IMG/VR virus record: IMGVR_UViG_3300033407_000005
Coordinates: 1-64,000 of that record
Length of the DNA stretch: 64,000 nt
Reading direction: 5' to 3' (one strand)
Source of the DNA: a virus
Taxonomy: Duplodnaviria > Caudoviricetes
Shown here: positions 1-64,000 of the stretch, one piece after another
Numbering within the stretch: the stretch's first letter is position 1
How the letters are laid out: the number at the start of each line of letters is the position of its first letter
Translations under genes and position numbers: made by a program
The notes under the pieces: generated by a model
What the model was told of the DNA's origin: nothing
Database searches by the model: none
The model's input: only the letters and a program-made list of their open reading frames with translations

Positions 1-53
1 CATTACGGCGTGACGGTCGCCTACATAATCGGAGAGGCGTCGCAAGATTTATC

Positions 54-82
54 TTGACGCTGCGCGCTGCCGTCCTTATGTT
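54..82 (+). promoter_or_regulatory. sigma70-type promoter
   Basis: TTGACG(54-59)-N17-TATGTT(77-82) directly upstream of the small-ORF array. Confidence 0.7.
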
Positions 83-87
83 CTGAT

Positions 88-356
88 CCGTCAACAGCGC
101 ATCAACGCGCAAAGAGGATCAGACGATGGCAACCTACACCGACGCGCTTACGAGCATCCCTGACGGCGCCGAATGGTCCGGTTCGTTCGGCAATCCCGGA
201 GAGGGCGGATACGCCGAGTATCATCGGACACAGAACGGCGAGCGGTACGTAATCGAGAACGGCCCGTATTACGCAGTGTATCCGTTCGATTGGTCGTGCC
301 GCAGGCTCGACACCTAACGCCGTCAACAGCGCATCAACGCGCAAAGAGGATCAGAC
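88..356 (+). repeat. 37-bp exact direct repeat forming ORF leaders (88-124, 320-356); degenerate copies before ATGs at 730, 934, 1218, 2262
   Basis: CCGTCAACAGCGCATCAACGCGCAAAGAGGATCAGAC x2; consensus TCAAC-N4-9-GAGGA(T)C-N4-5-ATG. Confidence 0.9.
126..317 (+). CDS. hypothetical protein (63 aa)
   Basis: GAGGA RBS in repeated leader. Confidence 0.75.
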   Translation: MATYTDALTSIPDGAEWSGSFGNPGEGGYAEYHRTQNGERYVIENGPYYAVYPFDWSCRRLDT

Positions 357-357
357 A

Positions 358-696
358 ATGACCGATACGCAAACCCATATCACAGACTGCATCCGGGAAG
401 CGCTGGTGCGGTGCGAGACCTACCTCGTCAACACCGAGCGTGCCGACGATCCGGGCGTAATCGTCGGCAACCATGCCGACCTGCTGCGCTCGGTACGCTT
501 CGCTGTTGCGGTACTCGATAAGCCCTATGCCGATTGCGACGAGATAGAGGCCGTGCTCGGTTCCCGCAACTGGTGCATCGCTCGCCGCTCGCCGCGGATC
601 GTCGCGCGCTACGGCGCCGACGTGATCACCCTATCGCCCGCACGGTATGCCGAAGTCGAACAACGGGCGCTCGCTTTGCGCGCCGCAGCGCTCTAG
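358..696 (+). CDS. hypothetical protein (112 aa)
   Basis: GAGGA RBS in repeated leader. Confidence 0.75.
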   Translation: MTDTQTHITDCIREALVRCETYLVNTERADDPGVIVGNHADLLRSVRFAVAVLDKPYADCDEIEAVLGSRNWCIARRSPRIVARYGADVITLSPARYAEVEQRALALRAAAL

Positions 697-729
697 CCAC
701 CGGCATCAACCGCGAGAGAGGATCAGACA

Positions 730-1119
730 ATGAAGCCATGGTACGCAAGCAGGATGCGTGAAGCGCTGCGGATGGCACGGGCGCATGCCGGCAATCGCCA
801 CATGCGCGTGATCTGGCAAGAGCGGGCAGCGGATTACCGCGAGACGCTGATTGACGCGATACGCCGCGAGGCGGGCTGGACGCTCTCGGAGCGGCTGATC
901 GGCCGCAAACCTCCCATCAACAGCGAGGACACCATGAAACAGATCAGCTTGAACGAGTGGATCGCCTGGCTCGCAACCGGACTCGACCAGCCGTTCTCCA
1001 GCGACCCGGAAGATCGCGAGAATTTCCTGTTCGAACAGATCGACAAAGCGCATCGCCGCGGCGCGATCGACTCCGATACCGCCGGGCGGCTGGCCGCGCA
1101 TTTCGCCATCGCGTTCTGA
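730..1119 (+). CDS. hypothetical protein; possible internal in-frame start at 934
   Basis: leader motif before 730 and a second one (CATCAACAGCGAGGACACC) before ATG 934. Confidence 0.65.
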   Translation: MKPWYASRMREALRMARAHAGNRHMRVIWQERAADYRETLIDAIRREAGWTLSERLIGRKPPINSEDTMKQISLNEWIAWLATGLDQPFSSDPEDRENFLFEQIDKAHRRGAIDSDTAGRLAAHFAIAF

Positions 1120-1217
1120 TCCGCATATCGCAGCGCGCCAGCCCTCAACCCCTGGCGCGTCACGATGCGCGGATAGTCCGCCATCTACCGTTTCAACGCG
1201 GGAAGAGGATCACCACA

Positions 1218-2180
1218 ATGGCACGGCTCAAGAATTCTGTATCGGGATGGCGCCGCGCGTTCATGGCGCACGGCACGACGGCCGACGACGTGTCGCGGCA
1301 GGCTAAGGCCTATGTCGCCTGGCTCTGCCTCAATCGCGGCTGGTACACGGAAACCAGGATTTGCACCGAATGCCACGGCTCCGGCTGGACCTATGACAAT
1401 CGCCCACCGACGCAACCGGATTATGCCTATGAGCGGATTGCATGGCGTCGCAGCTACAAGCGCTGGGAAAAGGCCCGCGTCAAAGCCGGGAGGCCCACGT
1501 ACCTTGACGATGGCGACAAAATAACGTGCTGGGGTTGCGGCGGCTCGCGGCGCGAACGGTTGCCCGAACGTCTATACGATACCAGCCGCGCCGAGGCCTA
1601 TATGAGCGAGCAGCGCGCCGACCTGGAGGCGCTGGCGCAAGCCGGCGTCGACGGGATCAGGCATCGGTTGTTCTGGCACGGCTTCCGGCCGGTCGTGCAG
1701 AGTTGCCGCTATCCGGTCGACTCGGCCGCTGATTACGATCGTCGCGAGACGGTGCGCGCCGGCTTGGTGGCCCAGATGGACCGCGCCTATGCCGAAGCGG
1801 CCGAAGCGCGCGCCGAAGGCGAAGCGGCATACGCCGCGGCATCGGATGATGATCGATGCGCGATGCTGAACGCTTCCGATCCCGAGAACAACCCCGCCTC
1901 TCGCTACGAATATGTCCGCGCTGCCGATCGCCGGTGCGAAGCGCTGCGCAACGACCTATACGCCTTCGGCCATTGCGACGAGAACTGCTGGGCGATCCCC
2001 GGCACGGCCGAGACAATCCATGTCGGCACGAAGGGGCCGCGGCGCGGATATGACGTGAAGCCGGCGCACTCGATCGTGCTCGAGCCTGGTCGCGCGCCCG
2101 GATCAACCGAGCTCGACGCGCTCGCCGGCGAAGCGCTGGCCGCGGTCGCCGGGCCGGTCGACCTGCCGCTTGCCGCCTGA
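1218..2180 (+). CDS. hypothetical protein with CxxC pairs (320 aa)
   Basis: leader motif plus ATG 1218; CTECHGSG and CWGCGGS. Confidence 0.7.
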   Translation: MARLKNSVSGWRRAFMAHGTTADDVSRQAKAYVAWLCLNRGWYTETRICTECHGSGWTYDNRPPTQPDYAYERIAWRRSYKRWEKARVKAGRPTYLDDGDKITCWGCGGSRRERLPERLYDTSRAEAYMSEQRADLEALAQAGVDGIRHRLFWHGFRPVVQSCRYPVDSAADYDRRETVRAGLVAQMDRAYAEAAEARAEGEAAYAAASDDDRCAMLNASDPENNPASRYEYVRAADRRCEALRNDLYAFGHCDENCWAIPGTAETIHVGTKGPRRGYDVKPAHSIVLEPGRAPGSTELDALAGEALAAVAGPVDLPLAA

Positions 2181-2230
2181 ACCCCTATCGTGGAAATTTT
2201 TGGCTGCACCCCTATCGTGGAAATTTTTGG
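2181..2230 (+). repeat. 23-bp direct repeat x2, period 27
   Basis: ACCCCTATCGTGGAAATTTTTGG at 2181 and 2208. Confidence 0.9.
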
Positions 2231-2261
2231 ACCATTCAACGCAACCGAAGAGGATCGAACC

Positions 2262-2447
2262 ATGAAGACCGCACGCGACCTGACTCGCGCCGAGTTGGAA
2301 ACCATAGTCGAGACGGCACAGCGCGCATTTTGGGGTTTCAACGGCGGCTTTGAGCCCGACACCGAATGGAATTGGGATCGTGTGGAGCAAATCGCGGGCG
2401 TGATGTCGGATGCCGGGCTGCGGCCCGAAGCGGGCATCGCACGATGA
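2262..2447 (+). CDS. hypothetical protein (61 aa)
   Basis: leader motif plus ATG 2262. Confidence 0.65.
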   Translation: MKTARDLTRAELETIVETAQRAFWGFNGGFEPDTEWNWDRVEQIAGVMSDAGLRPEAGIAR

Positions 2448-2758
2448 CGACAACACCAACGACCGAACATCGCATCGCGCGCCTGATCAAGCGCCACCAA
2501 CTCTCCCGCATCGAGTTGAACACACCCGACGGGCGGCGCTTCTGGGCAGTCGCTTACCCCTCGCCGTGGGGGCAGTTCGTTAATGCGCGTCGCGAAGCCG
2601 CGTTCCGAGCCGCAGACAATTTCCCGACGTTTTCGCTGGCGGAGGCAACCGCGATCGGCGAGAAAGCCGCGGCCGATCCGATTTGCCGAATGAGCGGGGA
2701 TTCGATCCTTCACGCGATCGAGACGCTGGAGGGCGCGCTCCCGGCCTACCTCGCCTGA
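2444..2758 (+). CDS. hypothetical protein (104 aa)
   Basis: ATGA overlap with previous ORF. Confidence 0.6.
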   Translation: MTTTPTTEHRIARLIKRHQLSRIELNTPDGRRFWAVAYPSPWGQFVNARREAAFRAADNFPTFSLAEATAIGEKAAADPICRMSGDSILHAIETLEGALPAYLA

Positions 2759-2920
2759 CGCAACACCGAGCTTCCAGGGCGATGATCCTTGATCCGTGAT
2801 CGTTGCCCGTTGAGCCAGCCCGCCGGGGTGCGCTGGTGGAAGAAAGACCCCGGCATTCTCTTTCGCCCGCATGGGTGATCCCAGCGGGCTTTAGGGCGTG
2901 ACACCGCGGGAGGGAGCTAA

Positions 2921-3049
2921 ATGATTGACTTGACGGTTTGCATGCCGCTTTGGGTGCCGGTTCTCATCCTGGCAGCCCTTGCTGTGATCACTAGCTTTGA
3001 GTTTGCCTGGCTCTATCGGCGCGATCTGGCGAACCGCGCCAAGGAATGA
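2921..3049 (+). CDS. small membrane peptide (42 aa)
   Basis: GGGAG RBS; hydrophobic MIDLTVCMPLWVPVLILAALAVI; not in ORF track. Confidence 0.45.
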   Translation: MIDLTVCMPLWVPVLILAALAVITSFEFAWLYRRDLANRAKE

Positions 3050-3093
3050 GCCCGACCCCTATCGCGTCGGTGCTCTGTCGCTGGGCACCGACC

Positions 3094-3225
3094 CCCCGTG
3101 GTGAAAATTTCTGGACGCTTGGACACCTGCCCCCGTGGTGAAAATTTCCGGCGTTCCGGCCGGCACACCCCGTGGTGAAAATTTCCGGCGTTCCGGCCGG
3201 GACACCCCGTGGTGAAAATTTCCGG
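3094..3225 (+). repeat. 37-bp-period tandem repeat x4
   Basis: CCCCGTGGTGAAAATTT at 3094, 3131, 3168, 3205. Confidence 0.9.
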
Positions 3226-3270
3226 CCGACGCATCGGGTGCACCGAAGTGTGAGGAGCCTTTTCCCCTTG

Positions 3271-3954
3271 TCAAGCAGCTTCTTGCGCGGTCGTTTCCCA
3301 GGGTGCGGCGGGAGCCCGAAAGCCTGTAATCGACCAATTGGTTAGAGCACCCTCAAGGGTCCGCGCCAGCCGCCCGACGATCGTGTGCCAGCGCGCATAA
3401 ATCTCGCGTGACGCGCAAATCGCCGACGGGTGGCAGGGTTCCCAGCGCATCGTCACGATCGGTATGTGCGACTTGCGTTTCTTGCCCTTTTTCCCTTTCT
3501 TTCGTGGATAGGTCATGACTTGCACCTGTTGCGCCTCGATCCCGATAAAGCAGTCGGGCCGGGTGGCGCCCTTGGCGCAGCGCGTCACGATCACCTTCGA
3601 CCAGGGGTCGAGCTCACCCACGGCCGTAATGACGGTCCGCGCGTCGGCCGCGCCATCGCGCGCCAGCATCACCGCGGTATCGCCGCCGGCAAAGCTGCCG
3701 TGGCATCCTCGCGGGATCGCCGTATAGCCGTGGTTGAACATCGTCGCCCGGTCGGACGCGTTGCGGTGGGACACGTAGATCGTTTGGCTGTAGGCCCACT
3801 GCAGCAGTGTCTCGATATCGGTCGGCTGCGGCCCCGAGTGTTCCGCCGGCGGGCAATAGGTGACCGGACCCCCTATAGACGCAATTTCTCGGGTGACCCC
3901 TATAGACGCAATTTCTCGGGCGGCCTGGAATTTTTCGTGCTGATCGACGCTCAT
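3271..3954 (-). CDS. conserved phage protein, possibly late-gene (Q-like) regulator
   Basis: last gene of early operon; DIETLLQWAY..YARWH..APAAPW pattern; contains 24-bp duplication at 3870/3897. Confidence 0.55.
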   Translation of the reverse strand: MSVDQHEKFQAAREIASIGVTREIASIGGPVTYCPPAEHSGPQPTDIETLLQWAYSQTIYVSHRNASDRATMFNHGYTAIPRGCHGSFAGGDTAVMLARDGAADARTVITAVGELDPWSKVIVTRCAKGATRPDCFIGIEAQQVQVMTYPRKKGKKGKKRKSHIPIVTMRWEPCHPSAICASREIYARWHTIVGRLARTLEGALTNWSITGFRAPAAPWETTAQEAA

Positions 3955-4844
3955 GCGCTTCTCACCCGTTCCCTGTAGCGCCGCAATCGCTCTTCCTCGG
4001 TGACGCCCTGTTGCCGGCCATCGATCGGCAGCAGTAGCGAACGTTGACCATTCGGCGGTGGCGACGCCGGGCCGTCGCGCGGCCTACTCTCGGTCACCAG
4101 CCGCTCGAATGTTTCGCGCAGCCGTGGTGGCAATGCCGTGCTCCCCCGTTGCAGGAAGCGCTCGTAGCGGTCCCCTTCGTTGATTTCGTCGAGGAAGCGG
4201 CCATAGTCGGCGGGGCGCATGCTCCTTTGGGCGCGGGCTAATACCCGAACGGCCAACGCCTCGCGTTTGATGATTGTTGGATGCCGCCCGCTTGAATGCT
4301 CGCCCGCGTCCTCTTGAGGAGAAAAGAACCTATTGTCTCTATCTTCTTCTTGTTCCGCGGCGGGGTGAGACGGTGGATATCCCTGTGGAAAACCTTTGGT
4401 ATTGTTCCGCGCCGAATAGCCCGAAGCCTTTGGTTTATCTCGATATCGGCGATTACGCGCCGCCCTCAGCGCCCGGCGCCGCGACACCTCGGCGGCGTCT
4501 CGCGAGACGCCCTCACCGTCTCGCCGATCGTCTCCGAGACGGCGAGACGCGTCTCCGAGACGCTGAGACGTTGCCGGAACGTCTCGCCACACCTGCGCGA
4601 GGCGCAGGTCGTCGTCGACCACGCCGCTGTGCTGCAGGCTGGCCAGCACGAGCACGACCTCGGCCGGCTTCCACCCGAGCCCGACAGCGAGGGTGCGCAC
4701 CTTGTCCCGCGGTGACAGCCGGTCGAGCACCGGGTCGCCGGCGCGCAATGCGGAGAAGATGCTCCACACGACACCGGGCTTGACCCCGGCACGCCTGCCG
4801 ACGACAGCCCAGAGGGGGTGATGCCAGGTGAGGCAGTCGCACAT
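3951..4844 (-). CDS. replication initiator-like protein
   Basis: N-terminal HTH-like region, low-complexity linker with iteron-like repeats, position before Q-like gene. Confidence 0.55.
   Translation of the reverse strand: MCDCLTWHHPLWAVVGRRAGVKPGVVWSIFSALRAGDPVLDRLSPRDKVRTLAVGLGWKPAEVVLVLASLQHSGVVDDDLRLAQVWRDVPATSQRLGDASRRLGDDRRDGEGVSRDAAEVSRRRALRAARNRRYRDKPKASGYSARNNTKGFPQGYPPSHPAAEQEEDRDNRFFSPQEDAGEHSSGRHPTIIKREALAVRVLARAQRSMRPADYGRFLDEINEGDRYERFLQRGSTALPPRLRETFERLVTESRPRDGPASPPPNGQRSLLLPIDGRQQGVTEEERLRRYRERVRSA
4496..4585. repeat. 10 CGTCTC/GAGACG hexamers, candidate ori iterons
   Basis: sites at 4496, 4504, 4517, 4529, 4536, 4544, 4550, 4557, 4565, 4580. Confidence 0.6.
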
Positions 4845-5233
4845 CAGGGGTCGATCTCCTCGACGACGAGTTCCCAGGTCGTCGCGTCGACCTGGCGCAA
4901 TCCGGTGATGGCTTGTCCGTTGGCTTCGCCCCAATGCCCGGCCCAGACAGCGGTATCGACGGTCGCGACGTAACCGCCCCCTTTGTACCCCTCGAACCAT
5001 TTGCCGATCGCCAGACAGCACTCTGCGATCAGCAAGGTCGCCGACCGCGGCGGCCCCATATCGAAATCGAGCGCCAGATCCTCGTAATAGCCGCGATAGC
5101 TGTGCAACACGGTCGGTCGGTAGCGCCCCGAGCCGAGGTGCACGACCGCATCGACCGGCAAGGTCCGCAGTTCCGCCATCAGCTTACTGAGGCTGAGCGC
5201 TCCGAGAACGACACCGGGGCTCACGCGAAGCAC
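4844..5233 (-). CDS. conserved phage hypothetical protein
   Basis: HSYRGYYEDLA..GYKGG motif; start uncertain. Confidence 0.7.
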   Translation of the reverse strand: MLRVSPGVVLGALSLSKLMAELRTLPVDAVVHLGSGRYRPTVLHSYRGYYEDLALDFDMGPPRSATLLIAECCLAIGKWFEGYKGGGYVATVDTAVWAGHWGEANGQAITGLRQVDATTWELVVEEIDP

Positions 5234-5562
5234 TCCCCGAGCCCGCCGAGCGGGTCGCCGCGCTCGCGCATCACCGGCGCGTCGTCGAGCCCGCGCCGCC
5301 GCCGCATGCCTTCCGCTCGCCGGCTGAGGCCGGGGTTCCTGTTCCAGTTGCGCGCCCGGACCGCCGCGGCCCGCACCCGTCGGTCCTCCTCGCCGGCATA
5401 CCGCCGGAAGATTTCGGAGGCTGCCGTGCGGACCCGCCTCGGGTTGCGGGCATGCGGGTAGAAGGCGAGGCCGATCGCCAGCCAGGTGTCGCCCGCGCGG
5501 GCCCGGCGGATCAGCGCCGCGACCGCCGGGGCTTTCCAGTAGGCGGCGGGCGAGGCCGGCAT
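5221..5562 (-). CDS. hypothetical protein
   Basis: coupled to neighbours in operon. Confidence 0.55.
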   Translation of the reverse strand: MPASPAAYWKAPAVAALIRRARAGDTWLAIGLAFYPHARNPRRVRTAASEIFRRYAGEEDRRVRAAAVRARNWNRNPGLSRRAEGMRRRRGLDDAPVMRERGDPLGGLGECFA

Positions 5563-5564
5563 GA

Positions 5565-5822
5565 TCAGATCAGCCCCTTGTCCTTTGCCAGCCGCCCCGG
5601 CGGCGGGCCGGTGATCTTTGGCGAGAGTTTGCCGACTTCCGCCGCCAGGAAGGCTGATGGTGACGCCCGCCACTGAGCCTTGATGTTTTTGCGGTCGCGC
5701 CGGCTGAGGTATCCACGGCATTCAAGCCGGATGACTTCACCGTCTTTCCTCACCTCAACGCAATCGCGCAAGCCGCGCGCGGGCCGGAACCATGAACCGA
5801 GCCATTGCAGGAAACGCACCAT
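5565..5822 (-). CDS. hypothetical protein
   Basis: ends AKDKGLI like the upstream gene (duplicated junction). Confidence 0.55.
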   Translation of the reverse strand: MVRFLQWLGSWFRPARGLRDCVEVRKDGEVIRLECRGYLSRRDRKNIKAQWRASPSAFLAAEVGKLSPKITGPPPGRLAKDKGLI

Positions 5823-6061
5823 CAGATCAGCCCCTTGTCCTTTGCCACCCATTCCGGCATCGCGAAGGTTCCGCCTTGCGGATCGCGCTCGACCAGGGAT
5901 TTCGGGACCCACACCTCCCTGGTGCCGTCGAAGAGGAGGTAGGCGCCGTTGTCGCCCGGGGTCTCATGGCGCAGCTCGGCCTCGACATCGACGAGCTTGG
6001 GGCCGCCGACGGTTCTCCCGAGGGGGTGGCCGAAGAGATCGGTGCGGCGGGTTGCGGTCAT
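5822..6061 (-). CDS. conserved phage hypothetical protein
   Basis: VWVPKS..MPEWVAKDKGLI motif. Confidence 0.7.
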   Translation of the reverse strand: MTATRRTDLFGHPLGRTVGGPKLVDVEAELRHETPGDNGAYLLFDGTREVWVPKSLVERDPQGGTFAMPEWVAKDKGLI

Positions 6062-6498
6062 CGGAGCAAGCCGCGCCCTTGCAGATCGGATAGGAGGTTG
6101 CCCGCTGCCAGCGACATCCCCTGTGTGACGAGGTCGCCCAGCAGCTGAGCGAAGATGACCAACAACTTGTCGCGCTCGACCGCCTCAGCGATCATTCGAT
6201 CGAGGTCATCGCTGTGGCGCTCGATGTAATCCTTTGCGGCCCGCTCCAGGCGCGGCTGCAAAAGATCGATCACGATCTGATTGAACCACGATGGATGCTC
6301 GACGGTCGGCCGCGTGCCGTATCCGTTCCAGTTGGGCGCGGTTGATACTTTCGGCGTAAAAAACAATTCGTTGATCGATTTATCGACCAGACCGGCCAGC
6401 ACCTCTTCCGGCATCATTTGGCCGATATTGTCCCTGAGCTTCTCTTGGATTGCCGCTTTGAAGGCGTCCAACGGATTGTGCGGTTGAAGTTCAGCCAT
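6058..6498 (-). CDS. hypothetical protein
   Basis: 146-aa ORF, overlap coupling. Confidence 0.7.
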   Translation of the reverse strand: MAELQPHNPLDAFKAAIQEKLRDNIGQMMPEEVLAGLVDKSINELFFTPKVSTAPNWNGYGTRPTVEHPSWFNQIVIDLLQPRLERAAKDYIERHSDDLDRMIAEAVERDKLLVIFAQLLGDLVTQGMSLAAGNLLSDLQGRGLLR

Positions 6499-6558
6499 GT
6501 GGTGATGCTTCCAACATTGCGACGGGGTGGCCGAAGAGCTCGGTGCGGCGGGTTGCGG

Positions 6559-6759
6559 TCATGGGCCTTCCCAACCACGCTTGACCAGCGCCTCAATCAC
6601 GAGCCGCGCTATCCGCCGCGCCCGCTTCCGCAGCGCGAGGATGTGTGCGCGAACTTCCGGCGTCCAATCGGGCTCCGGCTTACCGAATGCCCATGGTTCT
6701 ATTTCTTGTGCCACGGCCTCGATTGCCCGTTTGTGATCGGTGCGGCGGGTTGCGGTCAT
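6559..6759 (-). CDS. hypothetical protein
   Basis: starts MTATRRTD (shared start). Confidence 0.55.
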   Translation of the reverse strand: MTATRRTDHKRAIEAVAQEIEPWAFGKPEPDWTPEVRAHILALRKRARRIARLVIEALVKRGWEGP

Positions 6760-6998
6760 GGGGAAGTGCCCGAGGTTTCATCAAGCCACCGGCGCACTTC
6801 GGCATAGTGACGATCCATATCGAAACCGGGCAGCCAGTCGCGGAATTCGTCGACCCATTTATCCGGCGGCAATTCCGTAACTCCTCGGCGCAACATTTCG
6901 TTGTGGAATTTATCGACACAATCCGAAAGGGCGTCGCGCGCGTGCGCAAGCGGCATGCGAGCGGGCGTCGCGAGTTCCGTGTTCAAAGCTCCGGTCAT
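6756..6998 (-). CDS. hypothetical protein
   Basis: coupled ORF downstream of ssb. Confidence 0.55.
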   Translation of the reverse strand: MTGALNTELATPARMPLAHARDALSDCVDKFHNEMLRRGVTELPPDKWVDEFRDWLPGFDMDRHYAEVRRWLDETSGTSP

Positions 6999-7009
6999 TT
7001 TCTCGCTCC

Positions 7010-7480
7010 TCAGAACGGAATTTCATCGTCGAGTTCATCACGTCGCACATGCGCGCCGGCCGCTGCCGGCTGGGGGTACGAAGCGCCGCTGTAATCCTCG
7101 GGGGTTGCCTCCGGCGGCCGGGTGCCGGCGCCGGTGCTGTCGAGCAGCAGGATTTGCCCGCTATAGGCCGCGAGCACGACTTCGGTCGTATAGCGCTCGA
7201 TGCCGTTGTTGTCGGTCCATTTGCGGGTTTGCATCTTCCCTTCGACGAGGAGCTTCGAGCCCTTGTTGACAAAGCGCTCGACGATCCCGACCAGGTGCTC
7301 GTTGAAGACGACGATCCGGTGCCACTCGACGCGCTCTTTCTGCTCGCCCGAGGCGCGGTCCTTCCAGCGCTCGTTGGTGGCGACGGTGAAATTGGCGATC
7401 CTCGTGCCGCCCTGCGTCGAGCGGATTTCAGGCTCGCGCCCGACATTGCCGATCAGCGTCACCCGGTTAAGCCCGCTCAT
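7010..7480 (-). CDS. ssb: single-stranded DNA-binding protein
   Basis: NRVTLIGNVGREPEIR..EWHRIVVF..DDEIPF. Confidence 0.97.
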   Translation of the reverse strand: MSGLNRVTLIGNVGREPEIRSTQGGTRIANFTVATNERWKDRASGEQKERVEWHRIVVFNEHLVGIVERFVNKGSKLLVEGKMQTRKWTDNNGIERYTTEVVLAAYSGQILLLDSTGAGTRPPEATPEDYSGASYPQPAAAGAHVRRDELDDEIPF

Positions 7481-7881
7481 AACAGCGCCCCCTGCCTTCC
7501 CTCTTTCTCGGCGACGGCGGCAATCGCCGCCTTGGCCGCGGCGAGGTATTCGCGGCTTGGGTCCTTGGTGACTTCCTGGCCCTTGCGATAGGTCCGCCAG
7601 ACCTCCTTGCGGAGAGGCTTGGGGACCATGTACCAGTGCGGCTTGCACATCGACATGGAGGGCGGAACCTCAACGTCGCAGCCGATGGCGTGGCAGTGGT
7701 GAGATATGGTAAGAGCCACTTTTTGGTGGTCCTCTAAAGAAGGCGGCGGGAAATGCGGCCACTGTGAAGTGCTGTCTTCCTCGCGAAAAGCAGGCGTAAG
7801 CTCCTCGGCGCCGCCGATTAAATGGCGGTCGCGACGCCCCTCGCTCGCCGCCTCCAACCGGGCGATCAAATCGGCGCTCAC
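7477..7881 (-). CDS. hypothetical protein with Cys/His motif (GTG start)
   Basis: SADLIARLEAA start; HHCHAIGC..MCKPHW. Confidence 0.55.
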   Translation of the reverse strand: MSADLIARLEAASEGRRDRHLIGGAEELTPAFREEDSTSQWPHFPPPSLEDHQKVALTISHHCHAIGCDVEVPPSMSMCKPHWYMVPKPLRKEVWRTYRKGQEVTKDPSREYLAAAKAAIAAVAEKEGRQGALL

Positions 7882-8375
7882 GGCAGCACCCGATCGGGCG
7901 GCGGTTCCCCGGCCGGCGCAGGGCCGCCAAGCCCAATCGTGGCCTCCTGTCCTGTTAGCCGCGCCGCCGGGGAATCCGCCGAAGCCGCCGCATCGCGCAC
8001 CCGGGCAAAGCGGCGGGATGAAGCGTCCGTCCGATCGAGCTTGCTTTGCCACCCGTCGCGGCGGTCGATCCGCGCGATATCCGCCATCAGGAGGACGCAG
8101 GCGCGGATAAGGCCCTCGCGCGGCGGGCAGTTGGCCATCTCGCCGAAGACCGCGGTCGGGAATATCTTGCTCGCGCGGTCGCGGCAGATGTCGCGCATCA
8201 CATTGCCGGCCGGGATCGAATAGGCGCACGCCGCCAGCGCATAGGCCGCGGCGGCGCGCGCCATCTCGCCGAAATCGTGCAAATCCTCCTGCTCCGGGGT
8301 GAAGCCTTCCGCCGCCTCCTGGCGCAGCCGCTCGGCGTAGATGTCGTTGAGGATCTGGTAGGTGTGGTCTCTCAT
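7878..8375 (-). CDS. conserved phage protein (AERxRQ..EG family)
   Basis: AERLRQEAAEGFTPEQEDLH..GEMARAAAAYA; paralog of 10600..11094. Confidence 0.75.
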   Translation of the reverse strand: MRDHTYQILNDIYAERLRQEAAEGFTPEQEDLHDFGEMARAAAAYALAACAYSIPAGNVMRDICRDRASKIFPTAVFGEMANCPPREGLIRACVLLMADIARIDRRDGWQSKLDRTDASSRRFARVRDAAASADSPAARLTGQEATIGLGGPAPAGEPPPDRVLP

Positions 8376-9787
8376 GCGGCAGCCTCCACGCGCTCGGCGA
8401 TCAGCGCCTCGACAACCCCGATCCGCTCGCCGATCCATCGCATGCACGGCACGGCCATCGAGTTGCCGAGCGCGCGGTAGCGCGGCCCATCGGCTGCGGT
8501 CTTTCCGCGATAGGTGATCGCCGTGTAATGCGGCGGAAATCCCTGGAGTTTTTCGCACTCCACCGGAGTCAATCGTCGCACGGTCATGCCCGCGACGGCC
8601 GGCGGTTTCGTCCCGTTTACGGTCGGGCTCTCGGCCGAGAAATCATTGCCGCTTGCGGCAAGGCCCTTGTGCTGGAGGCAACCGCTCGTCTCGGTCGCGT
8701 ATGCGTGGTTGCGCGACTTCTGCGCACCGCCGATGATGTTGTAAGGGATCAACGGCGTCCCGCGCCCGGTGCCGTCCTCGCTGGCGTCGAAGCCGTCGGC
8801 GCGGAGGCTGTGGGTTACGAACGTCTCGCTCTCGAAGTCGAGTCGCCCATGCGGGCCACCGTGCGCGTTGCATGCGGTCGCGACATCGAGCGGGCCGGCG
8901 GTGTTGTTGCCGCCGAAGGCCACGGCACCCGGGCGCTTGCTGCGGATCGCCTGGGCGACCTCGCGCTCTATCCCGAGGCCGCTCCGCGCGCCGTCCGAGC
9001 CGTCCGCACCCTCGCCGCTCCGGTCGAGGCAATCGCTGTCGATGCCGAAGGCGACGGCGTTTTCCTGTCCGCTGTTGCGACCAAGAGGATGCGCAATACT
9101 CCCCGAGATGTTCGGGTCTTGCGTCCCATGGAACGCGATCAGATTGTCGGCGGTGTCTGCATCGGCGCGCCAGCCGCTCCCGCCTTCAGGGCATCCCGCA
9201 ATTGGCCGGGCAATTCTTTCCCCCGCTTCCCGGCGCGGCGCAGGATCCCCGCGCAGGCTTTCGGGCTCAAAAAGTACCGCGGCGGCAGGTCGCCAGTCTC
9301 CAAGATATCCGACAACGAAGACGCGGCGGCGGCGCTGTGGAACTCCGAAATGCCGAGCGTCAAGAATTCGGTAGGCGAACCCATACCCGCATTGCCCCAG
9401 GAGCGCGAGGAAGGCCCCGAAGGCTCGGCCGCCGTCAATCGACAGGATGCCGGGGACGTTCTCCCAAACCAGCCAGCGGGGGCGAAGCCGTCGAGCAAGA
9501 TGCACAAACTCGATGGTGAGTCCGCCCCGGTCTCCAAGAAGGCCCGCGCGAAGCCCCGCGACCGAGAAGTCCTGGCAGGGGGTGCCGCCCACGAGAAGCT
9601 CGATTGGCTCATAGTCGCCCTCACCGATCGTCGTGAAATCGCCGTGGATCGGCACGCCGGGCCAGCGCTCGGCCAGCACGGCGCGCGGGAACGCCTCGAT
9701 CTCGGAGAAGAACGCCGGCCGCCAGCCGAGCGGATGCCACGCGACGGTGGCCGCCTCGATCCCACTACACACGCTCCCGTATTTCAT
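8372..9787 (-). CDS. C5-cytosine DNA methyltransferase
   Basis: SVCSGIEA, GGTPCQDFS, ENVPG, PQRRRRVF, RRLTPVECEKLQGFP, RYRALGNS. Confidence 0.96.
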   Translation of the reverse strand: MKYGSVCSGIEAATVAWHPLGWRPAFFSEIEAFPRAVLAERWPGVPIHGDFTTIGEGDYEPIELLVGGTPCQDFSVAGLRAGLLGDRGGLTIEFVHLARRLRPRWLVWENVPGILSIDGGRAFGAFLALLGQCGYGFAYRILDARHFGVPQRRRRVFVVGYLGDWRPAAAVLFEPESLRGDPAPRREAGERIARPIAGCPEGGSGWRADADTADNLIAFHGTQDPNISGSIAHPLGRNSGQENAVAFGIDSDCLDRSGEGADGSDGARSGLGIEREVAQAIRSKRPGAVAFGGNNTAGPLDVATACNAHGGPHGRLDFESETFVTHSLRADGFDASEDGTGRGTPLIPYNIIGGAQKSRNHAYATETSGCLQHKGLAASGNDFSAESPTVNGTKPPAVAGMTVRRLTPVECEKLQGFPPHYTAITYRGKTAADGPRYRALGNSMAVPCMRWIGERIGVVEALIAERVEAAA

Positions 9788-10122
9788 TGGCGGCCGCCCT
9801 CCCGGCCGCCGGCTGTTGGCGCTCCAACCCGCACTCGATAGGGAAGCGGCAGCGATGCCCAATCGAACTCGTCTTTGAAATCACCACACACATGCTCGCG
9901 TGGCGTGATCGCGTGGCCGCTCGTGGGGCGCAAAGAACACGAGGTCATACCCAGCATGTCCCACCGCTCCTCGCTGGGAACCGGAGCCGATTTTGTGCAC
10001 TCGCCGATTAGCGAAAATATCGGCCGCCACCAATCGCAGCCGGCACAGCATCTCCCATGCATCCAATAAAAGCGGTCGATGCACTCTTGAACGATGTCTA
10101 TCTGGTTGCTCACGACGGGCAA
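9784..10122 (-). CDS. Cys-rich conserved phage protein
   Basis: CCAGCDWW..ECTKSAPV..HVCGDFKD. Confidence 0.7.
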   Translation of the reverse strand: MPVVSNQIDIVQECIDRFYWMHGRCCAGCDWWRPIFSLIGECTKSAPVPSEERWDMLGMTSCSLRPTSGHAITPREHVCGDFKDEFDWASLPLPYRVRVGAPTAGGREGGRQ

Positions 10123-10125
10123 CCC

Positions 10126-10578
10126 TCAGCCGTTGCCGAAGCCGTCGGGCTGTTCGGCGACCGGCCGCGGCGGCGGTATCGGCAGCGGTGGTCCGGCGCC
10201 GTTGACCTGGAGCGGCGGGTCGGTGTCCCGCTGCGCCCGGTCCCGCCGGCGCTCCTCCGCCGGGATCAGCAGATACCGCTCTCCGTCGAGGGTCATCGTC
10301 CGGACGTCGCCGTCGAGAACGGTGATCACCGGGACGCCGCGGACGATGCGGGTCAGGTAGATCAATTCGGCCGCCGCGCCCGGCGCCTGGCGGCGCACCA
10401 GGGTTTCGGCGGCGAGCGCGACGGTCAGCGGCACCCGGTTTTCCCGCTTCATTTCGCCGTAGGTGCTGCGGCCGAGCCCGAGCGCCTCGGAAAATTCCTC
10501 GGCGCTCATCTCGACCCGGTTGCGCATCGATTCGACAGCCGCGGTCTGCACCGCGTTGATCGTAGACTTGCGTGCCAT
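10126..10578 (-). CDS. XRE-type HTH protein
   Basis: MSAEEFSEALGLGRSTYGEMK. Confidence 0.7.
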   Translation of the reverse strand: MARKSTINAVQTAAVESMRNRVEMSAEEFSEALGLGRSTYGEMKRENRVPLTVALAAETLVRRQAPGAAAELIYLTRIVRGVPVITVLDGDVRTMTLDGERYLLIPAEERRRDRAQRDTDPPLQVNGAGPPLPIPPPRPVAEQPDGFGNG

Positions 10579-10599
10579 GGGTTTTCCCTCTCCCCCCTG

Positions 10600-11094
10600 T
10601 TAGCCCTGGCGCCGGCGCAGCCGCTCGATCTCGGCGAGGATCAGCGCCCCGGCGATCTCCAGCATGCGGAGCGGCGGATGCTTTTGCTTCACCTCGTCCG
10701 GCAGCAACCACAGCGCCGCGGCCATCTTCTGCAGCTCATGCGGCGCCGCCGGCATCATCTTGATCATCGCGGAAATGGCATAGGAGGCGGCGGCGCCGGC
10801 CAATTCGCCCATGTCGTGCCGGTCGTCGTGCTCGGGGGAATAGCCTTCGACGCTGACTTGGCGTTTGCGCTCGGCAAGAATATCGGTCATGGCCCCGAGA
10901 TCAGGACTGATATTCCCGGGAACGACGACCGAGACATATTCCAGGTCGTCGGCAACCGCCTGCCATTCGTAATACATGGAGGGGTGCAGCCAACCATTAC
11001 CTGGGTCGCGCTTCACCACGCCGATGTCGCCGGTGCTCTTCCGCCGCACATGGCGGCCGATGTCCTGTTCAGTTATCGCAATGAAGCCGCTCAT
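10600..11094 (-). CDS. conserved phage protein (AERxRQ..EG family)
   Basis: AERKRQVSVEGYSPEHDDRHDMGELAGAAASYA..AGALILAEIERL. Confidence 0.8.
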   Translation of the reverse strand: MSGFIAITEQDIGRHVRRKSTGDIGVVKRDPGNGWLHPSMYYEWQAVADDLEYVSVVVPGNISPDLGAMTDILAERKRQVSVEGYSPEHDDRHDMGELAGAAASYAISAMIKMMPAAPHELQKMAAALWLLPDEVKQKHPPLRMLEIAGALILAEIERLRRRQG

Positions 11095-11291
11095 CGCCGA
11101 TCCGTCGCCTGGCTGGCCCATTCCGCCAGTTCCGCAAGCGAGGCCTCGCGCAGCGCCGGCGGGATCGGCCGCACGCTCTTCGGCGCCAGATCGCGCGCCA
11201 TCGACGGGGTATCCTTCGGGTGCTCGTCAAAGGCGACCGGCACCAGGGCGCCGCCGGGCGAGCGCTGCCAGGCAAACCAGTTCATCGCCAT
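11091..11291 (-). CDS. hypothetical protein
   Basis: coupled ORF. Confidence 0.55.
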   Translation of the reverse strand: MAMNWFAWQRSPGGALVPVAFDEHPKDTPSMARDLAPKSVRPIPPALREASLAELAEWASQATDRR

Positions 11292-11698
11292 TCCTCCGCC
11301 TCATAGCGGGCCACCAGGTCGAGGGCGACGCCGAGCACCGAGGCGCGCGCAACCGCCTCCTCGCCAAAGCCGACTGGGATGCGCGACATCGACGGCGCCA
11401 GCAGCTCGGCCGGGATGCCGCTCTGCAGCGTGATCGAGACGAGGATCCCGGTATCGGCGAGCACCGCCGCCATATCGCTGCCGGTTTTGGCGCAGGGGCG
11501 CAAGCCGGGAGGCGCGAGCCCGCCCGAAAGGAAAATTTCCCTTGGGTCGCCATTTTCATCAAAGCCCACCCCGGCATCGAAGGCCATTTCGCCGACCATG
11601 ATCGTCTCGGTAAAGCACTCCCGGCGGTTGGGGAGGCGACGACGGGAGGAGTCGGGACCGGGCTCGTTCCAAACGCTCGTGGTGCCATCGGCGCTCAT
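11282..11698 (-). CDS. TSCPD-like domain protein (class II RNR C-terminal-like)
   Basis: RRRLPNRR..PREIFL..GSD....D..ILVSITLQSG. Confidence 0.7.
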   Translation of the reverse strand: MSADGTTSVWNEPGPDSSRRRLPNRRECFTETIMVGEMAFDAGVGFDENGDPREIFLSGGLAPPGLRPCAKTGSDMAAVLADTGILVSITLQSGIPAELLAPSMSRIPVGFGEEAVARASVLGVALDLVARYEAEEWR

Positions 11699-12048
11699 GC
11701 GGACCTCAGCTTCAGTGCGGCGATGCAGAGCGCGAGGGCGGGAGTTTTCCCCTCGCCATAGATATGCTCGTCATCCCGGCAGACCGCGAAGGCCTTTGGG
11801 TAGATCTGAACCTCGGCTCGCACGGCGCCGTCGTTGACGAGGATCAGGATTTCTACGTCCAGCCCCTCCGGCACCAGCGTCAGCGCCGCGCTCTCGTAGG
11901 CGCCGCTTTCGGCCCACGCCGAGGCGCGGTTCCATGTCTCGAATGTGATCCAACGCCGTTTCTGGGCAAAATAGAGCGCGGCTTGGACATCCGCCCGCTG
12001 CGTTTCCTCAGTCGCCGCCTCCAGCCGGGCGATCATCTCGGCGCTCAT
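11695..12048 (-). CDS. hypothetical protein
   Basis: MSAEMIARLEAA..ALCIAALK; paralog of 12353..12709. Confidence 0.7.
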   Translation of the reverse strand: MSAEMIARLEAATEETQRADVQAALYFAQKRRWITFETWNRASAWAESGAYESAALTLVPEGLDVEILILVNDGAVRAEVQIYPKAFAVCRDDEHIYGEGKTPALALCIAALKLRSA

Positions 12049-12356
12049 GGTTCACCCTTCCCGGCAGCCCGTGCCGCCTCCAGCCGCTTGCGGGTGCGCC
12101 AGGCCTTTTGCGAGGCGAGCGACCAGGTGCGGAGCTGGCGCGTGATGCGCCACGCCGAGCGTGTTTCACGTGAACCGGCCGCAGCATCAACGGGTTGTGC
12201 CGATTTACCCGTTTCAGGTTCACCACGGAGACACGGAGGGCACGGAGCGTCATCGGCGCGTTCTGTGTCTACACATCGCGCGGGAGGCCCCAGGCACGCT
12301 TCGCTCGGCCGCGCCTCCGTGCCCTCCGTGTCTCCGTGGTGAACTTTCCTGCTCAT
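12045..12356 (-). CDS. hypothetical protein containing in-frame palindrome
   Basis: HHGDTEGTE..PCPPCLRGEPE encoded by the inverted-repeat arms. Confidence 0.55.
   Translation of the reverse strand: MSRKVHHGDTEGTEARPSEACLGPPARCVDTERADDAPCPPCLRGEPETGKSAQPVDAAAGSRETRSAWRITRQLRTWSLASQKAWRTRKRLEAARAAGKGEP
12218..12344. repeat. 30-bp perfect inverted repeat (REP-like), 67-bp loop
   Basis: GTTCACCACGGAGACACGGAGGGCACGGAG (12218-12247) vs 12315-12344. Confidence 0.9.
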
Positions 12357-12709
12357 GCTGCCCTCGCCTTCAGTGCGGCGATGCAGGCGCTGATCGGTCG
12401 GGATCGGTGGTCGGCTTGTCCAAGACGCAGGATTACCGAGCTGCCGTCCTTCAACTCCCACGCATTGGCGTTCCAGGCCATTTTCCCGCCCGGGAGCACG
12501 GCATAGAAAAGGTTGATGCCGCGCCGCGGGTAGTCGTGTCCGATGTCGGGGGTGTCCCAGAGCGTCAGCGCCGCGTCGAGCGAGGTCGTGTAATCAGGAA
12601 CGCGCGGTTCCTGTCTCGCAATGCCGCGTATGGCGAGTTCGATATGGACATCGAGGGCCGCGCTCCCCTCGGTCGCCGCCTCCAGCCGGGCGATCAGCTC
12701 GGCGCTCAT
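12353..12709 (-). CDS. conserved phage hypothetical protein
   Basis: MSAELIARLEAATEGS..PDYTTSLDAALTL..ISACIAALKAR. Confidence 0.75.
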   Translation of the reverse strand: MSAELIARLEAATEGSAALDVHIELAIRGIARQEPRVPDYTTSLDAALTLWDTPDIGHDYPRRGINLFYAVLPGGKMAWNANAWELKDGSSVILRLGQADHRSRPISACIAALKARAA

Positions 12710-12942
12710 GGTTCACCCTTCCCGGCGGCCCGTGCCGCCTCAAGCCGCTTGCGGGTGCGCCATGCCTTGCGCGAGGCATTCGCCCAGATCGCCAGCTGAC
12801 GGGTGATCCTGTTCACAACCCGTTGATTTGTCGGATGTTTCACAGAATACCGCCGACTTATTGTGGTTTCATCGGCGTTCGGCGCCGACGGCCCGGTTCC
12901 GGGCAACCCGGAGAGTGGCGAGGCTTTGGGGAGGGCGGTCAT
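12706..12942 (-). CDS. hypothetical protein
   Basis: MTALPKASP start; C-terminus shared with 12045..12356. Confidence 0.55.
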   Translation of the reverse strand: MTALPKASPLSGLPGTGPSAPNADETTISRRYSVKHPTNQRVVNRITRQLAIWANASRKAWRTRKRLEAARAAGKGEP

Positions 12943-13109
12943 GGCGTCGGGCCGAAGAGTAACGCGAGGATGAGGATCGGCACCGCAATCAGCAGACCTC
13001 CAGCGATCCCCGATTGCGGACGCCAGCATTGCCACCATCGGGCGGGGCGAGCGAACCATGCGGCAATCGCAGCGACGATAGGTGGCGAGGCTTTGGGGAG
13101 GGCGGTCAT
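12939..13109 (-). CDS. small membrane protein (56 aa)
   Basis: MTALPKASP start, hydrophobic C-terminus; not in ORF track. Confidence 0.5.
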   Translation of the reverse strand: MTALPKASPPIVAAIAAWFARPARWWQCWRPQSGIAGGLLIAVPILILALLFGPTP

Positions 13110-13495
13110 ACGACGCGAACCGGAATAAGCGTCGGCCGTTTCATCTTCGGCTTCAGCATGTGTTGCTTATAGGATCGCAGCGCGGCCTCAATTTCATCGA
13201 GGCACATCAGGATCGGATCACTGAGAATGACACCCGGCGGCGGTGCCTGTCCGCTGTTGATCAGCATGAGCAACGAGACAGTCTCGTTGACAAGCCTCAG
13301 CTCCCGGCCAATGGGGCGCGCGGCGACGATCATTGGACTGGCCCTCGCAGCGAGGCCATTGTGAAACCGGAGACCATTCGCCGCGGCCTCAAGCTGTTGC
13401 GCGAGGATCAGCGGCTCGACGTAATCGTAATCGATAAGCAATCGCCCCAGCGCGGAAGCAAAGTCGGCCCGATCTTCCAGCGGCCGGTCGCTCAC
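13106..13495 (-). CDS. hypothetical protein
   Basis: GTG start overlapping upstream TGA. Confidence 0.6.
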   Translation of the reverse strand: MSDRPLEDRADFASALGRLLIDYDYVEPLILAQQLEAAANGLRFHNGLAARASPMIVAARPIGRELRLVNETVSLLMLINSGQAPPPGVILSDPILMCLDEIEAALRSYKQHMLKPKMKRPTLIPVRVV

Positions 13496-14082
13496 AGCAG
13501 CTCTCCCACAGCCTTTGCCTCCCCGGGCCTGACCCGGGGATTGTCCGGGTCGGGGAAATTCTCTCTCCGGTAAATGCCGACCAGACTGTCGCCGTCGTCC
13601 GCGAGTTGTCCGTCAAGAGTATGAGGACAATCATTCGCGCCAGGAGCACCTCCACACGCGCCACATTGAGGAGCGTTATGCATAAGAGCTAACTCTCCAT
13701 CTTTCTCAACCACCTCAAGTAAAGTCCAAGGGATAAAGCACCCCTCAAACCCGTCATCGACCACAACTATGTCGCCGACTTTGAGTTGGCTGAGCCGAGC
13801 ATAAGGTCGCCCCTGAATATCGCTCACAGCAGTTCTCCCACAGCCTTTGCCTCCCCGGGCCTGACCCCGGGGATTGTCCGGGTCGGGGAGGAGACTTTTG
13901 CAGCGTCGGCAGGTCACCGCCTCGGCCCGGTTCGTCCATGTCGCCTTTTTCAGGTCGATCGCTCGCGGCGACTTCGCACAGAGCGGTGACACATGGCCTT
14001 CCGGCGAGATGAGTTTCGCCATGTGGACCGTTCGGACGTGCGGACGCGCTCCCACGGCGTTCAAGAGATCGGCGCCGTTCAC
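13492..14082 (-). CDS. two hypothetical genes (14082 and 13827 GTG starts) fused in frame by a 1-bp insertion
   Basis: repeat copy at 13853 has one extra C relative to the copy at 13521. Confidence 0.55.
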   Translation of the reverse strand: MNGADLLNAVGARPHVRTVHMAKLISPEGHVSPLCAKSPRAIDLKKATWTNRAEAVTCRRCKSLLPDPDNPRGQARGGKGCGRTAVSDIQGRPYARLSQLKVGDIVVVDDGFEGCFIPWTLLEVVEKDGELALMHNAPQCGACGGAPGANDCPHTLDGQLADDGDSLVGIYRRENFPDPDNPRVRPGEAKAVGELL

Positions 14083-14750
14083 AGCAGCACCCCGCTCGCC
14101 TTTGCCGGCTTGTCCGGGTCGGGGAGGTAGCGCAGCACCGGCGGGCCTTTGTGGCGCCAGTCCCACAGATACCAGGCGTAGGGGAAGCGCGGGCTGGCCT
14201 TGTCGTCGCCGGACCAGCGCGGGCGCTTGTGCAGCACCAGCTTGGCGGCGAACGGCGGTTTGAATAGCGGGTGGTTCTTGGCCGGCGCGTCGAATTCGTG
14301 GCGCTGCACGATCGCGACCTTGCCCTGGCTCGCCCGGGTCAACTCGAGCGCGCGGGTGATGAAGGCGATGGCCCGGTCGAACGGCGGATTGGTGACGATC
14401 GCCGCGACGGCGCCGGCCCGGCGATCGGCGAGCCACTTGACGGTAGCCGGGTCGAGAAAATCGCGGCCGGGCTCGCCATAGCCGTAATCGGCGATATCGG
14501 AGGCGACGACCGCCGGATGCCAGCGGTCCAATTCCCTCGCCATCCGCCCGTCGCCGCAGGCCGGCTCCCACAGGAGGCCGCGATTGTCGAATTCGACCGC
14601 CCGGCACAGCGCCCGCGTCACCCACGGCTCGGTCGGGTAGAAATCGTTGGCCGCGCGCTCGTACCCGGCCTCGCCCAGATTTGGCGAACGGCGGCTGGCG
14701 CTCTTGCGCTCGGGCCGGCGTTCGGTTTCGAGGAGGTCGGCGGCGGTCAC
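14079..14750 (-). CDS. SAM-dependent (N6-adenine-type) DNA methyltransferase
   Basis: DFYPTEPW, WEPACGDG, SDI, DFL, TNPPF. Confidence 0.85.
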   Translation of the reverse strand: MTAADLLETERRPERKSASRRSPNLGEAGYERAANDFYPTEPWVTRALCRAVEFDNRGLLWEPACGDGRMARELDRWHPAVVASDIADYGYGEPGRDFLDPATVKWLADRRAGAVAAIVTNPPFDRAIAFITRALELTRASQGKVAIVQRHEFDAPAKNHPLFKPPFAAKLVLHKRPRWSGDDKASPRFPYAWYLWDWRHKGPPVLRYLPDPDKPAKASGVLL

Positions 14751-14805
14751 AGCAGCCGCTCCATCGGCGGCCGATAATTAGTCTGGCGGTGCACCGTGGC
14801 GTGGA

Positions 14806-15111
14806 TCACGACCCACCTCCGCCGACCAGAGGCAACCCGCCCCGCTCCTCCCGCTGCACCAACGCCGCCTGGCGGATCAAGAGCGCCCCGAGGGTGCGCA
14901 CCCGGCGGTCGTCCTGGTCGAGCATCAGAAGCCCGACGGCGTATGCCTCCTCCGGCGACATGACAAAGGCGAGCCGGTCGGGGTCGGCGCCGGATTCATC
15001 GCCCGGGCGGGCCAGCGCCACGTCGACCCGCACCTTTGGGCGCTCGTCGAGCCCCACGCCCGACCCGACCCGGATGCCGGGCGGAAGGAGGGGGTCGCGG
15101 GAGGTTTCCAT
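14806..15111 (-). CDS. hypothetical protein
   Basis: coupled ORF. Confidence 0.55.
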   Translation of the reverse strand: METSRDPLLPPGIRVGSGVGLDERPKVRVDVALARPGDESGADPDRLAFVMSPEEAYAVGLLMLDQDDRRVRTLGALLIRQAALVQREERGGLPLVGGGGS

Positions 15112-15503
15112 CAGGCGGCCTGCAATGCGGGATCGTCGGAGCCCGCGCCGTCGACGTAGACGACGCCGTCGAGCTGCTTGACCTCGTGCCCCGCCCGGCG
15201 CATCGCCCTGCGCGCGACGCGCCAATCGATCGCTTCGGCGATCTCAGGTTCACCACGGAGACACGGAGGGCACGGAGATAGGTCACATCGTTTCGCACCA
15301 GGCCTCATCAGGCTCCCGTCATCTTGTCGAGCGCCGGTCTTTGACATCGGAGGCGAAACGATAACTGTAAACTCCGTGCCCTCCGTGTCTCCGTGGTGAT
15401 TTTCCGCTTCCGTCTCGATCGCGGCGATCATCGCGCGGATCGCCCGGCGATCGGCCCCCGAGCTGTATTTGAGGGCGGTGCGCAGCCGGTCGAGCCGTGT
15501 CAT
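15111..15503 (-). CDS. hypothetical protein containing in-frame palindrome
   Basis: HHGDTEGTE..PCPPCLRGEPE. Confidence 0.55.
   Translation of the reverse strand: MTRLDRLRTALKYSSGADRRAIRAMIAAIETEAENHHGDTEGTEFTVIVSPPMSKTGARQDDGSLMRPGAKRCDLSPCPPCLRGEPEIAEAIDWRVARRAMRRAGHEVKQLDGVVYVDGAGSDDPALQAA
15250..15399. repeat. 28-bp perfect inverted repeat (same family as 12218), 94-bp loop
   Basis: arms 15250-15277 and 15372-15399. Confidence 0.9.
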
Positions 15504-15682
15504 GCGCCGGCCCTCTCGATCGTCCAGATGCAGGACAGCCGCCGCGCGATCGTCCAGGCCTCTTCCTCGGAGGCGCAGAACCGCACCATGGTCCGGGTGT
15601 AGGCGTTGCTGCCGCCGGCCTTCCATCCGGGCCCGAGACGGGCGGCATCCTTGTGCGGGAGGACGGCGACGATCTGGGTCAT
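15500..15682 (-). CDS. hypothetical protein
   Basis: ATGA-coupled. Confidence 0.5.
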   Translation of the reverse strand: MTQIVAVLPHKDAARLGPGWKAGGSNAYTRTMVRFCASEEEAWTIARRLSCIWTIERAGA

Positions 15683-15936
15683 GCTGCGGTGTCCGGTTCG
15701 GCCGCGCCGTCATCGCCGGCAACCGGTTCCGGGCGGTCGTCACGATACCAAGAGGCCCAGCGCCAGGGGTTGCAGCGCCAGCGTTCCCGATTCGGTCCGA
15801 CCACGGCGGCGGCCACCTTGGCGCTCCCGCTGCGGCGCTTCATGTCGTAGATCGCCTGGGCCTCCGCTAAGGTCGCGAAGTAGACGCGATCCTGGCCCTC
15901 GCGCAGCAGCACCCATGGCTTGTTGAAATCAGCCAT
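15679..15936 (-). CDS. hypothetical protein
   Basis: ATGA-coupled. Confidence 0.55.
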   Translation of the reverse strand: MADFNKPWVLLREGQDRVYFATLAEAQAIYDMKRRSGSAKVAAAVVGPNRERWRCNPWRWASWYRDDRPEPVAGDDGAAEPDTAA

Positions 15937-16237
15937 CAGGCCAGCCCCAAGGGCGGCTGAACCGCGATGCCCGGGCGTCGATCTGATGCTTTGGCCGGAT
16001 CGGCCCGGCGGTTGCGGTCTCGACGATCTCGACCGCGAGCCCGCGCGCCTTCAGATCGGCGATCGACTGCCGCAGCACGTCGGGCCGGCGGCGAACGTCG
16101 GAGCCCGGCGGGCCGATCGTCGTGATGCATTCGGCACGGAGCACGCCGCGCAGCAGCTGGGCGACGACCGATTTGCCGACCGCCGAGGCGCCCATGATCT
16201 CGACCCTGACCTGCGGCTGCGCCGTGCCGGGCATCAC
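15929..16237 (-). CDS. small P-loop-like protein
   Basis: IMGASAVGKS Walker-A-like motif. Confidence 0.5.
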   Translation of the reverse strand: MMPGTAQPQVRVEIMGASAVGKSVVAQLLRGVLRAECITTIGPPGSDVRRRPDVLRQSIADLKARGLAVEIVETATAGPIRPKHQIDARASRFSRPWGWPDG

Positions 16238-16500
16238 GCGGCCTCCGGCTCGATCTGGATTGCCGTAGGGCGGATAAACCCACGGACTTGATCCGTGGGG
16301 CCATCCGCCGCCGCCGCCGCCGCCTCACCGAGATGCCGCGCCCGCGACAGCACCAGCGCGGTTTCCGGCTTACCCGGGAACCGGGCACCGGTGCGCGGGC
16401 AGAACCGGCCGATCGCCACCCGGCGCTCGACCAGCCAGCCGGCGGCTTCCAGCACCGCGCGCTCGGCCGCCGGCCGGGTGATCCAGTCGCGGCCCGCCAT
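16234..16500 (-). CDS. hypothetical protein, paralog of 17183..17428
   Basis: shared RFCPRTGARFPGKPETALVLSRARHLGEAAAAAADG. Confidence 0.55.
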   Translation of the reverse strand: MAGRDWITRPAAERAVLEAAGWLVERRVAIGRFCPRTGARFPGKPETALVLSRARHLGEAAAAAADGPTDQVRGFIRPTAIQIEPEAA

Positions 16501-16997
16501 CACGCCACCTCCCGGGAGGAGGGCCGGACCTCGCGGCGCGCCTCCGCCAGGGCCTCGATCCGACCCAGGCCGTGTGCCCTCAACTTGTTGTAGATACGGC
16601 GCTGATCCGGCGTAAGACCGGCAAGCGGGTTTTTCTCGGGGTCGGCGAACGCGGCCTGGATCGCCGCCGACATCTTCGCCCGCATCTCGGGGTCGGCCCA
16701 CGCGGCCTTCCTCGCCGCCGACATCTTCGCCCGCACCTCGGGGTCGGCCCACTGGGCCTTCGTCGCGGCCGACATCTTCGCCCGCACCTCGGGGTCGGCC
16801 AACGCGGCCTTGCTCGCGGCCGACATCTTCGCCCGCACCTCGGGGTCGGCGAACGCGGCCTGGATCGCCGCCGACATCTTCGCCCGCACCTCGGGGTCGG
16901 CCCACGCGGCCTTCCTCGCCGCCGACATCTTCGCCCGCACCTCGGGGTCGGCCCGGCGGGCGCGGACTTCTGGCGACAGGCGATAGGGGCGGGGCAT
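16500..16997 (-). CDS. 17-aa tandem-repeat protein (NUMOD3-like repeats)
   Basis: 6 x ADPEVRAKMSAAxxAxx; 51-bp DNA period 16635-16952. Confidence 0.75.
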   Translation of the reverse strand: MPRPYRLSPEVRARRADPEVRAKMSAARKAAWADPEVRAKMSAAIQAAFADPEVRAKMSAASKAALADPEVRAKMSAATKAQWADPEVRAKMSAARKAAWADPEMRAKMSAAIQAAFADPEKNPLAGLTPDQRRIYNKLRAHGLGRIEALAEARREVRPSSREVA

Positions 16998-16998
16998 C

Positions 16999-17178
16999 TC
17001 AGGCGGCCTCGCCGAGCCGTTTAATCAGTTCGCGCTCGGCCGCGCATTCGCACCGCATCGCGAGGCCGGCAACCACGGGTAAACCGCACCTCAAGCAACA
17101 GGGTGTTGCGATCGGAATTTCGCGACCTCGCAGGACGAATGTCTTCGGTTCCGACCGCGGGGGGAATTGGTGTTTCAT
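16999..17178 (-). CDS. small Cys-motif protein
   Basis: CCLRCG..CECAA. Confidence 0.5.
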   Translation of the reverse strand: MKHQFPPRSEPKTFVLRGREIPIATPCCLRCGLPVVAGLAMRCECAAERELIKRLGEAA

Positions 17179-17182
17179 GCCG

Positions 17183-17428
17183 CTATCGCCCCTCGCCCAG
17201 AGGGCGGATAAGCGACACGCCATCCGCCGCCGCCGCCGCCGCCTCGCCGAGATGCCGCGCCCGCGACAGCACCAGCGCGGTTTCCGGCTTACCCGGGAAC
17301 CGGGCACCGGTGCGCGGGCAGAACCGCCGGGTCTCGACCTCGCGCGCGACCCGCCAGCCGGCGGCTTCCAGCGCGGTCCCTTCCGACGGTGCGCGGGTGA
17401 TCCAGTCGCGCGGGGTCAAGCCGGCCAT
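17183..17428 (-). CDS. hypothetical protein, paralog of 16234..16500
   Basis: about 100 bp near-identical DNA. Confidence 0.55.
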   Translation of the reverse strand: MAGLTPRDWITRAPSEGTALEAAGWRVAREVETRRFCPRTGARFPGKPETALVLSRARHLGEAAAAAADGVSLIRPLGEGR

Positions 17429-17527
17429 CAGGCGGCCCTCCGCGCATGGCAGACCGGCTCAAAGCCAAGGGCCAGCAGCCGGTCGCGCTCGTCGGGGCTG
17501 AGGGGCGGCGGGTCGACGGGGAGGCGT

Positions 17528-18097
17528 TTACGCCGGCTCTGGGCCGCGGTTGCGAGGGCGATTGCGGCGCGGGCGACGCGGTGCAGCAGCCGGTCGTATG
17601 CCCTCAAGAGGATCGAGGAAGGCCAACTCCGCCCGCAACGCGTCGAGCTGGCGTTCCATGCGCGCGATTTCGGATTGCCGCGCCGCGACGGCGTAGCGCC
17701 GGATGGTTTCTCCTTCGTAGTATTCGACACGCCGGACCTCCCCGTACCACCAGTCCGCAACCCGCGATCGTGGCAGTCGCAGCACCCTGGCTGCGGCCGT
17801 GATCCGGTCGCTGACCTTGAGGCCGGGGGAGCGCCTCACAGTCCCTTTGACGAGCTCGCCCAAATCGGCGAGCAGAACCACCGCGTTAGCGGCGGGCAAC
17901 TTTCTTTGCTCGCGGAACGAAAATCCGGGCTCGCGGAATTCCGCGAGACCGGACGGGTTCGCCGTCAACCTTGGGGGGATTGACGACGAGGATACGAGCC
18001 ATGCCGCTGACCCGGCAATCGCGGCTCGGGGGGTCACCCCGGCCGCAATGCGACGACACGCTCGATGGATGGTGGCGGCACCCGTGTATGGAGCCAC
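17528..18097 (-). CDS. CII-like regulator (start uncertain)
   Basis: downstream of cro; RITAAARVLRLPRSRVADWWYGE HTH-like plus coiled coil. Confidence 0.55.
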   Translation of the reverse strand: MAPYTGAATIHRACRRIAAGVTPRAAIAGSAAWLVSSSSIPPRLTANPSGLAEFREPGFSFREQRKLPAANAVVLLADLGELVKGTVRRSPGLKVSDRITAAARVLRLPRSRVADWWYGEVRRVEYYEGETIRRYAVAARQSEIARMERQLDALRAELAFLDPLEGIRPAAAPRRPRRNRPRNRGPEPA

Positions 18098-18218
18098 GCG
18101 GTGCCGCCTCTCCCAGGGCTGCGATCAGGGTGCTAACCGGGGGAGAACTCGAGTGGCTGGCGAGAGAAAGGCTTGCGCCGCGCAGCTGGTCGAAATCTGA
18201 CTGGCTGGGGCTCGACAT

Positions 18219-18431
18219 CTATGCTGCCTTGTTGGATTCGGCGGGCGCGCAGAGCAACCGGTCATCCAGCGGTATCCCACGTTCTGCACATTCTTTCGCG
18301 AGACGATAATGCAGGCGCGCGGGAAAGCGATTGAACGATCGCCAGTTGCTGACGGCGCTGCTCCGCACCCCGAAGAGCGCCGCCACAGGACCATTGCCGC
18401 CCAACTTGTCGATGATCTCGCTCGCCGTCAT
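18219..18431 (-). CDS. cro: Cro-like repressor
   Basis: IIDKLGGNGPVAALFGVRSSAVSNW; divergent from cI. Confidence 0.85.
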   Translation of the reverse strand: MTASEIIDKLGGNGPVAALFGVRSSAVSNWRSFNRFPARLHYRLAKECAERGIPLDDRLLCAPAESNKAA

Positions 18432-18442
18432 GGGCTCGATAT

Positions 18443-18476
18443 TTCACGTATCCTGAATTATGTCAAGAGCCGTGAA
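18443..18476. promoter_or_regulatory. operator pair (OR-like) overlapping a minus-strand TTGACA
   Basis: TTCA-N7-TGAA 18443-18457; GTCA-N7-TGAA 18462-18476; TGTCAA 18461-18466. Confidence 0.7.
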
Positions 18477-18518
18477 CGTGAATTTTTTGCGGCGGGAGGC
18501 CAGGGCATTCTCGCAGGC

Positions 18519-18848
18519 ATGGTTCGAGCGTTGCCTTCCGAGCACACCCCCCAAGCCATCGCGCGGCGCCTCATACGAACGCGCGAGGCCTTGCGCCTTA
18601 CGCCGACCGAGATTTGCCGCCGCGCCGGTCTCGAAACCAACGCCTATAGCAATTGGGAGGGCGGTCTGCGGCCCGGCATCGACGGCGCGATTGCTCTTTG
18701 CCTTGCTTTCGGGCTTACCCTCGATTGGATTTATCTGGGCGACCCGTCCGGGCTACCCTACGAATTGGCGGTGAAACTGGCCAATCCCGGCGACACCCCG
18801 CCCCCTCCTCGGCGACGCGGGCGCCCAAGGGCCGCCCCGCTAAGCTGA
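18519..18848 (+). CDS. cI: CI-like XRE repressor without a peptidase domain (109 aa)
   Basis: RLIRTREALRLTPTEICRRAGL..YSNWEGG..LTLDWIYLG. Confidence 0.85.
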   Translation: MVRALPSEHTPQAIARRLIRTREALRLTPTEICRRAGLETNAYSNWEGGLRPGIDGAIALCLAFGLTLDWIYLGDPSGLPYELAVKLANPGDTPPPPRRRGRPRAAPLS

Positions 18849-18852
18849 CAAA

Positions 18853-18904
18853 TTCAATCAACGTGAAATTTCTCTTGTAAAACTTCAAAAGGCGTGAATA
18901 TAAT
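18853..18904 (+). promoter_or_regulatory. operator pair (OL-like) plus promoter
   Basis: TTCA-N7-TGAA at 18853-18867 and 18884-18898; TTGTAA-N18-TATAAT 18875-18904. Confidence 0.75.
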
Positions 18905-19001
18905 CCCCCCCACTCGCGAACAACCTCTCTCCTGGAGGTGATCATGCGGCCAGCACCCGGGAAAGCCGGGTGCACCGCTCGCGAGGGAGGGGAGGCCCGA
19001 C

Positions 19002-19592
19002 GTGCCAGACCAGATCCCGATCCGCGGCCAGGCGGCGGTGCCGCCCGGCACTCCGCTGCAGGGCCTGCGCCAGGCCGAGGGCGACCTCGCCGTGGCGCTC
19101 GCCGAGCTGCACGGCATCGTCGCGGCGATCGACGCCGCGGCCGACAAGGTGCGCTTCGCCCGGGCCGAGCTTGAGGCGGCAGCGCTGCCGCGGGTCGCCG
19201 CGGCCGAGGCCTGGGCCGAATACTGCGCCCGGGATCCACGCCGAGCTCCTGGCGGCGCCGCGGATCGCCGCGGAGGGCCGGTGATGCCGCACCCGTCCGT
19301 TCTCCCGGTCCGGGAGCCCGCCTCGTCAGATCAGATCCGGACAGCCGGAAGCCCCGCCCCGCGCTACACCGTCCGCATGCGACCCGCGGGGCTCGTCGTC
19401 TTCCCGGCATGGGTCCACGACGCGCGGCACCCCGACGACCCGGCCGGCGCCCCCTGCTGCTGGTGTCAGGATATCCGGGACGCCGAGCGCATCGCGGCCG
19501 GGCTGAACCGCGACGAGATGTACCGCGCGACGCTGGGGTTCCTGATCGTCGACGAGGCCGCCAAACCGCTTGACGCCGAGGCGGCGGCATGA
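19002..19592 (+). CDS. hypothetical protein (may be two genes)
   Basis: first ORF after promoter. Confidence 0.5.
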   Translation: MPDQIPIRGQAAVPPGTPLQGLRQAEGDLAVALAELHGIVAAIDAAADKVRFARAELEAAALPRVAAAEAWAEYCARDPRRAPGGAADRRGGPVMPHPSVLPVREPASSDQIRTAGSPAPRYTVRMRPAGLVVFPAWVHDARHPDDPAGAPCCWCQDIRDAERIAAGLNRDEMYRATLGFLIVDEAAKPLDAEAAA

Positions 19593-19885
19593 GGCTCGTA
19601 CCCGCGCGCCATCCGCCGCCCGCCAACTCCGATCGCGGTCTCGACGAGTACGACGCCCCGCCCGGCGAAGAGGCCGGCAGGGAGATGATCCGGCTCGACG
19701 ATCACCTGAGCCCCGACGCGGTGAAGGAGCGCCTGGCGCATCTCGACCGGATCGCGGCCGGCGGGGCGTTGCAGCCGCCGCGGCGCCGGCGCGAGCCGGC
19801 CTGGCACGGCTGGCTCGTCATGTGGGTGCTCTGGCCGATCGCCGCGCTTTGCGCGGTCGGGCTGATGGTTGGGGTGGTTGGGTGA
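19589..19885 (+). CDS. hypothetical membrane protein
   Basis: C-terminal transmembrane helix. Confidence 0.6.
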   Translation: MRLVPARHPPPANSDRGLDEYDAPPGEEAGREMIRLDDHLSPDAVKERLAHLDRIAAGGALQPPRRRREPAWHGWLVMWVLWPIAALCAVGLMVGVVG

Positions 19886-20454
19886 TGGAAACCCTGCCTC
19901 TCGACCACGTCGAGCAACCCAACCCGCCGCCACGTCCTACGCTGGCGGACGAGAGCGTGAGGCGTGCCGCCGCCGAGGCGCTCATGCCCGAGATCATTCG
20001 GTGGCTTGGTAAAGATTGGCAGGAAGCCGAGCGCGAGGACTACATCGAAGACTTGATGGAAGTCGCTCACGTATGGGACGGCTACCAGGCCGCGCGGCTG
20101 CTGGAAAGTCGCAGCCATTGGTCGCCCGATCAGGAGCTTGTCGAGATCCTCGGGGGCGCGGACGGACCGATGGCGGCCGATCGGGCTATCGAGGCGTGGG
20201 TCGCGGCCAACAACATCACCCCGAAACTGGCGATCGGAGACACCGTTCGAGCGCGACCCCGCGGCGGAATCGGCCCAATCGTCAACATAGACGCGGCTCA
20301 TGCAACCTATACCGTGGCGACCACCGATTTTTTTCGGGAATACCCGGATCAGGCAGGCAAAGGCGGCGGTATCGTCGTTGCGTTCGAGGACTGTGCCCTA
20401 GCCGCCACATCCGAGGCGCCCAACCCCCAAGACACCGGCGCCGAACCCCGATGA
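19885..20454 (+). CDS. hypothetical protein
   Basis: 189-aa coupled ORF. Confidence 0.7.
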   Translation: METLPLDHVEQPNPPPRPTLADESVRRAAAEALMPEIIRWLGKDWQEAEREDYIEDLMEVAHVWDGYQAARLLESRSHWSPDQELVEILGGADGPMAADRAIEAWVAANNITPKLAIGDTVRARPRGGIGPIVNIDAAHATYTVATTDFFREYPDQAGKGGGIVVAFEDCALAATSEAPNPQDTGAEPR

Positions 20455-20747
20455 ACCCAAATCCCCCAACCTTACGACGCGGCCAAGGGCATCTTTACGG
20501 TGCCGTCCTGACTGGCGGAAAAGAAGCTGCTGGATTGAGTGCCGGACAAGACGGTGAGTGTCCGAGGACAGCCACGGGTCAACTGAGCCCGTCAAGATGT
20601 CAAACAACCCCGTCCGCCGGTGGAGGGCCTTTGTGTGGCGTCTTCCCTTCTACCCTCGCGACCGGCACCCTTTTTCCCCCACAAGGACATTCCCCCATGC
20701 CCTTCCCCCAGACCGGGCATGCGGCTGTCGCTGGAGGAGGTGGCTTG

Positions 20748-21215
20748 ATGCGCACCAAACGGCTGTCGAAAGAGCAGAAGTTACAGCTCCCCGCAGTGCT
20801 GGCCGCAATCGGCGGCGCCGCGACTATCGACGAGCTGGAAGAGGCATTTCAGGCCGGGCATCGCGCGCTCGACGATCACCCGTTCTCGACGGCTTGGAAT
20901 GAACGCGGCAACGCGATGCGCGCCCGCGGTTGGGATTTGATTGAAGCTGATCCTCAAGGCCACCTGATCCCGCGCCTCGGCGAGCGCCATAAGTTGTCAG
21001 TCGCTGGCGAGACGACGCGCGTCGGGTACGGACATAACGCCGCCGGCGTGCGGTGGGTTTGGGCTGAAGCCGAAGCGTGGGCTATCGGGCACCTGAAATC
21101 GCATGGCGTCGCCGAAGAAACGGCCAAGACCGTCTGGGGATGGTGCTTTGAATATCCCCATCGCGCTCTAAAGGTTCTTCGCAGGCGAGTGAAAGAACCA
21201 TGCTTATCCGGTTGA
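20748..21215 (+). CDS. hypothetical protein; last codons and stop come from cassette A1 left end
   Basis: GGAGGAGG RBS; ends KEP|CLSG*. Confidence 0.65.
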   Translation: MRTKRLSKEQKLQLPAVLAAIGGAATIDELEEAFQAGHRALDDHPFSTAWNERGNAMRARGWDLIEADPQGHLIPRLGERHKLSVAGETTRVGYGHNAAGVRWVWAEAEAWAIGHLKSHGVAEETAKTVWGWCFEYPHRALKVLRRRVKEPCLSG

Positions 21216-21633
21216 CACCCACACTACCTCTAGGAGTTAGGAAATGTCCGAAACCCGCGAATTTCCGACAGCCGCCATCGCCTCGCTTTCGACAGGCACC
21301 TTGCTGTGCAAGTTCAGCGACATACACGAGGCCGCTGAGTATTTGATGGGCCACCCAATCTGGACGCATCAATTCGCCGATAAGCAGCTTTTCGCTGATA
21401 TGCGAGCGATGATCATCGAACAGTGCCCTGGAATGCCCGCGAGAGACGGCCAAATCACGCCTGAGAACTGGCGCGAGAAGCTCGCCGAGTTGGTCGCGGA
21501 ATTAGGCCCCACACAGACAATCCGCAAAGGGGCCGGGTTGACCGCGATGCTGCCGACTGACGGCATCCCAGAGCACGTCGAATTGCTCGTGGTCAATGTT
21601 CCTTAAGGGTGGGTAACAACCGGATGAAGCATG
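21199..21633 (+). mobile_element. non-autonomous IS1595-like cassette A1 (ISSod11-type ends)
   Basis: left end CATGCTTATCCGGTTGACACCCA, degenerate right end ..CAACCGGATGAAGCATG; 8-bp GAAAGAAC at 21191 and 21634. Confidence 0.8.
21244..21606 (+). CDS. hypothetical protein, cargo of A1
   Basis: AGGAG RBS, lower GC, fills the cassette. Confidence 0.75.
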   Translation: MSETREFPTAAIASLSTGTLLCKFSDIHEAAEYLMGHPIWTHQFADKQLFADMRAMIIEQCPGMPARDGQITPENWREKLAELVAELGPTQTIRKGAGLTAMLPTDGIPEHVELLVVNVP

Positions 21634-21641
21634 GAAAGAAC

Positions 21642-22233
21642 CATGCTTATCCGGTTGACACCCAAGAAACCTTATACCCACTACATCTAGGAGCGGCAAA
21701 TGAACGTCAAAAAGCTCTACGAAATCCTTCGCGAGACAACTGTCCAACTGCGCAAGGGTGAAGTTTACGAAGGGACGCCAGAGCTTGTGGAACAAGCCAA
21801 GCGTGGCGACGAATTGAAGGGCGGCGGCGTTCTTGAAGTCTACGCCATGCCTCATGTCGCCGATGCCAATCCCGACATCGAAAAGGTCGATCTCGAATTT
21901 CTCGTAATCGGCGTCAATAAGGCCATCGCTGAAACGCGTAAGGCCGAATTGATCGAAATTCTTAAGGATTATCCTCAACCGGAGCGCCTTGCGGGCGGCC
22001 CGTCCTACATCGAAGTCGGTGCAGAGATCGGCGATCAAGGCGCGGCCTTCCAACTTTTTGCGCTCGGGAAAGTGCTCGGGCTTTGGGACGTAATCACGCC
22101 CGCGACGATGGGATTCGCGGGCGCGGAAGCGCGCCAGATGGCAGGCAGCGGTTTTGTCATGATGACGGGCTTCAAAGTGGCGGCCTAGGGGTAGTGGGTA
22201 TGGGAGCGGTTGGGTGTCAACCGGATAAGCATG
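21642..22233 (+). mobile_element. non-autonomous IS1595-like cassette A2 (ISSod11-type ends)
   Basis: perfect 23-bp IR (21642-21664 / 22211-22233); GAAAGAAC at 21634 and 22234. Confidence 0.88.
21700..22188 (+). CDS. hypothetical protein, cargo of A2
   Basis: AGGAG RBS, lower GC. Confidence 0.8.
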   Translation: MNVKKLYEILRETTVQLRKGEVYEGTPELVEQAKRGDELKGGGVLEVYAMPHVADANPDIEKVDLEFLVIGVNKAIAETRKAELIEILKDYPQPERLAGGPSYIEVGAEIGDQGAAFQLFALGKVLGLWDVITPATMGFAGAEARQMAGSGFVMMTGFKVAA

Positions 22234-22243
22234 GAAAGAACCG

Positions 22244-22558
22244 ATGATGCTGAGCACGCTGGCGCCCCCGTTTCTCGCCGCCGCCTTCGTGCTCGCGGGG
22301 TCGCTCGACTACGACCCGCGGATCCTGACGCTTCGCTGGCCCGACGGCCACGAGGAGCGGATCGCCGCGACCTCGCCCGATACCTGTGCGACGGCGGTCC
22401 GGGCGGTCGGGCTCGCCATCTGGCCGGCCGGCCAGCCGCCGCCGGTCAGCGCGTCGTGCCGGCCCGGGAACGGGTTTGCCGCCGTGGACCGTCAGCCCAC
22501 GGACTTGATCCGTGGGGCCCATTGCATCCGCGGCTTCAACTGCGAGCACCCCCGCTGA
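22244..22558 (+). CDS. putative exported protein
   Basis: signal-like N-terminus; REP-like hairpin 22496-22516 in frame. Confidence 0.55.
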   Translation: MMLSTLAPPFLAAAFVLAGSLDYDPRILTLRWPDGHEERIAATSPDTCATAVRAVGLAIWPAGQPPPVSASCRPGNGFAAVDRQPTDLIRGAHCIRGFNCEHPR

Positions 22559-22587
22559 CATCCACGACCTGTCGCCAGGAAAGGAAG

Positions 22588-23103
22588 GGGAATTATATAG
22601 ATGACTTCCTCTGCCGAAATTTACGCCATTTCGCTCTGGCAGCCGTGGGCATCCCTGATCGCGATCGGGGCCAAGCCATTCGAGACGCGCGACTGGTTCC
22701 CGCCGAAGTGGCTTATCGGGAAGCGAATAGCGATCCATGCCGCAATCAAGGCGATGCCGCGAGACGCGGAGGATCAACACGATTTCACCGAGGCGTTCGG
22801 CGGCCGAGGGTGGCGGGCCGTCGTGCCGAAGGGCGCGATCGTATGCACGGCGATCCTCGCTGGCGCTTACCAATGCGGCCATTCTGACCGCGAGAGCGTG
22901 AACGTGGTCCGGGCGATAACAGGATCGCGGGCACTTAACCGCATCGCGCTCGATACGTTCGGGGACTATGCGCCCGATCGTGTCGCGTGGTGGCTGACGG
23001 ACATCGAGCCGCTTGATCCGCCCATCCCAGAAAAGGGGCATCAAGGTTTTTGGAAGTTGAACGGACTCCTGGCATGACGCAGGTAGTCAAGTATGTAATT
23101 CCC
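22588..23103 (+). mobile_element. non-autonomous IS1595-like cassette B1 (ISNwi1-type ends)
   Basis: 19-bp IR with 3 mismatches (22588-22606 / 23085-23103); AAAGGAAG at 22580 and 23104. Confidence 0.82.
22601..23077 (+). CDS. ASCH-domain protein, cargo of B1
   Basis: AISLWQPWASLIAIGAKPFETR, IAIHAA, GAIVC, P.KGHQGFW. Confidence 0.9.
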   Translation: MTSSAEIYAISLWQPWASLIAIGAKPFETRDWFPPKWLIGKRIAIHAAIKAMPRDAEDQHDFTEAFGGRGWRAVVPKGAIVCTAILAGAYQCGHSDRESVNVVRAITGSRALNRIALDTFGDYAPDRVAWWLTDIEPLDPPIPEKGHQGFWKLNGLLA

Positions 23104-23116
23104 AAAGGAAGCACCC

Positions 23117-23419
23117 ATGACCAAAGCCGACATGATCACATTGATCGCCGCCTACTGCGGCATTTCCTCCCGAGCGCGCGCCGGCGAGGCGCTCGATGCC
23201 ATCCTCCACGAGATCGCCGGTGAATTGGTCCTTGGCAGGCGGGTGATCCTGCCGCATGTCGGCATTCTGGTCGCCACCGGGCCGATCGGCGCCCGCAAGG
23301 GGCGCAATCCGCGCACCGGCGCGGCGATCGAGATAAAGGCCTGCCGGCGCATCCGGTTTCGCCCGACCAAGTTGCTGAAGGCGAGGCTCGGCGCAACCAT
23401 CCCGACGGCGGCGGAATAG
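23117..23419 (+). CDS. HU/IHF-family DNA-binding protein
   Basis: MTKADMI..RKGRNPRTGAAIEIKA..FRPTKLLK. Confidence 0.9.
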   Translation: MTKADMITLIAAYCGISSRARAGEALDAILHEIAGELVLGRRVILPHVGILVATGPIGARKGRNPRTGAAIEIKACRRIRFRPTKLLKARLGATIPTAAE

Positions 23420-23430
23420 AGGCCCGGCCG

Positions 23431-23868
23431 ATGCTGTCGCGGAGTCATAAACTGTTCCACGCGATCGAGGCGGTGCTCGACATCGCCTGCCACCACCCCG
23501 CCGCCGTGCGCTCGGCCGACATCGCAAAGCGCGCCGGGGTCGACGGCCGCTATCTCGAGCCGGCGCTGCAGGCGCTGGCGGCCCACAATATCCTCGCGAG
23601 CAAGCGGGGGCGCGCCGTCGGCGGCTACCGGCTGACCCGGCCGCCGGCCAAGGTGACGCTCGGCGAGGTGGTGCGCGCGATCCGCAGCCTCGATGCGCCG
23701 GTCGCCGATCCGGCAAAGAGCCCGCTCGCCCTCCTGGTGGTCGGCCCGGTGCTGCGCGAGATCGAGGACACCGAAAACCTCGCGCTCGACAGGATATCGT
23801 TCGAGATGCTGTGCCGGATCGCGCGAACAGCCGCGGCGCCGGCCGGCGATGCGGAGGAGGCGGCATGA
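23431..23868 (+). CDS. Rrf2-family transcriptional regulator
   Basis: YLEPALQAL..SKRGRAVGGYRLTRPPAKVTLGEVVRAI. Confidence 0.88.
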   Translation: MLSRSHKLFHAIEAVLDIACHHPAAVRSADIAKRAGVDGRYLEPALQALAAHNILASKRGRAVGGYRLTRPPAKVTLGEVVRAIRSLDAPVADPAKSPLALLVVGPVLREIEDTENLALDRISFEMLCRIARTAAAPAGDAEEAA

Positions 23869-24044
23869 CCCGAGATCAAAAAGCCCTCAAGCTGCGCCAC
23901 GTGACCGGCGTATCCGCAAAGGAAGCATTTCGTTTTCTGCTGTTGTACGAGGCCGTCAAAGACATTGAGGCCGAGGCTGCTGCTGCCGAACGGATCGCGC
24001 GAACAGCCGCGGCGCCGGCCGACGATGCGGAGGAGGCGGCATAA
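23865..24044 (+). CDS. hypothetical protein; C-terminus duplicates the Rrf2 C-terminus
   Basis: RIARTAAAPAxDAEEAA in both. Confidence 0.5.
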   Translation: MTRDQKALKLRHVTGVSAKEAFRFLLLYEAVKDIEAEAAAAERIARTAAAPADDAEEAA

Positions 24045-24046
24045 AA

Positions 24047-24922
24047 ATGGCGGAGCATCTGATCGACGGTGAGTTTCAGAGCGATAAATATCCGACGACG
24101 CCGCGCGGCAAGGTTCCGCTGTCGTGCAAAGACATGATGGCGCAAGACCTGCTTTGGGAATATGCGCAGCGTCGCCGAAAGATTGACGCCGACTTTTCGG
24201 CTGATCTTGAAGCCGCCCTTCGCGCCCAAGGCTATGTACCGCTCGATGAGCCGGTGCCGGCCCTCGATGCGAAGCATCAGCAGGTGTCCGACCAGTGCCG
24301 CGCGGTCGCGCACATCGCCAAAACCATCAGCGAGGTGCATGGCGATCTCGCCAAGACTTATGCGCACCACGGCCCCGAAGCACATATGGACTTTGTTGGT
24401 CGTTTAACCGCCGAGCGCATGGAGGTGCTCGGTGATATGGCGAACGGTATGGACATCGTTCAGCCCGAAGATGAATGGCTGAACCCGATCTTTGAAGGCG
24501 TGCCCGCGCTACCAATGGACCCCGCCATGACCGGCCGCTTCGACGCCAAAACCGCCTTCGCCGCATTGTCGCCCGACGAGCAGCGCAGCATCGGCGAGGC
24601 CGGTCTCCTCCTCGCCTATTGCATCGACCGCAAGGAATTTCTGGACCCGCCCGGCCGCGCCAAGCCGGTACCCCGGACCGATCTCTACCGTGCCTTCGAG
24701 ACCGCCGAGAGCGAGGCCTACGAGTTGCTGCTCGACGCGGCGCGCGCCTGCGAGCTGCCGGAATTCGACGCATCGCCGCCGGCGCCGCCCGGCCTCGCAA
24801 TCTTCGGCATCGCGCAATGCGCGGTCTGCGGCTGCACCGAGGCGCACGCCTGCCCGGAAGGCTGCGGCTGGGCAACCGAGGCGCGGGATCTGTGCACGCG
24901 CTGCGCCGCAGCGGCGCATTGA
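24047..24922 (+). CDS. composite hypothetical protein with C-terminal Cys cluster
   Basis: CAVCGCTEAHACPEGCGW..LCTRC. Confidence 0.65.
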   Translation: MAEHLIDGEFQSDKYPTTPRGKVPLSCKDMMAQDLLWEYAQRRRKIDADFSADLEAALRAQGYVPLDEPVPALDAKHQQVSDQCRAVAHIAKTISEVHGDLAKTYAHHGPEAHMDFVGRLTAERMEVLGDMANGMDIVQPEDEWLNPIFEGVPALPMDPAMTGRFDAKTAFAALSPDEQRSIGEAGLLLAYCIDRKEFLDPPGRAKPVPRTDLYRAFETAESEAYELLLDAARACELPEFDASPPAPPGLAIFGIAQCAVCGCTEAHACPEGCGWATEARDLCTRCAAAAH

Positions 24923-24930
24923 CACTGAAG

Positions 24931-24946
24931 CATGCTTATCCGGTTG
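24931..24946 (+). mobile_element. solo family-A end
   Basis: CATGCTTATCCGGTTG; no partner found. Confidence 0.6.
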
Positions 24947-24963
24947 TCGCTCAACGAGGCTAG

Positions 24964-25455
24964 ATGTTGATGACCAAAAAAGCACGACAATCTCTCATTG
25001 ATTTCCTGCTGGCGTGTGCCCATCGGCGGGTTGATGCGCGGGCGGCGGTTACTCCGTGCTTCTATTACGAGTGTCGCGAGTGCGGCGGCTCTGATCTAAA
25101 CCGAGAAGATTTGCACGTCCGACCGACGCTCGCTGGGGTGACGCACAGGCCCAACTGTCTTGTCGGGCAGTACCGCGCTATCGCAGAGAATGACATGCTC
25201 ACCACGGAAGCAAACACACAACTGATCGCGGAACGCGATGCGATGAAGGGGCTGATGAAGAGACGAGCAGTTTTCATTCTTGGACTGTTGTGGAATGCGG
25301 CCAAGAAGCAGGAAGCGATTGAGAGAGAAGTCGCCGGGGAGCGGGAGGCGCGGCACAAACTAGAAGCCGCACTCACCGGGAAAGACAAAGCGATGGGCGT
25401 GCTGTTCGAGCGGCTGACAGCTGCGGGCGTCGATTGCTCCGACCTGATCCCATAG
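24964..25455 (+). CDS. hypothetical protein (Zn-ribbon plus coiled coil)
   Basis: YECRECGG; lower GC. Confidence 0.6.
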   Translation: MLMTKKARQSLIDFLLACAHRRVDARAAVTPCFYYECRECGGSDLNREDLHVRPTLAGVTHRPNCLVGQYRAIAENDMLTTEANTQLIAERDAMKGLMKRRAVFILGLLWNAAKKQEAIEREVAGEREARHKLEAALTGKDKAMGVLFERLTAAGVDCSDLIP

Positions 25456-25483
25456 ACCTGCGCCCTGCGCCGTATCCGAGGGG

Positions 25484-26449
25484 ATGCCTGACATGGCCGA
25501 CAACACGCACATCGGATGGACCGACGCCACCTGGAACCCGGTGCGCGGCTGCTCGCGCGTGTCGCCGGGCTGCGGCGGCGCCAACCACGAGGGCGGCTGC
25601 TATGCCGAGAAGATCGCGGCGCGGTTCTCCGGCCCGGGCCAGCCCTACGAGGGCTTTGCCCGGCGCACCCCGAACGGCGGCCAGTGGACCGGCAAGCTGG
25701 CGCTGGTCGAAGAGTCGCTTGACCTGCCGCTGCGCTGGAAACGCCCACGCCGCATCTTCGTCAACTCGATGTCCGACCTGTTCCACGAGGCGCTGCCCGA
25801 CGCGGCGATCGACCAGGTGCTTGAGGTCATCGGAGCCTGCGACGATCAGGACCGAGGGCATATATTCCAGATCCTCACGAAGCGCGGCGTGCGCCAGCGC
25901 GACTACATGCGCAGCGCACGCGCCTATGACGCCTGGAACCGCCGCTGCATGGCACAGGAGGCATGGCCGCCGCGGAATATCTGGCTCGGGGTCTCGGTCG
26001 AGGACCAGGAGCGCAAGCATCGCATCGACGAGTTGCGCGCGACCCCGGCCGCCATCCGCTTTCTGAGCCTTGAGCCTTTGCTTGAAGACCTCGGGGCCAT
26101 TGACCTGACCGGCATCCATTGGGTCATCGTCGGAGGCGAGTCCGGCCCCCGCGCGCGGCCGATGCATCCTGACTGGGCGCGCTCGCTCAGGGATCAGTGC
26201 CAGGCTGCCGGGGTGGCGTTCTTCTTCAAGCAATGGGGTGAGTGGATCGCCGGCGACGATCTGCCCAGCGAACATCAGGAGGCCGTCGAGCTCGGCGAGC
26301 GCCGGCTGCTGACCTATGACCAGGGGCAAAAACTGGCGGGCCGGCGAGAATATGAATTCCACAGCGACGGCTCGACGCTGATCCGCGTCGGCAAGCACGC
26401 CGCTGGCCGGCTGCTCGACGGCCGCGAGCACAACGAGTTTCCGGTATGA
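25484..26449 (+). CDS. DUF5131 / phage Gp37-Gp68-like protein
   Basis: TWNPVRGCSRVSPGC..CYAE, IFVNSMSDLFH, FQILTKR, RFLSLEPLL, WVIVGGESG, FFFKQWG. Confidence 0.92.
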   Translation: MPDMADNTHIGWTDATWNPVRGCSRVSPGCGGANHEGGCYAEKIAARFSGPGQPYEGFARRTPNGGQWTGKLALVEESLDLPLRWKRPRRIFVNSMSDLFHEALPDAAIDQVLEVIGACDDQDRGHIFQILTKRGVRQRDYMRSARAYDAWNRRCMAQEAWPPRNIWLGVSVEDQERKHRIDELRATPAAIRFLSLEPLLEDLGAIDLTGIHWVIVGGESGPRARPMHPDWARSLRDQCQAAGVAFFFKQWGEWIAGDDLPSEHQEAVELGERRLLTYDQGQKLAGRREYEFHSDGSTLIRVGKHAAGRLLDGREHNEFPV

Positions 26450-26510
26450 GCAATCACAGCAGCGGGATTCCGGCATGAGCGTGGCGCGCTGTTTCGATTG
26501 CGGCCCTGGT

Positions 26511-26870
26511 CGCGATCCGGGCGCTGCTCGGCTGGTGGGGCGAGCGGACCTGCGATTACGTGAGGCCCGAGACGTGCCGGGCTTATGTGAAGTGGCGGTC
26601 AATTGGCGGTCAATTGGCGGTCAATTGGCGGTCAAGGGACTAAATTTAGCCGATAGGCTAAACGATACTAAATATCGGCACGGCGCCGCTTCCACCGCCG
26701 GCAGAGAACTCACCGTCCTCCGTACCGCCCTCGGCTACGCGCACAGGAACGGCAAGCTGATCGACCGCCCGTTCGTCGAGCTGCCGCCGCGCCCGCCCGG
26801 TCGCGACCGCTGGCTGACCCGCTCCGAGGCCGCCGCGCTCTTGTGGGAGAGCCGTCGCGATCCCCATTGC
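26511..26870 (+). pseudogene. tyrosine integrase remnant, frameshifted
   Basis: AIRALLGWWGE..CRAYVKW then STAGRELTVLRTAL..PPRPPGRDRWLTRSEAAALL; no catalytic domain. Confidence 0.75.
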
Positions 26871-26919
26871 CACGTCGACGTGATCATCGAAGCGATCGAC
26901 GCGCTGATCGAGATCGCCA

Positions 26920-27429
26920 ATGGCTGAAGCTCTTCCCGGTTGGCTTGAAGGGCTGAGCCACAAGGACTTCCTCTTCAACGGGTCGACGTGCACCGAGGAT
27001 GCCTGGGCCAGGCTCGATTGGCATCGCGCCTATGTCGACATGGGGCCATCGCCGGCGGGAAACGCCGGGCCCTATTGGCACGTCCCGCGACCCTGCGACG
27101 AGACGATACAACGGCTCTACCCGAAGGTGCTGCGCTCAAAATGGCTGCTGCTGATCAGGCGCGCCGTCGAAGAGGCGATCGAGCGGGACCGGCGGCCGGC
27201 GGCGGCGCCGAGGACCCCAGCGCCCCGTAATAACCTTTCGGCGGCTATCCTGCAGGTATTCGCGAACAACCGCGGCCTGCGCCTCAACAGCGCCACGGTA
27301 ATAGCGCAACTTCGGCGGTCCCATCGAGGGGTGTCGGTCAGACAGATTAACAACGCGCTCGATTACCTGAAACGAACGGGCCGCCTGATTCGCGTCGAAC
27401 GAGGCCGATACGAGGCCGCCAATGGCTGA
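26920..27429 (+). CDS. hypothetical protein with C-terminal wHTH-like region
   Basis: QINNALDYLKRTGRLIRVERGRY. Confidence 0.6.
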   Translation: MAEALPGWLEGLSHKDFLFNGSTCTEDAWARLDWHRAYVDMGPSPAGNAGPYWHVPRPCDETIQRLYPKVLRSKWLLLIRRAVEEAIERDRRPAAAPRTPAPRNNLSAAILQVFANNRGLRLNSATVIAQLRRSHRGVSVRQINNALDYLKRTGRLIRVERGRYEAANG

Positions 27430-27640
27430 ACGCCGCACCCCACCCTCGTTCTGCTTTCTGCCGACCCAGATGCCGGGCGAGAAGGCGGAAGCCTATCAGG
27501 CGATCCACGAGCATCATTGCGCCGACAAGCGGCCGGGCCATCTCTGCGCCGGCAAGGTGACCCTCGATCGCCTCGGGATCACCCTGTCGTGCCCCCGGTG
27601 CGGCGATCACCGCTCGCTGTTCCCGAAGGCCGCCGGATGA
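27422..27640 (+). CDS. small Cys/His protein
   Basis: HHC..HLC..CPRCG. Confidence 0.6.
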   Translation: MAERRTPPSFCFLPTQMPGEKAEAYQAIHEHHCADKRPGHLCAGKVTLDRLGITLSCPRCGDHRSLFPKAAG

Positions 27641-27652
27641 AGGCGATCAGAC

Positions 27653-27922
27653 ATGGCTGAGGCGCCCGCTGCCGGCTGGTATGTGATCCGCCGCGCCGGC
27701 GACGGCGCGGTCTCTTGCCTCTACACCGCCGGAGACGGCTGGTGGGCGATGTGCGGCCGGAATTGCCTGGGATTGCCCCCCGGCTGGTCCCTCGGCCCGT
27801 CGCTCGACGAGCTGCTCGACATCTACGAAGCGCGGCTCAGTCGCGCCCGCCGCCCCCGCCAGCACAACGCCGACCCGCGCGAGATCGACGGAGCAGCCGA
27901 TGGCCGATCGGCCCGATTATAG
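27653..27922 (+). CDS. hypothetical protein
   Basis: coupled ORF. Confidence 0.45.
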   Translation: MAEAPAAGWYVIRRAGDGAVSCLYTAGDGWWAMCGRNCLGLPPGWSLGPSLDELLDIYEARLSRARRPRQHNADPREIDGAADGRSARL

Positions 27923-28190
27923 AGCCGACGGCGAGATCGTCGAAATTTCCGGACTCAGCGGGGAGTGGAAGCGGATGCCCGACGACATTCGCTACGTCTA
28001 CGCCGCCGGCTCAATGACCTGCTGTCCGATCTGCCAAGAAGCCGCCGCGGGAGTGCCGTGGGGCGGTTGCTTCATTTGCGACAAGCGAGGCTGTTGCGTC
28101 GCACTCGTCGATACCGGCGAGGTCTTCGTGCCTCTACCCGATCGTTCGCCCGCGTCGAGAAGCCGCCCCAGCGCCCGATCCGTTGAATAG
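27900..28190 (+). CDS. hypothetical Cys-rich protein
   Basis: CCPIC..CFICD. Confidence 0.45.
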   Translation: MADRPDYRADGEIVEISGLSGEWKRMPDDIRYVYAAGSMTCCPICQEAAAGVPWGGCFICDKRGCCVALVDTGEVFVPLPDRSPASRSRPSARSVE

Positions 28191-28213
28191 ACGAGCACCG
28201 GCATTCTAAATTT

Positions 28214-28551
28214 GGGAATTATATACATGACTTCCTCGAACTCAGGAGAAAAGCAGATGCTTGACAAGCTCGGTAACGTCATGCGCGGCGCGGAAATTGA
28301 CCGCGAGGTTATAGACAGCGGTCTCGCGGTCCTCACGCGACAGGTGCGCGAAACATGGCTTGCGACCGACTATCCAAAGGCTATGCGCAGTGATGGCGCT
28401 CAATTTAGGCACGCTTGCCTTCACGCGACCAAGGCGATCGGCAAAATCACCGCGTTGATCGATCATGCCGATCACGAACGCCTTGACGACCCAAGAAGCC
28501 CTGGCCGCGAGCCTAGGGCCATTAGGCGAGGAAGTCATGTATATAATTCCC
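28214..28551 (+). mobile_element. non-autonomous IS1595-like cassette B2 (ISNwi1-type ends)
   Basis: perfect 25-bp IR GGGAATTATATACATGACTTCCTCG; CTAAATTT at 28206 and 28552. Confidence 0.9.
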
Positions 28552-28580
28552 CTAAATTTAGTCCCTTGACCGCCAATTGA
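28227..28580 (+). CDS. B2 cargo, probably truncated; reads through the right end
   Basis: ATG inside left IR; last residues encoded by IR and flank. Confidence 0.5.
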   Translation: MTSSNSGEKQMLDKLGNVMRGAEIDREVIDSGLAVLTRQVRETWLATDYPKAMRSDGAQFRHACLHATKAIGKITALIDHADHERLDDPRSPGREPRAIRRGSHVYNSPKFSPLTAN

Positions 28581-28687
28581 CCGCCAATTGACCGCCACTT
28601 CACATAAGCCCGGCACGTCTCGGGCCTCACGTAATCGCAGGTCCGCTCGCCCCACCAGCCGAGCAGCGCCCGGATCGCGTAGCCGGC

Positions 28688-29584
28688 ATGGCTGACAGAG
28701 CCCTCGGCAAATGGCCCAGCGACGGGCTTGCCGAATGGCAAGAGGGCGATACCGCCTTCCTGTCGCTCGCCTTCACCTGGCGTCTCGACGACGCCTACAT
28801 GCGCGCGATGTGGTGGCGCGCTCGCGGGTTTCGGGTGCGCGCCGGCGGCCCCGGCATCTTCACGCGGAAGCACTACCTCGCCGAGGTCGCGGAGATCGGC
28901 GGCGATTATCCCGACGCGATCGCGCGGCACAGCCCAAACGCGACGATTGCCAGCCGCGGGTGCCCGGTCGGATGCTGGTTCTGTATCGTGCCGAAGATGG
29001 AGGGCCGCAACTTCACGCTGCTACCGGAGTTCCCGGTGCGGCCGGTGCTGTGCGACAACAACCTGTCGGCGCTCCCGCCCGCCTATCAAGATCACATCAT
29101 CGCGCGCTACCAGGGCGCCGGCGTGCCTTTGCTCGACGCGAATAGCGGTTTCGAGCCGCGCACCTTCGACGAGGATGTGTTCGCGCGCTGGCGGGTGATC
29201 AACAAAGGCCCCTGGCGCTTCGCCTATGACGATCAGGCCGAGCGGGCTTATGTCGAGCGCGTCATGCGGATGCTGCGCGCCGTGCCGCGGCGGCGGAAGC
29301 AGATCTACACGCTGATCGGCAACGAGCCTTTCGCGGCGTGCAAAGAGCGGATCGACGAGGTTGTCGGCTGGGGCGGGGAGCCCTACGCCCAGCCCTATAT
29401 GAAGCTCAACGCCCTGGAAAAGCGGCCGCACGTCCGGTTCGACTGGACGGAAGGGCTGCTGCTGCGGTTGCAACGCTGGTGCAACTATTCCCGCCGCTCG
29501 GGAGTGACCTGGGAGGAATACCGCGCCTCGGCCAAGACCAGCCGTCGCGACGACGGCCCGATGCTGGATTTCGCCGATGGCTGA
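28688..29584 (+). CDS. radical SAM protein
   Basis: SRGCPVGCWFCIVPKMEG CxxxCxxC; DNNL. Confidence 0.88.
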   Translation: MADRALGKWPSDGLAEWQEGDTAFLSLAFTWRLDDAYMRAMWWRARGFRVRAGGPGIFTRKHYLAEVAEIGGDYPDAIARHSPNATIASRGCPVGCWFCIVPKMEGRNFTLLPEFPVRPVLCDNNLSALPPAYQDHIIARYQGAGVPLLDANSGFEPRTFDEDVFARWRVINKGPWRFAYDDQAERAYVERVMRMLRAVPRRRKQIYTLIGNEPFAACKERIDEVVGWGGEPYAQPYMKLNALEKRPHVRFDWTEGLLLRLQRWCNYSRRSGVTWEEYRASAKTSRRDDGPMLDFADG

Positions 29585-29930
29585 GCGCTTCTACACGCTG
29601 GCGGAGGCCGCGGCCGAGCTCGGCATCCACAAGCGCACGCTGCAGCGCCGCATCGCCGAATCGGGGCTTGCCTTTGCCCGGCCGGGGCGCGCTCCCTTAT
29701 TGACCGAAACGGACATGAAGCTGCTGCTGGAGACCACGCGATGCCGCTCAAGCTCATCCCGCCCGGACAGCGCCGCGGCAACCCGTTCTTCCTCCTCCGA
29801 GGGTCGGTCGGCGGCCGAGAGCTTGAGGTCTCTACAAAGACGGCGGACCGGAAGGCTGCTCGGCGATTTAAGGCGGAGTTCGAGCGGGCCCTCGCGCAGG
29901 ATCGTCTCCCTGGACCTGGAGAGACGCTGA
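29577..29930 (+). CDS. excisionase-like HTH protein
   Basis: YTLAEAAAELGIHKRTLQR; overlaps int. Confidence 0.8.
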   Translation: MAERFYTLAEAAAELGIHKRTLQRRIAESGLAFARPGRAPLLTETDMKLLLETTRCRSSSSRPDSAAATRSSSSEGRSAAESLRSLQRRRTGRLLGDLRRSSSGPSRRIVSLDLERR

Positions 29931-30751
29931 GCTTTGCCCGGGCGGCCGAGCTCTACATCGACTGGCGCGACCCCAGCCGCGCCGATCGGCGGCGCCTGGC
30001 GCGGCTCGGGGCCGTCATCGGGCGCCGGATGGTCGCCGATATCCGCCAGGTCGACCTGGTCGAGGCGGCCAACCTGCTCGCCCCCGACAGATCGGCGGCG
30101 ACCAGGAACCGCGAGGTCATGCGGCCGGCCGCCACGGTGCTGCACTACGCCGCGACGAACGGGTTTTGCCAATGGCTCCGGGTCGCGCTGTTCCGCGAGC
30201 CCCGGCCAAAGACGCGGGCGGTCTCGCTCGACACGGCGGCGACGCTGGTCCAGGCCGCGCCGGACGGGCCGCGCCGGCTCTTCCTCCTATGGAGCTTTCG
30301 CCAGGGGACCCGCATCTCGGACACGCTGCGCGTCGAATGGGCGCAACTCGACCTGCCGCGGCAGACCGTGCGCATGAAGATCGGCAAGACCGACCGCTGG
30401 GCCAAATACCCGCTGCACCCGGAAGTGTTCGAGATCCTGGCCGCGATCCCCGCCGAGGCGCAGCGCGGCCGGCTCTTCCCGTGGCGCCAGAAAACCGGTG
30501 TCTACGCCTGGCTGCGGCCGATGACCCGCCGGCTCGGCATCCAGTTCACCCCGCACATGGCGCGCCACTCGCTCGGCACCTGGCTCAACGGATCGGGCGC
30601 GGGCCTCCGAACGATCATGGCCGCGCTCGGCCACGCCGACGCCAAATCCTCGATCCGCTACCAGGACGCCGATGTCGAGATCGTGCGTGCCGCCAGCCAA
30701 AAACTCGGGCAATTATCGGGCGGACCCTTACGCAAGGCGCAGGGAGGCTAG
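29741..30751 (+). CDS. int: tyrosine integrase (intact)
   Basis: GTRISD, K, HMARHSLG, LGH, IRY catalytic set. Confidence 0.95.
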   Translation: MPLKLIPPGQRRGNPFFLLRGSVGGRELEVSTKTADRKAARRFKAEFERALAQDRLPGPGETLSFARAAELYIDWRDPSRADRRRLARLGAVIGRRMVADIRQVDLVEAANLLAPDRSAATRNREVMRPAATVLHYAATNGFCQWLRVALFREPRPKTRAVSLDTAATLVQAAPDGPRRLFLLWSFRQGTRISDTLRVEWAQLDLPRQTVRMKIGKTDRWAKYPLHPEVFEILAAIPAEAQRGRLFPWRQKTGVYAWLRPMTRRLGIQFTPHMARHSLGTWLNGSGAGLRTIMAALGHADAKSSIRYQDADVEIVRAASQKLGQLSGGPLRKAQGG

Positions 30752-30764
30752 AGAGTGCACCAGC

Positions 30765-30809
30765 TTGGTAAGGGAGAGGTCGAAAGTTCAATCCTTTCTG
30801 GCAGCACCA
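30765..30809 (+). other. att core: 3' half of tRNA-Thr(GGT)
   Basis: TTGGTAA loop..GTTCAATCC..GCAGCACCA; 5' half absent; 14 bp after int. Confidence 0.88.
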
Positions 30810-31097
30810 CCTAACGCGTTGAGATTGTTGCGACCAGGAAACCCGGCCCGACGCTGCGACGAGGCACCAAGATGACACAAAACGACAGAACGTGACGGAA
30901 ACTGTCGGGGAATCGCCGGGTAAAATGTTCGCGATTCGCCCTCACGACGCAAGCCGCAGGCTTGTTGGTTAGCGCAAGCTGGGGTTGATCTTTGGGTGAT
31001 TGCGGGTTGGCTCGGACATTCTCACGCTCGTACTTCTGAGTTATATTTGCATCATCATCCATCGTTCCCTACAATCCGCCAGGAAGGTCATGGACTG

Positions 31098-31483
31098 ATG
31101 GACCCCGTATCAAGCCATCGAATACGCGGTTGAATTGCTAGTAAAAACGGGGTTCGTCTTCAAATACCAGTCGATGAAGACTGAAGCGAGATATTATCGG
31201 TGGTCCGACAACGAGCATAACGTGATCCGAGTCCGCCGCTCACAAACACGATCGTGGGATGCCTGGAATGGGGCGAATAGTGGCGAGAGTTACTTTCTCA
31301 CCTAAAGCGACACCCGCGCATGGATTCTCTCACGAGCATGTCGAGAACGTAGTAGCCAGCGCTATCGGCCTGTACCACCTTCGGGTGACAGGGGCGATCG
31401 TCTACAAGGGGAAGCAGCCGCGACGGACATCTACCACCAGAACTACCGTGCCGGAGCCTCCGCTGGTCGCGGTGTCCGGATAA
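31098..31483 (+). pseudogene. frameshifted hypothetical gene
   Basis: WTPYQAIEY..YQSMKTEARYY frame, then MPGMGRIVARVTF in another frame. Confidence 0.4.
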
Positions 31484-31536
31484 CGGTTTACCACAGCCCC
31501 GATCATCTCGGGCAAGCACGGAAGGTAATCCCTAGC

Positions 31537-31821
31537 ATGGCACTCTACCAACTTCCCATATCGGGAGACTTCATCGACCCCGAGACTGTGCGAGAGATCA
31601 CGGTCTTGCCGAAGTCGCGGCATTTCAGCGTCGCGCATCCGGCGGCAACCTACCCGCCCCGCGTTGTTTTGGTCACCGCCGGCGGCGGGTCCCGAGTCCT
31701 GGTTTGCGACGGTGATGCCCACGCAATCGAGATCAGGGACGAGATCGCGCAAGGCTGTGGTGCGGCACCTCGCGAACGAGGCTTTGGAGCACGGAAAGGT
31801 GATGGAGGAACCGGACCGTGA
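31537..31821 (+). CDS. hypothetical protein
   Basis: GCACGGAAGG leader. Confidence 0.6.
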   Translation: MALYQLPISGDFIDPETVREITVLPKSRHFSVAHPAATYPPRVVLVTAGGGSRVLVCDGDAHAIEIRDEIAQGCGAAPRERGFGARKGDGGTGP

Positions 31822-32147
31822 TTGACACCTTCAAGCTCGTCGGCAAGCGGGTCGAGCCAAATCCCGACCCAATCTATAGCCCGATATTCCACCAGATGGT
31901 CGGCCCGCTTCTGGTTTCGACGGTCTTTCTCGGCAGCGCCCCGCGGCGCGGCGACGGGCCGCCGTTGCCGTTCGAGACGATGATCCTTGACGACGGCGAG
32001 TCTCTGCACGAAGCGCGGACCGCGACTTGGGAACAGGCCGAGCGGGCGCATGCCGAAGCTGTCGCCATAGCGACGGCCCGGGTCAATGGCGCGGACCGGG
32101 GATATCCGGACTCCCCGCCCATCTCGTGCAAGCACGGAAGGTCATAG
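31818..32147 (+). CDS. conserved phage hypothetical protein
   Basis: VSTVFLG..PFETMI..TWEQAERAH. Confidence 0.65.
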   Translation: MIDTFKLVGKRVEPNPDPIYSPIFHQMVGPLLVSTVFLGSAPRRGDGPPLPFETMILDDGESLHEARTATWEQAERAHAEAVAIATARVNGADRGYPDSPPISCKHGRS

Positions 32148-32152
32148 ATTTG

Positions 32153-32479
32153 ATGGACAACATGGTTGAACGAGCAGCGCGGGCCGCCTACGGCAAATGG
32201 CGGGAAGCACTAGGGACCGGCGCGTTCCCGTCATGGGAGGTTATCCCGCCGACAACCCGCGAAATGTATGTCTCGACACAACGCGCCGCGATCGAGGCGA
32301 TGCGCGATGTCGATAGCGGATCACCTGAGATATTGGCTGCTGGCAAGCAATCCCTCTACTCATGCTCAGAAGACCCCGAGCTTGAAGACGCTCGCGGCTG
32401 CTGGCACAAGATGATCGACGCCATGCTCGCCGAGTTCTCCGGACTGTCCGGAAAACCCCCGTCGATGACCGGAAAATAA
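32153..32479 (+). CDS. hypothetical protein
   Basis: MVERAARA..W..ARAAIEAMR..W..MIDA pattern. Confidence 0.65.
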   Translation: MDNMVERAARAAYGKWREALGTGAFPSWEVIPPTTREMYVSTQRAAIEAMRDVDSGSPEILAAGKQSLYSCSEDPELEDARGCWHKMIDAMLAEFSGLSGKPPSMTGK

Positions 32480-32532
32480 TGGCAACATCCGTCAAACTGT
32501 GGCACCTAAAGGCTTGATACGTCGTGTGGCCG

Positions 32533-32582
32533 CTGCCTTCACACGGCAGGGGTCACTGGTTCAATCCCAGTCGCGCCCACCA
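32533..32582 (+). other. second att-like core: 3' part of tRNA-Val(CAC)
   Basis: CTGCC-TTCACAC-GGCAG..GGTTCAATCC..CGCCCACCA; 5' part absent. Confidence 0.88.
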
Positions 32583-32663
32583 TTGTTTCAATGCGTTATG
32601 ATATACGAGAAAATGGTGGCCATTATAATATGACCGGATTGCACCGCAGCATCGCAGGCGCAC

Positions 32664-33122
32664 ATGACCGACTATGATCCCTATCTCCATCGCCTTGAGG
32701 CCGACAGCGCAGCCAAGTCCGAGGCCGTGCGCCAGATGATCATAGAGGCCGGCCGACCTGACGTGCTGGCCCAATATGACGAGGCGATGCGGCTCAACCG
32801 GCTCGGCATCACCGGCGCGCGAGCGACCTGGCATAGCATCTCACCGGCACAGCGTGCCGCTCTCTTCGGCGCGGCGCATTGGGGCGGGAGGGTAGCGAAG
32901 CGCAAGGATTCTCCACGCTGCTATGGTTTCGCCGTCAACGGCGGGGTGACTGGGACGCTCTATCCGATCCGCATTTCGACAATTCGCAACCTTTGCGAGC
33001 GAGAGTTGATGGCGTGGGACGGCGGCGCGTTTGATCCAGAAGCCGAAGCGGTTGTCACCGAGCGCGGGTGCTTCGTGCTGGCCCACGGGCCGATGCCGAA
33101 CGGCGAGAGATTCACCGGCTGA
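32664..33122 (+). CDS. hypothetical protein
   Basis: 152-aa ORF followed by terminator. Confidence 0.65.
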   Translation: MTDYDPYLHRLEADSAAKSEAVRQMIIEAGRPDVLAQYDEAMRLNRLGITGARATWHSISPAQRAALFGAAHWGGRVAKRKDSPRCYGFAVNGGVTGTLYPIRISTIRNLCERELMAWDGGAFDPEAEAVVTERGCFVLAHGPMPNGERFTG

Positions 33123-33130
33123 AACGACGA

Positions 33131-33170
33131 AGGCCGGCGCGGGAATCGCTCCCGGCCGGCCTGTCTTTTT
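33131..33170 (+). terminator. intrinsic terminator
   Basis: AGGCCGGC..GCCGGCCT stem plus T-tract. Confidence 0.65.
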
Positions 33171-33231
33171 GCGGCGGATTTATTCCGAACCTATTCCTGG
33201 AGCATCACTCCCGCCCCGCTGCCTTGGCGTC

Positions 33232-33612
33232 CTACCGGACGGCGCCGGCGACCTTGGCGGCCTCGGCGATCAGCTGCCGCGCGATGCCGGCGATCCAGGC
33301 GGCGCGCTCCTCGGGCGAGGTGCTGTCGCCCTCTGGCGGCCCCAAGGCGCAGAACCGCTCGCCAAAGCCCCTGATCGCCGCGACCGCGAGCCCGGCCGCC
33401 CCGCCGGTCGCGGCGTTGCCGGCCATCGTGCCGGCGGCAAGGGCGAGCTGCACCAGCGGGTTGGCCTCGGCCTTGTGGAACTCGGCGCAGCCCCGCGCGA
33501 TCGCCGGGCCGGCGCGCTCCTCGAACCGGGCGATTGCGGCGGTGATGCCGGCGCAGCCGGCGAGCAGGGCAACAGCGATCACGCCGGCCAGCGCCGGCTT
33601 CCTGAGACACAT
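33232..33612 (-). CDS. lipoprotein (possible spanin)
   Basis: lipobox LLAGC; lysis cluster. Confidence 0.6.
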   Translation of the reverse strand: MCLRKPALAGVIAVALLAGCAGITAAIARFEERAGPAIARGCAEFHKAEANPLVQLALAAGTMAGNAATGGAAGLAVAAIRGFGERFCALGPPEGDSTSPEERAAWIAGIARQLIAEAAKVAGAVR

Positions 33613-33672
33613 CGGAGTTTTCCTTTTCGGCGGGGGAGAGGGAGGGGGCCGCGATCCACGCGCGGCGCGGGT

Positions 33673-34152
33673 TCAGCCCGCGGCCGAGGCGGTGTTGAGC
33701 TGCCCGGTGGTCATCGAGCCGGCCGGGAACACCGGCGGCGACACCGGCGGCGTCACCGGCGAGGCGGCGACCGGCATCATCGCGGTCGGGAAGAGGCGGT
33801 TGAGTTCGGCCCGAAGATACGTATCGGTTGCGGCCGGATTGTCGGGGTCCAGGCCGATCGAGCGCAATGCCGGCGCGAACTTGGCGACCGCATAGGGCAG
33901 CGCGAACGCCAGGATCGCATTCTTCGTTTCGATGTGATCGTAGCCCTTGGCGGCAATCGTATCCCGCATGGCGCCGGCGCCGGCCTGGATCGCCTTGCCG
34001 AGCGCATCGTCGAAGGCCTGGATCGCCTCGCTGTTCGCCTCGATGCCCAGCTTCCGGGCAAAGCGGCTCAGTGCCCATGTGCCGAACGTCGTGAGCGCAA
34101 TCGCGCACAGCGATATGACCGCGCCGAAGATCGGCGAGAGATCGACTTCCAT
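33673..34152 (-). CDS. holin-like membrane protein
   Basis: N-terminal transmembrane helix, near endolysin. Confidence 0.55.
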   Translation of the reverse strand: MEVDLSPIFGAVISLCAIALTTFGTWALSRFARKLGIEANSEAIQAFDDALGKAIQAGAGAMRDTIAAKGYDHIETKNAILAFALPYAVAKFAPALRSIGLDPDNPAATDTYLRAELNRLFPTAMMPVAASPVTPPVSPPVFPAGSMTTGQLNTASAAG

Positions 34153-34219
34153 TGCCGCTTCCTTTTGGTTCCGAGGATCGTCAGCGCCGAGCGCCTTGTG
34201 TGGGGAACGGATGCGTCGG

Positions 34220-34693
34220 CTAGGGCAGGATGGGGCTGGCGCTCGCGTGCGCCGGCGGGCTTCTACCCTTCCAGAGATGCGAGTAGATTCGCGCCGCCCC
34301 ATCGAGCGAATGCCAGGCGAATTCCACGTCGCAAAACGAGTCCCAACTCGGTTTACCCGCGAGCTTGTCCCACGCGAGGAAACGGCCGGTTTCCGGCAAT
34401 CGGGATCTGAAGTGGTCGGCCCCCCACAACAATACGTTGCCGAATCGGAAGAGCGGGGTCGGATCAAAGAGACCAGCGTCGCCCGCAATACCAATGCCGG
34501 CGTGTCGATCGGAACCTGCCCAATTTTTTGGCGCGCCATTCGGCATGCTGCCTTTGCTGCCGCACGACCCTCGCGAAAAAGCGATGCCATAGGGCGGATC
34601 ACTGATCACTGCATCGGCCGTCAGCCCTCGCGCAATCTCCCGGCAGTCGCCGAGATACAGCGTCGCATCGCCGATGCGCTCGATCCGGGGCAT
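34220..34693 (-). pseudogene. truncated N6/N4 DNA methyltransferase
   Basis: LYLGDCRE, SDPPYG; lacks the C-terminal HPTQKP and SAM-binding motifs. Confidence 0.7.
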
Positions 34694-34703
34694 CGGGCGC
34701 GGC

Positions 34704-35459
34704 TCAGACCCCGTGCCGGGCGCGATAGGCGCGCATCGCCCGGCGGGTCAGCGGGCCCGGGTCGCCGTCGATCGCGCCGCGGTAGTCGCCGGCCGCGGCA
34801 AGCGCGCGCTGCGCCGCCTTCTGCAGCTCCACCGGATCGGCGGGCGATTGATGAAGCGGCGCGGGAGCGGCGTCGGGGCCGGCGAACTCGCCGCTCGCCA
34901 GGTATTGCTCGAACAGCCGGTTCTTTTCCGCGTCGACAGTGCCAAAGCTGTTGCCGACAGCTTTCTTGATCTTATCCCAGCCGCCGCCGCGGTAGCGCCA
35001 GCGCATGTAGGCGACCGTGATCACGGCCGAATTTTCCGGGACGTTCACGAGGTCGGGGTTCACCACCAGGTCGAGACCGGACAGCTCGGCGAGCTTTGCG
35101 TAATTGGCGCGCCCGGTGAGCTGCACCCCGCCGCGGCCGCGGAACTTGTAGCCGTCGCCGGGCTCGGTGTTGCCGAGCTGCCGGCCCGTGCCGTGCGACC
35201 CGTACACGTAGTTGAAGAACCACTCCGGGTAGGGCTTCAGGTCATCGATAAAGGCGTCGCCTTTTCCCCCCAGAGCGGTCTTGAAGATCGAGCGGATCCT
35301 GTCGTTGGCGGTGCGGGTATAGGCCATTTCGGTTTGCGGTATCCAGCCGCTCTCGCCGCCGACGATCGCCGCGATCCCCGCGCGCAGCTCGTTGTCCGCG
35401 ATCCCCTGCGCATCCATCGCCGCGCGCAGCAGATCGGCGTTCAGTGCCTGGTCGCTCAT
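34704..35459 (-). CDS. endolysin, GH19-type with C-terminal peptidoglycan-binding domain
   Basis: GDGYKFRGRGGVQLTGRANY; GAIDGDPGPLTRRA. Confidence 0.92.
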   Translation of the reverse strand: MSDQALNADLLRAAMDAQGIADNELRAGIAAIVGGESGWIPQTEMAYTRTANDRIRSIFKTALGGKGDAFIDDLKPYPEWFFNYVYGSHGTGRQLGNTEPGDGYKFRGRGGVQLTGRANYAKLAELSGLDLVVNPDLVNVPENSAVITVAYMRWRYRGGGWDKIKKAVGNSFGTVDAEKNRLFEQYLASGEFAGPDAAPAPLHQSPADPVELQKAAQRALAAAGDYRGAIDGDPGPLTRRAMRAYRARHGV

Positions 35460-35641
35460 CGGCGCAATACCTTGATCGCGTGCGGCCCGAGGCTCAGCGT
35501 CACCGGCTCCCCGCTGCGGTCCTTGTAGACCACGGTGCCGGTGTCCTCGTCGGCGCTGACCAGTTCGCCCTTGTTGGCGTTCGCCAGGCTGTCGAGCCGC
35601 ACCGCGTTGAAGGCCTTGGCGCCGTCGCCGTCGATCGTCAT
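35456..35641 (-). CDS. hypothetical protein
   Basis: coupled ORF. Confidence 0.55.
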   Translation of the reverse strand: MTIDGDGAKAFNAVRLDSLANANKGELVSADEDTGTVVYKDRSGEPVTLSLGPHAIKVLRR

Positions 35642-36153
35642 GGTTTCCGCTCCTCCGTTTCCGTCTCAGCGAGCCGGAACTGCGTCATCCGGTCGGCGAT
35701 GATCGCCTCCAGCTCCGCGATCCGCATTTCGGTCCGCTCGATCTCCGACTGTTCGGCCGGCGTGATCTCGCGCCCGGCCGCCTCGGTCAGCGCCACGACC
35801 CGGCGCAGCATGATCAGCGCCAGCCTGGCCTGGTCCAGCTCGCCCTGCCGCGCCGCGGTCATGTCGCTGTTGACCAGCGTGTGGATCTGCCGCAGCTGGG
35901 CGTGCGTCTCCGCGACATCGGTCCGGGTCGCCGCCGCGACCGATCGCGCCACGGTCGCCGCCACCTCGGCCACCTCGTCGGTCTTCGCGAGAGTGCGGCG
36001 CGCGGTCTCGTCGGCCTTCACCGCCACCTGGTCCTGCCGGGCGATGTCCTCCGCCCTCTCGCGGCGCCGGGAGCGCTCGTTGAAGAGGTTGATGGCGATC
36101 GGCGTCCCGAGGGACAGCACCCACACGACGGCAATCGCACCCCAGACGCCCAT
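35638..36153 (-). CDS. membrane coiled-coil protein
   Basis: N-terminal transmembrane helix; HTLVNS motif. Confidence 0.65.
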   Translation of the reverse strand: MGVWGAIAVVWVLSLGTPIAINLFNERSRRRERAEDIARQDQVAVKADETARRTLAKTDEVAEVAATVARSVAAATRTDVAETHAQLRQIHTLVNSDMTAARQGELDQARLALIMLRRVVALTEAAGREITPAEQSEIERTEMRIAELEAIIADRMTQFRLAETETEERKP

Positions 36154-36456
36154 CTACCGGTACTCCAGCCGGCTCTTCATCCAATCGATCTGCCCGGGGA
36201 TGTCGGGGCGGGAAGCCGCCGGCTCCCGCCTGTCGGTGTCCTCGAGGCCGGCCCGCGACGGCGCCGCCGGCAGGGGTGACCCCCGCTGAGCTTGTCCTCG
36301 CCCCCGCTTTCGCGAGGACAAGCTCAGCGGGGGCGAGGGCAGGCTTGGGGCGGGGCTGAAATAATCCGCCGGCACCGCGCACAGCGACGGCGGGCCGTCG
36401 GGGCACGCCGCGCACCCGCCCAGGAGCGCCAGCACAAGGGTCAGCGCGCGCCTCAT
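36154..36456 (-). CDS. Pro-rich lipoprotein (o-spanin-like) with in-frame palindrome
   Basis: LLGGC lipobox; 21-bp IR 36281-36301 / 36312-36332. Confidence 0.5.
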   Translation of the reverse strand: MRRALTLVLALLGGCAACPDGPPSLCAVPADYFSPAPSLPSPPLSLSSRKRGRGQAQRGSPLPAAPSRAGLEDTDRREPAASRPDIPGQIDWMKSRLEYR

Positions 36457-36767
36457 TTCTTCGCCCCAGGTTGCAGCGACCTGATCGCGTTCGACACCGC
36501 CAGGTTCGTTTTTAGATCGCTGAGCGCGGTCCGCATCTCACTGGTGAACAGCTTCTCGTCGGTCTTTGCCTGCTCGAAGCGGGCCGCCAGGGTGTCGACC
36601 TTCGCCGCCAACAGCATCTGTTCGGTCGCCAGGCCGTTGAGAACCTGCTTGTCGTCGTACCGCATGACGGCAAGGCCGACAGCCGCCGACCCCAGGAGCG
36701 CGACAGCCGTGGCGATCGTCGGCAGGTTGAGGGTCGTGTCGACCTTGAGCATCGGCCGCAAGCTCAT
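36453..36767 (-). CDS. membrane protein
   Basis: LNLPTIATAVALL transmembrane helix plus coiled coil. Confidence 0.6.
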   Translation of the reverse strand: MSLRPMLKVDTTLNLPTIATAVALLGSAAVGLAVMRYDDKQVLNGLATEQMLLAAKVDTLAARFEQAKTDEKLFTSEMRTALSDLKTNLAVSNAIRSLQPGAKK

Positions 36768-37762
36768 GCGACCGTCAGGACGCCGGCATTGCTCCACACC
36801 GTACCCGCGACCAGCCCCGCGGCGCTCGTCGGCAGGAGCGTGGTGTTGAACGTGATCGTGCCGTCGCGGTTCATCGTCAGGATGTTGCCGACGAGGCTCC
36901 CGGCGGCGTCGTGAGCCCAGAAATCGAGCCCGCCACCGGTGTTGCCGCCCCCTTCGGCTATAAGGTTCTTGCCGATCTTCCACCGCAGGATGCCGCCGGA
37001 ATAGATCTTGAGCCAGGCGCCCTGGCCGGCGTCGGAATCGAGGTTGATCGCGGCCTCGGTCGCGGCGTCGGCGGTGACGCTCACCGTATTGCCGAACGAT
37101 CCCTCGCCGACGAAGTTTGCCTCCCCGTCGCCGGTAAGGGTGCCATCGACGCCAAGATTCCCGGCGACGCCGCCGTTCCCGGAGATGCTGAGCGTGACGG
37201 CGGTCACTATACCGTCGAAGGTGGCCGTGCCGACGACCCCAAAGGTGCCGCCTACGCTCGCGTTAACGTCGATGACGGCGCTGCCGCCGACCGTCAGGTC
37301 CTCGGTGACGGCGAGGTCCGTGGTGATCAGCAGGTCGCCGATGATCTTGGCGCCGGTCGCGGTGCCGATGACGCCGGTGTGCAGCGTGAAGTCTGTCCCG
37401 TCGCACACCGCCGCCGTAACGCCGCCCGTGACGATCGGAACAGTATCGCCAGCGGCCAGCCCCGCGATCAGGTCAGCATTGGTCAGATTGACGATGACCG
37501 CAAGGCCCAAGAACCCCGCCGCGAAAGTGATCTTGTCCCCCGCTGTCGCGGTCCCAGTAATCACGAATGCGATGTTCTGGCTTTCCGGGCCGCTCAGCGT
37601 GACCGGGCCGGTGATCGCCTTCGGCAACAGGCCGGCCGCTTCAATCCCAAGCTGAAAATTGACAATTGACTCAATAGCGAGGACAATCGTGCCTTCCCAA
37701 TCCGCGCGCCACATTGCATCGGTGATTACGTTGCCGTGGACATCGAGCGTCGATATTGTCAT
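36764..37762 (-). CDS. tail fiber/spike protein
   Basis: beta-repeat region; C-terminal LPTSAAGLVAGTVWSNAGVL. Confidence 0.75.
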   Translation of the reverse strand: MTISTLDVHGNVITDAMWRADWEGTIVLAIESIVNFQLGIEAAGLLPKAITGPVTLSGPESQNIAFVITGTATAGDKITFAAGFLGLAVIVNLTNADLIAGLAAGDTVPIVTGGVTAAVCDGTDFTLHTGVIGTATGAKIIGDLLITTDLAVTEDLTVGGSAVIDVNASVGGTFGVVGTATFDGIVTAVTLSISGNGGVAGNLGVDGTLTGDGEANFVGEGSFGNTVSVTADAATEAAINLDSDAGQGAWLKIYSGGILRWKIGKNLIAEGGGNTGGGLDFWAHDAAGSLVGNILTMNRDGTITFNTTLLPTSAAGLVAGTVWSNAGVLTVA

Positions 37763-37790
37763 GCGGGATCACTCTCCGGAGAGACAAAAG

Positions 37791-38042
37791 ATGGCGGAAG
37801 GCAAGGCGACAGATACAATCTTCGTCCCGTCCGGCGCGCTGGGCGGCTTCACCGCGACCGGGATGGTGGCGCTCGACACCACACCCCCGCGGATCACCTT
37901 TGAGCCGCTTGAGCGGTTGCGCTCCCTCGCGGAACGCGCCCAACGCGGGGCAAACGCCGGTGGTGATGCGACGCGAGCCAAAGAATTGGCCGCGATTGCC
38001 GATTGCATCGACGCGCTGTTCCAAGCGGTGCTCAGGCGATGA
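37791..38042 (+). CDS. hypothetical protein (counter-oriented insert)
   Basis: GGAGA RBS. Confidence 0.5.
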   Translation: MAEGKATDTIFVPSGALGGFTATGMVALDTTPPRITFEPLERLRSLAERAQRGANAGGDATRAKELAAIADCIDALFQAVLRR

Positions 38043-38124
38043 GCGAGGGCCTATTCAGCATGAACCGAAGGGGATTGCTTCTTGGCCTGTTGGCCGCTCC
38101 CGCGATCGTGCGGATGAGCGCGAA

Positions 38125-38403
38125 ATGATCGTTAAATTCGCCGCCGCTGACACTTTCCCGTTCCCCATCGGATATCCGGTGCGCCCAGCCTGCGAGGATC
38201 GCGAACACGAGGTTTATTTCGATGCTCGGTTTCTGCGGGTCCCGATAAGCGAGGTGAGAGTCGGCGGCATTCCGTGGGGTCGGGTTGCCGGCAATCCCCA
38301 GGGTGGTGAATGGTCTTTACTGACCAGCGGGCGAATTAAATTCGGCGACGATACGTTCGGCGGTGAGGTCATCGTCTATCTTGAGCGGTATGCTGCGGCC
38401 TAG
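38125..38403 (+). CDS. stand-alone paralog of an internal domain of tail protein 42083..43810
   Basis: ISEVRVGGIPW..GEWS vs ITEVRVGGVPW..GEWS. Confidence 0.6.
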   Translation: MIVKFAAADTFPFPIGYPVRPACEDREHEVYFDARFLRVPISEVRVGGIPWGRVAGNPQGGEWSLLTSGRIKFGDDTFGGEVIVYLERYAAA

Positions 38404-38457
38404 ATCGAACTGGTCGATCTGGAACGGGCTGGGCGTAGCGGGCGAAGAACGGGTTTG

Positions 38458-39327
38458 CTATAGCTGGTCAATCTGCGACGAGAACGACCGCAGCGCAAAG
38501 AATGGGTTTGAGATCGGGCTGTCCCTTGAGATCGTGCCGTAAATAGCTTCTTTCTCAAGATTGTACGTGTCGTCGGGGAACATAACGACTACCAAGGGCT
38601 TTGAACGCCCCTTGATAAGTACAAGGCCGAGCACCTTGCTGCGTACCTCCGCCTCGGGCAAAACCGTGAAACCAAGATTGAGCCGGCGGCGGGTCATCCG
38701 CTCGGTGAAATAGGTCGAGCCTCCCGGAACCCGCGAGACATCGCTTTCGTCGATGGCCGTCCATTCCCAGCCGGGCGCAAGCCGGTCCTCCGCCGGTTCC
38801 CACACCTCGCAGGCGCCGAAGCAGCCGATCTGCAGCGGGGTCGAGCTGGTCGGATCAATGAATTCGACCTTGATGTACCGGCAGGAGATCGGGGCCGCCG
38901 GGACCAGGATGCGCGGATAGCCGAGCTTTTCGTACTCGTCGGGCATGTAGACGTGGGTGAGGGCGAGCTCGCCCCAGGGGTTCGCCTCGAACGGTGTGCT
39001 GCCGTCGGGCGGCCAGCAGGTCGTCCAGTCGGTATCGTAGGTGTTGGTGACGAAGGCCGGGTCGTTGCCGGCGCGCAGCCGCATGATCCCGAGCGACGTT
39101 GCCCGCAGCTGGGCGAAAAAGAACAGGCCGACGATGCGGGCGTACCCCAGGTCGACGGTGAACTGGGTCGAGCCCCAATCGAGGTTGGTCACCGCCTCGG
39201 CGACGAGCTGCGGGCGATGGTCGATGAGGTTGACCAGCGGCAGGCCGGGTTGCCAGACACCGCCCGCGAGGCTCGCCGCCGGGTCCTGCAGCCAGTCGCG
39301 GCGAGAGATCAGGATGCGGCGCGCCAT
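38458..39327 (-). CDS. tail protein
   Basis: 289 aa within tail module. Confidence 0.75.
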   Translation of the reverse strand: MARRILISRRDWLQDPAASLAGGVWQPGLPLVNLIDHRPQLVAEAVTNLDWGSTQFTVDLGYARIVGLFFFAQLRATSLGIMRLRAGNDPAFVTNTYDTDWTTCWPPDGSTPFEANPWGELALTHVYMPDEYEKLGYPRILVPAAPISCRYIKVEFIDPTSSTPLQIGCFGACEVWEPAEDRLAPGWEWTAIDESDVSRVPGGSTYFTERMTRRRLNLGFTVLPEAEVRSKVLGLVLIKGRSKPLVVVMFPDDTYNLEKEAIYGTISRDSPISNPFFALRSFSSQIDQL

Positions 39328-39518
39328 CAGCACTCCTCTTTCTGAGGAGGCCAGCACCCCGTCCAGCCGCTATCGTAAACATCGCCGACGCGCGAGGCGT
39401 CGACTCCTGGCCGAACGGTGAGCATTCCGGTGATCGGCACAGCCCATGTCCCGCCGCGCAATGGCAACGATGCGTCACCTTGCCAGTCGCGGCGGCTTAT
39501 GAGAATCCGGCGCGCCAT
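39327..39518 (-). pseudogene. internally deleted paralog of 38458..39327
   Basis: MARRILISRRDW..YDSGWTGCWPP. Confidence 0.6.
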
Positions 39519-39540
39519 CAGTACGATCCATGCTATCCGG

Positions 39541-39834
39541 TTAAGACCCATGAACACGACTGCTTGTGTTTTGTAGTTTTTCTTCCAGATTTTCAACGCG
39601 CCTAAGCGCATACATTGTTGGACGCGAAACTGTTTCGATAGGTCCTGACATAAAAGCCCCTTCACAGGTTATCCCTGCGTCGTGAAGACGCTTACAGATG
39701 CAAGAGGGGCAGAGTAAACCGCCCTCGTCGCCACTCGGAGAGATACCTCTCCATACCGAAAGGGGAATAATCAAGTCAGGGAAACCATGATCATTTCCAT
39801 ATGGGCGTTTGCAGTCGTGGCACGCGGCATTCAT
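39541..39834 (-). CDS. Cys-rich hypothetical protein (low-GC insert)
   Basis: CHDC..LCPSCI. Confidence 0.6.
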   Translation of the reverse strand: MNAACHDCKRPYGNDHGFPDLIIPLSVWRGISPSGDEGGLLCPSCICKRLHDAGITCEGAFMSGPIETVSRPTMYALRRVENLEEKLQNTSSRVHGS

Positions 39835-39873
39835 CGATCAACTCCTAGTGCCTGTGTGTGACAACCGGATCCT

Positions 39874-41622
39874 TTAATACAGGCTCGCGACCGGCCCGAG
39901 AGCGGTTGTGAAGGTGGTCGGGGCGAGGGCGGCATTGGCGACAAACCCGGTCGCATAGTCCTGCGCGGTCAGCTTCCCGGCGCCGCAATTGCCCTCCGTA
40001 TGCGTCGAACCACGAACCGTCGCATTGTCGTATAAGGTCAGAACGTAATAGGTCGCCGGCCCGGCCGCGGCATAAGCGCCGCCGGTGAAGGCGATGCGCT
40101 GATAAACGCCGGCGGCGCCCGCAACGGCGGTGGAGGCCGAAGTCTTGAGGATGTTGCCTGCCACATCGCCGAGCCCGACCTTGACGTTGCCCGAGGCAAC
40201 CGACCCGCCGCGGATCGCGATACCGGTCAATGTCGCGTTGGCGGGAACGAATATCTCGGCGGCATAGACTTCCGTGGCGACCGGCGTCTGGTCGGTGAAG
40301 GCCGCGGCCGCGCCATTCGATCCAACGCCGCAGGATGCCCAATTGCGCGGCGATACCGAAAATCCGCCGGCAGCCGCGACGCCGCCGGTTCCGGTAATTT
40401 TCCCCTCGACCGTCAGGTTGTTGACCCCCGGATCGGCCATCGTCGTGCCGAGGTACAACCCGCCGCTCGCGTTCAGCCGCATGCGGCCCGCGAGCGAACC
40501 GGCCGTGTTCATCGTCCAGAAGTCGAGCCGCGTCGGTACTATGTCCGCCGAAACAGTGCCAACCACCGTACCAAGTATTTGCGCTCCCACCTTGTAGATC
40601 GTTCCGTCCGAACCAGCCATCTGGATAGACATCACCTGGTCGGCGGCCGCCACCGCCGTATGGCTGCCGACCGTTGCGTTTCTTGATTTGGTGAACTGCA
40701 GGCCGGGGCCGGCCGTATTTGCCGAGTGCCTGCCGAACTGCACGCCGGGGTTTGAATAGAACTGATATTGCCTGGCAAAACCATCGGAGCCAACAAATGA
40801 TGCCGTAGCCCCACCGACGAAAGTGCCGCTCTGCGTCTGCGTGCCCGAGAACACCGGGCTCGCGATCGTCGGCGCGGTGTTCATCACGAATGTCGATCCG
40901 GTCCCGGTCTGCGAGGCAATCGCCGTCGCGTTCCCGGTCGAGGTGATCGGCCCCGTCAGGTCGGCGTTGGTCGTGACGTTGCCAGCGGTCAGCCCCGAGG
41001 CCGTCCCGGTCAGGAACGTCCCGACCCCTGATGACGGCGTGCCGAGCGCACCACCCGACACGAGAACCGCGCTCGTCAGGATACCGCCGTCCTTGATGAG
41101 CTTGCCGGTCGTGCCGTCGAACGCGGCGATGCGGTCGTCTACGGCGGACGCCGGCCCGACGACATCACCAGACCCGGCCGCACACGCCCCCGCCGAGGTC
41201 GCGAGAACCCCTCCGGCAGTCAGCCCGACACAGCGATCCTGCGTGCCGCTTGCCGCTCCCGACAAGACGATCGCCGTACCGCTGAAATCCGGGTCGCCGC
41301 TGAACGTACCGGACAGCGCGTCGCCATTGTTCTTGAGAAAGGCACCCGCTGATCCAACGTTTATTCCCAATGCGGTTGCGACTCCGGTGCCAAGGCCGGA
41401 AAGCTCGGAAACTCCGAGCGTCCCGACCGTAATAGCAGCGCCCGCGCTCTCCTGCTTGAGCACCTGCCCCGCACCGCCCGTCGCGCTCAGATCGGCTTCA
41501 AGTCCACCCAAATTCAAAGCGAGCGGTGCGGGAAACGAGTTGACGACCTGCGTCTGCGACAGCCCAGGAACCGGCCAAAGCGAGGCCAGCAAGCCAAGAG
41601 CAGCGATGATCCTCGATTTCAT
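39874..41622 (-). CDS. tail fiber-like protein
   Basis: Gly/Thr/Ala-rich beta repeats, signal-like N-terminus. Confidence 0.7.
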   Translation of the reverse strand: MKSRIIAALGLLASLWPVPGLSQTQVVNSFPAPLALNLGGLEADLSATGGAGQVLKQESAGAAITVGTLGVSELSGLGTGVATALGINVGSAGAFLKNNGDALSGTFSGDPDFSGTAIVLSGAASGTQDRCVGLTAGGVLATSAGACAAGSGDVVGPASAVDDRIAAFDGTTGKLIKDGGILTSAVLVSGGALGTPSSGVGTFLTGTASGLTAGNVTTNADLTGPITSTGNATAIASQTGTGSTFVMNTAPTIASPVFSGTQTQSGTFVGGATASFVGSDGFARQYQFYSNPGVQFGRHSANTAGPGLQFTKSRNATVGSHTAVAAADQVMSIQMAGSDGTIYKVGAQILGTVVGTVSADIVPTRLDFWTMNTAGSLAGRMRLNASGGLYLGTTMADPGVNNLTVEGKITGTGGVAAAGGFSVSPRNWASCGVGSNGAAAAFTDQTPVATEVYAAEIFVPANATLTGIAIRGGSVASGNVKVGLGDVAGNILKTSASTAVAGAAGVYQRIAFTGGAYAAAGPATYYVLTLYDNATVRGSTHTEGNCGAGKLTAQDYATGFVANAALAPTTFTTALGPVASLY

Positions 41623-42083
41623 CAAAGCACACCCCAGTTGCCGGTTGCACTCTCGACAGCCCATTGGTCGACGACAGAAGTCGGCACCAAACAAAGCGCG
41701 CAAAAGGGTTGATTATTCTGAATATACCCGGCCGCGGCGCTGTTGGTCACGTCATTCGCGATCTTCGCCGGTGACGGGGCTTTTATCCGCAGCATCTGCG
41801 CCGCCGTGACCATGAAATAAAACTTCAGATTAGGGTCCGCTACCCATGGCGGAAGCGTCAAAATCACGATGCCGCCGGCCCCGGTGTTGTCGAATACGTT
41901 GCCCGCGTCCGTGGTAAGAAGCGTGTAGTTCAGGGTCTTGGTGGTGAGACGCCTCGCGGCCTGCAATCCGCCGCCCGGTATCTTCCTGGTCGCGCCGCCG
42001 TTGATGAAGACGAAATACCCGGTGTCCGGGTAGGGCGGGCTTTGCGTCGGCCGCGTCGGGACATATGCCTTCAAGGCCGACAT
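41622..42083 (-). CDS. structural protein
   Basis: KTLNYTLLTTDAG..LTLP motif. Confidence 0.65.
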   Translation of the reverse strand: MSALKAYVPTRPTQSPPYPDTGYFVFINGGATRKIPGGGLQAARRLTTKTLNYTLLTTDAGNVFDNTGAGGIVILTLPPWVADPNLKFYFMVTAAQMLRIKAPSPAKIANDVTNSAAAGYIQNNQPFCALCLVPTSVVDQWAVESATGNWGVL

Positions 42084-43810
42084 CAGGCGTCCTCCGTCAG
42101 CGGCGTAACAACGTCGTCCTCGAACAGGACGGCGAACCCGTCATCCTCGGTCAGGGCGCCGGGGTGCGCGATGGCATAGAGCGCCGCCGTTGGCAGCTGC
42201 TCCGACCACAGCTGCACCGCGTTGGCCCCGCCGCCCACTGAGCGCAGCACCGAATGCACCCGCGCGACGGCGTTGATCATCCGGTATTGGACCCCGATCG
42301 TGTCGTAGAGCGCCGGCATCTCGTCGGACGCCAGCAGATTGTCGCGGTCCACAACCTCGTAGAGCTTCCGGGCGACGGTCCAGGCCGGGATCAGCCGGGC
42401 GCCGATCGAGAGGGCGTCGGCTTCGTTGTTGACCAGCGAGGGGATCAGCGGCACGTCGACCGCGAGCGGTTCCGCCGTCTTGATCGATGCATCCTCAAAG
42501 ACCACCACGGCGATGCCGGTCGATCGCCACTTCTGCTGATCCGCCTCGCTCACCGCCGTATCGGGCGGGAAATTGGTCTGCGGGTGCTCGTTGCCCGAAT
42601 GCTCGATCCGGATCCGCCAGGCCGGCGGCACGAGCTGCGTCTGGTTCGCCGCGCCGATCGACAGCGCCGTCAATGTGCGACTCGCGGTCGTGGTGTCCGC
42701 CTGCACACCGGCGGTAACCGCGCCATCCACCATGCGTTCCGTCCACCAGCCGCCGAGCCCGCCCATGATCCGATCGAACCCGTCGAAACGGTTTACCGGG
42801 TCGGTTCCGGTGTAGAAGCCGATCAGGTACGGTGCCGCCGCGTCGAGCGCCGCCATCGCCGCCGTGTCGACCGTGCCGCCCGCCTCGGTGACGAGTGCCG
42901 TCATCAGGGCCGCGGTGGTCAGCGTCGCCCAATCGGCGCCGCGAGCGTCGCACCGGACCTCCATGCCCAAGCTGTCCTGGCCGAGTTGGAATTTTCCCGC
43001 CGCGAGGTCGGCCGACCACTCGCCATCCCCGGGCGGGCTCGCCGCCTCCTGCCAGGGAACACCGCCGACCCTGACCTCGGTAATCTCGGCGAGCGGCAGC
43101 CGCGACACCTGGTAGATCTGCGCAACGCCGTCGATCAGCGTCGGCGCGATGCACTTGCGCTCGCCCCGCAGCTCCGGTTTCGGCCGGCCGCGCAGCGCTT
43201 CCGGCGCGTCGTCGCCGTAGAGATCGGAAACAATCGGGCCGTCGAGCGCGGCGATGCCGGCCAGCGTCTTGATCTTGCCCGTCAGCGTGTCGTGGGTCAG
43301 CTCATCGACCCGGCCGGTGAAGACCAGCTCGAAATCGTCGTGATCGTCGCCCGGCGCCGCCAGGTAGACCCTGAGCGCCCGCCCCTTCCAATGGTACTCG
43401 AGTTTCGGCCAGATCGTCTCGTCGAGCGCAAAGTCGATCTGCCCGGCATTGACTTCGCCGCGGAGCGGTTCGCCGTACTGCTCGCCGGAAATCCGCGTGC
43501 CGAATTGCAGCGGCACATAGAGCCGCGGGTCGTACTGCACCCGGACGCCATCGACCGTCGCGGCCAGCGGGACGAGGCCGGAGGCCAGCCGCAGCGTCTC
43601 GACCACCGTGCCGTCGTGCAGGTCGATTTCGACGGCGACCAGGGTTTTTGGAATAACCGCGATTGGCGGGACTATCGGGACAGGGATGATCGCGGCAGGG
43701 AAAATACCCTGCGCCGGCAGGCCTTCAAACCAGAACTTCTGATCCACGCCTTCGTTATTTGAGAAAACCGGCGAGCCATTAAACCAGAACTTTTGATCGC
43801 CGTCAGGCAC
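42083..43810 (-). CDS. tail tip/hub protein
   Basis: YWKGRALRVY..VFTGRV..GRPKP..G; position after tape measure. Confidence 0.75.
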   Translation of the reverse strand: MPDGDQKFWFNGSPVFSNNEGVDQKFWFEGLPAQGIFPAAIIPVPIVPPIAVIPKTLVAVEIDLHDGTVVETLRLASGLVPLAATVDGVRVQYDPRLYVPLQFGTRISGEQYGEPLRGEVNAGQIDFALDETIWPKLEYHWKGRALRVYLAAPGDDHDDFELVFTGRVDELTHDTLTGKIKTLAGIAALDGPIVSDLYGDDAPEALRGRPKPELRGERKCIAPTLIDGVAQIYQVSRLPLAEITEVRVGGVPWQEAASPPGDGEWSADLAAGKFQLGQDSLGMEVRCDARGADWATLTTAALMTALVTEAGGTVDTAAMAALDAAAPYLIGFYTGTDPVNRFDGFDRIMGGLGGWWTERMVDGAVTAGVQADTTTASRTLTALSIGAANQTQLVPPAWRIRIEHSGNEHPQTNFPPDTAVSEADQQKWRSTGIAVVVFEDASIKTAEPLAVDVPLIPSLVNNEADALSIGARLIPAWTVARKLYEVVDRDNLLASDEMPALYDTIGVQYRMINAVARVHSVLRSVGGGANAVQLWSEQLPTAALYAIAHPGALTEDDGFAVLFEDDVVTPLTEDA

Positions 43811-46335
43811 TAGGCCAATTCCCAGTCATCCACGTTGATCCACGCGCCGCTCGTGCCGTCGCAATCAACCACGAACTCAAACGCCCCGTCGTCGGTCGCC
43901 GCCCCGGTCGTGCCTGTGAGCTGTTCCCAATCTCCCGAGTCGTCGGCAACCGTCATCGTGTCGAGCACCACGTCATCATTGACCCCGAGAGCCGGGTTGG
44001 ACTTTAGGATCAAGCGCGGCTGGCTCCCGGCGTAGAGCACGCCCCCGGCGTCGCCGGCGATCGACTTCCTCACCCACACCGATATCGTGATTGTCTCCGT
44101 ATCGGCGACGGGAGCCAGTATCCCCCGGTGCTTCAGGGCGCTTTCCAGCTTGACGCTCGCGCTTGTCGGCGTGCATCTCTGCGACGGAGAAGCGGTATGG
44201 GAAATCACGCTGTCCGTGCGAAGCGCCCCAGTCGTCGCACCCTGGCCGACATAGGTTCGGTGATCCCCCGCAACTCCGTTGTGTCGCTGCGACGTAACAA
44301 ACGCCTCGCTAATCAGACCTTCCACTCCCGAAAGTTGGGTTGCCGCTCCGAGCTTGGTGTTCGTCATCCTGAGCTGCGTGCCGGTTCCGAGAACGATGTC
44401 CGTCGTGTGCGCCGTCTTGATCCCGCTGACCGTCGAGAGGTCGCCGTTCACGATGTCGAGAATGAATATCCCCGGAGAACCATCACAAGCAATTCCATTC
44501 GAGACAGGAAACGACGTGTCTCCGTTGAGCACCGGATTTATTAAATAAACAATCCCGCCTATTGGGCTTAGAATTCGTATGTTCCCCCCATTACCAAAAA
44601 GCACAGGCGAGTCAAAGATCAGGGGATATGCGCGATTTTCAATAACTATACCCTGAAGATTATTTCTCCATGCTGTAAGATTTGTAACAGTTCCATTTAT
44701 TCCCGAAATCTCAAACAGAAATCCTTCATTCGAATTAGAATGCGCAACATTTCCGCTATTAGGTCCCAACGTCGCACCTTGTTGAAACTCAAAGCCCCTG
44801 GCGCAAGAAACCGCGGTGTTGTTATTTACTGTTATTCCCACATCAGAAAATTCAAAGCCACTACGGCCTATGATGATATTATTATCAATAACAATATTCG
44901 TTCCCGTAGTTACAGCTACTGTAACGCCTCTAATAATACTAGCATTGGATACCCACCACATTACGTTATTAGCGAACGTAATGTTATCGGTTACAGAGCC
45001 AACTACCGTAAATGCTCCATCCTCGGTATCATGGATAGACGAGAATTGTATTGAGCACGAGCCGGTCGTTGTGTTTACTTCAACCCCACGTTGGTTCGTG
45101 CTGTTTTGCCCAAGGTAATAGAATTCAGCCCAATCAATATCGACTATCGATGTCGCGTTGAAATTCGCATAGGCCATGAGTGTTGACGAAACGCTGCGAA
45201 TCTTAACGTTGCGGGTTATGTTGATGACTTCGGCTTGTGTCGGCGCCGTACCTGAATGGGCAAAAGCCAATCCGCCGCCAGCCCCGGCAAATCCATCTAC
45301 CGTCAGGCTCGACGCCCCTGCGTTGCCGTTCAGCGCCCCAAGCTCTGATTGCAATACCGTCTTTGTCGTTGACGCAACCGCGATCTGGTCGTCATCAAGC
45401 CATCCGGTATCGGTATCTACCCCCAGGCTCGTTGAGTCGATCGCCTCATCCGTGTTGAGCTTGCACGAAACGGTATTGTTGCCGCTGGTTCTGGAAAGCC
45501 CCTGGATGTTGGTTGTCGAGCCATTCCTCCCGATCAGCCCGTGGCCGCCATCGACGGTCGAATCGAACTCCAACACGGCCACGCTGTCCCGCGGGATCGG
45601 CGTTCCGGTCGTGCCGATGTTGAGCGTTCCGCCGCTATAGACAATCGCGTGGCCCGACAGCCGCAACAGCGGATTGGCGGCGGACGTGTCCTTGAAGGTT
45701 AGCGTGCCGTTCTGGCAGATCGCCAGCGCGGGCGTGACGGTCGAAGTCGTGTCCGATCCGTAGTCGGTCGCCGCCGTCTCGTCCATCGTCACGACGTAGG
45801 CGTTGGCGCTCGCCGCCGAGTTCCAACTCCCCGCTACAATTACGTCGTCGCCCGTTGTCGGGGCCTGGTTGGTATCGGTGATCAGCAGCCGTGACCAGTT
45901 ATTGCCCGAGGCCGAATACACCGTCGCCTGGTTGGCCGATGACGTGGTTACGTCGATCTTGTAGGCCGTGATCCCGTCGACCACCAGGCCGGTAGCGGGC
46001 TTGAAGATGATCCAACCGCCGTCGAGCCCGGCTGTCGTTGCCTCGGGCAGATCGGTCATGTTGACGGTGACGGTCTTCTGAACGCTGTTGTCGGATGACA
46101 GGATGATCGCGACCGTCATCGTCCCGGTCGTGCCGGTGCGGTTGCGGAACTTGATCCCGAAGGCGTCTATCGTTCCGGCGGCCGGCGTGAACGCGGCCGA
46201 TCGCGAGGTCGTGCCCGAAGCCGTAGGGGGAACGGCCCCGCTCGCCTCGCTGTTGGAATAACTCGCCGCGTCGACGAGACCCCATGTACCAGCGGTCAGC
46301 CAGTTGCCCGATCCGATTGATGCGACAACGGCCAC
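43810..46335 (-). CDS. receptor-binding protein with parallel beta-helix repeats
   Basis: Asn/Ile-rich repeats (ITFANNV, VIDNNII, VNNNTA). Confidence 0.7.
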   Translation of the reverse strand: MAVVASIGSGNWLTAGTWGLVDAASYSNSEASGAVPPTASGTTSRSAAFTPAAGTIDAFGIKFRNRTGTTGTMTVAIILSSDNSVQKTVTVNMTDLPEATTAGLDGGWIIFKPATGLVVDGITAYKIDVTTSSANQATVYSASGNNWSRLLITDTNQAPTTGDDVIVAGSWNSAASANAYVVTMDETAATDYGSDTTSTVTPALAICQNGTLTFKDTSAANPLLRLSGHAIVYSGGTLNIGTTGTPIPRDSVAVLEFDSTVDGGHGLIGRNGSTTNIQGLSRTSGNNTVSCKLNTDEAIDSTSLGVDTDTGWLDDDQIAVASTTKTVLQSELGALNGNAGASSLTVDGFAGAGGGLAFAHSGTAPTQAEVINITRNVKIRSVSSTLMAYANFNATSIVDIDWAEFYYLGQNSTNQRGVEVNTTTGSCSIQFSSIHDTEDGAFTVVGSVTDNITFANNVMWWVSNASIIRGVTVAVTTGTNIVIDNNIIIGRSGFEFSDVGITVNNNTAVSCARGFEFQQGATLGPNSGNVAHSNSNEGFLFEISGINGTVTNLTAWRNNLQGIVIENRAYPLIFDSPVLFGNGGNIRILSPIGGIVYLINPVLNGDTSFPVSNGIACDGSPGIFILDIVNGDLSTVSGIKTAHTTDIVLGTGTQLRMTNTKLGAATQLSGVEGLISEAFVTSQRHNGVAGDHRTYVGQGATTGALRTDSVISHTASPSQRCTPTSASVKLESALKHRGILAPVADTETITISVWVRKSIAGDAGGVLYAGSQPRLILKSNPALGVNDDVVLDTMTVADDSGDWEQLTGTTGAATDDGAFEFVVDCDGTSGAWINVDDWELA

Positions 46336-46338
46336 TCG

Positions 46339-46629
46339 TTATGCCCCATCCGAATCGAGGTAGACGAATTTCCGGCCCGGGCCCCAATCGATCGGCGCGC
46401 CGCCGTTCGTGCTGGCCTCGATCGTGATGCGGCTCAGGCTGTTCGATGCACTCGAGAACAGCCCGCTGACCCACTCGGTCTGCCGCCGGTCGGTAACCCG
46501 GTAGCTGCGGACCGTGCCGTTCGCCACACGCGATGCGAACGTGACGGACCCCGGCAGCGCTCCGCCAAGCACATAGGGGCCGAGCCCGGTTGTCGCCGTC
46601 GTCTCGGCGGCGGCGTTGGCGGCGGCCAT
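46339..46629 (-). CDS. tail protein
   Basis: ETTATTGLG..LSR..ASTNGG motif. Confidence 0.65.
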   Translation of the reverse strand: MAAANAAAETTATTGLGPYVLGGALPGSVTFASRVANGTVRSYRVTDRRQTEWVSGLFSSASNSLSRITIEASTNGGAPIDWGPGRKFVYLDSDGA

Positions 46630-49600
46630 CTATGCCACCCTCCTGCGCGGCGTCTCGGTCAGCGGCGGGGGCTTCCCCGTGTTCGACGTGATGGCGCGCA
46701 ACTGGCCGACAGTTTCGACGCCGACGGCTTGAGTCAGTTTTAAGCCGCCGTCGAGCCGGGCGATCACCTCGCGCAGCAGCGCGACCACCTCGGCGTTCGA
46801 TGCCCCCATAGTCTGCGCCGGGGCCTCGCCGCGGGGCAGGACCGTCGCCCCGCCTCGTTGGTACATCCATTCGTCCTGATGCACCTGCACCCACCCCGGC
46901 GGCGTGCTCTCGGTGCCCGCGGCGAACGACCGGCGCGACAGGACATCCTCGACCGCCGCCAGCACCGCCGCCCGGATCGCCGCCGTCTGCGGGGCGTTGC
47001 CGTAGGCCGCCGTCGACCGCGCGACCACATCCTGCCCGGCCGTCGCGAGATTGGCCGCCTCGGACAGGTTCCCGCCCCGCACGAGCGCAAGCGTGCGCTG
47101 GAAATTGTCGTTGGCCGCCGTCACCGACGCGGCGCCGGTCAGCCCGGACAGCCCACCGGTCGTCAACTGCTCTTTCAACTGCATCAACCCCTGCGCCTGC
47201 GTCTTCCACAGCGCGTCGAGCGTCAGCGCATTCAGCTTTTCGGCCTGCACCCGGTTGGCGCCGGTCGCGATCGCGTCGTCGAGGATCGCCTTGTTGGCCG
47301 CCTTCACCTGGTCGAGCGCCAGCTTGAACGGGTCGGTGATGCCGAGGATGGCGTCGGCGATCGTCTTGTTGTGATCGTCGACCAGCCGGCGCATCGCCTC
47401 GGCCTCGGCCGCCACTACCGGCGCCAGCGAGAGCCCGTACTGCTGGGTCTTCAGGGTGATTTCGTCGAATATCGCGCCGATCTCGTTGAGCGCCTGCTTG
47501 AACGGGCCGATCTTCTGCGTGTCGGCGACGATCGAGGAAAACGCCGAGTCGGCCGCCGTCTTCATGTTGTCGTAGATCGCGATGAAGCCGATGAAGTCCT
47601 GGATCTCGGAGGGGTCGGTCAGCGTGCCGATGCCCTGCTTGAAGGCGGCCGACACGCCCTCCAGGCTCTTCGCGATCTGGAGGCTGATCGCGCTGACCGC
47701 CTCCTGGGCCGATCCGAATTTCAGCTCGCCGCTCGCGCTGCCGATCTGCCCCCCGACGATCAGCCCGTCGCGCGACCCGATGTTGGTGTAGAGGCTTCCC
47801 GAGACCGACGACCCGGGCAGCGCCTGCAGGAGACCCCGCGTGAACTGCTGAACCGAACTCAGGATCTGGTTGGACACCTGATCGTTCTGCGCGTTGCCCG
47901 ACGAATTGACCCCGGTGATCGCGCCGCCGCCGGCGCCGAGCGTCAGGAGCCCGCCCGAGGCGAAGTTCGACGGCTTCGAGTTGCCGAAGAGTCCGCCGAG
48001 CCCGCCACCCCCAAGACCGCCGAGCAGACCGCCGATCAACGTCCCGATGCCGGGGATGATCGAGCCGATTGCCGCGCCGGCGAGCGAGCCGATGCCTGAT
48101 CCGACCGTGCCGCCGAACGTATTTCCGCCGAGGAGGCTGTTGAGGAGCATCCCGCCGCCAAAGCCCGCCCCCGCACCGGTGAGGAAGGAGCCGAACGTCG
48201 TCGATCCGAACAGCGATCCGGTGGCTGCCGGATTCCCCGGACCAAAGAGCGTCGAGGAGAACGGTGAACCGATGCCGGAAAGCCCGGCCCCAGGCTGGGC
48301 AAAGCCAAGGCTGCCGCCGATGTTGTTGAAGAAACCCGAGATCCCCCCGTTGCCGAAGAGTCCGTTGCCGCCGCCCAGCCAATCCGGCAGCAGCCCCGGT
48401 GAGCTTTCACCGAAGAATGATTTCCCGATCGACAGCGCACTTGATGCATTGCTCAACGAGAATGTGTTTGGGCCGGTCTGGGTGACCGACAGCCCGGAAC
48501 CGCCGCCGCCGCCGCCTCCAAAGAGGCTCCCGAGCCCGCCGAAGCTGCCGAAGCTCTGTGCCGCGCTGCCGAAGCCAAGGGCGCCGATCAGCGAACCCAG
48601 CAGCGGCCGGATAAACAGCGCGTCCGAAATCTGCGCCGCGATCGACCCGAGCATCGTCTTGATGCGGGTGCCCCAATCCTCGACCTTGCGCCCGGAGAAG
48701 GCGTCCTCGATCGAGCGGGCGAGCGTGTTCTCGACCGTGCTGGCGATCTGGCGGATGCCGTCGTCGAGGCGCTGCTGATTGCGCTGGGCTTCCTGTAGCT
48801 GAACGTTTGCCTGCGACAGCGCGTCGACGGATTTCAGGTAGTTTTGACCAATCTCGCTCGTTAGCGATACGCCCCGGCGCTCCAACTCTTGCCGCGCCTG
48901 GAGAAGCGTAACCTGCCGGGCGATCGTATCAGCCGTCTCGCCCTGAAGCCCGGCCACAACCCGAAGGATCTCGACCCGGCGCTGGTTGTCATTGATGCCT
49001 CGCTGCAGCTCGCCCGTGTGCCGCGCGGTGTTGGCGTCGAGGATTTCCTGCGTCCGCCGCGCCACGTCGCCGCCCCGCTGGCGCACCTCCAGCCGCGCTT
49101 GTTCTTCCGCCGCCACCCGGAGCCCCGCCGCTTCGCCGGCCTTGAGCGCCTCGGCGAGGCGAAGTTCTCCCGCTGTCCGCATTTCGACGAGGGTGGCTTC
49201 CTTGCCGAGCTCGATGTTCGCTTTCGCGCGCGCCGCGGTCGCGGCGATCGTGGCGCCGGATTCCGCCTCCGTCGCGGTGGCGCCGAGCCCGATCAGCCGG
49301 TTCCGCTCGACCAGCCGGGCACGGGCTACGTCCTGCTCGGTATTCCACAGCTTTTGGATTGCCAGATCTTCGGCCGTTTCCTTCTTCAGATTTGAGATTG
49401 CCTTGGCAACATCGGCGATCTGCTCGTCCGAGCGGACCGCGATCCCGCCGCCGATCCCGCTCGACGCGAGGTCGGTATTCGCCGGCGACGTGAGCCTTCC
49501 CACGATCCCGGCTAACCTGTTTTTGGCCAGGATATTCTCGACCGACCCTTCGGGAATGGCGCCCATTCGTTGCTGCGCCCATAGGGCGCTGACATCGCCG

Positions 49601-51582
49601 GTCCCACCTGCCTCGATATCCCGACGGGATTGCGCACCGGCGAACTCAAGCTGGTTGGCCCGCGGGTCGCCCAGATCGGGAAGCAGGTTCCACAGCGTCC
49701 GCGCGGCGCCCCCCGTCCCGACGGCCCTCAGCGGAAGCATGCCGACATCAAGAGCATTGCGCCCGATCCATGCCCCCACCGCGCCGGCTGTGCTGATCGA
49801 CTGCGGCGCCTCTCCGCCCGTCACGGCATTGGCGATGCCCTGCATCATCCCAACGAGCGCGTCGCGCGCGCGCTGAATCGCGTCGGTGTTGCTCAGCTTG
49901 TCGAGCATCTCGTCCCAGGCCGTGCCGATCGATTTTATCGACTCGGCGGCCGGACCCATGACCTCCTTACGGGCTCCCTCGATGTTCTTGGCGATGGTGT
50001 CGATGATCCGGTTCTGCGCTTCGAGGGCGCCGCCGGTGCGCGCCAGGTCGCGTGCCGCCGTCGCCTGGCTCGCGGACAGCGCGCCGAGGGCGAAGCCCAA
50101 CTTGATCGTGCTCTCCAAGCCGCCGGAGACCGCCGCCGTGAACCGCTCGATCCCCGCCACCGGCTCAAGCCCGAGCCGGGCGCCGACATTGGCGCCGATA
50201 GTCCCGATCGCGCTGGTCTGCGCCGCGTTCAGGGACGGATTGCGCAAGAGCACCGCCTGTGCCGCTTCGGCCTCCGCGCGGGTCACACCGAGCCGCTGGA
50301 GATCACGCGCGGCGGCTTGGACGTTTGCCGCCGTCGTCACCGCGCTTTTGCCGGTGCCCTCCAAGGTCAGGTTGAAGGTGCGCAGCATCGCCGCGTTGTC
50401 GCTGGCGCGCGACAGCAATATAGCAAACCCGCCGGCAAGCGCCGCGAGCCCCGCGACAGCCGCCGTCATCGGCGTGATCCAGCCGCGGATCGTCGTCCCC
50501 AAAGTCCCCCAAATACCGGGCGCCTGCTGGCCTATCTGGTAGAACTGCCCGGCTTGCTGAGCGAAGATCCGGAACGGCGCCTGCCCCATGAGCAGCCCGC
50601 TCACTACATCGTTGATTTGAAACGATAAATTCGTCAGGGCGAATTGCATGTTGCGGGTCGCCGCCGTCGAAGCGCCCATCGCGTTGGTAGTGGCGGTCAA
50701 CGCCGCCCTGTAGCGCTGGTGGAGCAATCCCTGTTGCTGGGTCGTGATCAGACCCGCCTTCGCGACCTCATCGACCCCGGCAATCTCCTTTTTGTACGCA
50801 CGCTCGGCCGTCAGAGTGGGAGTAAGCACCTCCTCATAACGCCGCGTCGCAGCGGTAAGGCGTTCTTGTTCTTTGACGGCATTGGGATCAACGGGCGAAA
50901 GGATGCCTCGCACCTGACCCGCAAACGCGGCCTTGGTTTTTTCCAAAGCAGCGATGTACCCGCCCTGTATTCTAATGCCCGCCTCATTTGCAGCATTCAA
51001 ATCTCTGAGCTTCGCGCGGTATGCATCCTGCGCTGTTGCGAGGGGATTGAATTCCGCCCTCAGCCTGGCGACTTCGGTGCCGTAAGCAGCCGTAATGGTT
51101 AAAATCTGATTGTAAAGCTGTGCCTGTGCCGCCGTGGCAGCCGCTCCTGACCGTTGTGCGGCAGCCGTGCTCTCAAGCACCGCCACTTGAGCTACGAGCC
51201 GGCGATTTGTCTGATCAATAACCTCGGAAAATTTCCGGTATTCGCTGCTGGAAGCAATGGCAGCGGCAGCATTCGACACCATGATCTTGTTAGCTTCGGC
51301 CTGGCTCCCCGTCCCCAGCGACACCGCACGCTGGAGCTTGGTCTGCGCATCGGCGAGCCGGACCATCGAATCGTGGGTCGGATCGACGGCCCGCTTCAGC
51401 GATTCAAAATCTTTCGCGGAATTCTGCAAAGCCCGTGTGGACTTCGCCAGCTTGTCGTTTACCGCATCCTCGGCAAGCCCGGCCCGACCCGCGGCAGCCG
51501 CCATCAAGTCCAAGCCCTGCGCAACCCGCGCCAGGACATTGGAAGCGCCGTCCTTGATGACAACTTCGGAAACGAGCGGCAT
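46630..51582 (-). CDS. tape measure protein (1650 aa)
   Basis: length, Ala-rich helices, lambda-type FQINDVVSGL..GQAPFRIFAQQAGQ. Confidence 0.93.
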   Translation of the reverse strand: MPLVSEVVIKDGASNVLARVAQGLDLMAAAAGRAGLAEDAVNDKLAKSTRALQNSAKDFESLKRAVDPTHDSMVRLADAQTKLQRAVSLGTGSQAEANKIMVSNAAAAIASSSEYRKFSEVIDQTNRRLVAQVAVLESTAAAQRSGAAATAAQAQLYNQILTITAAYGTEVARLRAEFNPLATAQDAYRAKLRDLNAANEAGIRIQGGYIAALEKTKAAFAGQVRGILSPVDPNAVKEQERLTAATRRYEEVLTPTLTAERAYKKEIAGVDEVAKAGLITTQQQGLLHQRYRAALTATTNAMGASTAATRNMQFALTNLSFQINDVVSGLLMGQAPFRIFAQQAGQFYQIGQQAPGIWGTLGTTIRGWITPMTAAVAGLAALAGGFAILLSRASDNAAMLRTFNLTLEGTGKSAVTTAANVQAAARDLQRLGVTRAEAEAAQAVLLRNPSLNAAQTSAIGTIGANVGARLGLEPVAGIERFTAAVSGGLESTIKLGFALGALSASQATAARDLARTGGALEAQNRIIDTIAKNIEGARKEVMGPAAESIKSIGTAWDEMLDKLSNTDAIQRARDALVGMMQGIANAVTGGEAPQSISTAGAVGAWIGRNALDVGMLPLRAVGTGGAARTLWNLLPDLGDPRANQLEFAGAQSRRDIEAGGTGDVSALWAQQRMGAIPEGSVENILAKNRLAGIVGRLTSPANTDLASSGIGGGIAVRSDEQIADVAKAISNLKKETAEDLAIQKLWNTEQDVARARLVERNRLIGLGATATEAESGATIAATAARAKANIELGKEATLVEMRTAGELRLAEALKAGEAAGLRVAAEEQARLEVRQRGGDVARRTQEILDANTARHTGELQRGINDNQRRVEILRVVAGLQGETADTIARQVTLLQARQELERRGVSLTSEIGQNYLKSVDALSQANVQLQEAQRNQQRLDDGIRQIASTVENTLARSIEDAFSGRKVEDWGTRIKTMLGSIAAQISDALFIRPLLGSLIGALGFGSAAQSFGSFGGLGSLFGGGGGGGSGLSVTQTGPNTFSLSNASSALSIGKSFFGESSPGLLPDWLGGGNGLFGNGGISGFFNNIGGSLGFAQPGAGLSGIGSPFSSTLFGPGNPAATGSLFGSTTFGSFLTGAGAGFGGGMLLNSLLGGNTFGGTVGSGIGSLAGAAIGSIIPGIGTLIGGLLGGLGGGGLGGLFGNSKPSNFASGGLLTLGAGGGAITGVNSSGNAQNDQVSNQILSSVQQFTRGLLQALPGSSVSGSLYTNIGSRDGLIVGGQIGSASGELKFGSAQEAVSAISLQIAKSLEGVSAAFKQGIGTLTDPSEIQDFIGFIAIYDNMKTAADSAFSSIVADTQKIGPFKQALNEIGAIFDEITLKTQQYGLSLAPVVAAEAEAMRRLVDDHNKTIADAILGITDPFKLALDQVKAANKAILDDAIATGANRVQAEKLNALTLDALWKTQAQGLMQLKEQLTTGGLSGLTGAASVTAANDNFQRTLALVRGGNLSEAANLATAGQDVVARSTAAYGNAPQTAAIRAAVLAAVEDVLSRRSFAAGTESTPPGWVQVHQDEWMYQRGGATVLPRGEAPAQTMGASNAEVVALLREVIARLDGGLKLTQAVGVETVGQLRAITSNTGKPPPLTETPRRRVA

Positions 51583-51584
51583 GG

Positions 51585-52274
51585 CTATTTGACGCTGAAC
51601 ACGATCGTCGGGTAGGACGATGCCCGCTTCACATCCTTTATCGTCTTGGGCACCCCGCCCGTCCGCGTGCGGCCGACCAGGTGCCCCGGATAATGCTCAA
51701 AGGTGAACCGGAGGTTCAGCACCCCGCCGAAGCGCGACCGGACGCTTTGCATCGTCCGCTGCATGACCCCGTTCGGCACGCTCATCTTCATGTGTCCGAC
51801 TTCGATCTTGCGGCTGTACGGCAACAGGCTGGTCAGAGTGACGACATCGGCGGCCTGAAACTCGATCGGCCCCTCGCCGGGCACAAACGGCCGCTCGACC
51901 CCGTTGACCAACAGCATCAGCGATTGGGCATAGAGGCCCGGATGCGGGTCTCGGGGCGAGCGCGGCCCGCCGCCGATCGGCGCCAGTTGCGAGAACACGA
52001 CCGCGGCATAATCGACCGCATCGGCCAGCACCTTCGCCCCGACATCGAACAGGTAGACGATCGTGCCGCCCGGCTGCACGCTCTCCAGCGCAGCCCCCTT
52101 GTGCCCGTCGACGAATTGCTCGAACGGCGGGTCGCGCCCGAGGATCGCGCGGTTCTGGGCCTGCGCCTTGGCGAACTCCTGCCGCGCGGCCCGCGCCATG
52201 ATCTCGACGCGGGTCCCCTCCAGCCCGAGCGTGAAGGCGTCGACCTCGCGAGCAAAGGCTTGAAGACGGGCCAT
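51585..52274 (-). CDS. neck/tail-associated structural protein
   Basis: FVDG..PYSRKIEVG..YP pattern; precedes tape measure. Confidence 0.65.
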   Translation of the reverse strand: MARLQAFAREVDAFTLGLEGTRVEIMARAARQEFAKAQAQNRAILGRDPPFEQFVDGHKGAALESVQPGGTIVYLFDVGAKVLADAVDYAAVVFSQLAPIGGGPRSPRDPHPGLYAQSLMLLVNGVERPFVPGEGPIEFQAADVVTLTSLLPYSRKIEVGHMKMSVPNGVMQRTMQSVRSRFGGVLNLRFTFEHYPGHLVGRTRTGGVPKTIKDVKRASSYPTIVFSVK

Positions 52275-52340
52275 TTCAGCTATCCCGCGATTCCATTAAC
52301 CCTGATTTCCTATTGCGTATTGCGCGTCGGCGTGCCGACG

Positions 52341-52616
52341 ATGGCCCACATGAAATCTGCTCTGTTCGTCATTGGCTTTGTGAGTCTGGTCTTCGCTGGC
52401 GCTGCCGCCACGTCAGGGCCAGCCCCTCGTGACGACCGCTGCAAACTGACCGAGCGGCAGATCAGGGAGTTTTGGGCGGCGGCTGGTCGGTTTAAAGACG
52501 AGAGCGAACGCACGCGAATGACGGTGATTGCGGTTGAGGCAGCAGAAAACCTTTGCCGTGACCTCCAGAAAGCACCAACGCCATTACCCCCGGAGCTTCA
52601 ACAACTGCTTCGCTAA
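52341..52616 (+). CDS. small exported protein (counter-oriented insert)
   Basis: signal-like N-terminus. Confidence 0.55.
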   Translation: MAHMKSALFVIGFVSLVFAGAAATSGPAPRDDRCKLTERQIREFWAAAGRFKDESERTRMTVIAVEAAENLCRDLQKAPTPLPPELQQLLR

Positions 52617-52648
52617 GGTCCGCCAGTTACCGGGCAGGGGATTTTGCT

Positions 52649-53077
52649 CTAACCCCTCGCCGCCGCCCGCTGCCGTGCCCGCTCGGACTCCCAGGCCAGA
52701 AACTCATCGTCGAGAACGTCGACGAAACGCAGCAACAAATCGAACGCGCTCCCATCGATCCCGAACCGCCGGGCGTAGCGGTCGATCGCCCCGAACGGAA
52801 TCCGCCCCGGCCGCGGCTCGATCAGCGTCGCCCCGCCCATCCCCGCCGCGATGACCGACCCCTCGATGATGTGCGGCCGGTCGCCATGCAGACGCCAGAA
52901 AGCCGCCCACGCGAATTCCGCGCCGGCTGGGACGAAGGCTTCTTCAGGCTTTTGGGGTGGGGGGTTGGCGGCGAAATGCGCGGCGGCATCCGGCTCCTCC
53001 TCGGCTAGATCGGCTTTCCAATCAGCGATCAGGCCGCCGTCTTCGAGCCGCCAACGGAGGAGCACGGCGAGTTTTTT
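52649..53077 (-). CDS. tail assembly chaperone GT extension (-1 frame)
   Basis: open -1 frame after A AAA AAC; AWAAFWRL..IPFGAIDRYARRFG. Confidence 0.75.
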   Translation of the reverse strand, partial: KKLAVLLRWRLEDGGLIADWKADLAEEEPDAAAHFAANPPPQKPEEAFVPAGAEFAWAAFWRLHGDRPHIIEGSVIAAGMGGATLIEPRPGRIPFGAIDRYARRFGIDGSAFDLLLRFVDVLDDEFLAWESERARQRAAARG

Positions 53078-53472
53078 GAGGTGTCCGTGACGTATTCCGC
53101 CTCGATCTCGGACACCCGGGCCGCGGCCCATATTGTATAGTCGACGATTGCTGAAAAATCGGGCTGAAGAACCATCTCCCGATCGTAGGGTTGTTCGCTG
53201 CCGTCCTCCTTTTGGAGACCCCGCCAATCCAGCAGCAAATGCTTGACGCACAGCCTCGCCAGAGCCGGGCCGACAACATCCGGCGGCGCATCGGCGGCGT
53301 CACCATACTTGCGACGCCACTGCCCTCGCACGACGCTGTGCTCGGCCGCGAACGGGGCGTAGTTCAGCCCCCGCACCTTCAATTCGAGACCGGGGACCGC
53401 CGTAATCCAGACCCAATCGCCTTCGTCGATGCGAGTGCGATTGGCACGCAGGGAATTGATGTTGATTGCCAT
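53029..53472 (-). CDS. tail assembly chaperone G
   Basis: GDWV..LKVRG..LLDWRGL; between tube and tape measure. Confidence 0.8.
   Translation of the reverse strand: MAININSLRANRTRIDEGDWVWITAVPGLELKVRGLNYAPFAAEHSVVRGQWRRKYGDAADAPPDVVGPALARLCVKHLLLDWRGLQKEDGSEQPYDREMVLQPDFSAIVDYTIWAAARVSEIEAEYVTDTSKNSPCSSVGGSKTAA
53071..53077 (-). other. -1 programmed frameshift heptamer A AAA AAC
   Basis: in-frame X XXY YYZ near the end of G. Confidence 0.75.
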
Positions 53473-53619
53473 GTCTCTAGTTTTCCTTCTGCCGGAAGGG
53501 GAGGCGGGACACCCCGGCAGGCGCCCCGCCTCGCACGCGCGTGCCCCTGGGCCTCGCCCTAGAGTGACGGGCCAGGGGTCGTTTCCCCGCGCTGCCGGGC
53601 GCGGGGTTACGGTGTTGGA

Positions 53620-55101
53620 TTACGCCTCGAAATACGACAGACGGTCGAAGCAGATCTGGGCGTTCGTCAGCGCTTCGTCCTTGCTGGCCTTGAAGTTGAG
53701 CGGCAGCATCTGGTCCTGGTTCTTGCCCGAGCTGTTCGGAGACCCGCCGCCGTTGTAGATCGCTCGCGGGATCTGGACGATGAACGCCTGGCTGCCCTTG
53801 GTCGCACGGATGCTGATCGATGTCGCCGTGCCGGCGAAGAACTTGGTCAGCAGCGAATTGTCGCCGAAATAGGGAGTCAGGGTGCCGGTCACCGTGCTTT
53901 CATGCCCGGTGATCCCGGCGGGACCCAGAGTGGTGATGTCATCGATCGGGGTGTCGTTGTTGTTGATCGTCACCATGAATTCCCTGACGAAATTTGGCCC
54001 CGTCAAGGTGGCGCCGGCCTCCCCGACCCGCCCGACATTGGCGCTCGATGCGAATACCGGGTAGTCGGCATTGGTCAGCACCGCGTCCGGGGCGGCATCG
54101 AGCGCGACGGTTCCTTGCGTTCCGCCCATGCCGAGATAGGTCACCGCGACCTTGATGTCCTGGTGCGCCACGTAATTGAGCTGGTATTGCGACGCCACGA
54201 GACCGGCCTGCGCGATATAGGTCGGGACGGTCTGGCCGAGGAACCCGCGCTCGAGCGTCTGCCCGAGCTGGGTCGAGCCGTTGATGATGTGGTCGCCGAA
54301 CCACACCTTGATCGTCTTGCCCGCGCCGGCATCGATGGCCCACCCCGACGGGAGATTGTCGAGCGGAATGGCGGTCGCCGTGATCGCGCCGGATATCCGC
54401 ACCCACGCATTGTCCGCCGCGGTGCCGGTGAACCTGTCGCCGGCCGCGGTGCCGCCGATCTTCAGCGATTGACCAACCGTGAGGCCCAATGTCGTGAAGT
54501 CCAGTACGGTCGACGCCAGGCCGGCAGCTGCCGCCGTGATGTCGCCAGCCTCGCCGGCGAACCCGACGACCTCCATCTTCGCCGCCGCCGCCGGGGCCGC
54601 CTCATCGGTGATGCCGGACCCGACAAAGGCCGGCACGGTCGCCGATGCCGTCGTGGCGCGGAAGACGCCGTTGTTGTTGGCGACGCCAAACCCGGTGAAG
54701 TTCACGAGATGCCCCACGGCGAAGGCGTCGCCGGTCAGCACCGTTACCACCTCGCCGGCCGTCGCAACGTCGGCGATGTCGCTGTCGTCATCCCCGTCGT
54801 TGTCGCGCGTCGGGGCGTTCGTCCAGGTATTGTACATCGCCGACTTGATGTCGGAATCGTTCGGCGAGGATGCCGCGGGGTAGATCAGCGGGTAATTGAT
54901 GCCGCCGGTCGATTGCGTCCCGACATTCAGCTCGTCGCTGGTCATCCGGTCCGACCGCAACTCCCCCGGGTCGAGATAGATCGGCGTATAGTTCAAACTC
55001 TCGCCGGTGACCCGCCGCAGCCGCATCCGCGGAGTGGTCGGGGTCGTGCCGAGCGTGACTTCCTCGACCGAGGCAATCTGCAACGTATTGGTGCTGGGCA
55101 T
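53620..55101 (-). CDS. major tail (tube) protein
   Basis: EVTLGTTP..TGESL..ELRSDR; 493 aa. Confidence 0.85.
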   Translation of the reverse strand: MPSTNTLQIASVEEVTLGTTPTTPRMRLRRVTGESLNYTPIYLDPGELRSDRMTSDELNVGTQSTGGINYPLIYPAASSPNDSDIKSAMYNTWTNAPTRDNDGDDDSDIADVATAGEVVTVLTGDAFAVGHLVNFTGFGVANNNGVFRATTASATVPAFVGSGITDEAAPAAAAKMEVVGFAGEAGDITAAAAGLASTVLDFTTLGLTVGQSLKIGGTAAGDRFTGTAADNAWVRISGAITATAIPLDNLPSGWAIDAGAGKTIKVWFGDHIINGSTQLGQTLERGFLGQTVPTYIAQAGLVASQYQLNYVAHQDIKVAVTYLGMGGTQGTVALDAAPDAVLTNADYPVFASSANVGRVGEAGATLTGPNFVREFMVTINNNDTPIDDITTLGPAGITGHESTVTGTLTPYFGDNSLLTKFFAGTATSISIRATKGSQAFIVQIPRAIYNGGGSPNSSGKNQDQMLPLNFKASKDEALTNAQICFDRLSYFEA

Positions 55102-55146
55102 GGGACCGGGCTCCTGTGATTGGAATAACCGCGCCTCGGGGGAGGG

Positions 55147-55377
55147 TTAGGGTTGAGCGCCGCGGGCAGGTGCGGGTTGCCCAGGGGCGGCCCTTGGTGG
55201 CGCCGCCGTCGACTCCGGCTCGACCCGTTTCTTCGGCGCCCCGATAGCCTCCAGCCTCCCCAGCTCGACCCAGCGCTCGGGCGTGATCCGGCCGTCGATA
55301 TCGCCGCCCTCGACTTCCGTGCCCGCATGAAAGCGGTGACCGGGCGTCGCGAATGTCTTGATTACGCGGTAGCGCAT
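55147..55377 (-). CDS. small structural-module protein
   Basis: MRYRVIKTF..WVELGRLE. Confidence 0.55.
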   Translation of the reverse strand: MRYRVIKTFATPGHRFHAGTEVEGGDIDGRITPERWVELGRLEAIGAPKKRVEPESTAAPPRAAPGQPAPARGAQP

Positions 55378-55433
55378 GGCTTTTGCCTCGTCGGTTGGGG
55401 TATCGTGCGTCACTTGAACGGAAGGAGCAGCAG

Positions 55434-55697
55434 ATGGACGATCTGCAAGAACTCAATCTGACGGCGCGCCAGATGCTTTCGCCGCAAGGGCTGATCGCCT
55501 ATGAAGCTCGGAAGGCCGAATTACTACGCTCTCCGAACACGACCGGGTGGACGATCGAGGAAATCCTGCGCGGCTGGCTTTGGGACGAAAGCGAACAGGA
55601 GGCGTCACAAGAGATGGATTACGTGGAGCGCACGCACCTACGCTCTGATCGCCTTCTTCGGCCCCTCTTCGCCAAAAAGGAGACGGATAATGGATGA
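55434..55697 (+). CDS. hypothetical protein (counter-oriented insert)
   Basis: AAGGAG RBS. Confidence 0.55.
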   Translation: MDDLQELNLTARQMLSPQGLIAYEARKAELLRSPNTTGWTIEEILRGWLWDESEQEASQEMDYVERTHLRSDRLLRPLFAKKETDNG

Positions 55698-55986
55698 GGA
55701 TGGGGCGAACGGCACCGCACCTCAAGGAGAGAGCGACATGCCGAAAGATTCTCACCTCCGGCAAAAAGACGTTTCGGTTGCAGAACAGCTGCTGTGGGCA
55801 GCATCCAGGTCCGGTTGGGCTGTTTGGGACACATCCTGCAAGATGAGCAACGATGCCTATGAAGCCTCGGAAGCTGATGCCGAGCGCCTGCTAACGGCGC
55901 TGCGTTCGCTTGGGCTCGATCTCGTCCGCACGCGAGAACTTTCCGATCGCGAATTCTTTAATGTAAAATGGGGCCAAGACGGTTAA
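55690..55986 (+). CDS. hypothetical protein (counter-oriented insert)
   Basis: coupled; alternative start at 55738. Confidence 0.5.
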   Translation: MDEDGANGTAPQGESDMPKDSHLRQKDVSVAEQLLWAASRSGWAVWDTSCKMSNDAYEASEADAERLLTALRSLGLDLVRTRELSDREFFNVKWGQDG

Positions 55987-56000
55987 AAAGCGCCGGCCGA

Positions 56001-56432
56001 TTAAGCCGTCTCATCGAAATCGAACGGCACCGCGGCCGATTGGCCGAAATAGAGCCCCTCTTCGGCGTCGGCCTGGCCGCCGGGCATCATCGCCTCGCAG
56101 ACGACGCCGGAGAAATCCTGGCCCTCGAACATGCCGGCCGCCGCCGCGGCGAGTTGGTGGGCGCGGGCCTCGCCGGTCCCCTGCGGGATGAAGGCGAAGA
56201 CCCAGATATGTCCCTGCCGACGCGCTAGGTTGTAGCCGGGGGCGCCGATCGACATGAACCCGCCGCCGTTCCACCGGACCTCGATCACCAGGAACGGCAG
56301 CGGCGCGCCGGCAGCGCTGCGCGGGCGAGCAAATGCCTCGTTAGGGAACGCCATCGGCACCGCTGCCTCCAGCGCCGGCCATAGGCTCTCGGCGCGAGCG
56401 CGGATCGCGGCTATGGCGGTGTCGAGCGACAT
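56001..56432 (-). CDS. tail terminator protein
   Basis: FPNE..IGAPG..RQG..VFAFIPQGTG..FEG. Confidence 0.8.
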   Translation of the reverse strand: MSLDTAIAAIRARAESLWPALEAAVPMAFPNEAFARPRSAAGAPLPFLVIEVRWNGGGFMSIGAPGYNLARRQGHIWVFAFIPQGTGEARAHQLAAAAAGMFEGQDFSGVVCEAMMPGGQADAEEGLYFGQSAAVPFDFDETA

Positions 56433-56761
56433 GCTTTATAGTCTCCGGCGAGGCTCACCCCGTTCCAGGTCCCTTGTCCTAGGCAACCAGCGTGAGAGTG
56501 ACGGGGTGGGTCCTCAATGTTCAAAGTCGCATCGAAAACGCCAGATCGCGGCTATGGCGGTGTCGAGCGACATCGGGCTATTGTCCCTGCCGCTGTGGCG
56601 GCGCGGGGGGGGGTGGCTGCCTTGACCCTGGCCGGTGAGATGCTAAAGCATCTCAAGCCTCTGTTCCCGGACGATCTACAGATGGCTGAGGTGCTGACTT
56701 CGCCGCCGCCCGGCGAACAACATTGAGCCGCCGGGTGGGGTAGAGCAGCCCCGCCGGCCAT

Positions 56762-57025
56762 ATGAACAGGCTGTTGACATCGAAGCCCGGCGACGGCTCG
56801 CCATCGGGCCAGATCAAAAACTCGAGGTTATACGCGGTCGTCGATGATCGGAGCGTAGCCATGCTGGTCTTTCTTATTGTCGTGCTGGCGCAGTCGTCCA
56901 CTATGACTATTACGCAGTTACCGTCCATGGCGGCTTGTGAGGCGCTACGAAGTGAAGCCGTCGCGGTCGCCAAGGCGGGAGCGCCGTCAAATATCACCGC
57001 AAAATGCGTTGCTGTTCGGCCTTAG
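56762..57025 (+). CDS. small exported protein
   Basis: hydrophobic stretch; SMAACE..AKC. Confidence 0.45.
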   Translation: MNRLLTSKPGDGSPSGQIKNSRLYAVVDDRSVAMLVFLIVVLAQSSTMTITQLPSMAACEALRSEAVAVAKAGAPSNITAKCVAVRP

Positions 57026-57219
57026 CTGCGTGCCGCGCCCTTACGAACGCGGCCCTTCGGTGGTGGGGGCCGCCCTTTCGTCTTTGTCGGCGGCTCGCCG
57101 CGATGTTTCGGCCCGCTCTTTGCCGCCGCGTGAACCGCTTCTCTAAACCGCTCCCAGCCGTCAGGCCGTAGCTCGATCTCTTCTGCTGTCGGCGGCTTGG
57201 CTTTGTCGCGAGGGACCAT
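57022..57219 (-). CDS. small basic protein of a type I recall next to IS1595 transposases
   Basis: PDGWERFREAVHAAAKSGPKHR. Confidence 0.55.
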   Translation of the reverse strand: MVPRDKAKPPTAEEIELRPDGWERFREAVHAAAKSGPKHRGEPPTKTKGRPPPPKGRVRKGAARS

Positions 57220-57814
57220 GAGTGATCTTAACACCGATCCGTGGATTCAGGCCAATTCCCCGCTGCCAGCCGACAAGTTGCACGCCATCGGCGTCATTGC
57301 CTTTCGCTGGGGCCGGTGCGAGTTAGGGCTGTTCCTGCTTCTCTCTGCCGTCGCTAAACTATCGCGCCGAGACGTGTGGGGTATGACACACGATCTAGGG
57401 GATGTCTCGATTTGCGACAAAATCCATACGTTCGCGCTTCGCCGAGGCTATCACCCCGATGGGCTCGCCCTGATCAAGAATGCGCTGGCGCTCTACGATA
57501 GGTGCCGGCAAAACCGTAATACGGTTGTCCATGCATGGACATTTTCGCGTAGCCTTGACCCGCCGTTGGCGCGGAGAAGCCGGAAAGCGATTGAACCGGA
57601 GCCGACACCATTTCCAAGTTCGCTCGCCGATCTCCGGCGCGTCGCCGACGATATCGGCGGTCTCGAAACTAGGTTGTGGTTGCTCGACTGCCTTCTTGAA
57701 GAGGGCATGCTGAACGGGCCAATAACATTCCCCGGAATACAGCCTCTGCCTGAAATTCTCTCGACGCCTCCCCAGCCGTATAGCAAAGAACATTCGCGCC
57801 CGCCTCGATCATAG
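57218..57814 (+). CDS. putative HEPN-like protein
   Basis: helical; RNTVVH (RxxxxH). Confidence 0.55.
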   Translation: MSDLNTDPWIQANSPLPADKLHAIGVIAFRWGRCELGLFLLLSAVAKLSRRDVWGMTHDLGDVSICDKIHTFALRRGYHPDGLALIKNALALYDRCRQNRNTVVHAWTFSRSLDPPLARRSRKAIEPEPTPFPSSLADLRRVADDIGGLETRLWLLDCLLEEGMLNGPITFPGIQPLPEILSTPPQPYSKEHSRPPRS

Positions 57815-57890
57815 CCTCCGTGATCTCAATCTCATCCGCCCCGGCCTGTCGGCTGTCGTCTACCATATCTAGCACCTGTTATGCAAAAGC

Positions 57891-57900
57891 TATAATTCCC
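57891..57900 (-). mobile_element. solo ISNwi1-type end
   Basis: reverse complement GGGAATTATA. Confidence 0.5.
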
Positions 57901-57978
57901 CCTTCCAGATACGTCCGCGCAGTTTCCTGATCCGGGAACATCGCGAAAAGCTGAAAGGTTGAAAGGTTGCTGGACTAA

Positions 57979-58773
57979 TTACGCTGCGAGCGGCGCTAGG
58001 TCATTCTTCCATTGCGCGTCATCGTCCCCACACGGCCTCCCCTCATCGGGGCAGCGTCGCGAGAAAACGAACTTCAATTCTTCGCTCACATCAAAAACAG
58101 GACTGATCCGCAAGTCAAAGAACAGCTTTCTTATAGCCTCCAATGCTTTTTGCGCATCGTCTGGCGTCACCTCTTTCCTCGGTCCCAAGCGCACCGCATC
58201 TAAGATATTCTTGTCGCGCAGAACGCTGGCGACGAAAACATATCCCCTGTAGACTTTTTCAGTTGCTATAGACATGGTCTTTTGCCCAGTCTCGCACCTA
58301 CTGTAATGCTCCGGGGTAAGTTCTAGCGCGCGCGCTAGAGCTTTCGACTGTAAGCATAGCGCTGACCGGATGAACTTCAAATCAGCTCCGGACAACTTGC
58401 GCGGGTGCGATACCCGCGACTGTACGATCGCCGCCATAAGCCCAGGCAGATCGGTGATGCTCGTCATCATTTTCCCGGACGCCGGGTCAGGCGTTATCTC
58501 AAAGCCGTTCGTCAGGTACACTTCGAACGGAGAACCGATAGACTTGGCATGGTAATGACCTGCAACAGGACCGCTGCCGGCCAAGTCATGCTGCATGATC
58601 TCGTTCATTGTAACTGATGCAGTACCAAAAATGCTGGTTAGTGACACGCCGCCAAGATCATCCTCGCAGAAGCGAGTAATGCGATCGGTACCGTGGAAGC
58701 TGACAAACTCGCGCAACCACGTCTCCTCATGAGGAAAATTCTTGACCTTCCGACGTTCGCCACCTTTGGCCAT
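57979..58773 (-). CDS. XRE-HTH antitoxin-like protein with toxin-like N-terminal fragment
   Basis: VYLTNGFEI..LSGADLKFIRSAL..SKALARAL..YSRCETG. Confidence 0.7.
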   Translation of the reverse strand: MAKGGERRKVKNFPHEETWLREFVSFHGTDRITRFCEDDLGGVSLTSIFGTASVTMNEIMQHDLAGSGPVAGHYHAKSIGSPFEVYLTNGFEITPDPASGKMMTSITDLPGLMAAIVQSRVSHPRKLSGADLKFIRSALCLQSKALARALELTPEHYSRCETGQKTMSIATEKVYRGYVFVASVLRDKNILDAVRLGPRKEVTPDDAQKALEAIRKLFFDLRISPVFDVSEELKFVFSRRCPDEGRPCGDDDAQWKNDLAPLAA

Positions 58774-58823
58774 CCCGGCCCCCTCTCGTGGAGCCATCCC
58801 GTTAACAACCAATTGATCTTAGA

Positions 58824-59057
58824 TCAAGAGCGATCCTTGCGCCAGCGTTCTTTCGCAGCTTTTCTGGCAATTTCTAGGCGTTTTTCTGGCGACATTCCCG
58901 CCGCTCGTGCCTTGCCGCCTCGGCTCCCAAGCGCGGCTGCCGCAGATTTTGCCGAATCGACTTCCTCGGTTTCCTCGCCGGTCGCGATCCGCATGACCTT
59001 GACGGCCGCGCCGATCACGTCGGCGGGGCGCTTCTCGCCTCGGGGTCCGCGCGGCAT
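58824..59057 (-). CDS. small basic protein of a type I recall in IS1-family elements
   Basis: GEKRPADVIGAAVKVMRIATGE..LGSRGGKARA..ARKAA. Confidence 0.75.
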   Translation of the reverse strand: MPRGPRGEKRPADVIGAAVKVMRIATGEETEEVDSAKSAAAALGSRGGKARAAGMSPEKRLEIARKAAKERWRKDRS

Positions 59058-59059
59058 GG

Positions 59060-59266
59060 CTACTGGTTCCCTTGCGGATTGGCGGCCATGAACTTGCCGA
59101 CATCATAGTCCTGACCGGTTTCGGCATCCGTCATGGTGAGGAGGGGGTAGCCTTGCGCGCGCATAGAATGGAACCGAAAGATCGCCTCGTTCGCGGACAG
59201 CGGATCGGATACCGCCCGTTTCCCGTCCAGTGTGCCGCCTACCACGATGTTTTGATCGTGCCTCAT
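59060..59266 (-). CDS. hypothetical protein
   Basis: coupled ORF. Confidence 0.45.
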   Translation of the reverse strand: MRHDQNIVVGGTLDGKRAVSDPLSANEAIFRFHSMRAQGYPLLTMTDAETGQDYDVGKFMAANPQGNQ

Positions 59267-59343
59267 GCCACTCCGCTCCATGCTTTCCGGTAGCATATGG
59301 GAACGAAACGGCCAGCGCGACACCCGCGTCAAGGGCTGTTACA

Positions 59344-59362
59344 TTCAAACTGAGACACTACC
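59344..59362 (-). mobile_element. solo IS1-family-type end
   Basis: reverse complement GGTAGTGTCTCAGTTTGAA (GGnnnTG). Confidence 0.6.
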
Positions 59363-59528
59363 AAATACACCACCAGAACGATCCCGTCGACGATGCCGTA
59401 GAGATCGTGACTACCGCAGCGCGGGCACAGCATGGCGCCGCAATCGGCGCACAGCAGCACCCGGAGTTCGCCGGGCCGGCCGGGTGGCCGGTCGGCGCGG
59501 CAGCCGCATGTGGCGCAGACGCAGGGCA

Positions 59529-59885
59529 TCAGCCCCGGACCTGCAATTCGTAGGCGACCAGCACGCCGGCGACCCGCCGCGTCGAATCATCGGCGGCCAT
59601 GATCGCCATCGCTTCGCCGCGCACCACAACCCGGTCGTTCGTGGTCACCGGCAGCGCAAATTGCGCATCGATCAGATCGTCCGCCAGGAGGACGATTTTC
59701 CGGTCGCCCTGCTGAATGGTGCCGATCAGCTCGTGCGGCTCATAGCCGGTGACCCGGCCCTTGGCCGCGGTATCGAAGAACGGCGGGTTCGCGCCGGCGC
59801 CGGTATACCGGCGGATGTACACCACCTCGCCGACCTCATCGAATGCCCGGCGATAGTCCGCCCTGATCTCGTCCGCCAGCGTCAT
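59529..59885 (-). CDS. head-closure / head-tail joining protein
   Basis: GEVVYIRR..IQQGDRKIVLLA..YELQVRG. Confidence 0.8.
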   Translation of the reverse strand: MTLADEIRADYRRAFDEVGEVVYIRRYTGAGANPPFFDTAAKGRVTGYEPHELIGTIQQGDRKIVLLADDLIDAQFALPVTTNDRVVVRGEAMAIMAADDSTRRVAGVLVAYELQVRG

Positions 59886-60310
59886 CGGACCGCGGCGCGG
59901 ACGCTGATCGTGGTGTTGCCGGCATAGACCCCGGTACTGGTGTACTTGGCCCGCAGCCGGTCGCCGAGGATGCCGTCGAGCACGCCCTCCGCCGAGAGAA
60001 CCGCGACATCGGCGACCGCGACCGGGGTCAACCCCGAGAGGTTGGCGCGCTTGGCCTTGCCCGCCGTCGCAAAGTCGAACCGGGCGATGTCGATCCAATT
60101 GACCGTGTCGAGGCACGTCTGCACGATGACGATCAAGGTTGTTCCGCCCGAACCATAGGTCAGGTTGCAGAACAGCGTCGCGGCGGCCATCCAGTCGAGC
60201 CCGTCGATGAACTCCTGCACGACGCCCTGGCTCGATACGCCGGACGTGATAACCTCGTCGGTCAGCGCCGCGGTTATCGCCCGGTCGCCGAGATTGTAGA
60301 TCCCGCTCAT
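59882..60310 (-). CDS. structural-module hypothetical protein
   Basis: 142-aa coupled ORF. Confidence 0.65.
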   Translation of the reverse strand: MSGIYNLGDRAITAALTDEVITSGVSSQGVVQEFIDGLDWMAAATLFCNLTYGSGGTTLIVIVQTCLDTVNWIDIARFDFATAGKAKRANLSGLTPVAVADVAVLSAEGVLDGILGDRLRAKYTSTGVYAGNTTISVRAAVR

Positions 60311-60323
60311 CGCGCCCCCTGTC

Positions 60324-62171
60324 TCATCGCCGGCTGCGGCGGGCCCCGAGGTGACCGAGGCTCCTCAATGCGCCCCACTGCGGCGCGATCGACTCGCGGG
60401 CGCCCGGCCTGATCTCCGCCCGGCCGAGAAACCTGCCGGGGCGCCGTGTTGCCGCCTGCGCCGCAATGGCGACCGGCGACGGCAAGAAGCCGGCAAGCGC
60501 AAGGGCGTCCAGCGTTGCCGTTGACAAGACAATCAACTCACAGGCGCCGCCGATCGCCGCGTCCCCGGCGAGATCGGCGACCGGGGCAACACTCAGCCCG
60601 GCGATTCCGCTCAAGACAGCCGCGCCGGTCAGTTGCGACGCCGGCGCGAAACCCAGGCCGGCAAAACCGGCGAGCGGCACCGCAACAGCCAGACCGGCGG
60701 CCACGGCGAAGCCGAAATCGGCGGCGCCGGCAAGGGTCAGGGCACCGTCCAGCGCCACCGTCGGCGAAAAGCCCAGACCAGCCGCCGCCGCGAGCGCGCC
60801 CGCGCCGCCGATGGTTCCGGCCGGGCTGAAATTCAGCGCCGCGGCGCCCGCCAGCGGCAAGGCGCCCGCCAGGTCCGCATCCGCCGTAAAGACCAGATCG
60901 CCGGAACCGGCGAGGGCTGCGTCTCCTATCAGCCCGCCCGCGGCGACAAAGGACAGCGCAACTACGCCGGCCAGATCGCCGCCGGCCCCCGCCGTCAGAT
61001 CGGCGGTCGGAGCAAAACCGAAATCTGCCGAAACGGCCAAGGTTGCGGCGCCGGCCAGCAGCCCCGCGGGGGCGAACCCCACCCCCGCGATTGCCGCGAG
61101 GGTGGCCGCGCCATCGAGCGCCGCCGACCCGGCAAACGCGAGGCCCGACGCGCCGGCAAGCGTCGCCGCACCGTCCAGCCCTGCGGCCGGCGCGAAGATC
61201 AGCCCGGCATCCCCGGCCAGCGCCGCGGTCGTTCCGATGTCGGCATCGGCCGAGAAAATCATCGCCGACGCGCCGCCGACCGGTGCAGCCCCGATCAGAA
61301 CGGCCAGCGGAGCGAATGCCATCCCCGCGGTTGCCGCGAGGGTGGCAGCGCCATCGAGCGCCGCAGACCCGGCAAACGCGATGTCCGAGGCGCCGGCAAG
61401 CGTCGCCGCACCGTCCAGCCCTGCGGCCGGCGCGAAGATCAGCCCGGCATCCCCGGCCAGCGCCGCGGTCGTTCCGATGTCGGCGTCGGCCGAGAAAATC
61501 ATCGCCGACGCGCCGGCGACCGGCGCCGCCCCGGTCAGAGCGGCCACCGGAGCGAATGCGAGGCTCGATGCTCCCGCCAGCGGGGCAGCGCCAGCCAGGG
61601 AAGCGGCCGGGGCGAAGCCGAGCGCCGCGACGCCCGCCAGCGCCGCGCTGCCGGCCGCAACGGTGATCGACGGCACTACCGTCGCCGCAATCGCCGTACC
61701 GGCGAGCTCGACGACCTTCAGGGTTATCGTCTCTCCAGGGGCCGTGTCGGCGTCGACGATCTGAAGCCCGAACTCGTATTCGGTGTTGCGGTTGCCGACC
61801 AGATCGACATCGGTCGAGGTCGAGCCATCCTCGGAATAGCGTCCGACCGTGTAGATGCCCGTTCCCGATAAGCGCTGCGTCGTGACCGCCGCCTCATCGG
61901 CGTCCGTGCCGGCATCGACCGCCTTGACGATGGTCGAGCTGGTAGTGACATCGAAGAACAAGCCGCCTTCGTGGTTCGCCTGCAGCTTGACGGTGTGCGC
62001 CGCCGGGTTGCCGCCCGCCGTTTCCTGGATCGTGACGCGGACGCGAATGTTGGTGTCCGCCGCCTGAGACCAGTCCGCGTCTTCGTTCGCGCCCCAGGTC
62101 GGGGTATCCTCGACGGCACCGCCATCGGTGCGGACCCGGAAGTGCGATTGCGAGAGAACCGCTACCGTCAT
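60324..62171 (-). CDS. Ala/Gly-rich ~20-aa repeat protein
   Basis: LAGxAxLxFAPxAxL repeats; 240-bp-period duplication 61081-61520. Confidence 0.7.
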   Translation of the reverse strand: MTVAVLSQSHFRVRTDGGAVEDTPTWGANEDADWSQAADTNIRVRVTIQETAGGNPAAHTVKLQANHEGGLFFDVTTSSTIVKAVDAGTDADEAAVTTQRLSGTGIYTVGRYSEDGSTSTDVDLVGNRNTEYEFGLQIVDADTAPGETITLKVVELAGTAIAATVVPSITVAAGSAALAGVAALGFAPAASLAGAAPLAGASSLAFAPVAALTGAAPVAGASAMIFSADADIGTTAALAGDAGLIFAPAAGLDGAATLAGASDIAFAGSAALDGAATLAATAGMAFAPLAVLIGAAPVGGASAMIFSADADIGTTAALAGDAGLIFAPAAGLDGAATLAGASGLAFAGSAALDGAATLAAIAGVGFAPAGLLAGAATLAVSADFGFAPTADLTAGAGGDLAGVVALSFVAAGGLIGDAALAGSGDLVFTADADLAGALPLAGAAALNFSPAGTIGGAGALAAAAGLGFSPTVALDGALTLAGAADFGFAVAAGLAVAVPLAGFAGLGFAPASQLTGAAVLSGIAGLSVAPVADLAGDAAIGGACELIVLSTATLDALALAGFLPSPVAIAAQAATRRPGRFLGRAEIRPGARESIAPQWGALRSLGHLGARRSRR

Positions 62172-62539
62172 GGTTTAGGCTCGGCGCGCTCCAAGGCGTC
62201 CCGCGAGCTGCGCGGCGGCAGTCGCGGGTCGCTATCGGCCGCGTTGTAGATGGCGTAAAAAGTCCGCGGCGACACGTGGCGGCCGATCAGCACCGTCTTT
62301 TCCTTGCCCGGACGGGTCAGGTAGTCGATCAGCCCGACAAAATCGCAGCTGATCCACTCCGTGTCCCAGACGTAGTAATCGGTGCCGTGCCAGATCATCC
62401 GCCCGTGATCGGCCGAGTAGGCGGCGATGCACATGACCCCCCAGCGCGGCGCCTCGTGCGGCTCGCCATCCCGGTCGGTGAACGACGACCCGTCGTCGTA
62501 CCAGACGATCCACCGGTGCGGCGGCGGCGGCACGGCCAC
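62168..62539 (-). CDS. hypothetical protein
   Basis: WIVWYDDG..DYY..D..GLIDYL. Confidence 0.65.
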   Translation of the reverse strand: MAVPPPPHRWIVWYDDGSSFTDRDGEPHEAPRWGVMCIAAYSADHGRMIWHGTDYYVWDTEWISCDFVGLIDYLTRPGKEKTVLIGRHVSPRTFYAIYNAADSDPRLPPRSSRDALERAEPKP

Positions 62540-62542
62540 CCC

Positions 62543-62794
62543 TTATCCCCGCGTCACCCCGGGGCCGCGCGAGGCGTCATGCAGGGTGCCGATCAGGCTC
62601 CAGTGGTGCGAGGTGTCGCCGGCGAAGCGCTTGGCCTCCTTGGCCCGCATCCGCACCCACTGCGACAACAGGAGCGCCGTCTCGTAGGGCAGCCGCACCT
62701 CGATATTGCCGAGATGCATGACGACATTCTCGCCCTCGCTCTCGACGGCGATGCGCTGCTGCGTCAGCAGTTCGTTTCGGACGATGGCGACCAT
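62543..62794 (-). CDS. hypothetical protein
   Basis: partial duplicate at 63371-63470. Confidence 0.6.
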   Translation of the reverse strand: MVAIVRNELLTQQRIAVESEGENVVMHLGNIEVRLPYETALLLSQWVRMRAKEAKRFAGDTSHHWSLIGTLHDASRGPGVTRG

Positions 62795-62799
62795 GAAAA

Positions 62800-63384
62800 T
62801 CAGTCCCAAAACGCGGCGAGGCCGCCATCGACATGCCAACGCAACCCGTGCAGCGGGCAAACAATCGTGCCATCGCTCTCGACCGGACACGATCCTAAGG
62901 GCATGCCCTGATGAGGACACACCGGACGACCGTAACGTCCGACCGAGATCCGGGACCCGGCGTAGGTCTTTTCGAGCTCGGGGAAAAATAGTGGCCGCAG
63001 CGCGTATGACCATTGGGCAAAACCAGCGACGTCAAACCGGCACTGCCGACGCCGCCATTCCAACCTCGGCTTCTCCGAAACCAGCATCACCATCACTGTT
63101 GTGTTCCGCGTCCGCCAATGGTCTCCACGGCCGCACGATCTCCACTGCGCGGCAGTCAAAAACCTCGCATCAATGTGAAAATGCAGACACTCAACACCGA
63201 GTGAGGGATCGCTGTGCATCGGGCCTATGACGGGCCACCAGGCTCTTTGTCCTCGCCAGTGGCTCAGGACGGTCGGAACTAGGTAATTCTCACCTATTAC
63301 GGGAGGCACGCGCAATTCGTCGATCCGCTGCTGCGTCATCTGACGATGGCGACCATGACAATCAATCAGTACCCACTGCGACAA
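62800..63384 (-). CDS. Rieske [2Fe-2S]-like domain protein (start may be 63339)
   Basis: CPHQG..IVCPLHGLRW. Confidence 0.75.
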   Translation of the reverse strand: MSQWVLIDCHGRHRQMTQQRIDELRVPPVIGENYLVPTVLSHWRGQRAWWPVIGPMHSDPSLGVECLHFHIDARFLTAAQWRSCGRGDHWRTRNTTVMVMLVSEKPRLEWRRRQCRFDVAGFAQWSYALRPLFFPELEKTYAGSRISVGRYGRPVCPHQGMPLGSCPVESDGTIVCPLHGLRWHVDGGLAAFWD

Positions 63385-63632
63385 CAGGAGCGCCGTCTCG
63401 TAGGGCGCACCTCGATATTGCCGAGATGCATGACGACATCGGCGCCCTCGCTCTCGACGGCGATGCGCTGGCGCTGGAGGATGGCGTTATTGACGACGGC
63501 TGTTTTCGGGCGGTATCGTTCGGCCGCCCATGGCGTCAGAGTCTTCAGGCTCTCAGCCATCGTTGCGATAACTTCGCTAGAATCATTCCCTTCTTCCATT
63601 TCTTCCTCAATCCAGGCTAATATCAAGCGCAC
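63366..63632 (-). pseudogene. frameshifted partial duplicate of 62543..62794
   Basis: QRIAVESEG..MHLGNIEVR with 4-bp deletion. Confidence 0.55.
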
Positions 63633-64000
63633 CGGCGGCGAAACTCGGGGTAATCCCCTCGTTGATGATCCGCGACGCCGTGAGCGCGCCGAACAGGAAC
63701 AGATTGCCGGCGGCGGACGAATCGGAGCCCAGACCGAAATCCGTCACGGTCGAGCCGGTCGCGCCGCATTCCGGGAAGCCGATCGCGTTGTCGTTGTCGG
63801 CGGTGTTGCCGCTCACGGTCCACTGCGTCGTGTCGCGCGCCTCGTCCTGCCGCGCGTAGTTGGTATAGGCGCTCTCGGAGGTCGTCTGATCGCCGGTCTC
63901 GCCGGGCGATCCTGTGTGCAGCGATATCCAGAAGACTCCCGCGGAGGCCGAGGGCAACAGCCCGCCGGCATCGCCGACATTCGTCGCCGCGGCATTGGTG
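63607..64000 (-). CDS. conserved structural-module protein (5' end outside window)
   Basis: ISLHTGSPG..ESAYTNYARQ..TVTDFG..GNLFLFGAL..FAAGALDI. Confidence 0.75.
   Translation of the reverse strand, partial: TNAAATNVGDAGGLLPSASAGVFWISLHTGSPGETGDQTTSESAYTNYARQDEARDTTQWTVSGNTADNDNAIGFPECGATGSTVTDFGLGSDSSAAGNLFLFGALTASRIINEGITPSFAAGALDISLD

Follow-up and report, generated by a model that had tools for sequence, protein, structure and literature searches.

Cassettes in the phage genome

The DNA analysed belongs to an uncultured, GC-rich phage whose record is 75.7 kb at full length and 84% complete. The window, here meaning the whole stretch of DNA under analysis, covers 64 kb at 65% GC, and its cassettes have 55-60% GC. 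At least six small cassettes in this phage have the ends of two insertion sequences (ISs) of the IS1595 family, carry one accessory gene apiece and lack a transposase. Four of them had been described in a sequence-only reading as elements of 338-592 bp with terminal inverted repeats, one open reading frame (ORF) and exact 8-bp duplications, a description confirmed base for base. They are referred to as A1, A2, B1 and B2 after their two types of end.

Cassette A1 (435 bp, A-type ends; 21199..21633, plus strand) is preceded by the first copy of its target duplication, GAAAGAAC, at 21191..21198. About 23 of 27 positions agree between its two ends, with one indel. The left end is perfect, while the right one carries an extra base and two mismatched positions. 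A leader of the form CTAGGAG..ATG stands before the cargo gene (21244..21606, plus strand), which encodes a 120-aa DUF7736 protein (E 8e-17) with matches to phrog_15963, phrog_13999 and phrog_23870. The second copy of GAAAGAAC (21634..21641) provides the sole bases separating A1 from A2, to which it is joined head to tail. The A-type ends of cassette A2 (592 bp; 21642..22233, plus strand) are perfect over 24 of 24 positions and 82% identical across 51 nt, and the third copy of GAAAGAAC (22234..22241) lies 2 nt 5' of the ATG at 22244 of a 104-aa gene. The A2 cargo (162 aa; 21700..22188, plus strand) belongs to a conserved family of 746 homologues, with 64-82% identity among the matches listed, and homologues occur in 11 phage contigs without the repeats. 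It has no Pfam match. The predicted structure was modelled with confidence and gave winged-helix-like matches at Z 5 only; Foldseek returned zero matches, and the model has no clear known fold.

Cassette B1 (516 bp; 22588..23103, plus strand) has B-type ends matching at 18 of 22 positions and follows the target duplication AAAGGAAG at 22580..22587. The start codon of its cargo gene (158 aa; 22601..23077, plus strand) is an ATG within the left repeat, and the product matches phrog_3193 (E 2.6e-30) and, weakly, ASCH-domain structures in the PDB. The right copy of AAAGGAAG (23104..23111) lies 5 nt 5' of the ATG at 23117 of an HU-like gene. Cassette B2 (338 bp; 28214..28551, plus strand) has perfect B-type ends (25/25) between copies of CTAAATTT at 28206..28213 and 28552..28559, the latter being also the first 8 nt of one arm (28552-28679) of the long inverted repeat 26512/28679. 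The B2 ORF (28227 or 28257 to 28580) may not be a working gene, since it extends 29 nt beyond the right end of the element and no relatives of it were found. The cargoes are phage-type, as had been proposed: DUF7736 and PHROG families for A1, phrog_3193 for B1, and phage homologues for A2.

The repeats in the record exceed chance. The A-type 16-mer occurs four times and its reversed control not once, while GGGAATTATA with at most one mismatch occurs six times against 0.98 expected, a count that none of 100 shuffles reached. Any one exact 8-bp duplication has a chance of 1 in 65,536. The layout, especially the stacking of A1 and A2 and the DNA around B2, might instead be an assembly artefact in which strain variants were joined at repeats: the record is a metagenome contig, repeats recur in it (though they are shorter than common k-mers), and a perfect inverted duplication of 127-138 nt touches B2. 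Every element is, however, complete with matching duplications on both sides, and hundreds of independent assemblies show this architecture too, which makes such an artefact highly improbable.

Further remnants in the same phage

Additional copies were found in various states of decay. A3 (24931..25455, plus strand) consists of an exact A-type left end and leader followed by a 163-aa ORF (24964-25455); no right end was found with up to 4 errors allowed. A4 (39529..39870, minus strand) is a decayed A-type cassette with one deletion in its left tip and a right tip lacking the last 7 nt, and encodes a Cys-rich 97-aa ORF (39541-39834, minus strand) behind the same CTAGGAG leader. A solo B-type end (57891-57900) adjoins a transposase relic (together 57891..57974, minus strand); by tblastn, the relic (57974 to 57900) comprises 27 codons, without a start codon, of the N-terminus of the B-type IS1595 transposase. 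The sequence-only reading had seen no transposase, which stands in that no DDE_Tnp_IS1595 match was found anywhere in the 75.7-kb record, but has to be amended for the relic. Nor did that reading include A3, A4, the solo B-type end or the fact that the cassette leaders copy the IS transposase leader.

Because a Zn finger and DDE_Tnp_IS1595 transposase is absent from both the cassettes and the record, the elements of the window are derivatives and not autonomous IS1595 members. Some copies are probably already immobile, since the right ends of A1 and B1 are imperfect and A3 and A4 have each lost an end.

Elements with the same ends elsewhere

The A-type 16-mer was present in at least 119 IMG/VR stretches and formed 99 inverted pairs, 65 of which are flanked by exact 8-bp duplications that vary in sequence (62 unique). 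In at least 13 elements with exact 8-bp duplications, A-type ends enclose an ORF with Zn_ribbon_IS1595 and DDE_Tnp_IS1595, and the transposases of the long A-type elements match NF033547 at E 7e-55. B-type elements with exact 8-bp duplications number 20, and three of these (L128, L248 and L255) encode a 305-aa IS1595 transposase. The proposed IS1595-type nature of the ends is thereby borne out for both types, each of which is shared with IS1595 elements. An ORF of 550-575 aa running from the ATG in the B-type repeat (L128, L132) was dismissed as an antisense artefact, since it matches no family and the true 305-aa transposase is encoded on the opposite strand. The same ATG was also rejected as a general start codon, being a minority variant where most ends read CTTRAC.

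The nearest named IS found was ISAcr1 of Acidiphilium plasmids, whose transposase is 64% identical to a phage copy. It has ends CTTGCCTATCCGGTTGAC (CTTGCCTATCCGGTTG), a duplication GAATCAGC and a leader, CTAGATCTAG..ATG, that resembles the cassette leaders. The A type would belong to the ISSod11 group, with the end pattern nnnGcnTATC, and the B type to the ISNwi1 group, with ggnnatTAT; the ends of ISAcr1 fit the former pattern. The A type is close to ISAcr1, and the B type has GGGAATTATATAC-type ends. Plain ISs (1015-1170 bp) that share the A-type ends and duplications occur in genomes of Alphaproteobacteria, Rhodoferax, Acidobacteriota and Nitrospiraceae, and MITEs of 100-250 bp with A-type ends occur in bacterial genomes. 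The B-type transposase has a relative at 71% identity in a Hyphomicrobium MAG, and its best plasmid match is 44% identical. Transposases of these kinds are almost absent from the isolate-phage collection searched (3 weak matches in 50,697 records).

In other phages the same ends carry many different cargoes, which the sequence-only reading had proposed to look for. Cargoes of the family include DNA methyltransferases, NADAR, PAPS-reductase-like proteins, TnpB and many unknowns. TnpB is carried by L041, which has A-type ends and a duplication, and by L133, which has B-type ends, but by none of the window's own cassettes. In the majority of autonomous phage copies the extra ORF follows the leader end and precedes the transposase, with both ORFs on one strand, and in L025, L072, L073, L089, L109, L128 and others the transposase shares the ends with one or two extra genes.

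Target sites and expression

Duplicated targets are A/T-rich, with a GC fraction of 0.37 against 0.59 in the host locus for the A type (p 2e-11) and 0.16 against 0.54 for the B type; in a 65% GC genome such sites are mostly intergenic. The suggestion that targets are RBS-like did not survive as a family rule, as SD-like 4-mers are not enriched in A-type duplications (7/61 versus 12% background). Proximity to a gene start is enriched (16/61 versus 8.7%). At B1, duplication of AAAGGAAG leaves the cargo and the HU gene each with an SD-like copy ahead of it.

The cassettes all lie on the operon strand, each with its own ribosome-binding site, and the A-type leader has stop codons in two of three frames. 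A consensus scan found no sigma-70-like promoter or terminator-like site inside the cassettes; a promoter within the repeat, suggested by a TTGACA resembling a -35 box, was discarded on the same scan. The cargoes would thus be expressed together with the operon.

The cassettes entered the phage by DDE transposition, duplicating 8 bp of A/T-rich target. Integron-like site-specific recombination, homing or an invertible switch acting at the repeats would be another way to arrive at single promoter-less ORFs stacked one way, as in an integron array, and a long inverted repeat does lie nearby. Such processes would not account for exact 8-bp direct duplications of unrelated sequence at each site, nor for the IS1595 transposases enclosed by the same ends. 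No integron integrase stands beside the cassettes, the only integrase-like sequence near them being a truncated, phage-type tyrosine-integrase fragment at 26475-26927. We give this alternative hardly any credence.

Empty sites

The collections contain no close relative of this phage, and so neither an empty site nor a second copy came to light for any of the window's own cassettes; by analogy with the family, these cassettes would be mobile themselves. The upstream protein had no relatives in IMG/VR, the JGI metagenomes or a set of 5.8 billion proteins, and the DUF5131 neighbours did not help as relatives, since their identity was at most about 50%. An exact flank 25-mer had no match in metagenome contigs. 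Reconstructed empty sites of those family elements with long enough flanks had no match among the loci retrieved, and the empty-site pattern of the L046/L107 element had none in IMG/VR. When the empty site of A1/A2 is reconstructed, just one upstream frame is open, and it lacks a stop and continues in frame into the next gene. A fusion of this upstream ORF to the 104-aa gene was rejected, as homologues of the 104-aa gene stand alone.

Origin of the cassettes

Taken together, the cassettes are very probably non-autonomous derivatives of two IS1595-family ISs. Each has the two transposase-binding ends, and the A type also the 5' leader of the IS itself, with a single accessory gene occupying the place of the transposase or of passenger plus transposase. 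A plausible origin is from passenger-carrying copies, ordered as end-leader, passenger, transposase and end, by subsequent loss of the transposase. Transposase would then come from outside the cassette, whether from the host chromosome or another phage; candidate sources are an IS in an alphaproteobacterial host chromosome, a copy once resident in the phage (of which 57900-57974 would be the relic) and a co-infecting phage.

Each cassette could alternatively be a dead relic of a full passenger-carrying IS1595 copy that landed, lost its transposase in place and never moved as a cassette. Autonomous passenger-carrying copies do exist, the same phage holds a transposase relic, and A3 and A4 show end decay in place. 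Against this, 46 of the 62 validated A-type elements and 17 of the 20 validated B-type elements in IMG/VR lack a transposase (with about one ORF each), yet have both ends closely framing a single ORF. A cassette of 365 bp was found, with 98% identity between its copies, at two different targets, CTATATTT in L012 and AATGGATA in L049; one autonomous copy was likewise found at two sites. The ends of A2 and B2 are perfect, and five independent clean deletions would be needed in one phage. We therefore consider decay in place unlikely and favour cassettes derived from, and mobilised by, IS1595-family ISs.

Relation to known elements

PMC8101967, in summarising Siguier, Gagnevin and Chandler 2009 (PMID 19286454), defines the IS1595 family by an 8-bp duplication, a Zn finger and DDE_Tnp_IS1595. 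With this family the cassettes share the duplication, the GCnTATCCGGTTG core in A-type ends, and partner elements that encode a Zn-ribbon and DDE_Tnp_IS1595; with ISAcr1 they share the A-type leader, which matches that of its transposase. Unlike both, the window copies have one unrelated gene in place of a transposase and reside in a phage rather than in a chromosome or plasmid. IS1595 members with passengers, called 'transporter IS', form the ISNwi1+ and ISPna2+ rows of ISfinder; the window cassettes have the same ends but have lost the transposase and retain the passenger only.

Mobile insertion cassettes (MICs), among them MIC231 from Bacillus cereus, which derives from IS231, combine IS-type inverted repeats and passengers with no transposase and are presumed to be mobilised in trans. 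IS-type ends, a passenger gene and the lack of a transposase are all found in the window, and mobilisation in trans is likewise presumed. The kind of element is already known, and the cassettes are IS1595-derived mobile insertion cassettes; mobile insertion cassette is a term that occurs in PMC3281130 and PMC4133298. They differ from MIC231 in deriving from IS1595 and not IS4/IS231, in their phage host, in their single tiny ORFs and in the dozens of different cargoes in the pool. MITEs, likewise non-autonomous, share the ends and the duplication but are short and non-coding, whereas a complete ORF with a ribosome-binding site fills each window element and two cargoes match protein families. 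Integron gene cassettes have attC and an adjacent IntI/attI, in contrast to ends that are IS1595 repeats with target duplications and no IntI beside them.

The mycobacteriophage elements MPME1/2 (Sampson et al. 2009) are reportedly repeat-bounded, about 440 bp long, with one same ORF throughout that is thought to be their own transposase. By description they resemble the cassettes as very small repeat-bounded single-ORF elements inside phage genomes, and differ in that the cargo varies from one cassette to the next and the cassette ends are those of IS1595. Our literature search found no paper on IS1595 cassettes in phages, or on such cassettes as a gene shuttle among environmental phages.

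Phage genomes are mosaics in which the gain and loss of single accessory genes ("morons") is mostly ascribed to illegitimate recombination, and insertion sequences are considered rare in phages. The cassettes offer a defined enzymatic route for single-gene gain, translation signals included, by which genes are dropped into A/T-rich intergenic spots with the operon unbroken. We suggest, tentatively and with some doubt, that unrelated environmental phages draw on a common and currently active pool of IS1595-derived single-gene cassettes, by which accessory and counter-defence genes are shuttled between them, and that insertion can be aimed at the 8 bp beside a resident end, building arrays as in A1-A2. 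Phage genomes would thereby have an equivalent of the integron that works by transposition. An exact scan for two A-type ends 8 bp apart returned none in IMG/VR, and one fuzzy case, L127, was seen. The window itself is densely populated: its 64 kb contain six or seven insertions from two IS1595 lineages.

Cassettes in the window and their IS1595 ends

The window covers the first 64 kb of a 75.7-kb linear IMG/VR virus record with a completeness rating of 84%; its elements have a GC content of 55-60% against 65% for the genome. Four transposase-less single-ORF elements with terminal inverted repeats and 8-bp flanking duplications had been placed in the window by the sequence-only reading, and the placement was exact for all four. 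Two carry A-type ends: A1 (21199-21633), with two mismatches and an additional base in its right end, and A2 (21642-22233), with perfect 24-nt ends; they form a head-to-tail pair with GAAAGAAC at the left, in the middle and at the right. Two carry B-type ends: B1 (22588-23103), flanked by AAAGGAAG, with a right end differing at 4/22 positions, and B2 (28214-28551), flanked by CTAAATTT, with perfect 25-nt ends. Further copies are A3, which starts at 24931 and comprises an exact A-type left end, a leader and a 163-aa ORF (right end absent), and A4 (39529-39870, minus strand), an A-type cassette that has decayed; a solo B-type end lies at 57891-57900. Degenerate look-alikes of a B-type end (18887-18908, GGGGATTATA) and of an A-type end (59279-59293, CATGCTTTCCGGTAG) may be decayed remnants or chance.

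The assignment of the ends to IS1595 was tested directly and stood: both types also bound elements encoding IS1595 transposases. The A-type 16-mer CATGCTTATCCGGTTG was found in at least 119 IMG/VR stretches, with similarity extending 25-45 nt past it. With three errors allowed, the 16-mer formed 99 inverted pairs, and 65 of these (62 unique) lay between exact 8-bp direct repeats whose sequences are unrelated to one another. Proteins encoded by A-type elements of 1.57-2.25 kb have Zn_ribbon_IS1595 and DDE_Tnp_IS1595 domains, one matching the NCBIfam IS1595 transposase model at E 7e-55. The B-type scan gave 58 stretches, and 20 elements had exact duplications; a 305-aa IS1595 transposase lies in three of these (L128, L248 and L255). 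Among named ISs, ISAcr1 from Acidiphilium plasmids (ends CTTGCCTATCCGGTTGAC, duplication GAATCAGC) is the nearest; its transposase and a phage-borne copy are 64% identical, and the ISAcr1 ends agree with the nnnGcnTATC pattern given in the sequence-only reading.

The A and B elements are IS1595-derived mobile insertion cassettes, a known kind of element. A literature search found no paper describing such cassettes in phages, and the isolate-phage collection contains almost none of these transposases.

Non-autonomous forms and their probable mobility

Non-autonomous forms are the majority of the validated elements, and they probably move. Of these elements, 46 of 62 with A-type ends and 17 of 20 with B-type ends have no room for a transposase (170-1398 bp), and a single ORF nearly fills most of them. 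A 365-bp cassette, 98% identical in two phage contigs, occupies target CTATATTT in one and AATGGATA in the other; one autonomous copy was likewise found at two sites. No empty site was seen for the window's own cassettes, because a search for close relatives of the phage found none. One further locus (L013:400-2382) has A-type ends, a duplication (ATCCAAAT) and a 307-aa ORF in which the IS1595 Zn-ribbon is combined with HNH_3 nuclease and HTH domains that replace the DDE domain.

Cargo

Among the cargo genes across the family are several DNA methyltransferases, a NADAR domain, a PAPS-reductase-like protein, TnpB and many PHROG families without an assigned function. The window cargoes are similar in kind: DUF7736 in A1 and an ASCH-like phrog_3193 protein in B1. 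The A2 cargo (21700-22188) belongs to a strongly conserved 162-aa family with 746 homologues in metagenomes and MAGs (identity 64-82% among the matches listed); it has no Pfam family, and its model, although confident (pLDDT 94.7), does not clearly match any solved structure. Homologues in 11 other phage contigs lack flanking repeats; the A2 cargo is therefore a captured gene of the ordinary phage repertoire. TnpB (OrfB_IS605 plus Cas12f1-like TNB) is the sole gene at two loci: L041:1253-2408, where A-type ends and a duplication (ATATCAGA) bound it, and L133:2991-4365, where the ends are B-type and there is no duplication. The locus L014:3134-3754 has an A-type left end and, behind it, a small ORF and an ASCH-like gene 36% identical to the B1 cargo; one ASCH-like cargo family stands behind both end types.

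Probable origin of the cassettes and possible source of transposase

In ISAcr1 the left repeat is followed by a leader with CTAGATCTAG and, about 12 nt on, by the transposase ATG. A1, A2, A3 and A4 share this layout: repeat, CTAGGAG or CTAGATG, and, no more than about 15 nt further on, the cargo ATG. Most autonomous phage copies have an extra ORF between leader and transposase; it shares the strand of the transposase gene and often overlaps that gene. From these layouts we infer a series running from a plain IS, through an IS with a passenger, to a cassette that would arise by loss of the transposase.

The sequence-only reading saw no transposase in the window, and the whole record has no DDE_Tnp_IS1595 match. 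A relic of a B-type transposase N-terminus, 27 codons without a start codon, occupies minus-strand positions 57974-57900 (25 residues aligned at 60% identity, E 1.8e-5; STFQLFAMFPDQETARTYLEG against STFKLFETFPNEEAARVYLEG in L128). Its truncation point coincides exactly with the start of the solo B-type end (57891-57900), and an autonomous B-type copy was therefore once resident in the phage lineage. Directly upstream of the relic, on the same strand, is a 277-aa ORF without a family match. Rhodoferax, Acidobacteriota, Nitrospiraceae and uncultured Alphaproteobacteria carry plain A-type ISs of 1015-1170 bp with duplications; the alphaproteobacterial copies L339 and L370 are identical to the A2 end over their first 23 bases. 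A Hyphomicrobium MAG has a B-type transposase at 71% identity. Since bacterial genomes carry such elements, a host-borne transposase working in trans during infection is plausible.

Target sites and operon expression

The proposal that the cassettes sit mostly at RBS-like sites was borne out only locally. Among the three target sites, the two that received A1, A2 and B1 are 2 and 5 nt upstream of a start codon, but family-wide, SD-like 4-mers were not enriched in A-type duplications (7/61 against a 12% background). These duplications are A/T-rich (GC 0.37 against 0.59 for the host locus, p 2e-11; symmetrised pattern RWWBVWWY), as are B-type duplications (GC 0.16 against 0.54). A gene start lay within 14 nt of 16/61 A-type insertions, against 8.7% of random positions (three-fold, p 5e-5). 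Target choice together with selection against disrupting genes would explain the RBS-like appearance, because A/T-rich octamers are mostly intergenic in a 65% GC phage. The practical consequence drawn earlier, that operon expression may be preserved, still holds as a prediction: no promoter-like or terminator-like sites were found within the cassettes, every cargo ORF between 21 and 29 kb points in the operon's direction, and at B1 the duplicated AAAGGAAG provides one SD-like copy upstream of the cargo and another upstream of the HU gene.

The A1-A2 junction and neighbouring rearrangements

The three copies of GAAAGAAC show that two different cassettes inserted at one identical 8 bp. This stack may have arisen through insertion directed beside a resident end. 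At L127:3002-3041 an 8-bp spacer (ATATATTT) likewise separates two A-type ends that face each other, the outer ends not being found within the locus; this was the one other case seen, and an exact scan for A-type ends 8 bp apart returned none. When A1, A2 and two duplication copies were deleted to reconstruct the empty site, the upstream ORF (20016-21215) had no stop, and this only open upstream frame would continue in frame into the 104-aa gene at 22244-22558. Homologues of the latter stand alone despite this. In the present sequence, a TGA within the A1 left repeat stops the upstream ORF after seven extra codons.

B2 and five small ORFs are surrounded by a perfect inverted duplication of 127-138 nt (26512-26649 and 28552-28679; the left arm has one more 11-bp unit), which may reflect a true rearrangement or a join made during assembly. 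The duplicated DNA is debris of a tyrosine-integrase gene, broken and truncated; it comes from the N-terminal part and has an array of GTCAATTGGCG units within it. The palindrome CTAAATTTAG, the B2 target, forms the inner edge of the duplication; the right-hand B2 duplication doubles as the first 8 nt of the 28552-28679 arm, and the left-hand counterpart of that sequence carries no element. Elsewhere, a 52-bp direct repeat (98%; 23815-23866 and 23991-24042) duplicates the 3' end of an Rrf2-family gene around a 59-aa ORF of lower GC, and looks like a small gene insertion by a non-IS1595 route.

Follow-up and report, generated by a model that had tools for sequence, protein, structure and literature searches.

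Two gene-carrying mobile insertion cassettes of the IS1595 family (ISAcr1-like), here called A1 and A2, very probably stand side by side in this phage DNA after having been mobilised in trans and inserted successively at one 8-bp target. According to this reading, an IS1595-type DDE transposase supplied by autonomous relatives with the same ends would have moved both cassettes, and its staggered cuts 8 bp apart would have duplicated the target. The first cassette would have entered GAAAGAAC at the boundary of two early-operon genes, 2 bp ahead of the ORF 22244 start codon. The second would have entered either of the two resulting copies of GAAAGAAC, and since one copy is duplicated again in such an event, three identical 8-mers and a head-to-tail stack are expected.

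Layout of the locus and anatomy of the cassettes

The window, by which we mean the whole 64,000-nucleotide stretch that was analysed, corresponds to positions 1-64000 of a 75.7-kb IMG/VR virus record. This record shows prophage features (an integrase, an HU gene and an Rrf2 regulator), and the sole integrase in the window is a phage-type gene located 8 kb from the cassettes. The features of the locus are as follows.

20748-21215, + strand: upstream phage gene, 155 aa as now read; its last four codons and the TGA at 21213-21215 come from the A1 left end
21191-21198: target-site duplication (TSD), copy 1, GAAAGAAC, exact match
21199-21221, + strand: A1 left terminal inverted repeat, perfect 23-mer with TTGACA inside
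21232-21236, + strand: A1 Shine-Dalgarno sequence AGGAG in the left arm, 7 nt 5' of the cargo ATG
21244-21606, + strand: A1 cargo gene, 120 aa, DUF7736 (PF24875, E 8e-17; phrog_15963)
21610-21633, - strand: A1 right terminal inverted repeat, decayed (2 substitutions and 1 inserted G)
21634-21641: TSD copy 2, GAAAGAAC, the loop of a 54-nt near-palindrome built by the abutting A1 and A2 ends
21642-21664, + strand: A2 left terminal inverted repeat, perfect 23-mer
21689-21693, + strand: A2 Shine-Dalgarno sequence AGGAG in the left arm, 6 nt 5' of the cargo ATG
21700-22188, + strand: A2 cargo gene, 162 aa, without a family match
22211-22233, - strand: A2 right terminal inverted repeat, perfect 23-mer, with an imperfect arm extension back to 22184
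22234-22241: TSD copy 3, GAAAGAAC, 2 bp 5' of the ORF 22244 start codon
22244-22558, + strand: downstream phage gene, 104 aa, with a hydrophobic N-terminus, of a stand-alone family

As the initial annotation had described, the order across 21191-22241 is TSD-IR-gene-IR-TSD-IR-gene-IR-TSD (IR, inverted repeat), with GAAAGAAC present three times and with 23-bp ends that start with CATGCTTATCCGGTTGAC. A1 spans 21199-21633 (435 bp) and A2 spans 21642-22233 (592 bp). The 23-mer CATGCTTATCCGGTTGACACCCA occurs exactly at 21199 (+), 21642 (+) and 22233 (-) and was not matched in any of 100 shuffled sequences, while GAAAGAAC has a single additional copy in the 64 kb beyond the three TSD copies. The left ends of the two cassettes had been reported as identical over 23 bp, and the identity in fact extends across 31 bp when the 8-mer is counted. 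The reported perfect right end of A2 and its imperfect extension were both found, the arms of A2 comprising 51 nt at 82% complementarity with ATACCCACTAC on either side, and the reported decay of the A1 right end amounts to the three changes listed above. The stop of the upstream ORF is indeed supplied by the A1 left end (...VKEPCLSG*). The G+C content of the cassettes (0.49-0.57) is lower than that of the flanks (0.62-0.76). A perfect junction of end, 8 bp and end would form a 54-nt palindrome; the version in the window is imperfect, and when the A1-A2 junction was folded as RNA, it gave -35.1 kcal/mol with z = -9.5.

The perfect outer ends and the one decayed inner end would also be expected if A1 and A2 had arrived jointly as a composite element mobilised by its two outer ends. 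In that case, however, the inner 8-mer would be a relic of a former site, and its identity with the outer 8-mers would be a chance event of 1 in 65,536, rare even under target preference. We therefore regard a joint arrival as very unlikely and favour two successive insertions.

The left arms of the cassettes follow a common plan. In A2, the 23-bp end is followed by approximately 16 variable bases and then by a conserved box ending in CTAGGAG, and the ATG lies 6-7 nt further on. The conserved box (...CTAnnTCTAGGAG) is common to A1, A2 and a third cassette, L019, whose left-arm layout resembles that of A2; A1 is arranged likewise but lacks the 16-bp spacer. The cargo is thus provided with a Shine-Dalgarno sequence by the arm. 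The end contains TTGACA, and many autonomous relatives have a TAGTAT-like hexamer (-10) 17 nt later, but a promoter scan of A1 and A2 detected no such -10 and no complete sigma-70 promoter. Based on these observations, we suggest that both cargos, which are co-oriented with the operon, are probably read from the operon transcript via their own ribosome-binding sites.

The cargos themselves resemble captured phage genes. One homologue of the A1 cargo was found in viral contigs, in an ordinary operon context without these ends, and eleven homologues of the A2 cargo (40-70% identity) are present in other viral contigs as ordinary phage genes that also lack them; it was this occurrence outside cassettes that led us to consider both cargos as captured. 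Searches of Pfam, PHROGs, NCBIfam and ESM Atlas returned nothing usable on the family or function of the A2 cargo, and tblastn of both cargos against all fetched loci did not reveal the same cassette at another site.

Relatives of the cassette ends and the IS1595 family

An exact copy of the 18-mer end CATGCTTATCCGGTTGAC is present in other viral contigs (96 stretches) and in the genomes of prokaryotes belonging to many phyla (102 stretches). When the viral loci were aligned on this motif, the sequences outside CATG were unrelated between loci and those inside were conserved for about 23 bp, so that the boundary is sharp at CATG. When inverted ends were paired, dozens of elements emerged that have the same 8 bases outside each end, the 8-mer differing by locus, and in the viral and prokaryotic stretches together, 84-90 non-redundant elements of 195-2636 bp are flanked by perfect 8-bp duplications. 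These elements fall into several size classes. The smallest are coding-free (195-250 bp), and single-ORF cassettes of about 250-1200 bp have their interior occupied by the ORF. A minimal IS class measures about 1.0-1.2 kb, and the longest elements (1.65-2.6 kb) carry one or two passenger genes followed by an ORF of 337-366 aa. This ORF encodes an IS1595 DDE transposase, with PF12762 at an E-value of about 1e-32 together with the PF12760 zinc ribbon, and it scores 182-186 bits against NF033547 (cut-off 75). The autonomous relatives that carry the transposase have ends identical over 18-25 bp to those of A1 and A2. Within the lineage, the transposases have diverged to 41-77% identity, though the 18-bp end is identical across viral contigs and many phyla. 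Among 50 cargos and passengers of the family, only DNA methyltransferases recur (4 N6_N4_Mtase plus others), and most of the remainder have no family.

We did not find a transposase in A1, in A2 or in the whole 75.7-kb record. Since A1 and A2 have no transposase while relatives with the same ends encode one of the IS1595 family, both are non-autonomous, gene-carrying derivatives. As far as the features that define the IS1595 family can be read from sequence, all of them are present, the transposase in the autonomous relatives, and A1 and A2 are thus non-autonomous IS1595-family (ISAcr1-like) cassettes, or mobile insertion cassettes in the terms of ISfinder: they combine IS ends and a target duplication with a passenger gene and no transposase, and the cognate autonomous IS is found elsewhere. 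They are not MITEs, because they are coding, with ORFs of 120 and 162 aa, both with homologues, taking up almost their whole length. A weak transposase remnant of about 45 aa at 57825-57959 is the sole similarity of this kind in the record.

These relatives bear directly on the proposal of the initial annotation that the units are inserted cassettes of one family; that they are genuine transposon cassettes is borne out by the 84-90 elements with 8-bp duplications and by the IS1595 transposase of the long copies. They also bear on a different reading, in which the repeats are not transposon ends but regulatory elements (hairpins, operators or promoter-stem-loop modules such as those of T4-type phages) through which genes are shuffled by recombination. 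The strong folding of the abutting ends would agree with such modules, and so would the TTGACA of the end with its -10 in many autonomous relatives. The exact 8-bp duplications contradict this view, however, as does the IS1595 transposase in the long copies with the same ends. Furthermore, the variation of the 8-mers between loci excludes that the duplications belong to some longer conserved motif, no hairpin can form from the outer ends, which are half-sites, and A1 and A2 have no complete sigma-70 promoter. A regulatory origin is accordingly given very little credence, and we continue with the repeats as transposon ends.

The nearest named element is ISAcr1 (name per RefSeq), which is found on plasmids of Acidiphilium cryptum and A. 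multivorum. First, its ends, CTTGCCTATCCGGTTG, match those of the cassettes, CATGCTTATCCGGTTG, at 14 of the first 16 positions. Second, it has the subterminal CCCACTAnATnTAG box seen in the cassettes. Third, an 8-bp duplication, CAATATAT, can be read directly at its borders. Finally, its transposase shares 47-68% identity with those of the autonomous elements that have the exact ends of the window. ISAcr1 differs in that it is a minimal autonomous IS of about 1.08 kb with the transposase alone, whereas A1 and A2 each contain one unrelated gene and no transposase, and its terminal bases are CTTG instead of the CATG of A1 and A2.

IS1595 is the family for which passenger-carrying IS have been described (PMC3129680; PMC7986276). 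Such passenger-gene elements are termed transporter IS (Siguier, Gagnevin and Chandler 2009, as cited in PMC3129680), and a mobile insertion cassette, MIC231, is known from the Bacillus cereus group (De Palmenaer et al. 2004, as cited in PMC3129680). A1 and A2 share with MIC231 and the transporter IS the inverted repeats of IS type around passenger genes, the absence of a transposase, the duplicated target and the cognate autonomous IS. They differ from MIC231 in family, since MIC231 derives from IS231 of the IS4 family, and they differ from both kinds of element in that they are located in a phage genome, have a ribosome-binding site in their conserved arm and form a stack on a single target. 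Phage genomes reportedly harbour few IS and MITEs (PMC11602168). No searchable paper prints the end motif. As far as our literature searches reached, three features have not been described, namely the spread of this lineage across phage contigs, the ribosome-binding site that forms part of the arm, and the agreement of the end terminus with the preferred target flank.

A resemblance to integron gene cassettes, in which the imperfect palindromes would be attC sites, lies in the outcome only: small, mostly promoter-less single-gene units stand in tandem in one transcription unit, with an imperfect palindrome between them. In integrons, a tyrosine recombinase acts on attC and attI and no target is duplicated, whereas the cassettes described here show DDE transposition with 8-bp duplications, and no array longer than two was found. 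Half-palindromes and duplicated 8-mers bound the cassettes on the outside, the enzyme encoded by the related long elements is a DDE transposase and not IntI, and the phage-type integrase 8 kb away is the only one in the window. An integron-type origin is therefore extremely improbable compared with transposition by an IS1595-type enzyme.

Target preference, stacking and decay of the inner end

When the target sites of the family were symmetrised (83-90 sites), they gave a palindromic logo, (A/G)T-N-GWWYRWWC-N-A(T/C). The viral and the genome subsets each gave this logo when taken separately, with T at position -1 reaching 55% (p = 1e-14) and 59% (p = 7e-10), respectively. The window's 8-mer, GAAAGAAC, fits the logo at 7 of the 8 inner positions, while its original flanks do not fit. 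The terminal CATG of the cassette end sets A and T at exactly the preferred outer positions, and the site score rises from 2.5 bits for the ancestral site to 5.7-5.8 bits for each copy that adjoins a resident end. These scores come from a position-weight matrix that was built without the window's sites, and the picture was similar when the window's own background was used. When likelihood weights were taken over the 64-kb window, the two copies together would receive about 0.24% of later insertions, compared with 0.0125% for the ancestral site and 0.003% for two random positions; these shares are a model and not a measurement. Based on these observations, we suggest that the end mimics the target, so that a resident cassette would turn a mediocre site into two good ones because its terminal CATG supplies A-T at the preferred flanking positions of the palindromic target. 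The kind of element is already known from the IS1595 family, and the new point is a modest one, namely that the ends would recreate a good target beside each insertion. This target logo offers a simple and testable reason for a first insertion inviting a second.

Tandem IS insertions are a recognised situation (PMC3129680). Of the 306 distinct flanks that extend outward from good ends in our collection, three reach another end after exactly 8 bp, and these are the stacks of the window, L042 (5676/5685) and L153 (6060/6069); other short spacings, of 1 bp and 45 bp, were seen once each. The intact element of L042 retains the 8-mer on both sides; partial decay of the 8-mers is seen in L153. The claim of the initial annotation that cassettes were inserted sequentially at a preferred site, producing a growing array, holds for two successive insertions, which alone explain three identical 8-mers, in agreement with the logo and with the two other stacks; growth found no support, as no stack of more than two was found. 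Stacking was observed at a rate of roughly 1-2%, about 8 times what the position-weight model predicts, so that either resident ends may attract insertions further or the model may be too crude. A crude ORF-start test showed no enrichment of insertions beside gene starts (27 of 72 versus 33% in controls).

The excess of stacking over the model would also suit a different history, in which two phage lineages, each with a single cassette at the same site, produced the stack by unequal homologous recombination through the shared 31 bp. Phage genomes are mosaic, and the left junctions are identical over precisely this length. This history nevertheless still requires two independent insertions at the same 8 bp and adds a step while saving none, 31 bp is short for homologous exchange, and exact scans of metagenome contigs yielded no single-cassette allele. 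We consider recombination improbable, and the direct insertion of a second cassette beside the first remains our preferred explanation.

The alleles with 0, 1 or 3 cassettes that the initial annotation had proposed to look for did not appear in the exact scans of metagenome contigs, and the sequence of events is consequently reconstructed rather than observed. Neither the empty-site junction nor the left flank plus 8-mer had an exact match in these contigs, from which the window's record was possibly left out. No empty-site relative emerged when viral contigs were scanned with peptide patterns of ORF 20748, ORF 22244 and P0002 (a homologue of ORF 20748), and a blastn search of isolated phages with the region 19600-24900 gave a match to about 100 bp of the next gene only.

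The decayed right end of A1 had been taken to indicate that A1 is the older cassette. This is one possible reading, but the left end of A1 is perfect, so that a uniform ageing of A1 is not obvious, and instability of a palindromic junction could equally explain the decay. All three stacks are alike in this respect: one abutting end has three or more changes and the neighbouring end is perfect. Among ordinary elements, the worse end has three or more mismatches in 15 of 78, and the chance that three of three stacks would have a decayed inner end is roughly 0.007, a value to be read with caution given the small sample and possible ascertainment effects. Abutted IS ends are substrates in some other IS families. 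Because of this, and because a perfect junction would be the 54-nt palindrome described above, decay of the inner end may be tolerated or even favoured at a stack junction.

Taken further, these features could be read as a transposon-built gene-cassette system of phages, in which the arm of ISAcr1-like cassettes supplies the ribosome-binding site, CATG drives head-to-tail accretion, and decay of the inner ends welds the units into multi-gene cargo. In such a system, inner-end decay would be favoured since a perfect palindrome is unstable or is cut by the transposase, and the result would be a functional analogue of integron arrays built by a DDE transposase. We hold this broader reading to be doubtful. 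Apart from it, the data suggest that one IS1595 lineage moves single accessory genes into phages, and the stack indicates that cassettes can accumulate at a gene boundary and leave the genes on either side unbroken. If this is confirmed, phages would have here a way of acquiring and combining small accessory genes, and the arrangement of end, 8 bp and end would be a practical signature for finding accessory genes in metagenomes.

Flanking genes and the in-frame join

When 21199-22241 is deleted (1043 bp; 1043 mod 3 = 2), the ATG at 22244 falls in the frame of ORF 20748 with no intervening stop. The in-frame join noted in the initial annotation is thus correct as arithmetic, but the split gene that it implied was not recovered, as both flanking ORFs belong to stand-alone families in which we found no fused homologues. 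ORF 20748 has about 50 homologues, mostly of 140-160 aa, which end 5-15 residues past a YPHRAL motif, like the window's copy. In a subset of this family, of 229-250 aa, the protein is extended by a conserved zinc-ribbon tail bearing no relationship to ORF 22244, and a profile of the ORF 22244 family had no match in the C-terminal extensions of the long ORF 20748 relatives. P0003 was rejected as a fused gene as well, its tail being unrelated to ORF 22244. For ORF 22244, we found ten homologues (50-73% identity, 79-109 aa) and none of greater length; their starts lie no more than three residues from the same hydrophobic N-terminus.

The in-frame join is probably incidental. Coincidence is the simplest explanation, since the frames would agree by chance in a third of cases and G+C-rich DNA contains few stops. 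A true ancestral fusion of ORF 20748 and ORF 22244 is the less likely alternative; we still give it appreciable weight because, in the reconstructed empty site, ORF 20748 has no stop codon, which is odd for a plain gene boundary. A small frameshift near the 3' end of ORF 20748 after the insertion would account for the missing ancestral stop, since an out-of-frame TGA is located at 21190-21192.

As the flanking ORFs represent separate stand-alone families, the cassettes are positioned at a gene boundary, and the right-hand 8-mer (TSD copy 3) restores the bases 5' of the ORF 22244 start. The two neighbours also differ in GC3, which is 0.91 for ORF 22244 and 0.69 for ORF 20748.

Terminal sequence and left end of the family-A relatives

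The exact 18-mer end common to the family-A elements (IS1595 family, ISAcr1-like) was found in prokaryotic genome loci L101-L202, which represent many lineages by genome label.

Lineages with the exact 18-mer end (genome labels of L101-L202)
Nitrospiraceae, Alphaproteobacteria, Desulfobacteraceae, Planctomycetota, Methylomirabilota
Acidobacteriota, Bacteroidales, Verrucomicrobiota, Chloroflexota, Actinomycetes, others

The transposases accompanying this end show a mutual identity of only 41-77%, and the end is unusually conserved given the breadth of its spread.

Autonomous elements are long relatives that carry the same ends and encode the transposase. Their left ends in the fetched stretches L006, L012, L021, L025, L038, L039, L065 and others contain TTGACA and, 17 nt further on, a second hexamer (TAGTAT, TAGTTT or TAGGTT) that is often preceded by TG. 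The pattern was seen in elements having both a passenger gene and a transposase, whose left end is predicted to be a near-consensus promoter directed into the passenger gene and then the transposase. The passenger gene behind it is often a DNA methyltransferase.

Possible partial elements and a nested element

At 24923-25455 of the window, a third family-A left end (CATGCTTATCCGGTTGTCGCTCA, three mismatches) is immediately followed by an ORF of 163 aa with low G+C and no family assignment (24964-25455). Downstream of this end we found neither a convincing right end nor a matching 8-mer target duplication; most likely this is either a cassette that has decayed or an end standing alone.

When ISAcr1-like transposases were used as tblastn queries, five of the six gave the same weak match at 57825-57959 (28-33% over 40-47 aa, E 0.6-3), corresponding to transposase residues of about 95-144. 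A TATAATTCCCC motif adjoins this segment of the window, which may represent a short relic of a transposase that is IS1595-type but belongs to a different subgroup.

In L090, another stretch bearing the 18-mer end, a 235-bp element with the duplication GAAGGCTT has inserted at the very start of a different end, itself decayed (5080-5330), an arrangement that is nesting rather than stacking.

Other repeats in the window

A perfect 114-nt inverted duplication, with three GGTCAATTGGC units in tandem, occupies 26511-26624 and 28566-28679. The 1941 bp between its arms hold a number of small ORFs together with a further cassette family. The structure may reflect either a segment capable of inversion or an error of assembly. 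At 16584-16991, within a coding-dense region, a 51-bp unit occurs in six tandem copies, with 68-91% identity across a 153-nt reference.

Follow-up and report, generated by a model that had tools for sequence, protein, structure and literature searches.

An ASCH-fold gene in an IS1595-type mobile insertion cassette of a phage, with its only apparent start codon inside the terminal inverted repeat

Phage genomes are tightly packed and had been assumed to tolerate few transposons. Scattered in mycobacteriophage genomes are MPME1/2, mobile elements of about 440 bp that are bounded by inverted repeats (IRs) and contain a single ORF. In integrons, gene cassettes that lack a translation initiation region are expressed by way of a short ORF and translation initiation region (TIR) located in attI. 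Siguier, Gagnevin and Chandler are said to have described, in 2009, insertion sequences (IS) of the IS1595 family that carry passenger genes ('transporter IS'). IS1595 elements proper have a terminal GG. The family is marked by 8-bp target site duplications (TSDs), a Zn finger and a DDE domain, and terminal IRs ending in GG are stated for its eukaryotic Merlin relatives (PMC8101967). Mobile insertion cassettes, the definition of which we take from PMC3913671, include MIC231 of IS231 (Bacillus cereus) and the qnrD and qnrS2 mic elements described there.

The window analyzed here is a 64,000-nt stretch of a 75.7-kb IMG/VR virus record with an estimated completeness of 84%, from an uncultured phage with a G+C content of 65%. 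In it a 516-bp element, B1 (22588-23103), sits in the ribosome-binding site (RBS) of the phage HU gene. The left terminal IR of B1 (22588-22611, + strand) reads GGGAATTATATAG ATG ACT TCC TC and comprises a weak Shine-Dalgarno (SD) sequence, GGGA, an AU-rich spacer, an in-frame TAG and an ATG at 22601. The right terminal IR (23081-23103, - strand) belongs to another subtype, with C at position 9 and TTG at positions 14-16. The IR 22-mer, with at most 3 mismatches, is present at 3 places in the window against 0.00 expected in shuffles, and for its 12-mer tip there are 4 occurrences where 0.05 would be expected. As the first-pass annotation had stated, AAAGGAAG flanks both ends of the cassette; the copies at 22580-22587 and 23104-23111 match exactly (8/8), the chance of which is about 1.5e-5. 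Only CACCC separates the right copy from the ATG of an HU-family DNA-binding protein gene (23117-23419, + strand) that lies directly downstream of B1. The 100-aa HU ORF is intact and matches PF00216 (Bac_DNA_binding) above the cut-off over residues 1-91 (E 3.4e-17, 62.9 bits). The downstream copy had also been identified as the RBS of this gene, and its position 5 nt before ATG 23117, the beginning of the HU match at residue 1 and the predicted anti-SD pairing (-5.8 kcal/mol, spacer of 6 nt) bear this out. The sequence features that the annotation had reported as observed were confirmed throughout.

In a scan for the exact IR pattern, viral contigs yielded 81 stretches and bacterial genome contigs 59, the latter from Acidobacteriota, Alpha-, Beta- and Gammaproteobacteria, Dehalococcoidia, Spirochaetota, Planctomycetota and Patescibacteria. 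The 22-nt IR is nearly invariant across MAGs from very distant bacterial phyla (L177-L235), from Patescibacteria to Acidobacteriota. This distribution suggests one transposon family that travels on the phages or prophages of very different hosts. When an element was defined, in viral and bacterial contigs, as a pair of ends with a TSD match of 7/8 or 8/8, we found 48 distinct elements of 161-4062 bp that share the IR of B1, and 45 of these have an exact 8/8 TSD. Since the TSDs differ at the 48 sites, the family moves. The larger siblings (L081, L066, L061 and others) encode proteins of 305-334 aa, usually beside a passenger gene, and those of L081, L066 and L061 are transposases with PF12762 DDE_Tnp_IS1595 (E 2e-44 to 7e-47) and PF12760 Zn_ribbon_IS1595. 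No transposase was found in B1, in its sibling cassette B2 or in the whole 75.7-kb record, except for a 25-aa scrap of an IS1595 transposase N-terminus (57900-57974, - strand). This scrap is 60-67% identical to L066, L081 and L061 and ends at a GGGAATTATA 10-mer, the continuation of which departs from the IR.

B1 and B2 possess the 8-bp TSD of the IS1595 family (AAAGGAAG and CTAAATTT, respectively), and their IRs begin with GG, as GGGAATTA; the sequence GGGAATTAT also fits ggnnatTAT, which we take to be the ISfinder end consensus of the ISNwi1 group. The Zn-ribbon and DDE_Tnp_IS1595 transposase is missing from both cassettes and present in siblings with the same IR, and because B1 lacks it, B1 is filed as an IS1595 derivative and not as an IS. 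With two bracketing IRs, a target duplication and no transposase gene, B1 has the makeup of a mobile insertion cassette, and since the same IR is found on elements with an IS1595 transposase, it is best read as a transposase-less cassette of this kind. By their sequence, B1 and B2 are classed as IS1595-type mobile insertion cassettes in a phage, a known kind of element.

The two ends of B1 have different relatives. Its left IR has 1 mismatch in 25 nt to ends of L019, which bears a transposase, and of L202, which carries a methyltransferase gene. The closest ends to its right IR (2 mismatches in 25 nt) are those of L016, L030, L055 and L199, and both ends of L030 match its first 22 nt exactly, including the C at position 9. 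The occurrence of two subtypes in one element suggests that two elements were combined to form B1 or that cargo was swapped by recombination. The two arms (22588-22610 and 23081-23103), each of 23 nt, are an imperfect pair, 83% complementary, and with ends of different subtypes B1 may no longer be mobile. Inspection of the consensus IR (96 ends; for example window 28530-28551) also reveals, when the sequence is read outward, a TATAAT without mismatch at a distance of 4 nt from the tip, and the TTG variant read inward contains TTGACT, which resembles a -35 element. The IR may therefore carry promoter parts; the right IR of B1 has TGTAAT in place of TATAAT and is without a -35 partner.

Neither an empty HU site nor a second copy of B1 was found in viral, metagenome or genome contigs or in cultured phages. 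A search with the HU protein for such loci gave no match in viral, metagenome or genome contigs, the relatives of a 162-aa neighbor protein were not syntenic, and patterns representing the HU RBS and start and the junction of IR and ASCH had no match in viral contigs. With blastn against cultured phages, the sole match was a conserved 108-nt stretch of the ASCH gene. The insertion of B1 is consequently deduced only from its IRs, its TSD and its family.

Like the mic elements, B1 consists of a passenger gene bracketed by two IRs of a known IS family, with no transposase, a target duplication and presumed mobilization in trans. It is unlike MIC231, whose parent IS231 belongs to the IS4 family, in having ends of IS1595 type and a phage as its host replicon, and it is unlike mic elements in general in that its ORF has no non-coding margin, starting inside one IR and stopping 3 nt before the other. 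With the passenger-bearing IS of the IS1595 family it shares the 8-bp TSD, IRs that start with GG and siblings that possess both transposase and passengers, although B1 and B2 themselves have no transposase. The resemblance to integron cassettes is functional: B1 has no predicted promoter, is nearly ORF only and apparently depends on the boundary sequence for its translation start. However, integron cassettes depend on a tyrosine recombinase and attC, whereas the B1 family uses a DDE transposase, IRs and a TSD, and the start codon of B1 is fused into the coding sequence itself. Finally, B1 resembles MPME1/2 as a very small, IR-bounded element with a single ORF in a phage genome, but the latter have one fixed ORF and no link to IS1595, whereas the family of B1 has other ends and swappable cargo.

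The cargo of B1 is an ORF of 158 aa (22601-23077, + strand) that extends across the element, with its ATG in the left IR and its stop 3 nt before the right IR. It matches phrog_3193 (E 2.6e-30), and its match to the Pfam ASCH model PF04266 (E 0.078, 14.1 bits) falls under the cut-off of 21.2. It has 449 homologues, some of which carry a precomputed PF04266 assignment or the JGI name 'activating signal cointegrator 1'. An AlphaFold (AF2) model built on 23 sequences has a pLDDT of 91.6, and in a Foldseek comparison with the PDB the 13 best listed matches are all ASCH proteins (CXorf40A/EOLA1, the TRIP4 ASCH domain, ASC1 and ZmASCH). The top 10 have a probability of 1.00 and TM scores of 0.55-0.62, and the ZmASCH matches have TM scores of 0.44-0.47. 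The predicted structure thus confirms the ASCH beta-barrel fold of the cargo. All 32 residues that are invariant in an alignment of 23 homologues are retained, and the gene is intact. The first 4-5 residues (MTSS/A) derive from the IR side. In the model residues 1-6 are unstructured and the first strand begins at residue 7, which makes the MTSS leader a loose tag.

The first-pass annotation had placed the start of this gene within the left IR, and indeed the ATG (22601-22603) occupies IR positions 14-16. It is immediately preceded by an in-frame TAG (22598-22600), and no other ATG, GTG or TTG is in frame ahead of the conserved IYAISLWQPW core. Judged from the reading frame, ASCH has no start available to it but the ATG in the IR, and we infer that translation actually begins at 22601. 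The suggestion that homologues of the protein might lack the MTSS N-terminus held for the closest of them (76-86% identity), all of which begin with MNEIY, MKEIY or MMIEMY. The comparison with L238, a gene that is 80% identical and has no IR, is particularly informative. Here the start is GTG ACC GAA ATT TAT, behind AAGGAGG and overlapping the stop of the upstream gene, so that in an IR-free context the gene uses a GTG and an SD of its own and not the start and upstream sequence of B1. The DNA homology between B1 and L238 sets in immediately behind the 24-nt IR of B1 and within 1-2 nt of the native start codon of L238. None of 160 fetched loci with ASCH homologues has an IR pair around the gene. 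A single IR-like end, GGGGATTATATAGATAACTCCC, for which no partner was found, precedes by 34 nt a different ASCH gene (L274:1963-2441, 35% identity) that has an AGGAGG and a GTG of its own; this IR family may have acquired ASCH more than once.

Is the ATG in the IR a peculiarity of B1? Among 96 element ends, 33 have ATG at IR positions 14-16 and most of the others have TTG. Frames of at least 80 codons are opened by 19 of the 33 ATG ends and by 2 of the 63 other ends (Fisher 2e-9); these family statistics treat related elements as independent and so overstate independence, and the count includes three long frames that run antisense to a transposase and are probably artefacts. For the transposase-less elements we took the longest stop-to-stop frame and disregarded start codons. 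ATG is present at 11 of 12 in-frame open ends and at 4 of 17 others (p 5e-4). Seven elements have it solely at the ORF-proximal end, and no element has it solely at the distal end. The tally files B1 itself wrongly, since an antisense frame is 8 codons longer, and the figures for transposase-less elements are therefore conservative. Of the 19 ends with G at position 13, which yields TAG-ATG, 18 also have A at position 14 and 13 launch long frames (p 1e-7), although this variant may mark a lineage rather than selection. Taken as a set, these sequence counts indicate that ATG at IR positions 14-16 is strongly tied to ends that open long ORFs.

Individual elements show the same arrangement with other cargo. 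The MTSS leader of the B1 ASCH protein is common to the N6/N4 DNA methyltransferase of L202, which has no internal start within its first 40 codons, and a MTTETD leader is shared by the unrelated cargos of L075 (phrog_12600) and L194 (DUF1643). At the other end, the stop codons of the cargos are found 17-26 nt away from the far tip, next to the distal IR or inside it, and in L041 and L179 the distance of 17 nt puts the stop at the TAG of the consensus distal IR. Some of the IR-started ORFs may not be genes, namely those of L011 and L055, which have no homologues. Methyltransferase-like passengers were seen repeatedly: the cargo of L202 (L202:5005-5742, - strand) matches PF01555, and in L061 a protein with a DPPY motif lies beside the transposase (L061:4130-4642, - strand).

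An origin of the ATG in the IR as a leftover transposase start was considered and rejected, as the transposase genes, whose products begin with MSKSTIST…, have their starts 33-92 nt inward from the element ends. The frames of 550-586 aa that run from the ATG in the IR in L019, L081 and L066 are antisense to the transposase. Antisense frames of 528-586 codons, opposite both transposase and passenger, were noted at L019:9054-10732, L081:179-1899 and L066:853-2623 and also in L071 and L197, and three of them start exactly at the TAG-ATG of the IR. Although they recur in diverged elements, they are probably an artefact of GC-rich sequence.

The sibling cassette B2 (28214-28551, + strand, 338 bp) has perfect IRs of 25 nt, which share the IR sequence of B1, and a TSD, CTAAATTT, at 28206-28213 and 28552-28559. 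It had been offered as a second case of a cargo that starts with MTSS inside its IR. Both of its IRs do contain ATGACTTCCTC, and the ATG of the IR is in frame with the cargo. However, the homologues of this cargo, and an identical public protein, begin at M11, that is, at an internal ATG (28257) with AGGAGA 7 nt upstream (-7.4 kcal/mol), and B2 was accordingly rejected as a second example. The likely cargo ORF is thus 28257-28580 (+ strand). It is 3'-truncated relative to its homologues: about 45 conserved C-terminal residues are missing and the frame runs through the right IR into the flank, to 28580, features that mark B2 as a truncated remnant. The broader claim, that the element end works as a portable translation start, consequently stands in part; the IR appears to supply the sole start for ASCH and its ATG is tied to ORF-bearing ends throughout the family, but B2 does not belong with these cases. 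The sequence comparisons argue that a start codon embedded in the IR is real in the case of ASCH and that it recurs within the family. No description of an IR-embedded start codon was found in the set of papers searched in full text.

The annotation had gone further and proposed that captured ORFs draw on a duplicated host RBS for their expression. In its full form this model would make the duplicated RBS the chief source of expression, and targeting of the RBS would then belong to the mechanism of the family. Two observations favor it. In B1 the left TSD and the IR tip form an SD-like run, AAAGGAAGGGGA, whose predicted duplex with the anti-SD (-8.6 kcal/mol) is stronger than any other in the region, and two other cassettes in the window end just before a start codon; these, A1 and A2, are stacked at 21191-22241, have another type of IR (CATGCTTATCCGGTTGACACC…) and the TSD GAAAGAAC, and their right end is 2 nt before the ATG (22244) of the next gene. 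A1 and A2 carry an internal RBS, and not a start in the IR. The paired part of the duplicated AAAGGAAG, however, ends 11-12 nt from ATG 22601, a spacing that is longer than usual. More generally, the TSDs of the 48 elements are 82% A+T, compared with 43.5% in the flanks, and most have no SD-like core; most IR-launched cargos elsewhere likewise have AT-rich TSDs, such as AAAAATTA, AAATATTT and TTTTTATT. Insertions directly before an ORF start (13 of 48) are not enriched over random positions (33%), a control that is noisy in GC-rich DNA. What is present in every copy is the IR tip, GGGA, with weak anti-SD pairing (-4.2 to -4.8 kcal/mol) 8-9 nt before the ATG. We therefore regard expression from duplicated host RBSs as an unlikely account of the family. 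The base composition of the TSDs indicates that this IR family picks A/T-rich 8-mers as targets; in a phage of 65% G+C such sites are probably mostly intergenic, which may explain the position of B1 before HU and of A1/A2 before the next start. The duplicated RBS may help B1 alone, but to judge from the other TSDs it is not the way in which the family works. The duplication of the RBS is an accident of target choice, ordinary transposon biology.

It might be argued, on the other hand, that the ATG is simply a base bound by the transposase that happens to spell a start codon, and that ASCH is a decaying passenger that is translated poorly or not at all. The IR is conserved at both ends regardless of the ORF, TTG is the commoner triplet (T is found at position 14 in 60 of the 96 ends), the IRs of B1 are mismatched, the cargo of B2 is truncated and the Pfam score for ASCH is below the cut-off. 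A decaying passenger, though, would hardly be expected to keep every residue that is invariant in the 23 homologues, to be predicted with confidence to adopt the ASCH fold and to fill the element between the IRs, and a chance triplet does not account for the strong tie between the ATG and ORF-bearing ends or for its asymmetric placement within elements. We consider this explanation improbable, even more so than expression from duplicated RBSs.

As a whole, the evidence favors, with a probability that we put at roughly 0.75, a model in which B1 is a non-autonomous, single-gene mobile insertion cassette of IS1595 type whose ASCH gene is launched from the ATG in the IR. According to this model, a transposase supplied in trans most likely pasted B1 into the A/purine-rich AAAGGAAG that serves as the SD of HU. 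The 8-bp duplication, as is evident from the sequence, left the HU SD intact, and would have placed a second copy before the cassette. The native SD and start codon of ASCH would have been replaced by the left IR, in which case translation must begin at the ATG of IR positions 14-16, yielding the MTSS leader. Ribosomes would presumably be recruited by the weak GGGA of the IR with its AU-rich spacer, possibly strengthened by the duplicated AAAGGAAG. Because no promoter or terminator was predicted beside B1 in a consensus scan, transcription is likely to occur by read-through from the co-directional early operon. IR-launched cargo would then be a recurrent design of one IR variant, that with TAG-ATG.

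A bolder form of this proposal, which we advance tentatively and with appreciably less conviction than the model for B1, is that the TAG-ATG variant (…TATATAG ATG ACT WCC TC…) is a complete portable translation initiation region, with which bare ORFs could be swapped, moved and expressed at any A/T-rich site in any phage. Its parts would be the GGGA, a 9-nt AU-rich spacer, the upstream in-frame stop, the ATG and a leader of 3-6 codons, and the distal IR could provide the stop.

These results describe a widespread IS1595-type family by which accessory genes are transferred singly between phages of many bacterial phyla, with cargos that include an ASCH protein, DNA methyltransferases and DUF1643. 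They also bear on annotation, since such genes may be overlooked or given a wrong start by gene callers and an N-terminal MT(S/T)S tag marks IR-launched cargo. If the IR is indeed a built-in start signal, this would explain how cargo that consists only of an ORF stays expressed wherever it has landed. The family would then be a transposon analogue of integron cassettes, and its IR a compact natural expression tag for phage engineering.
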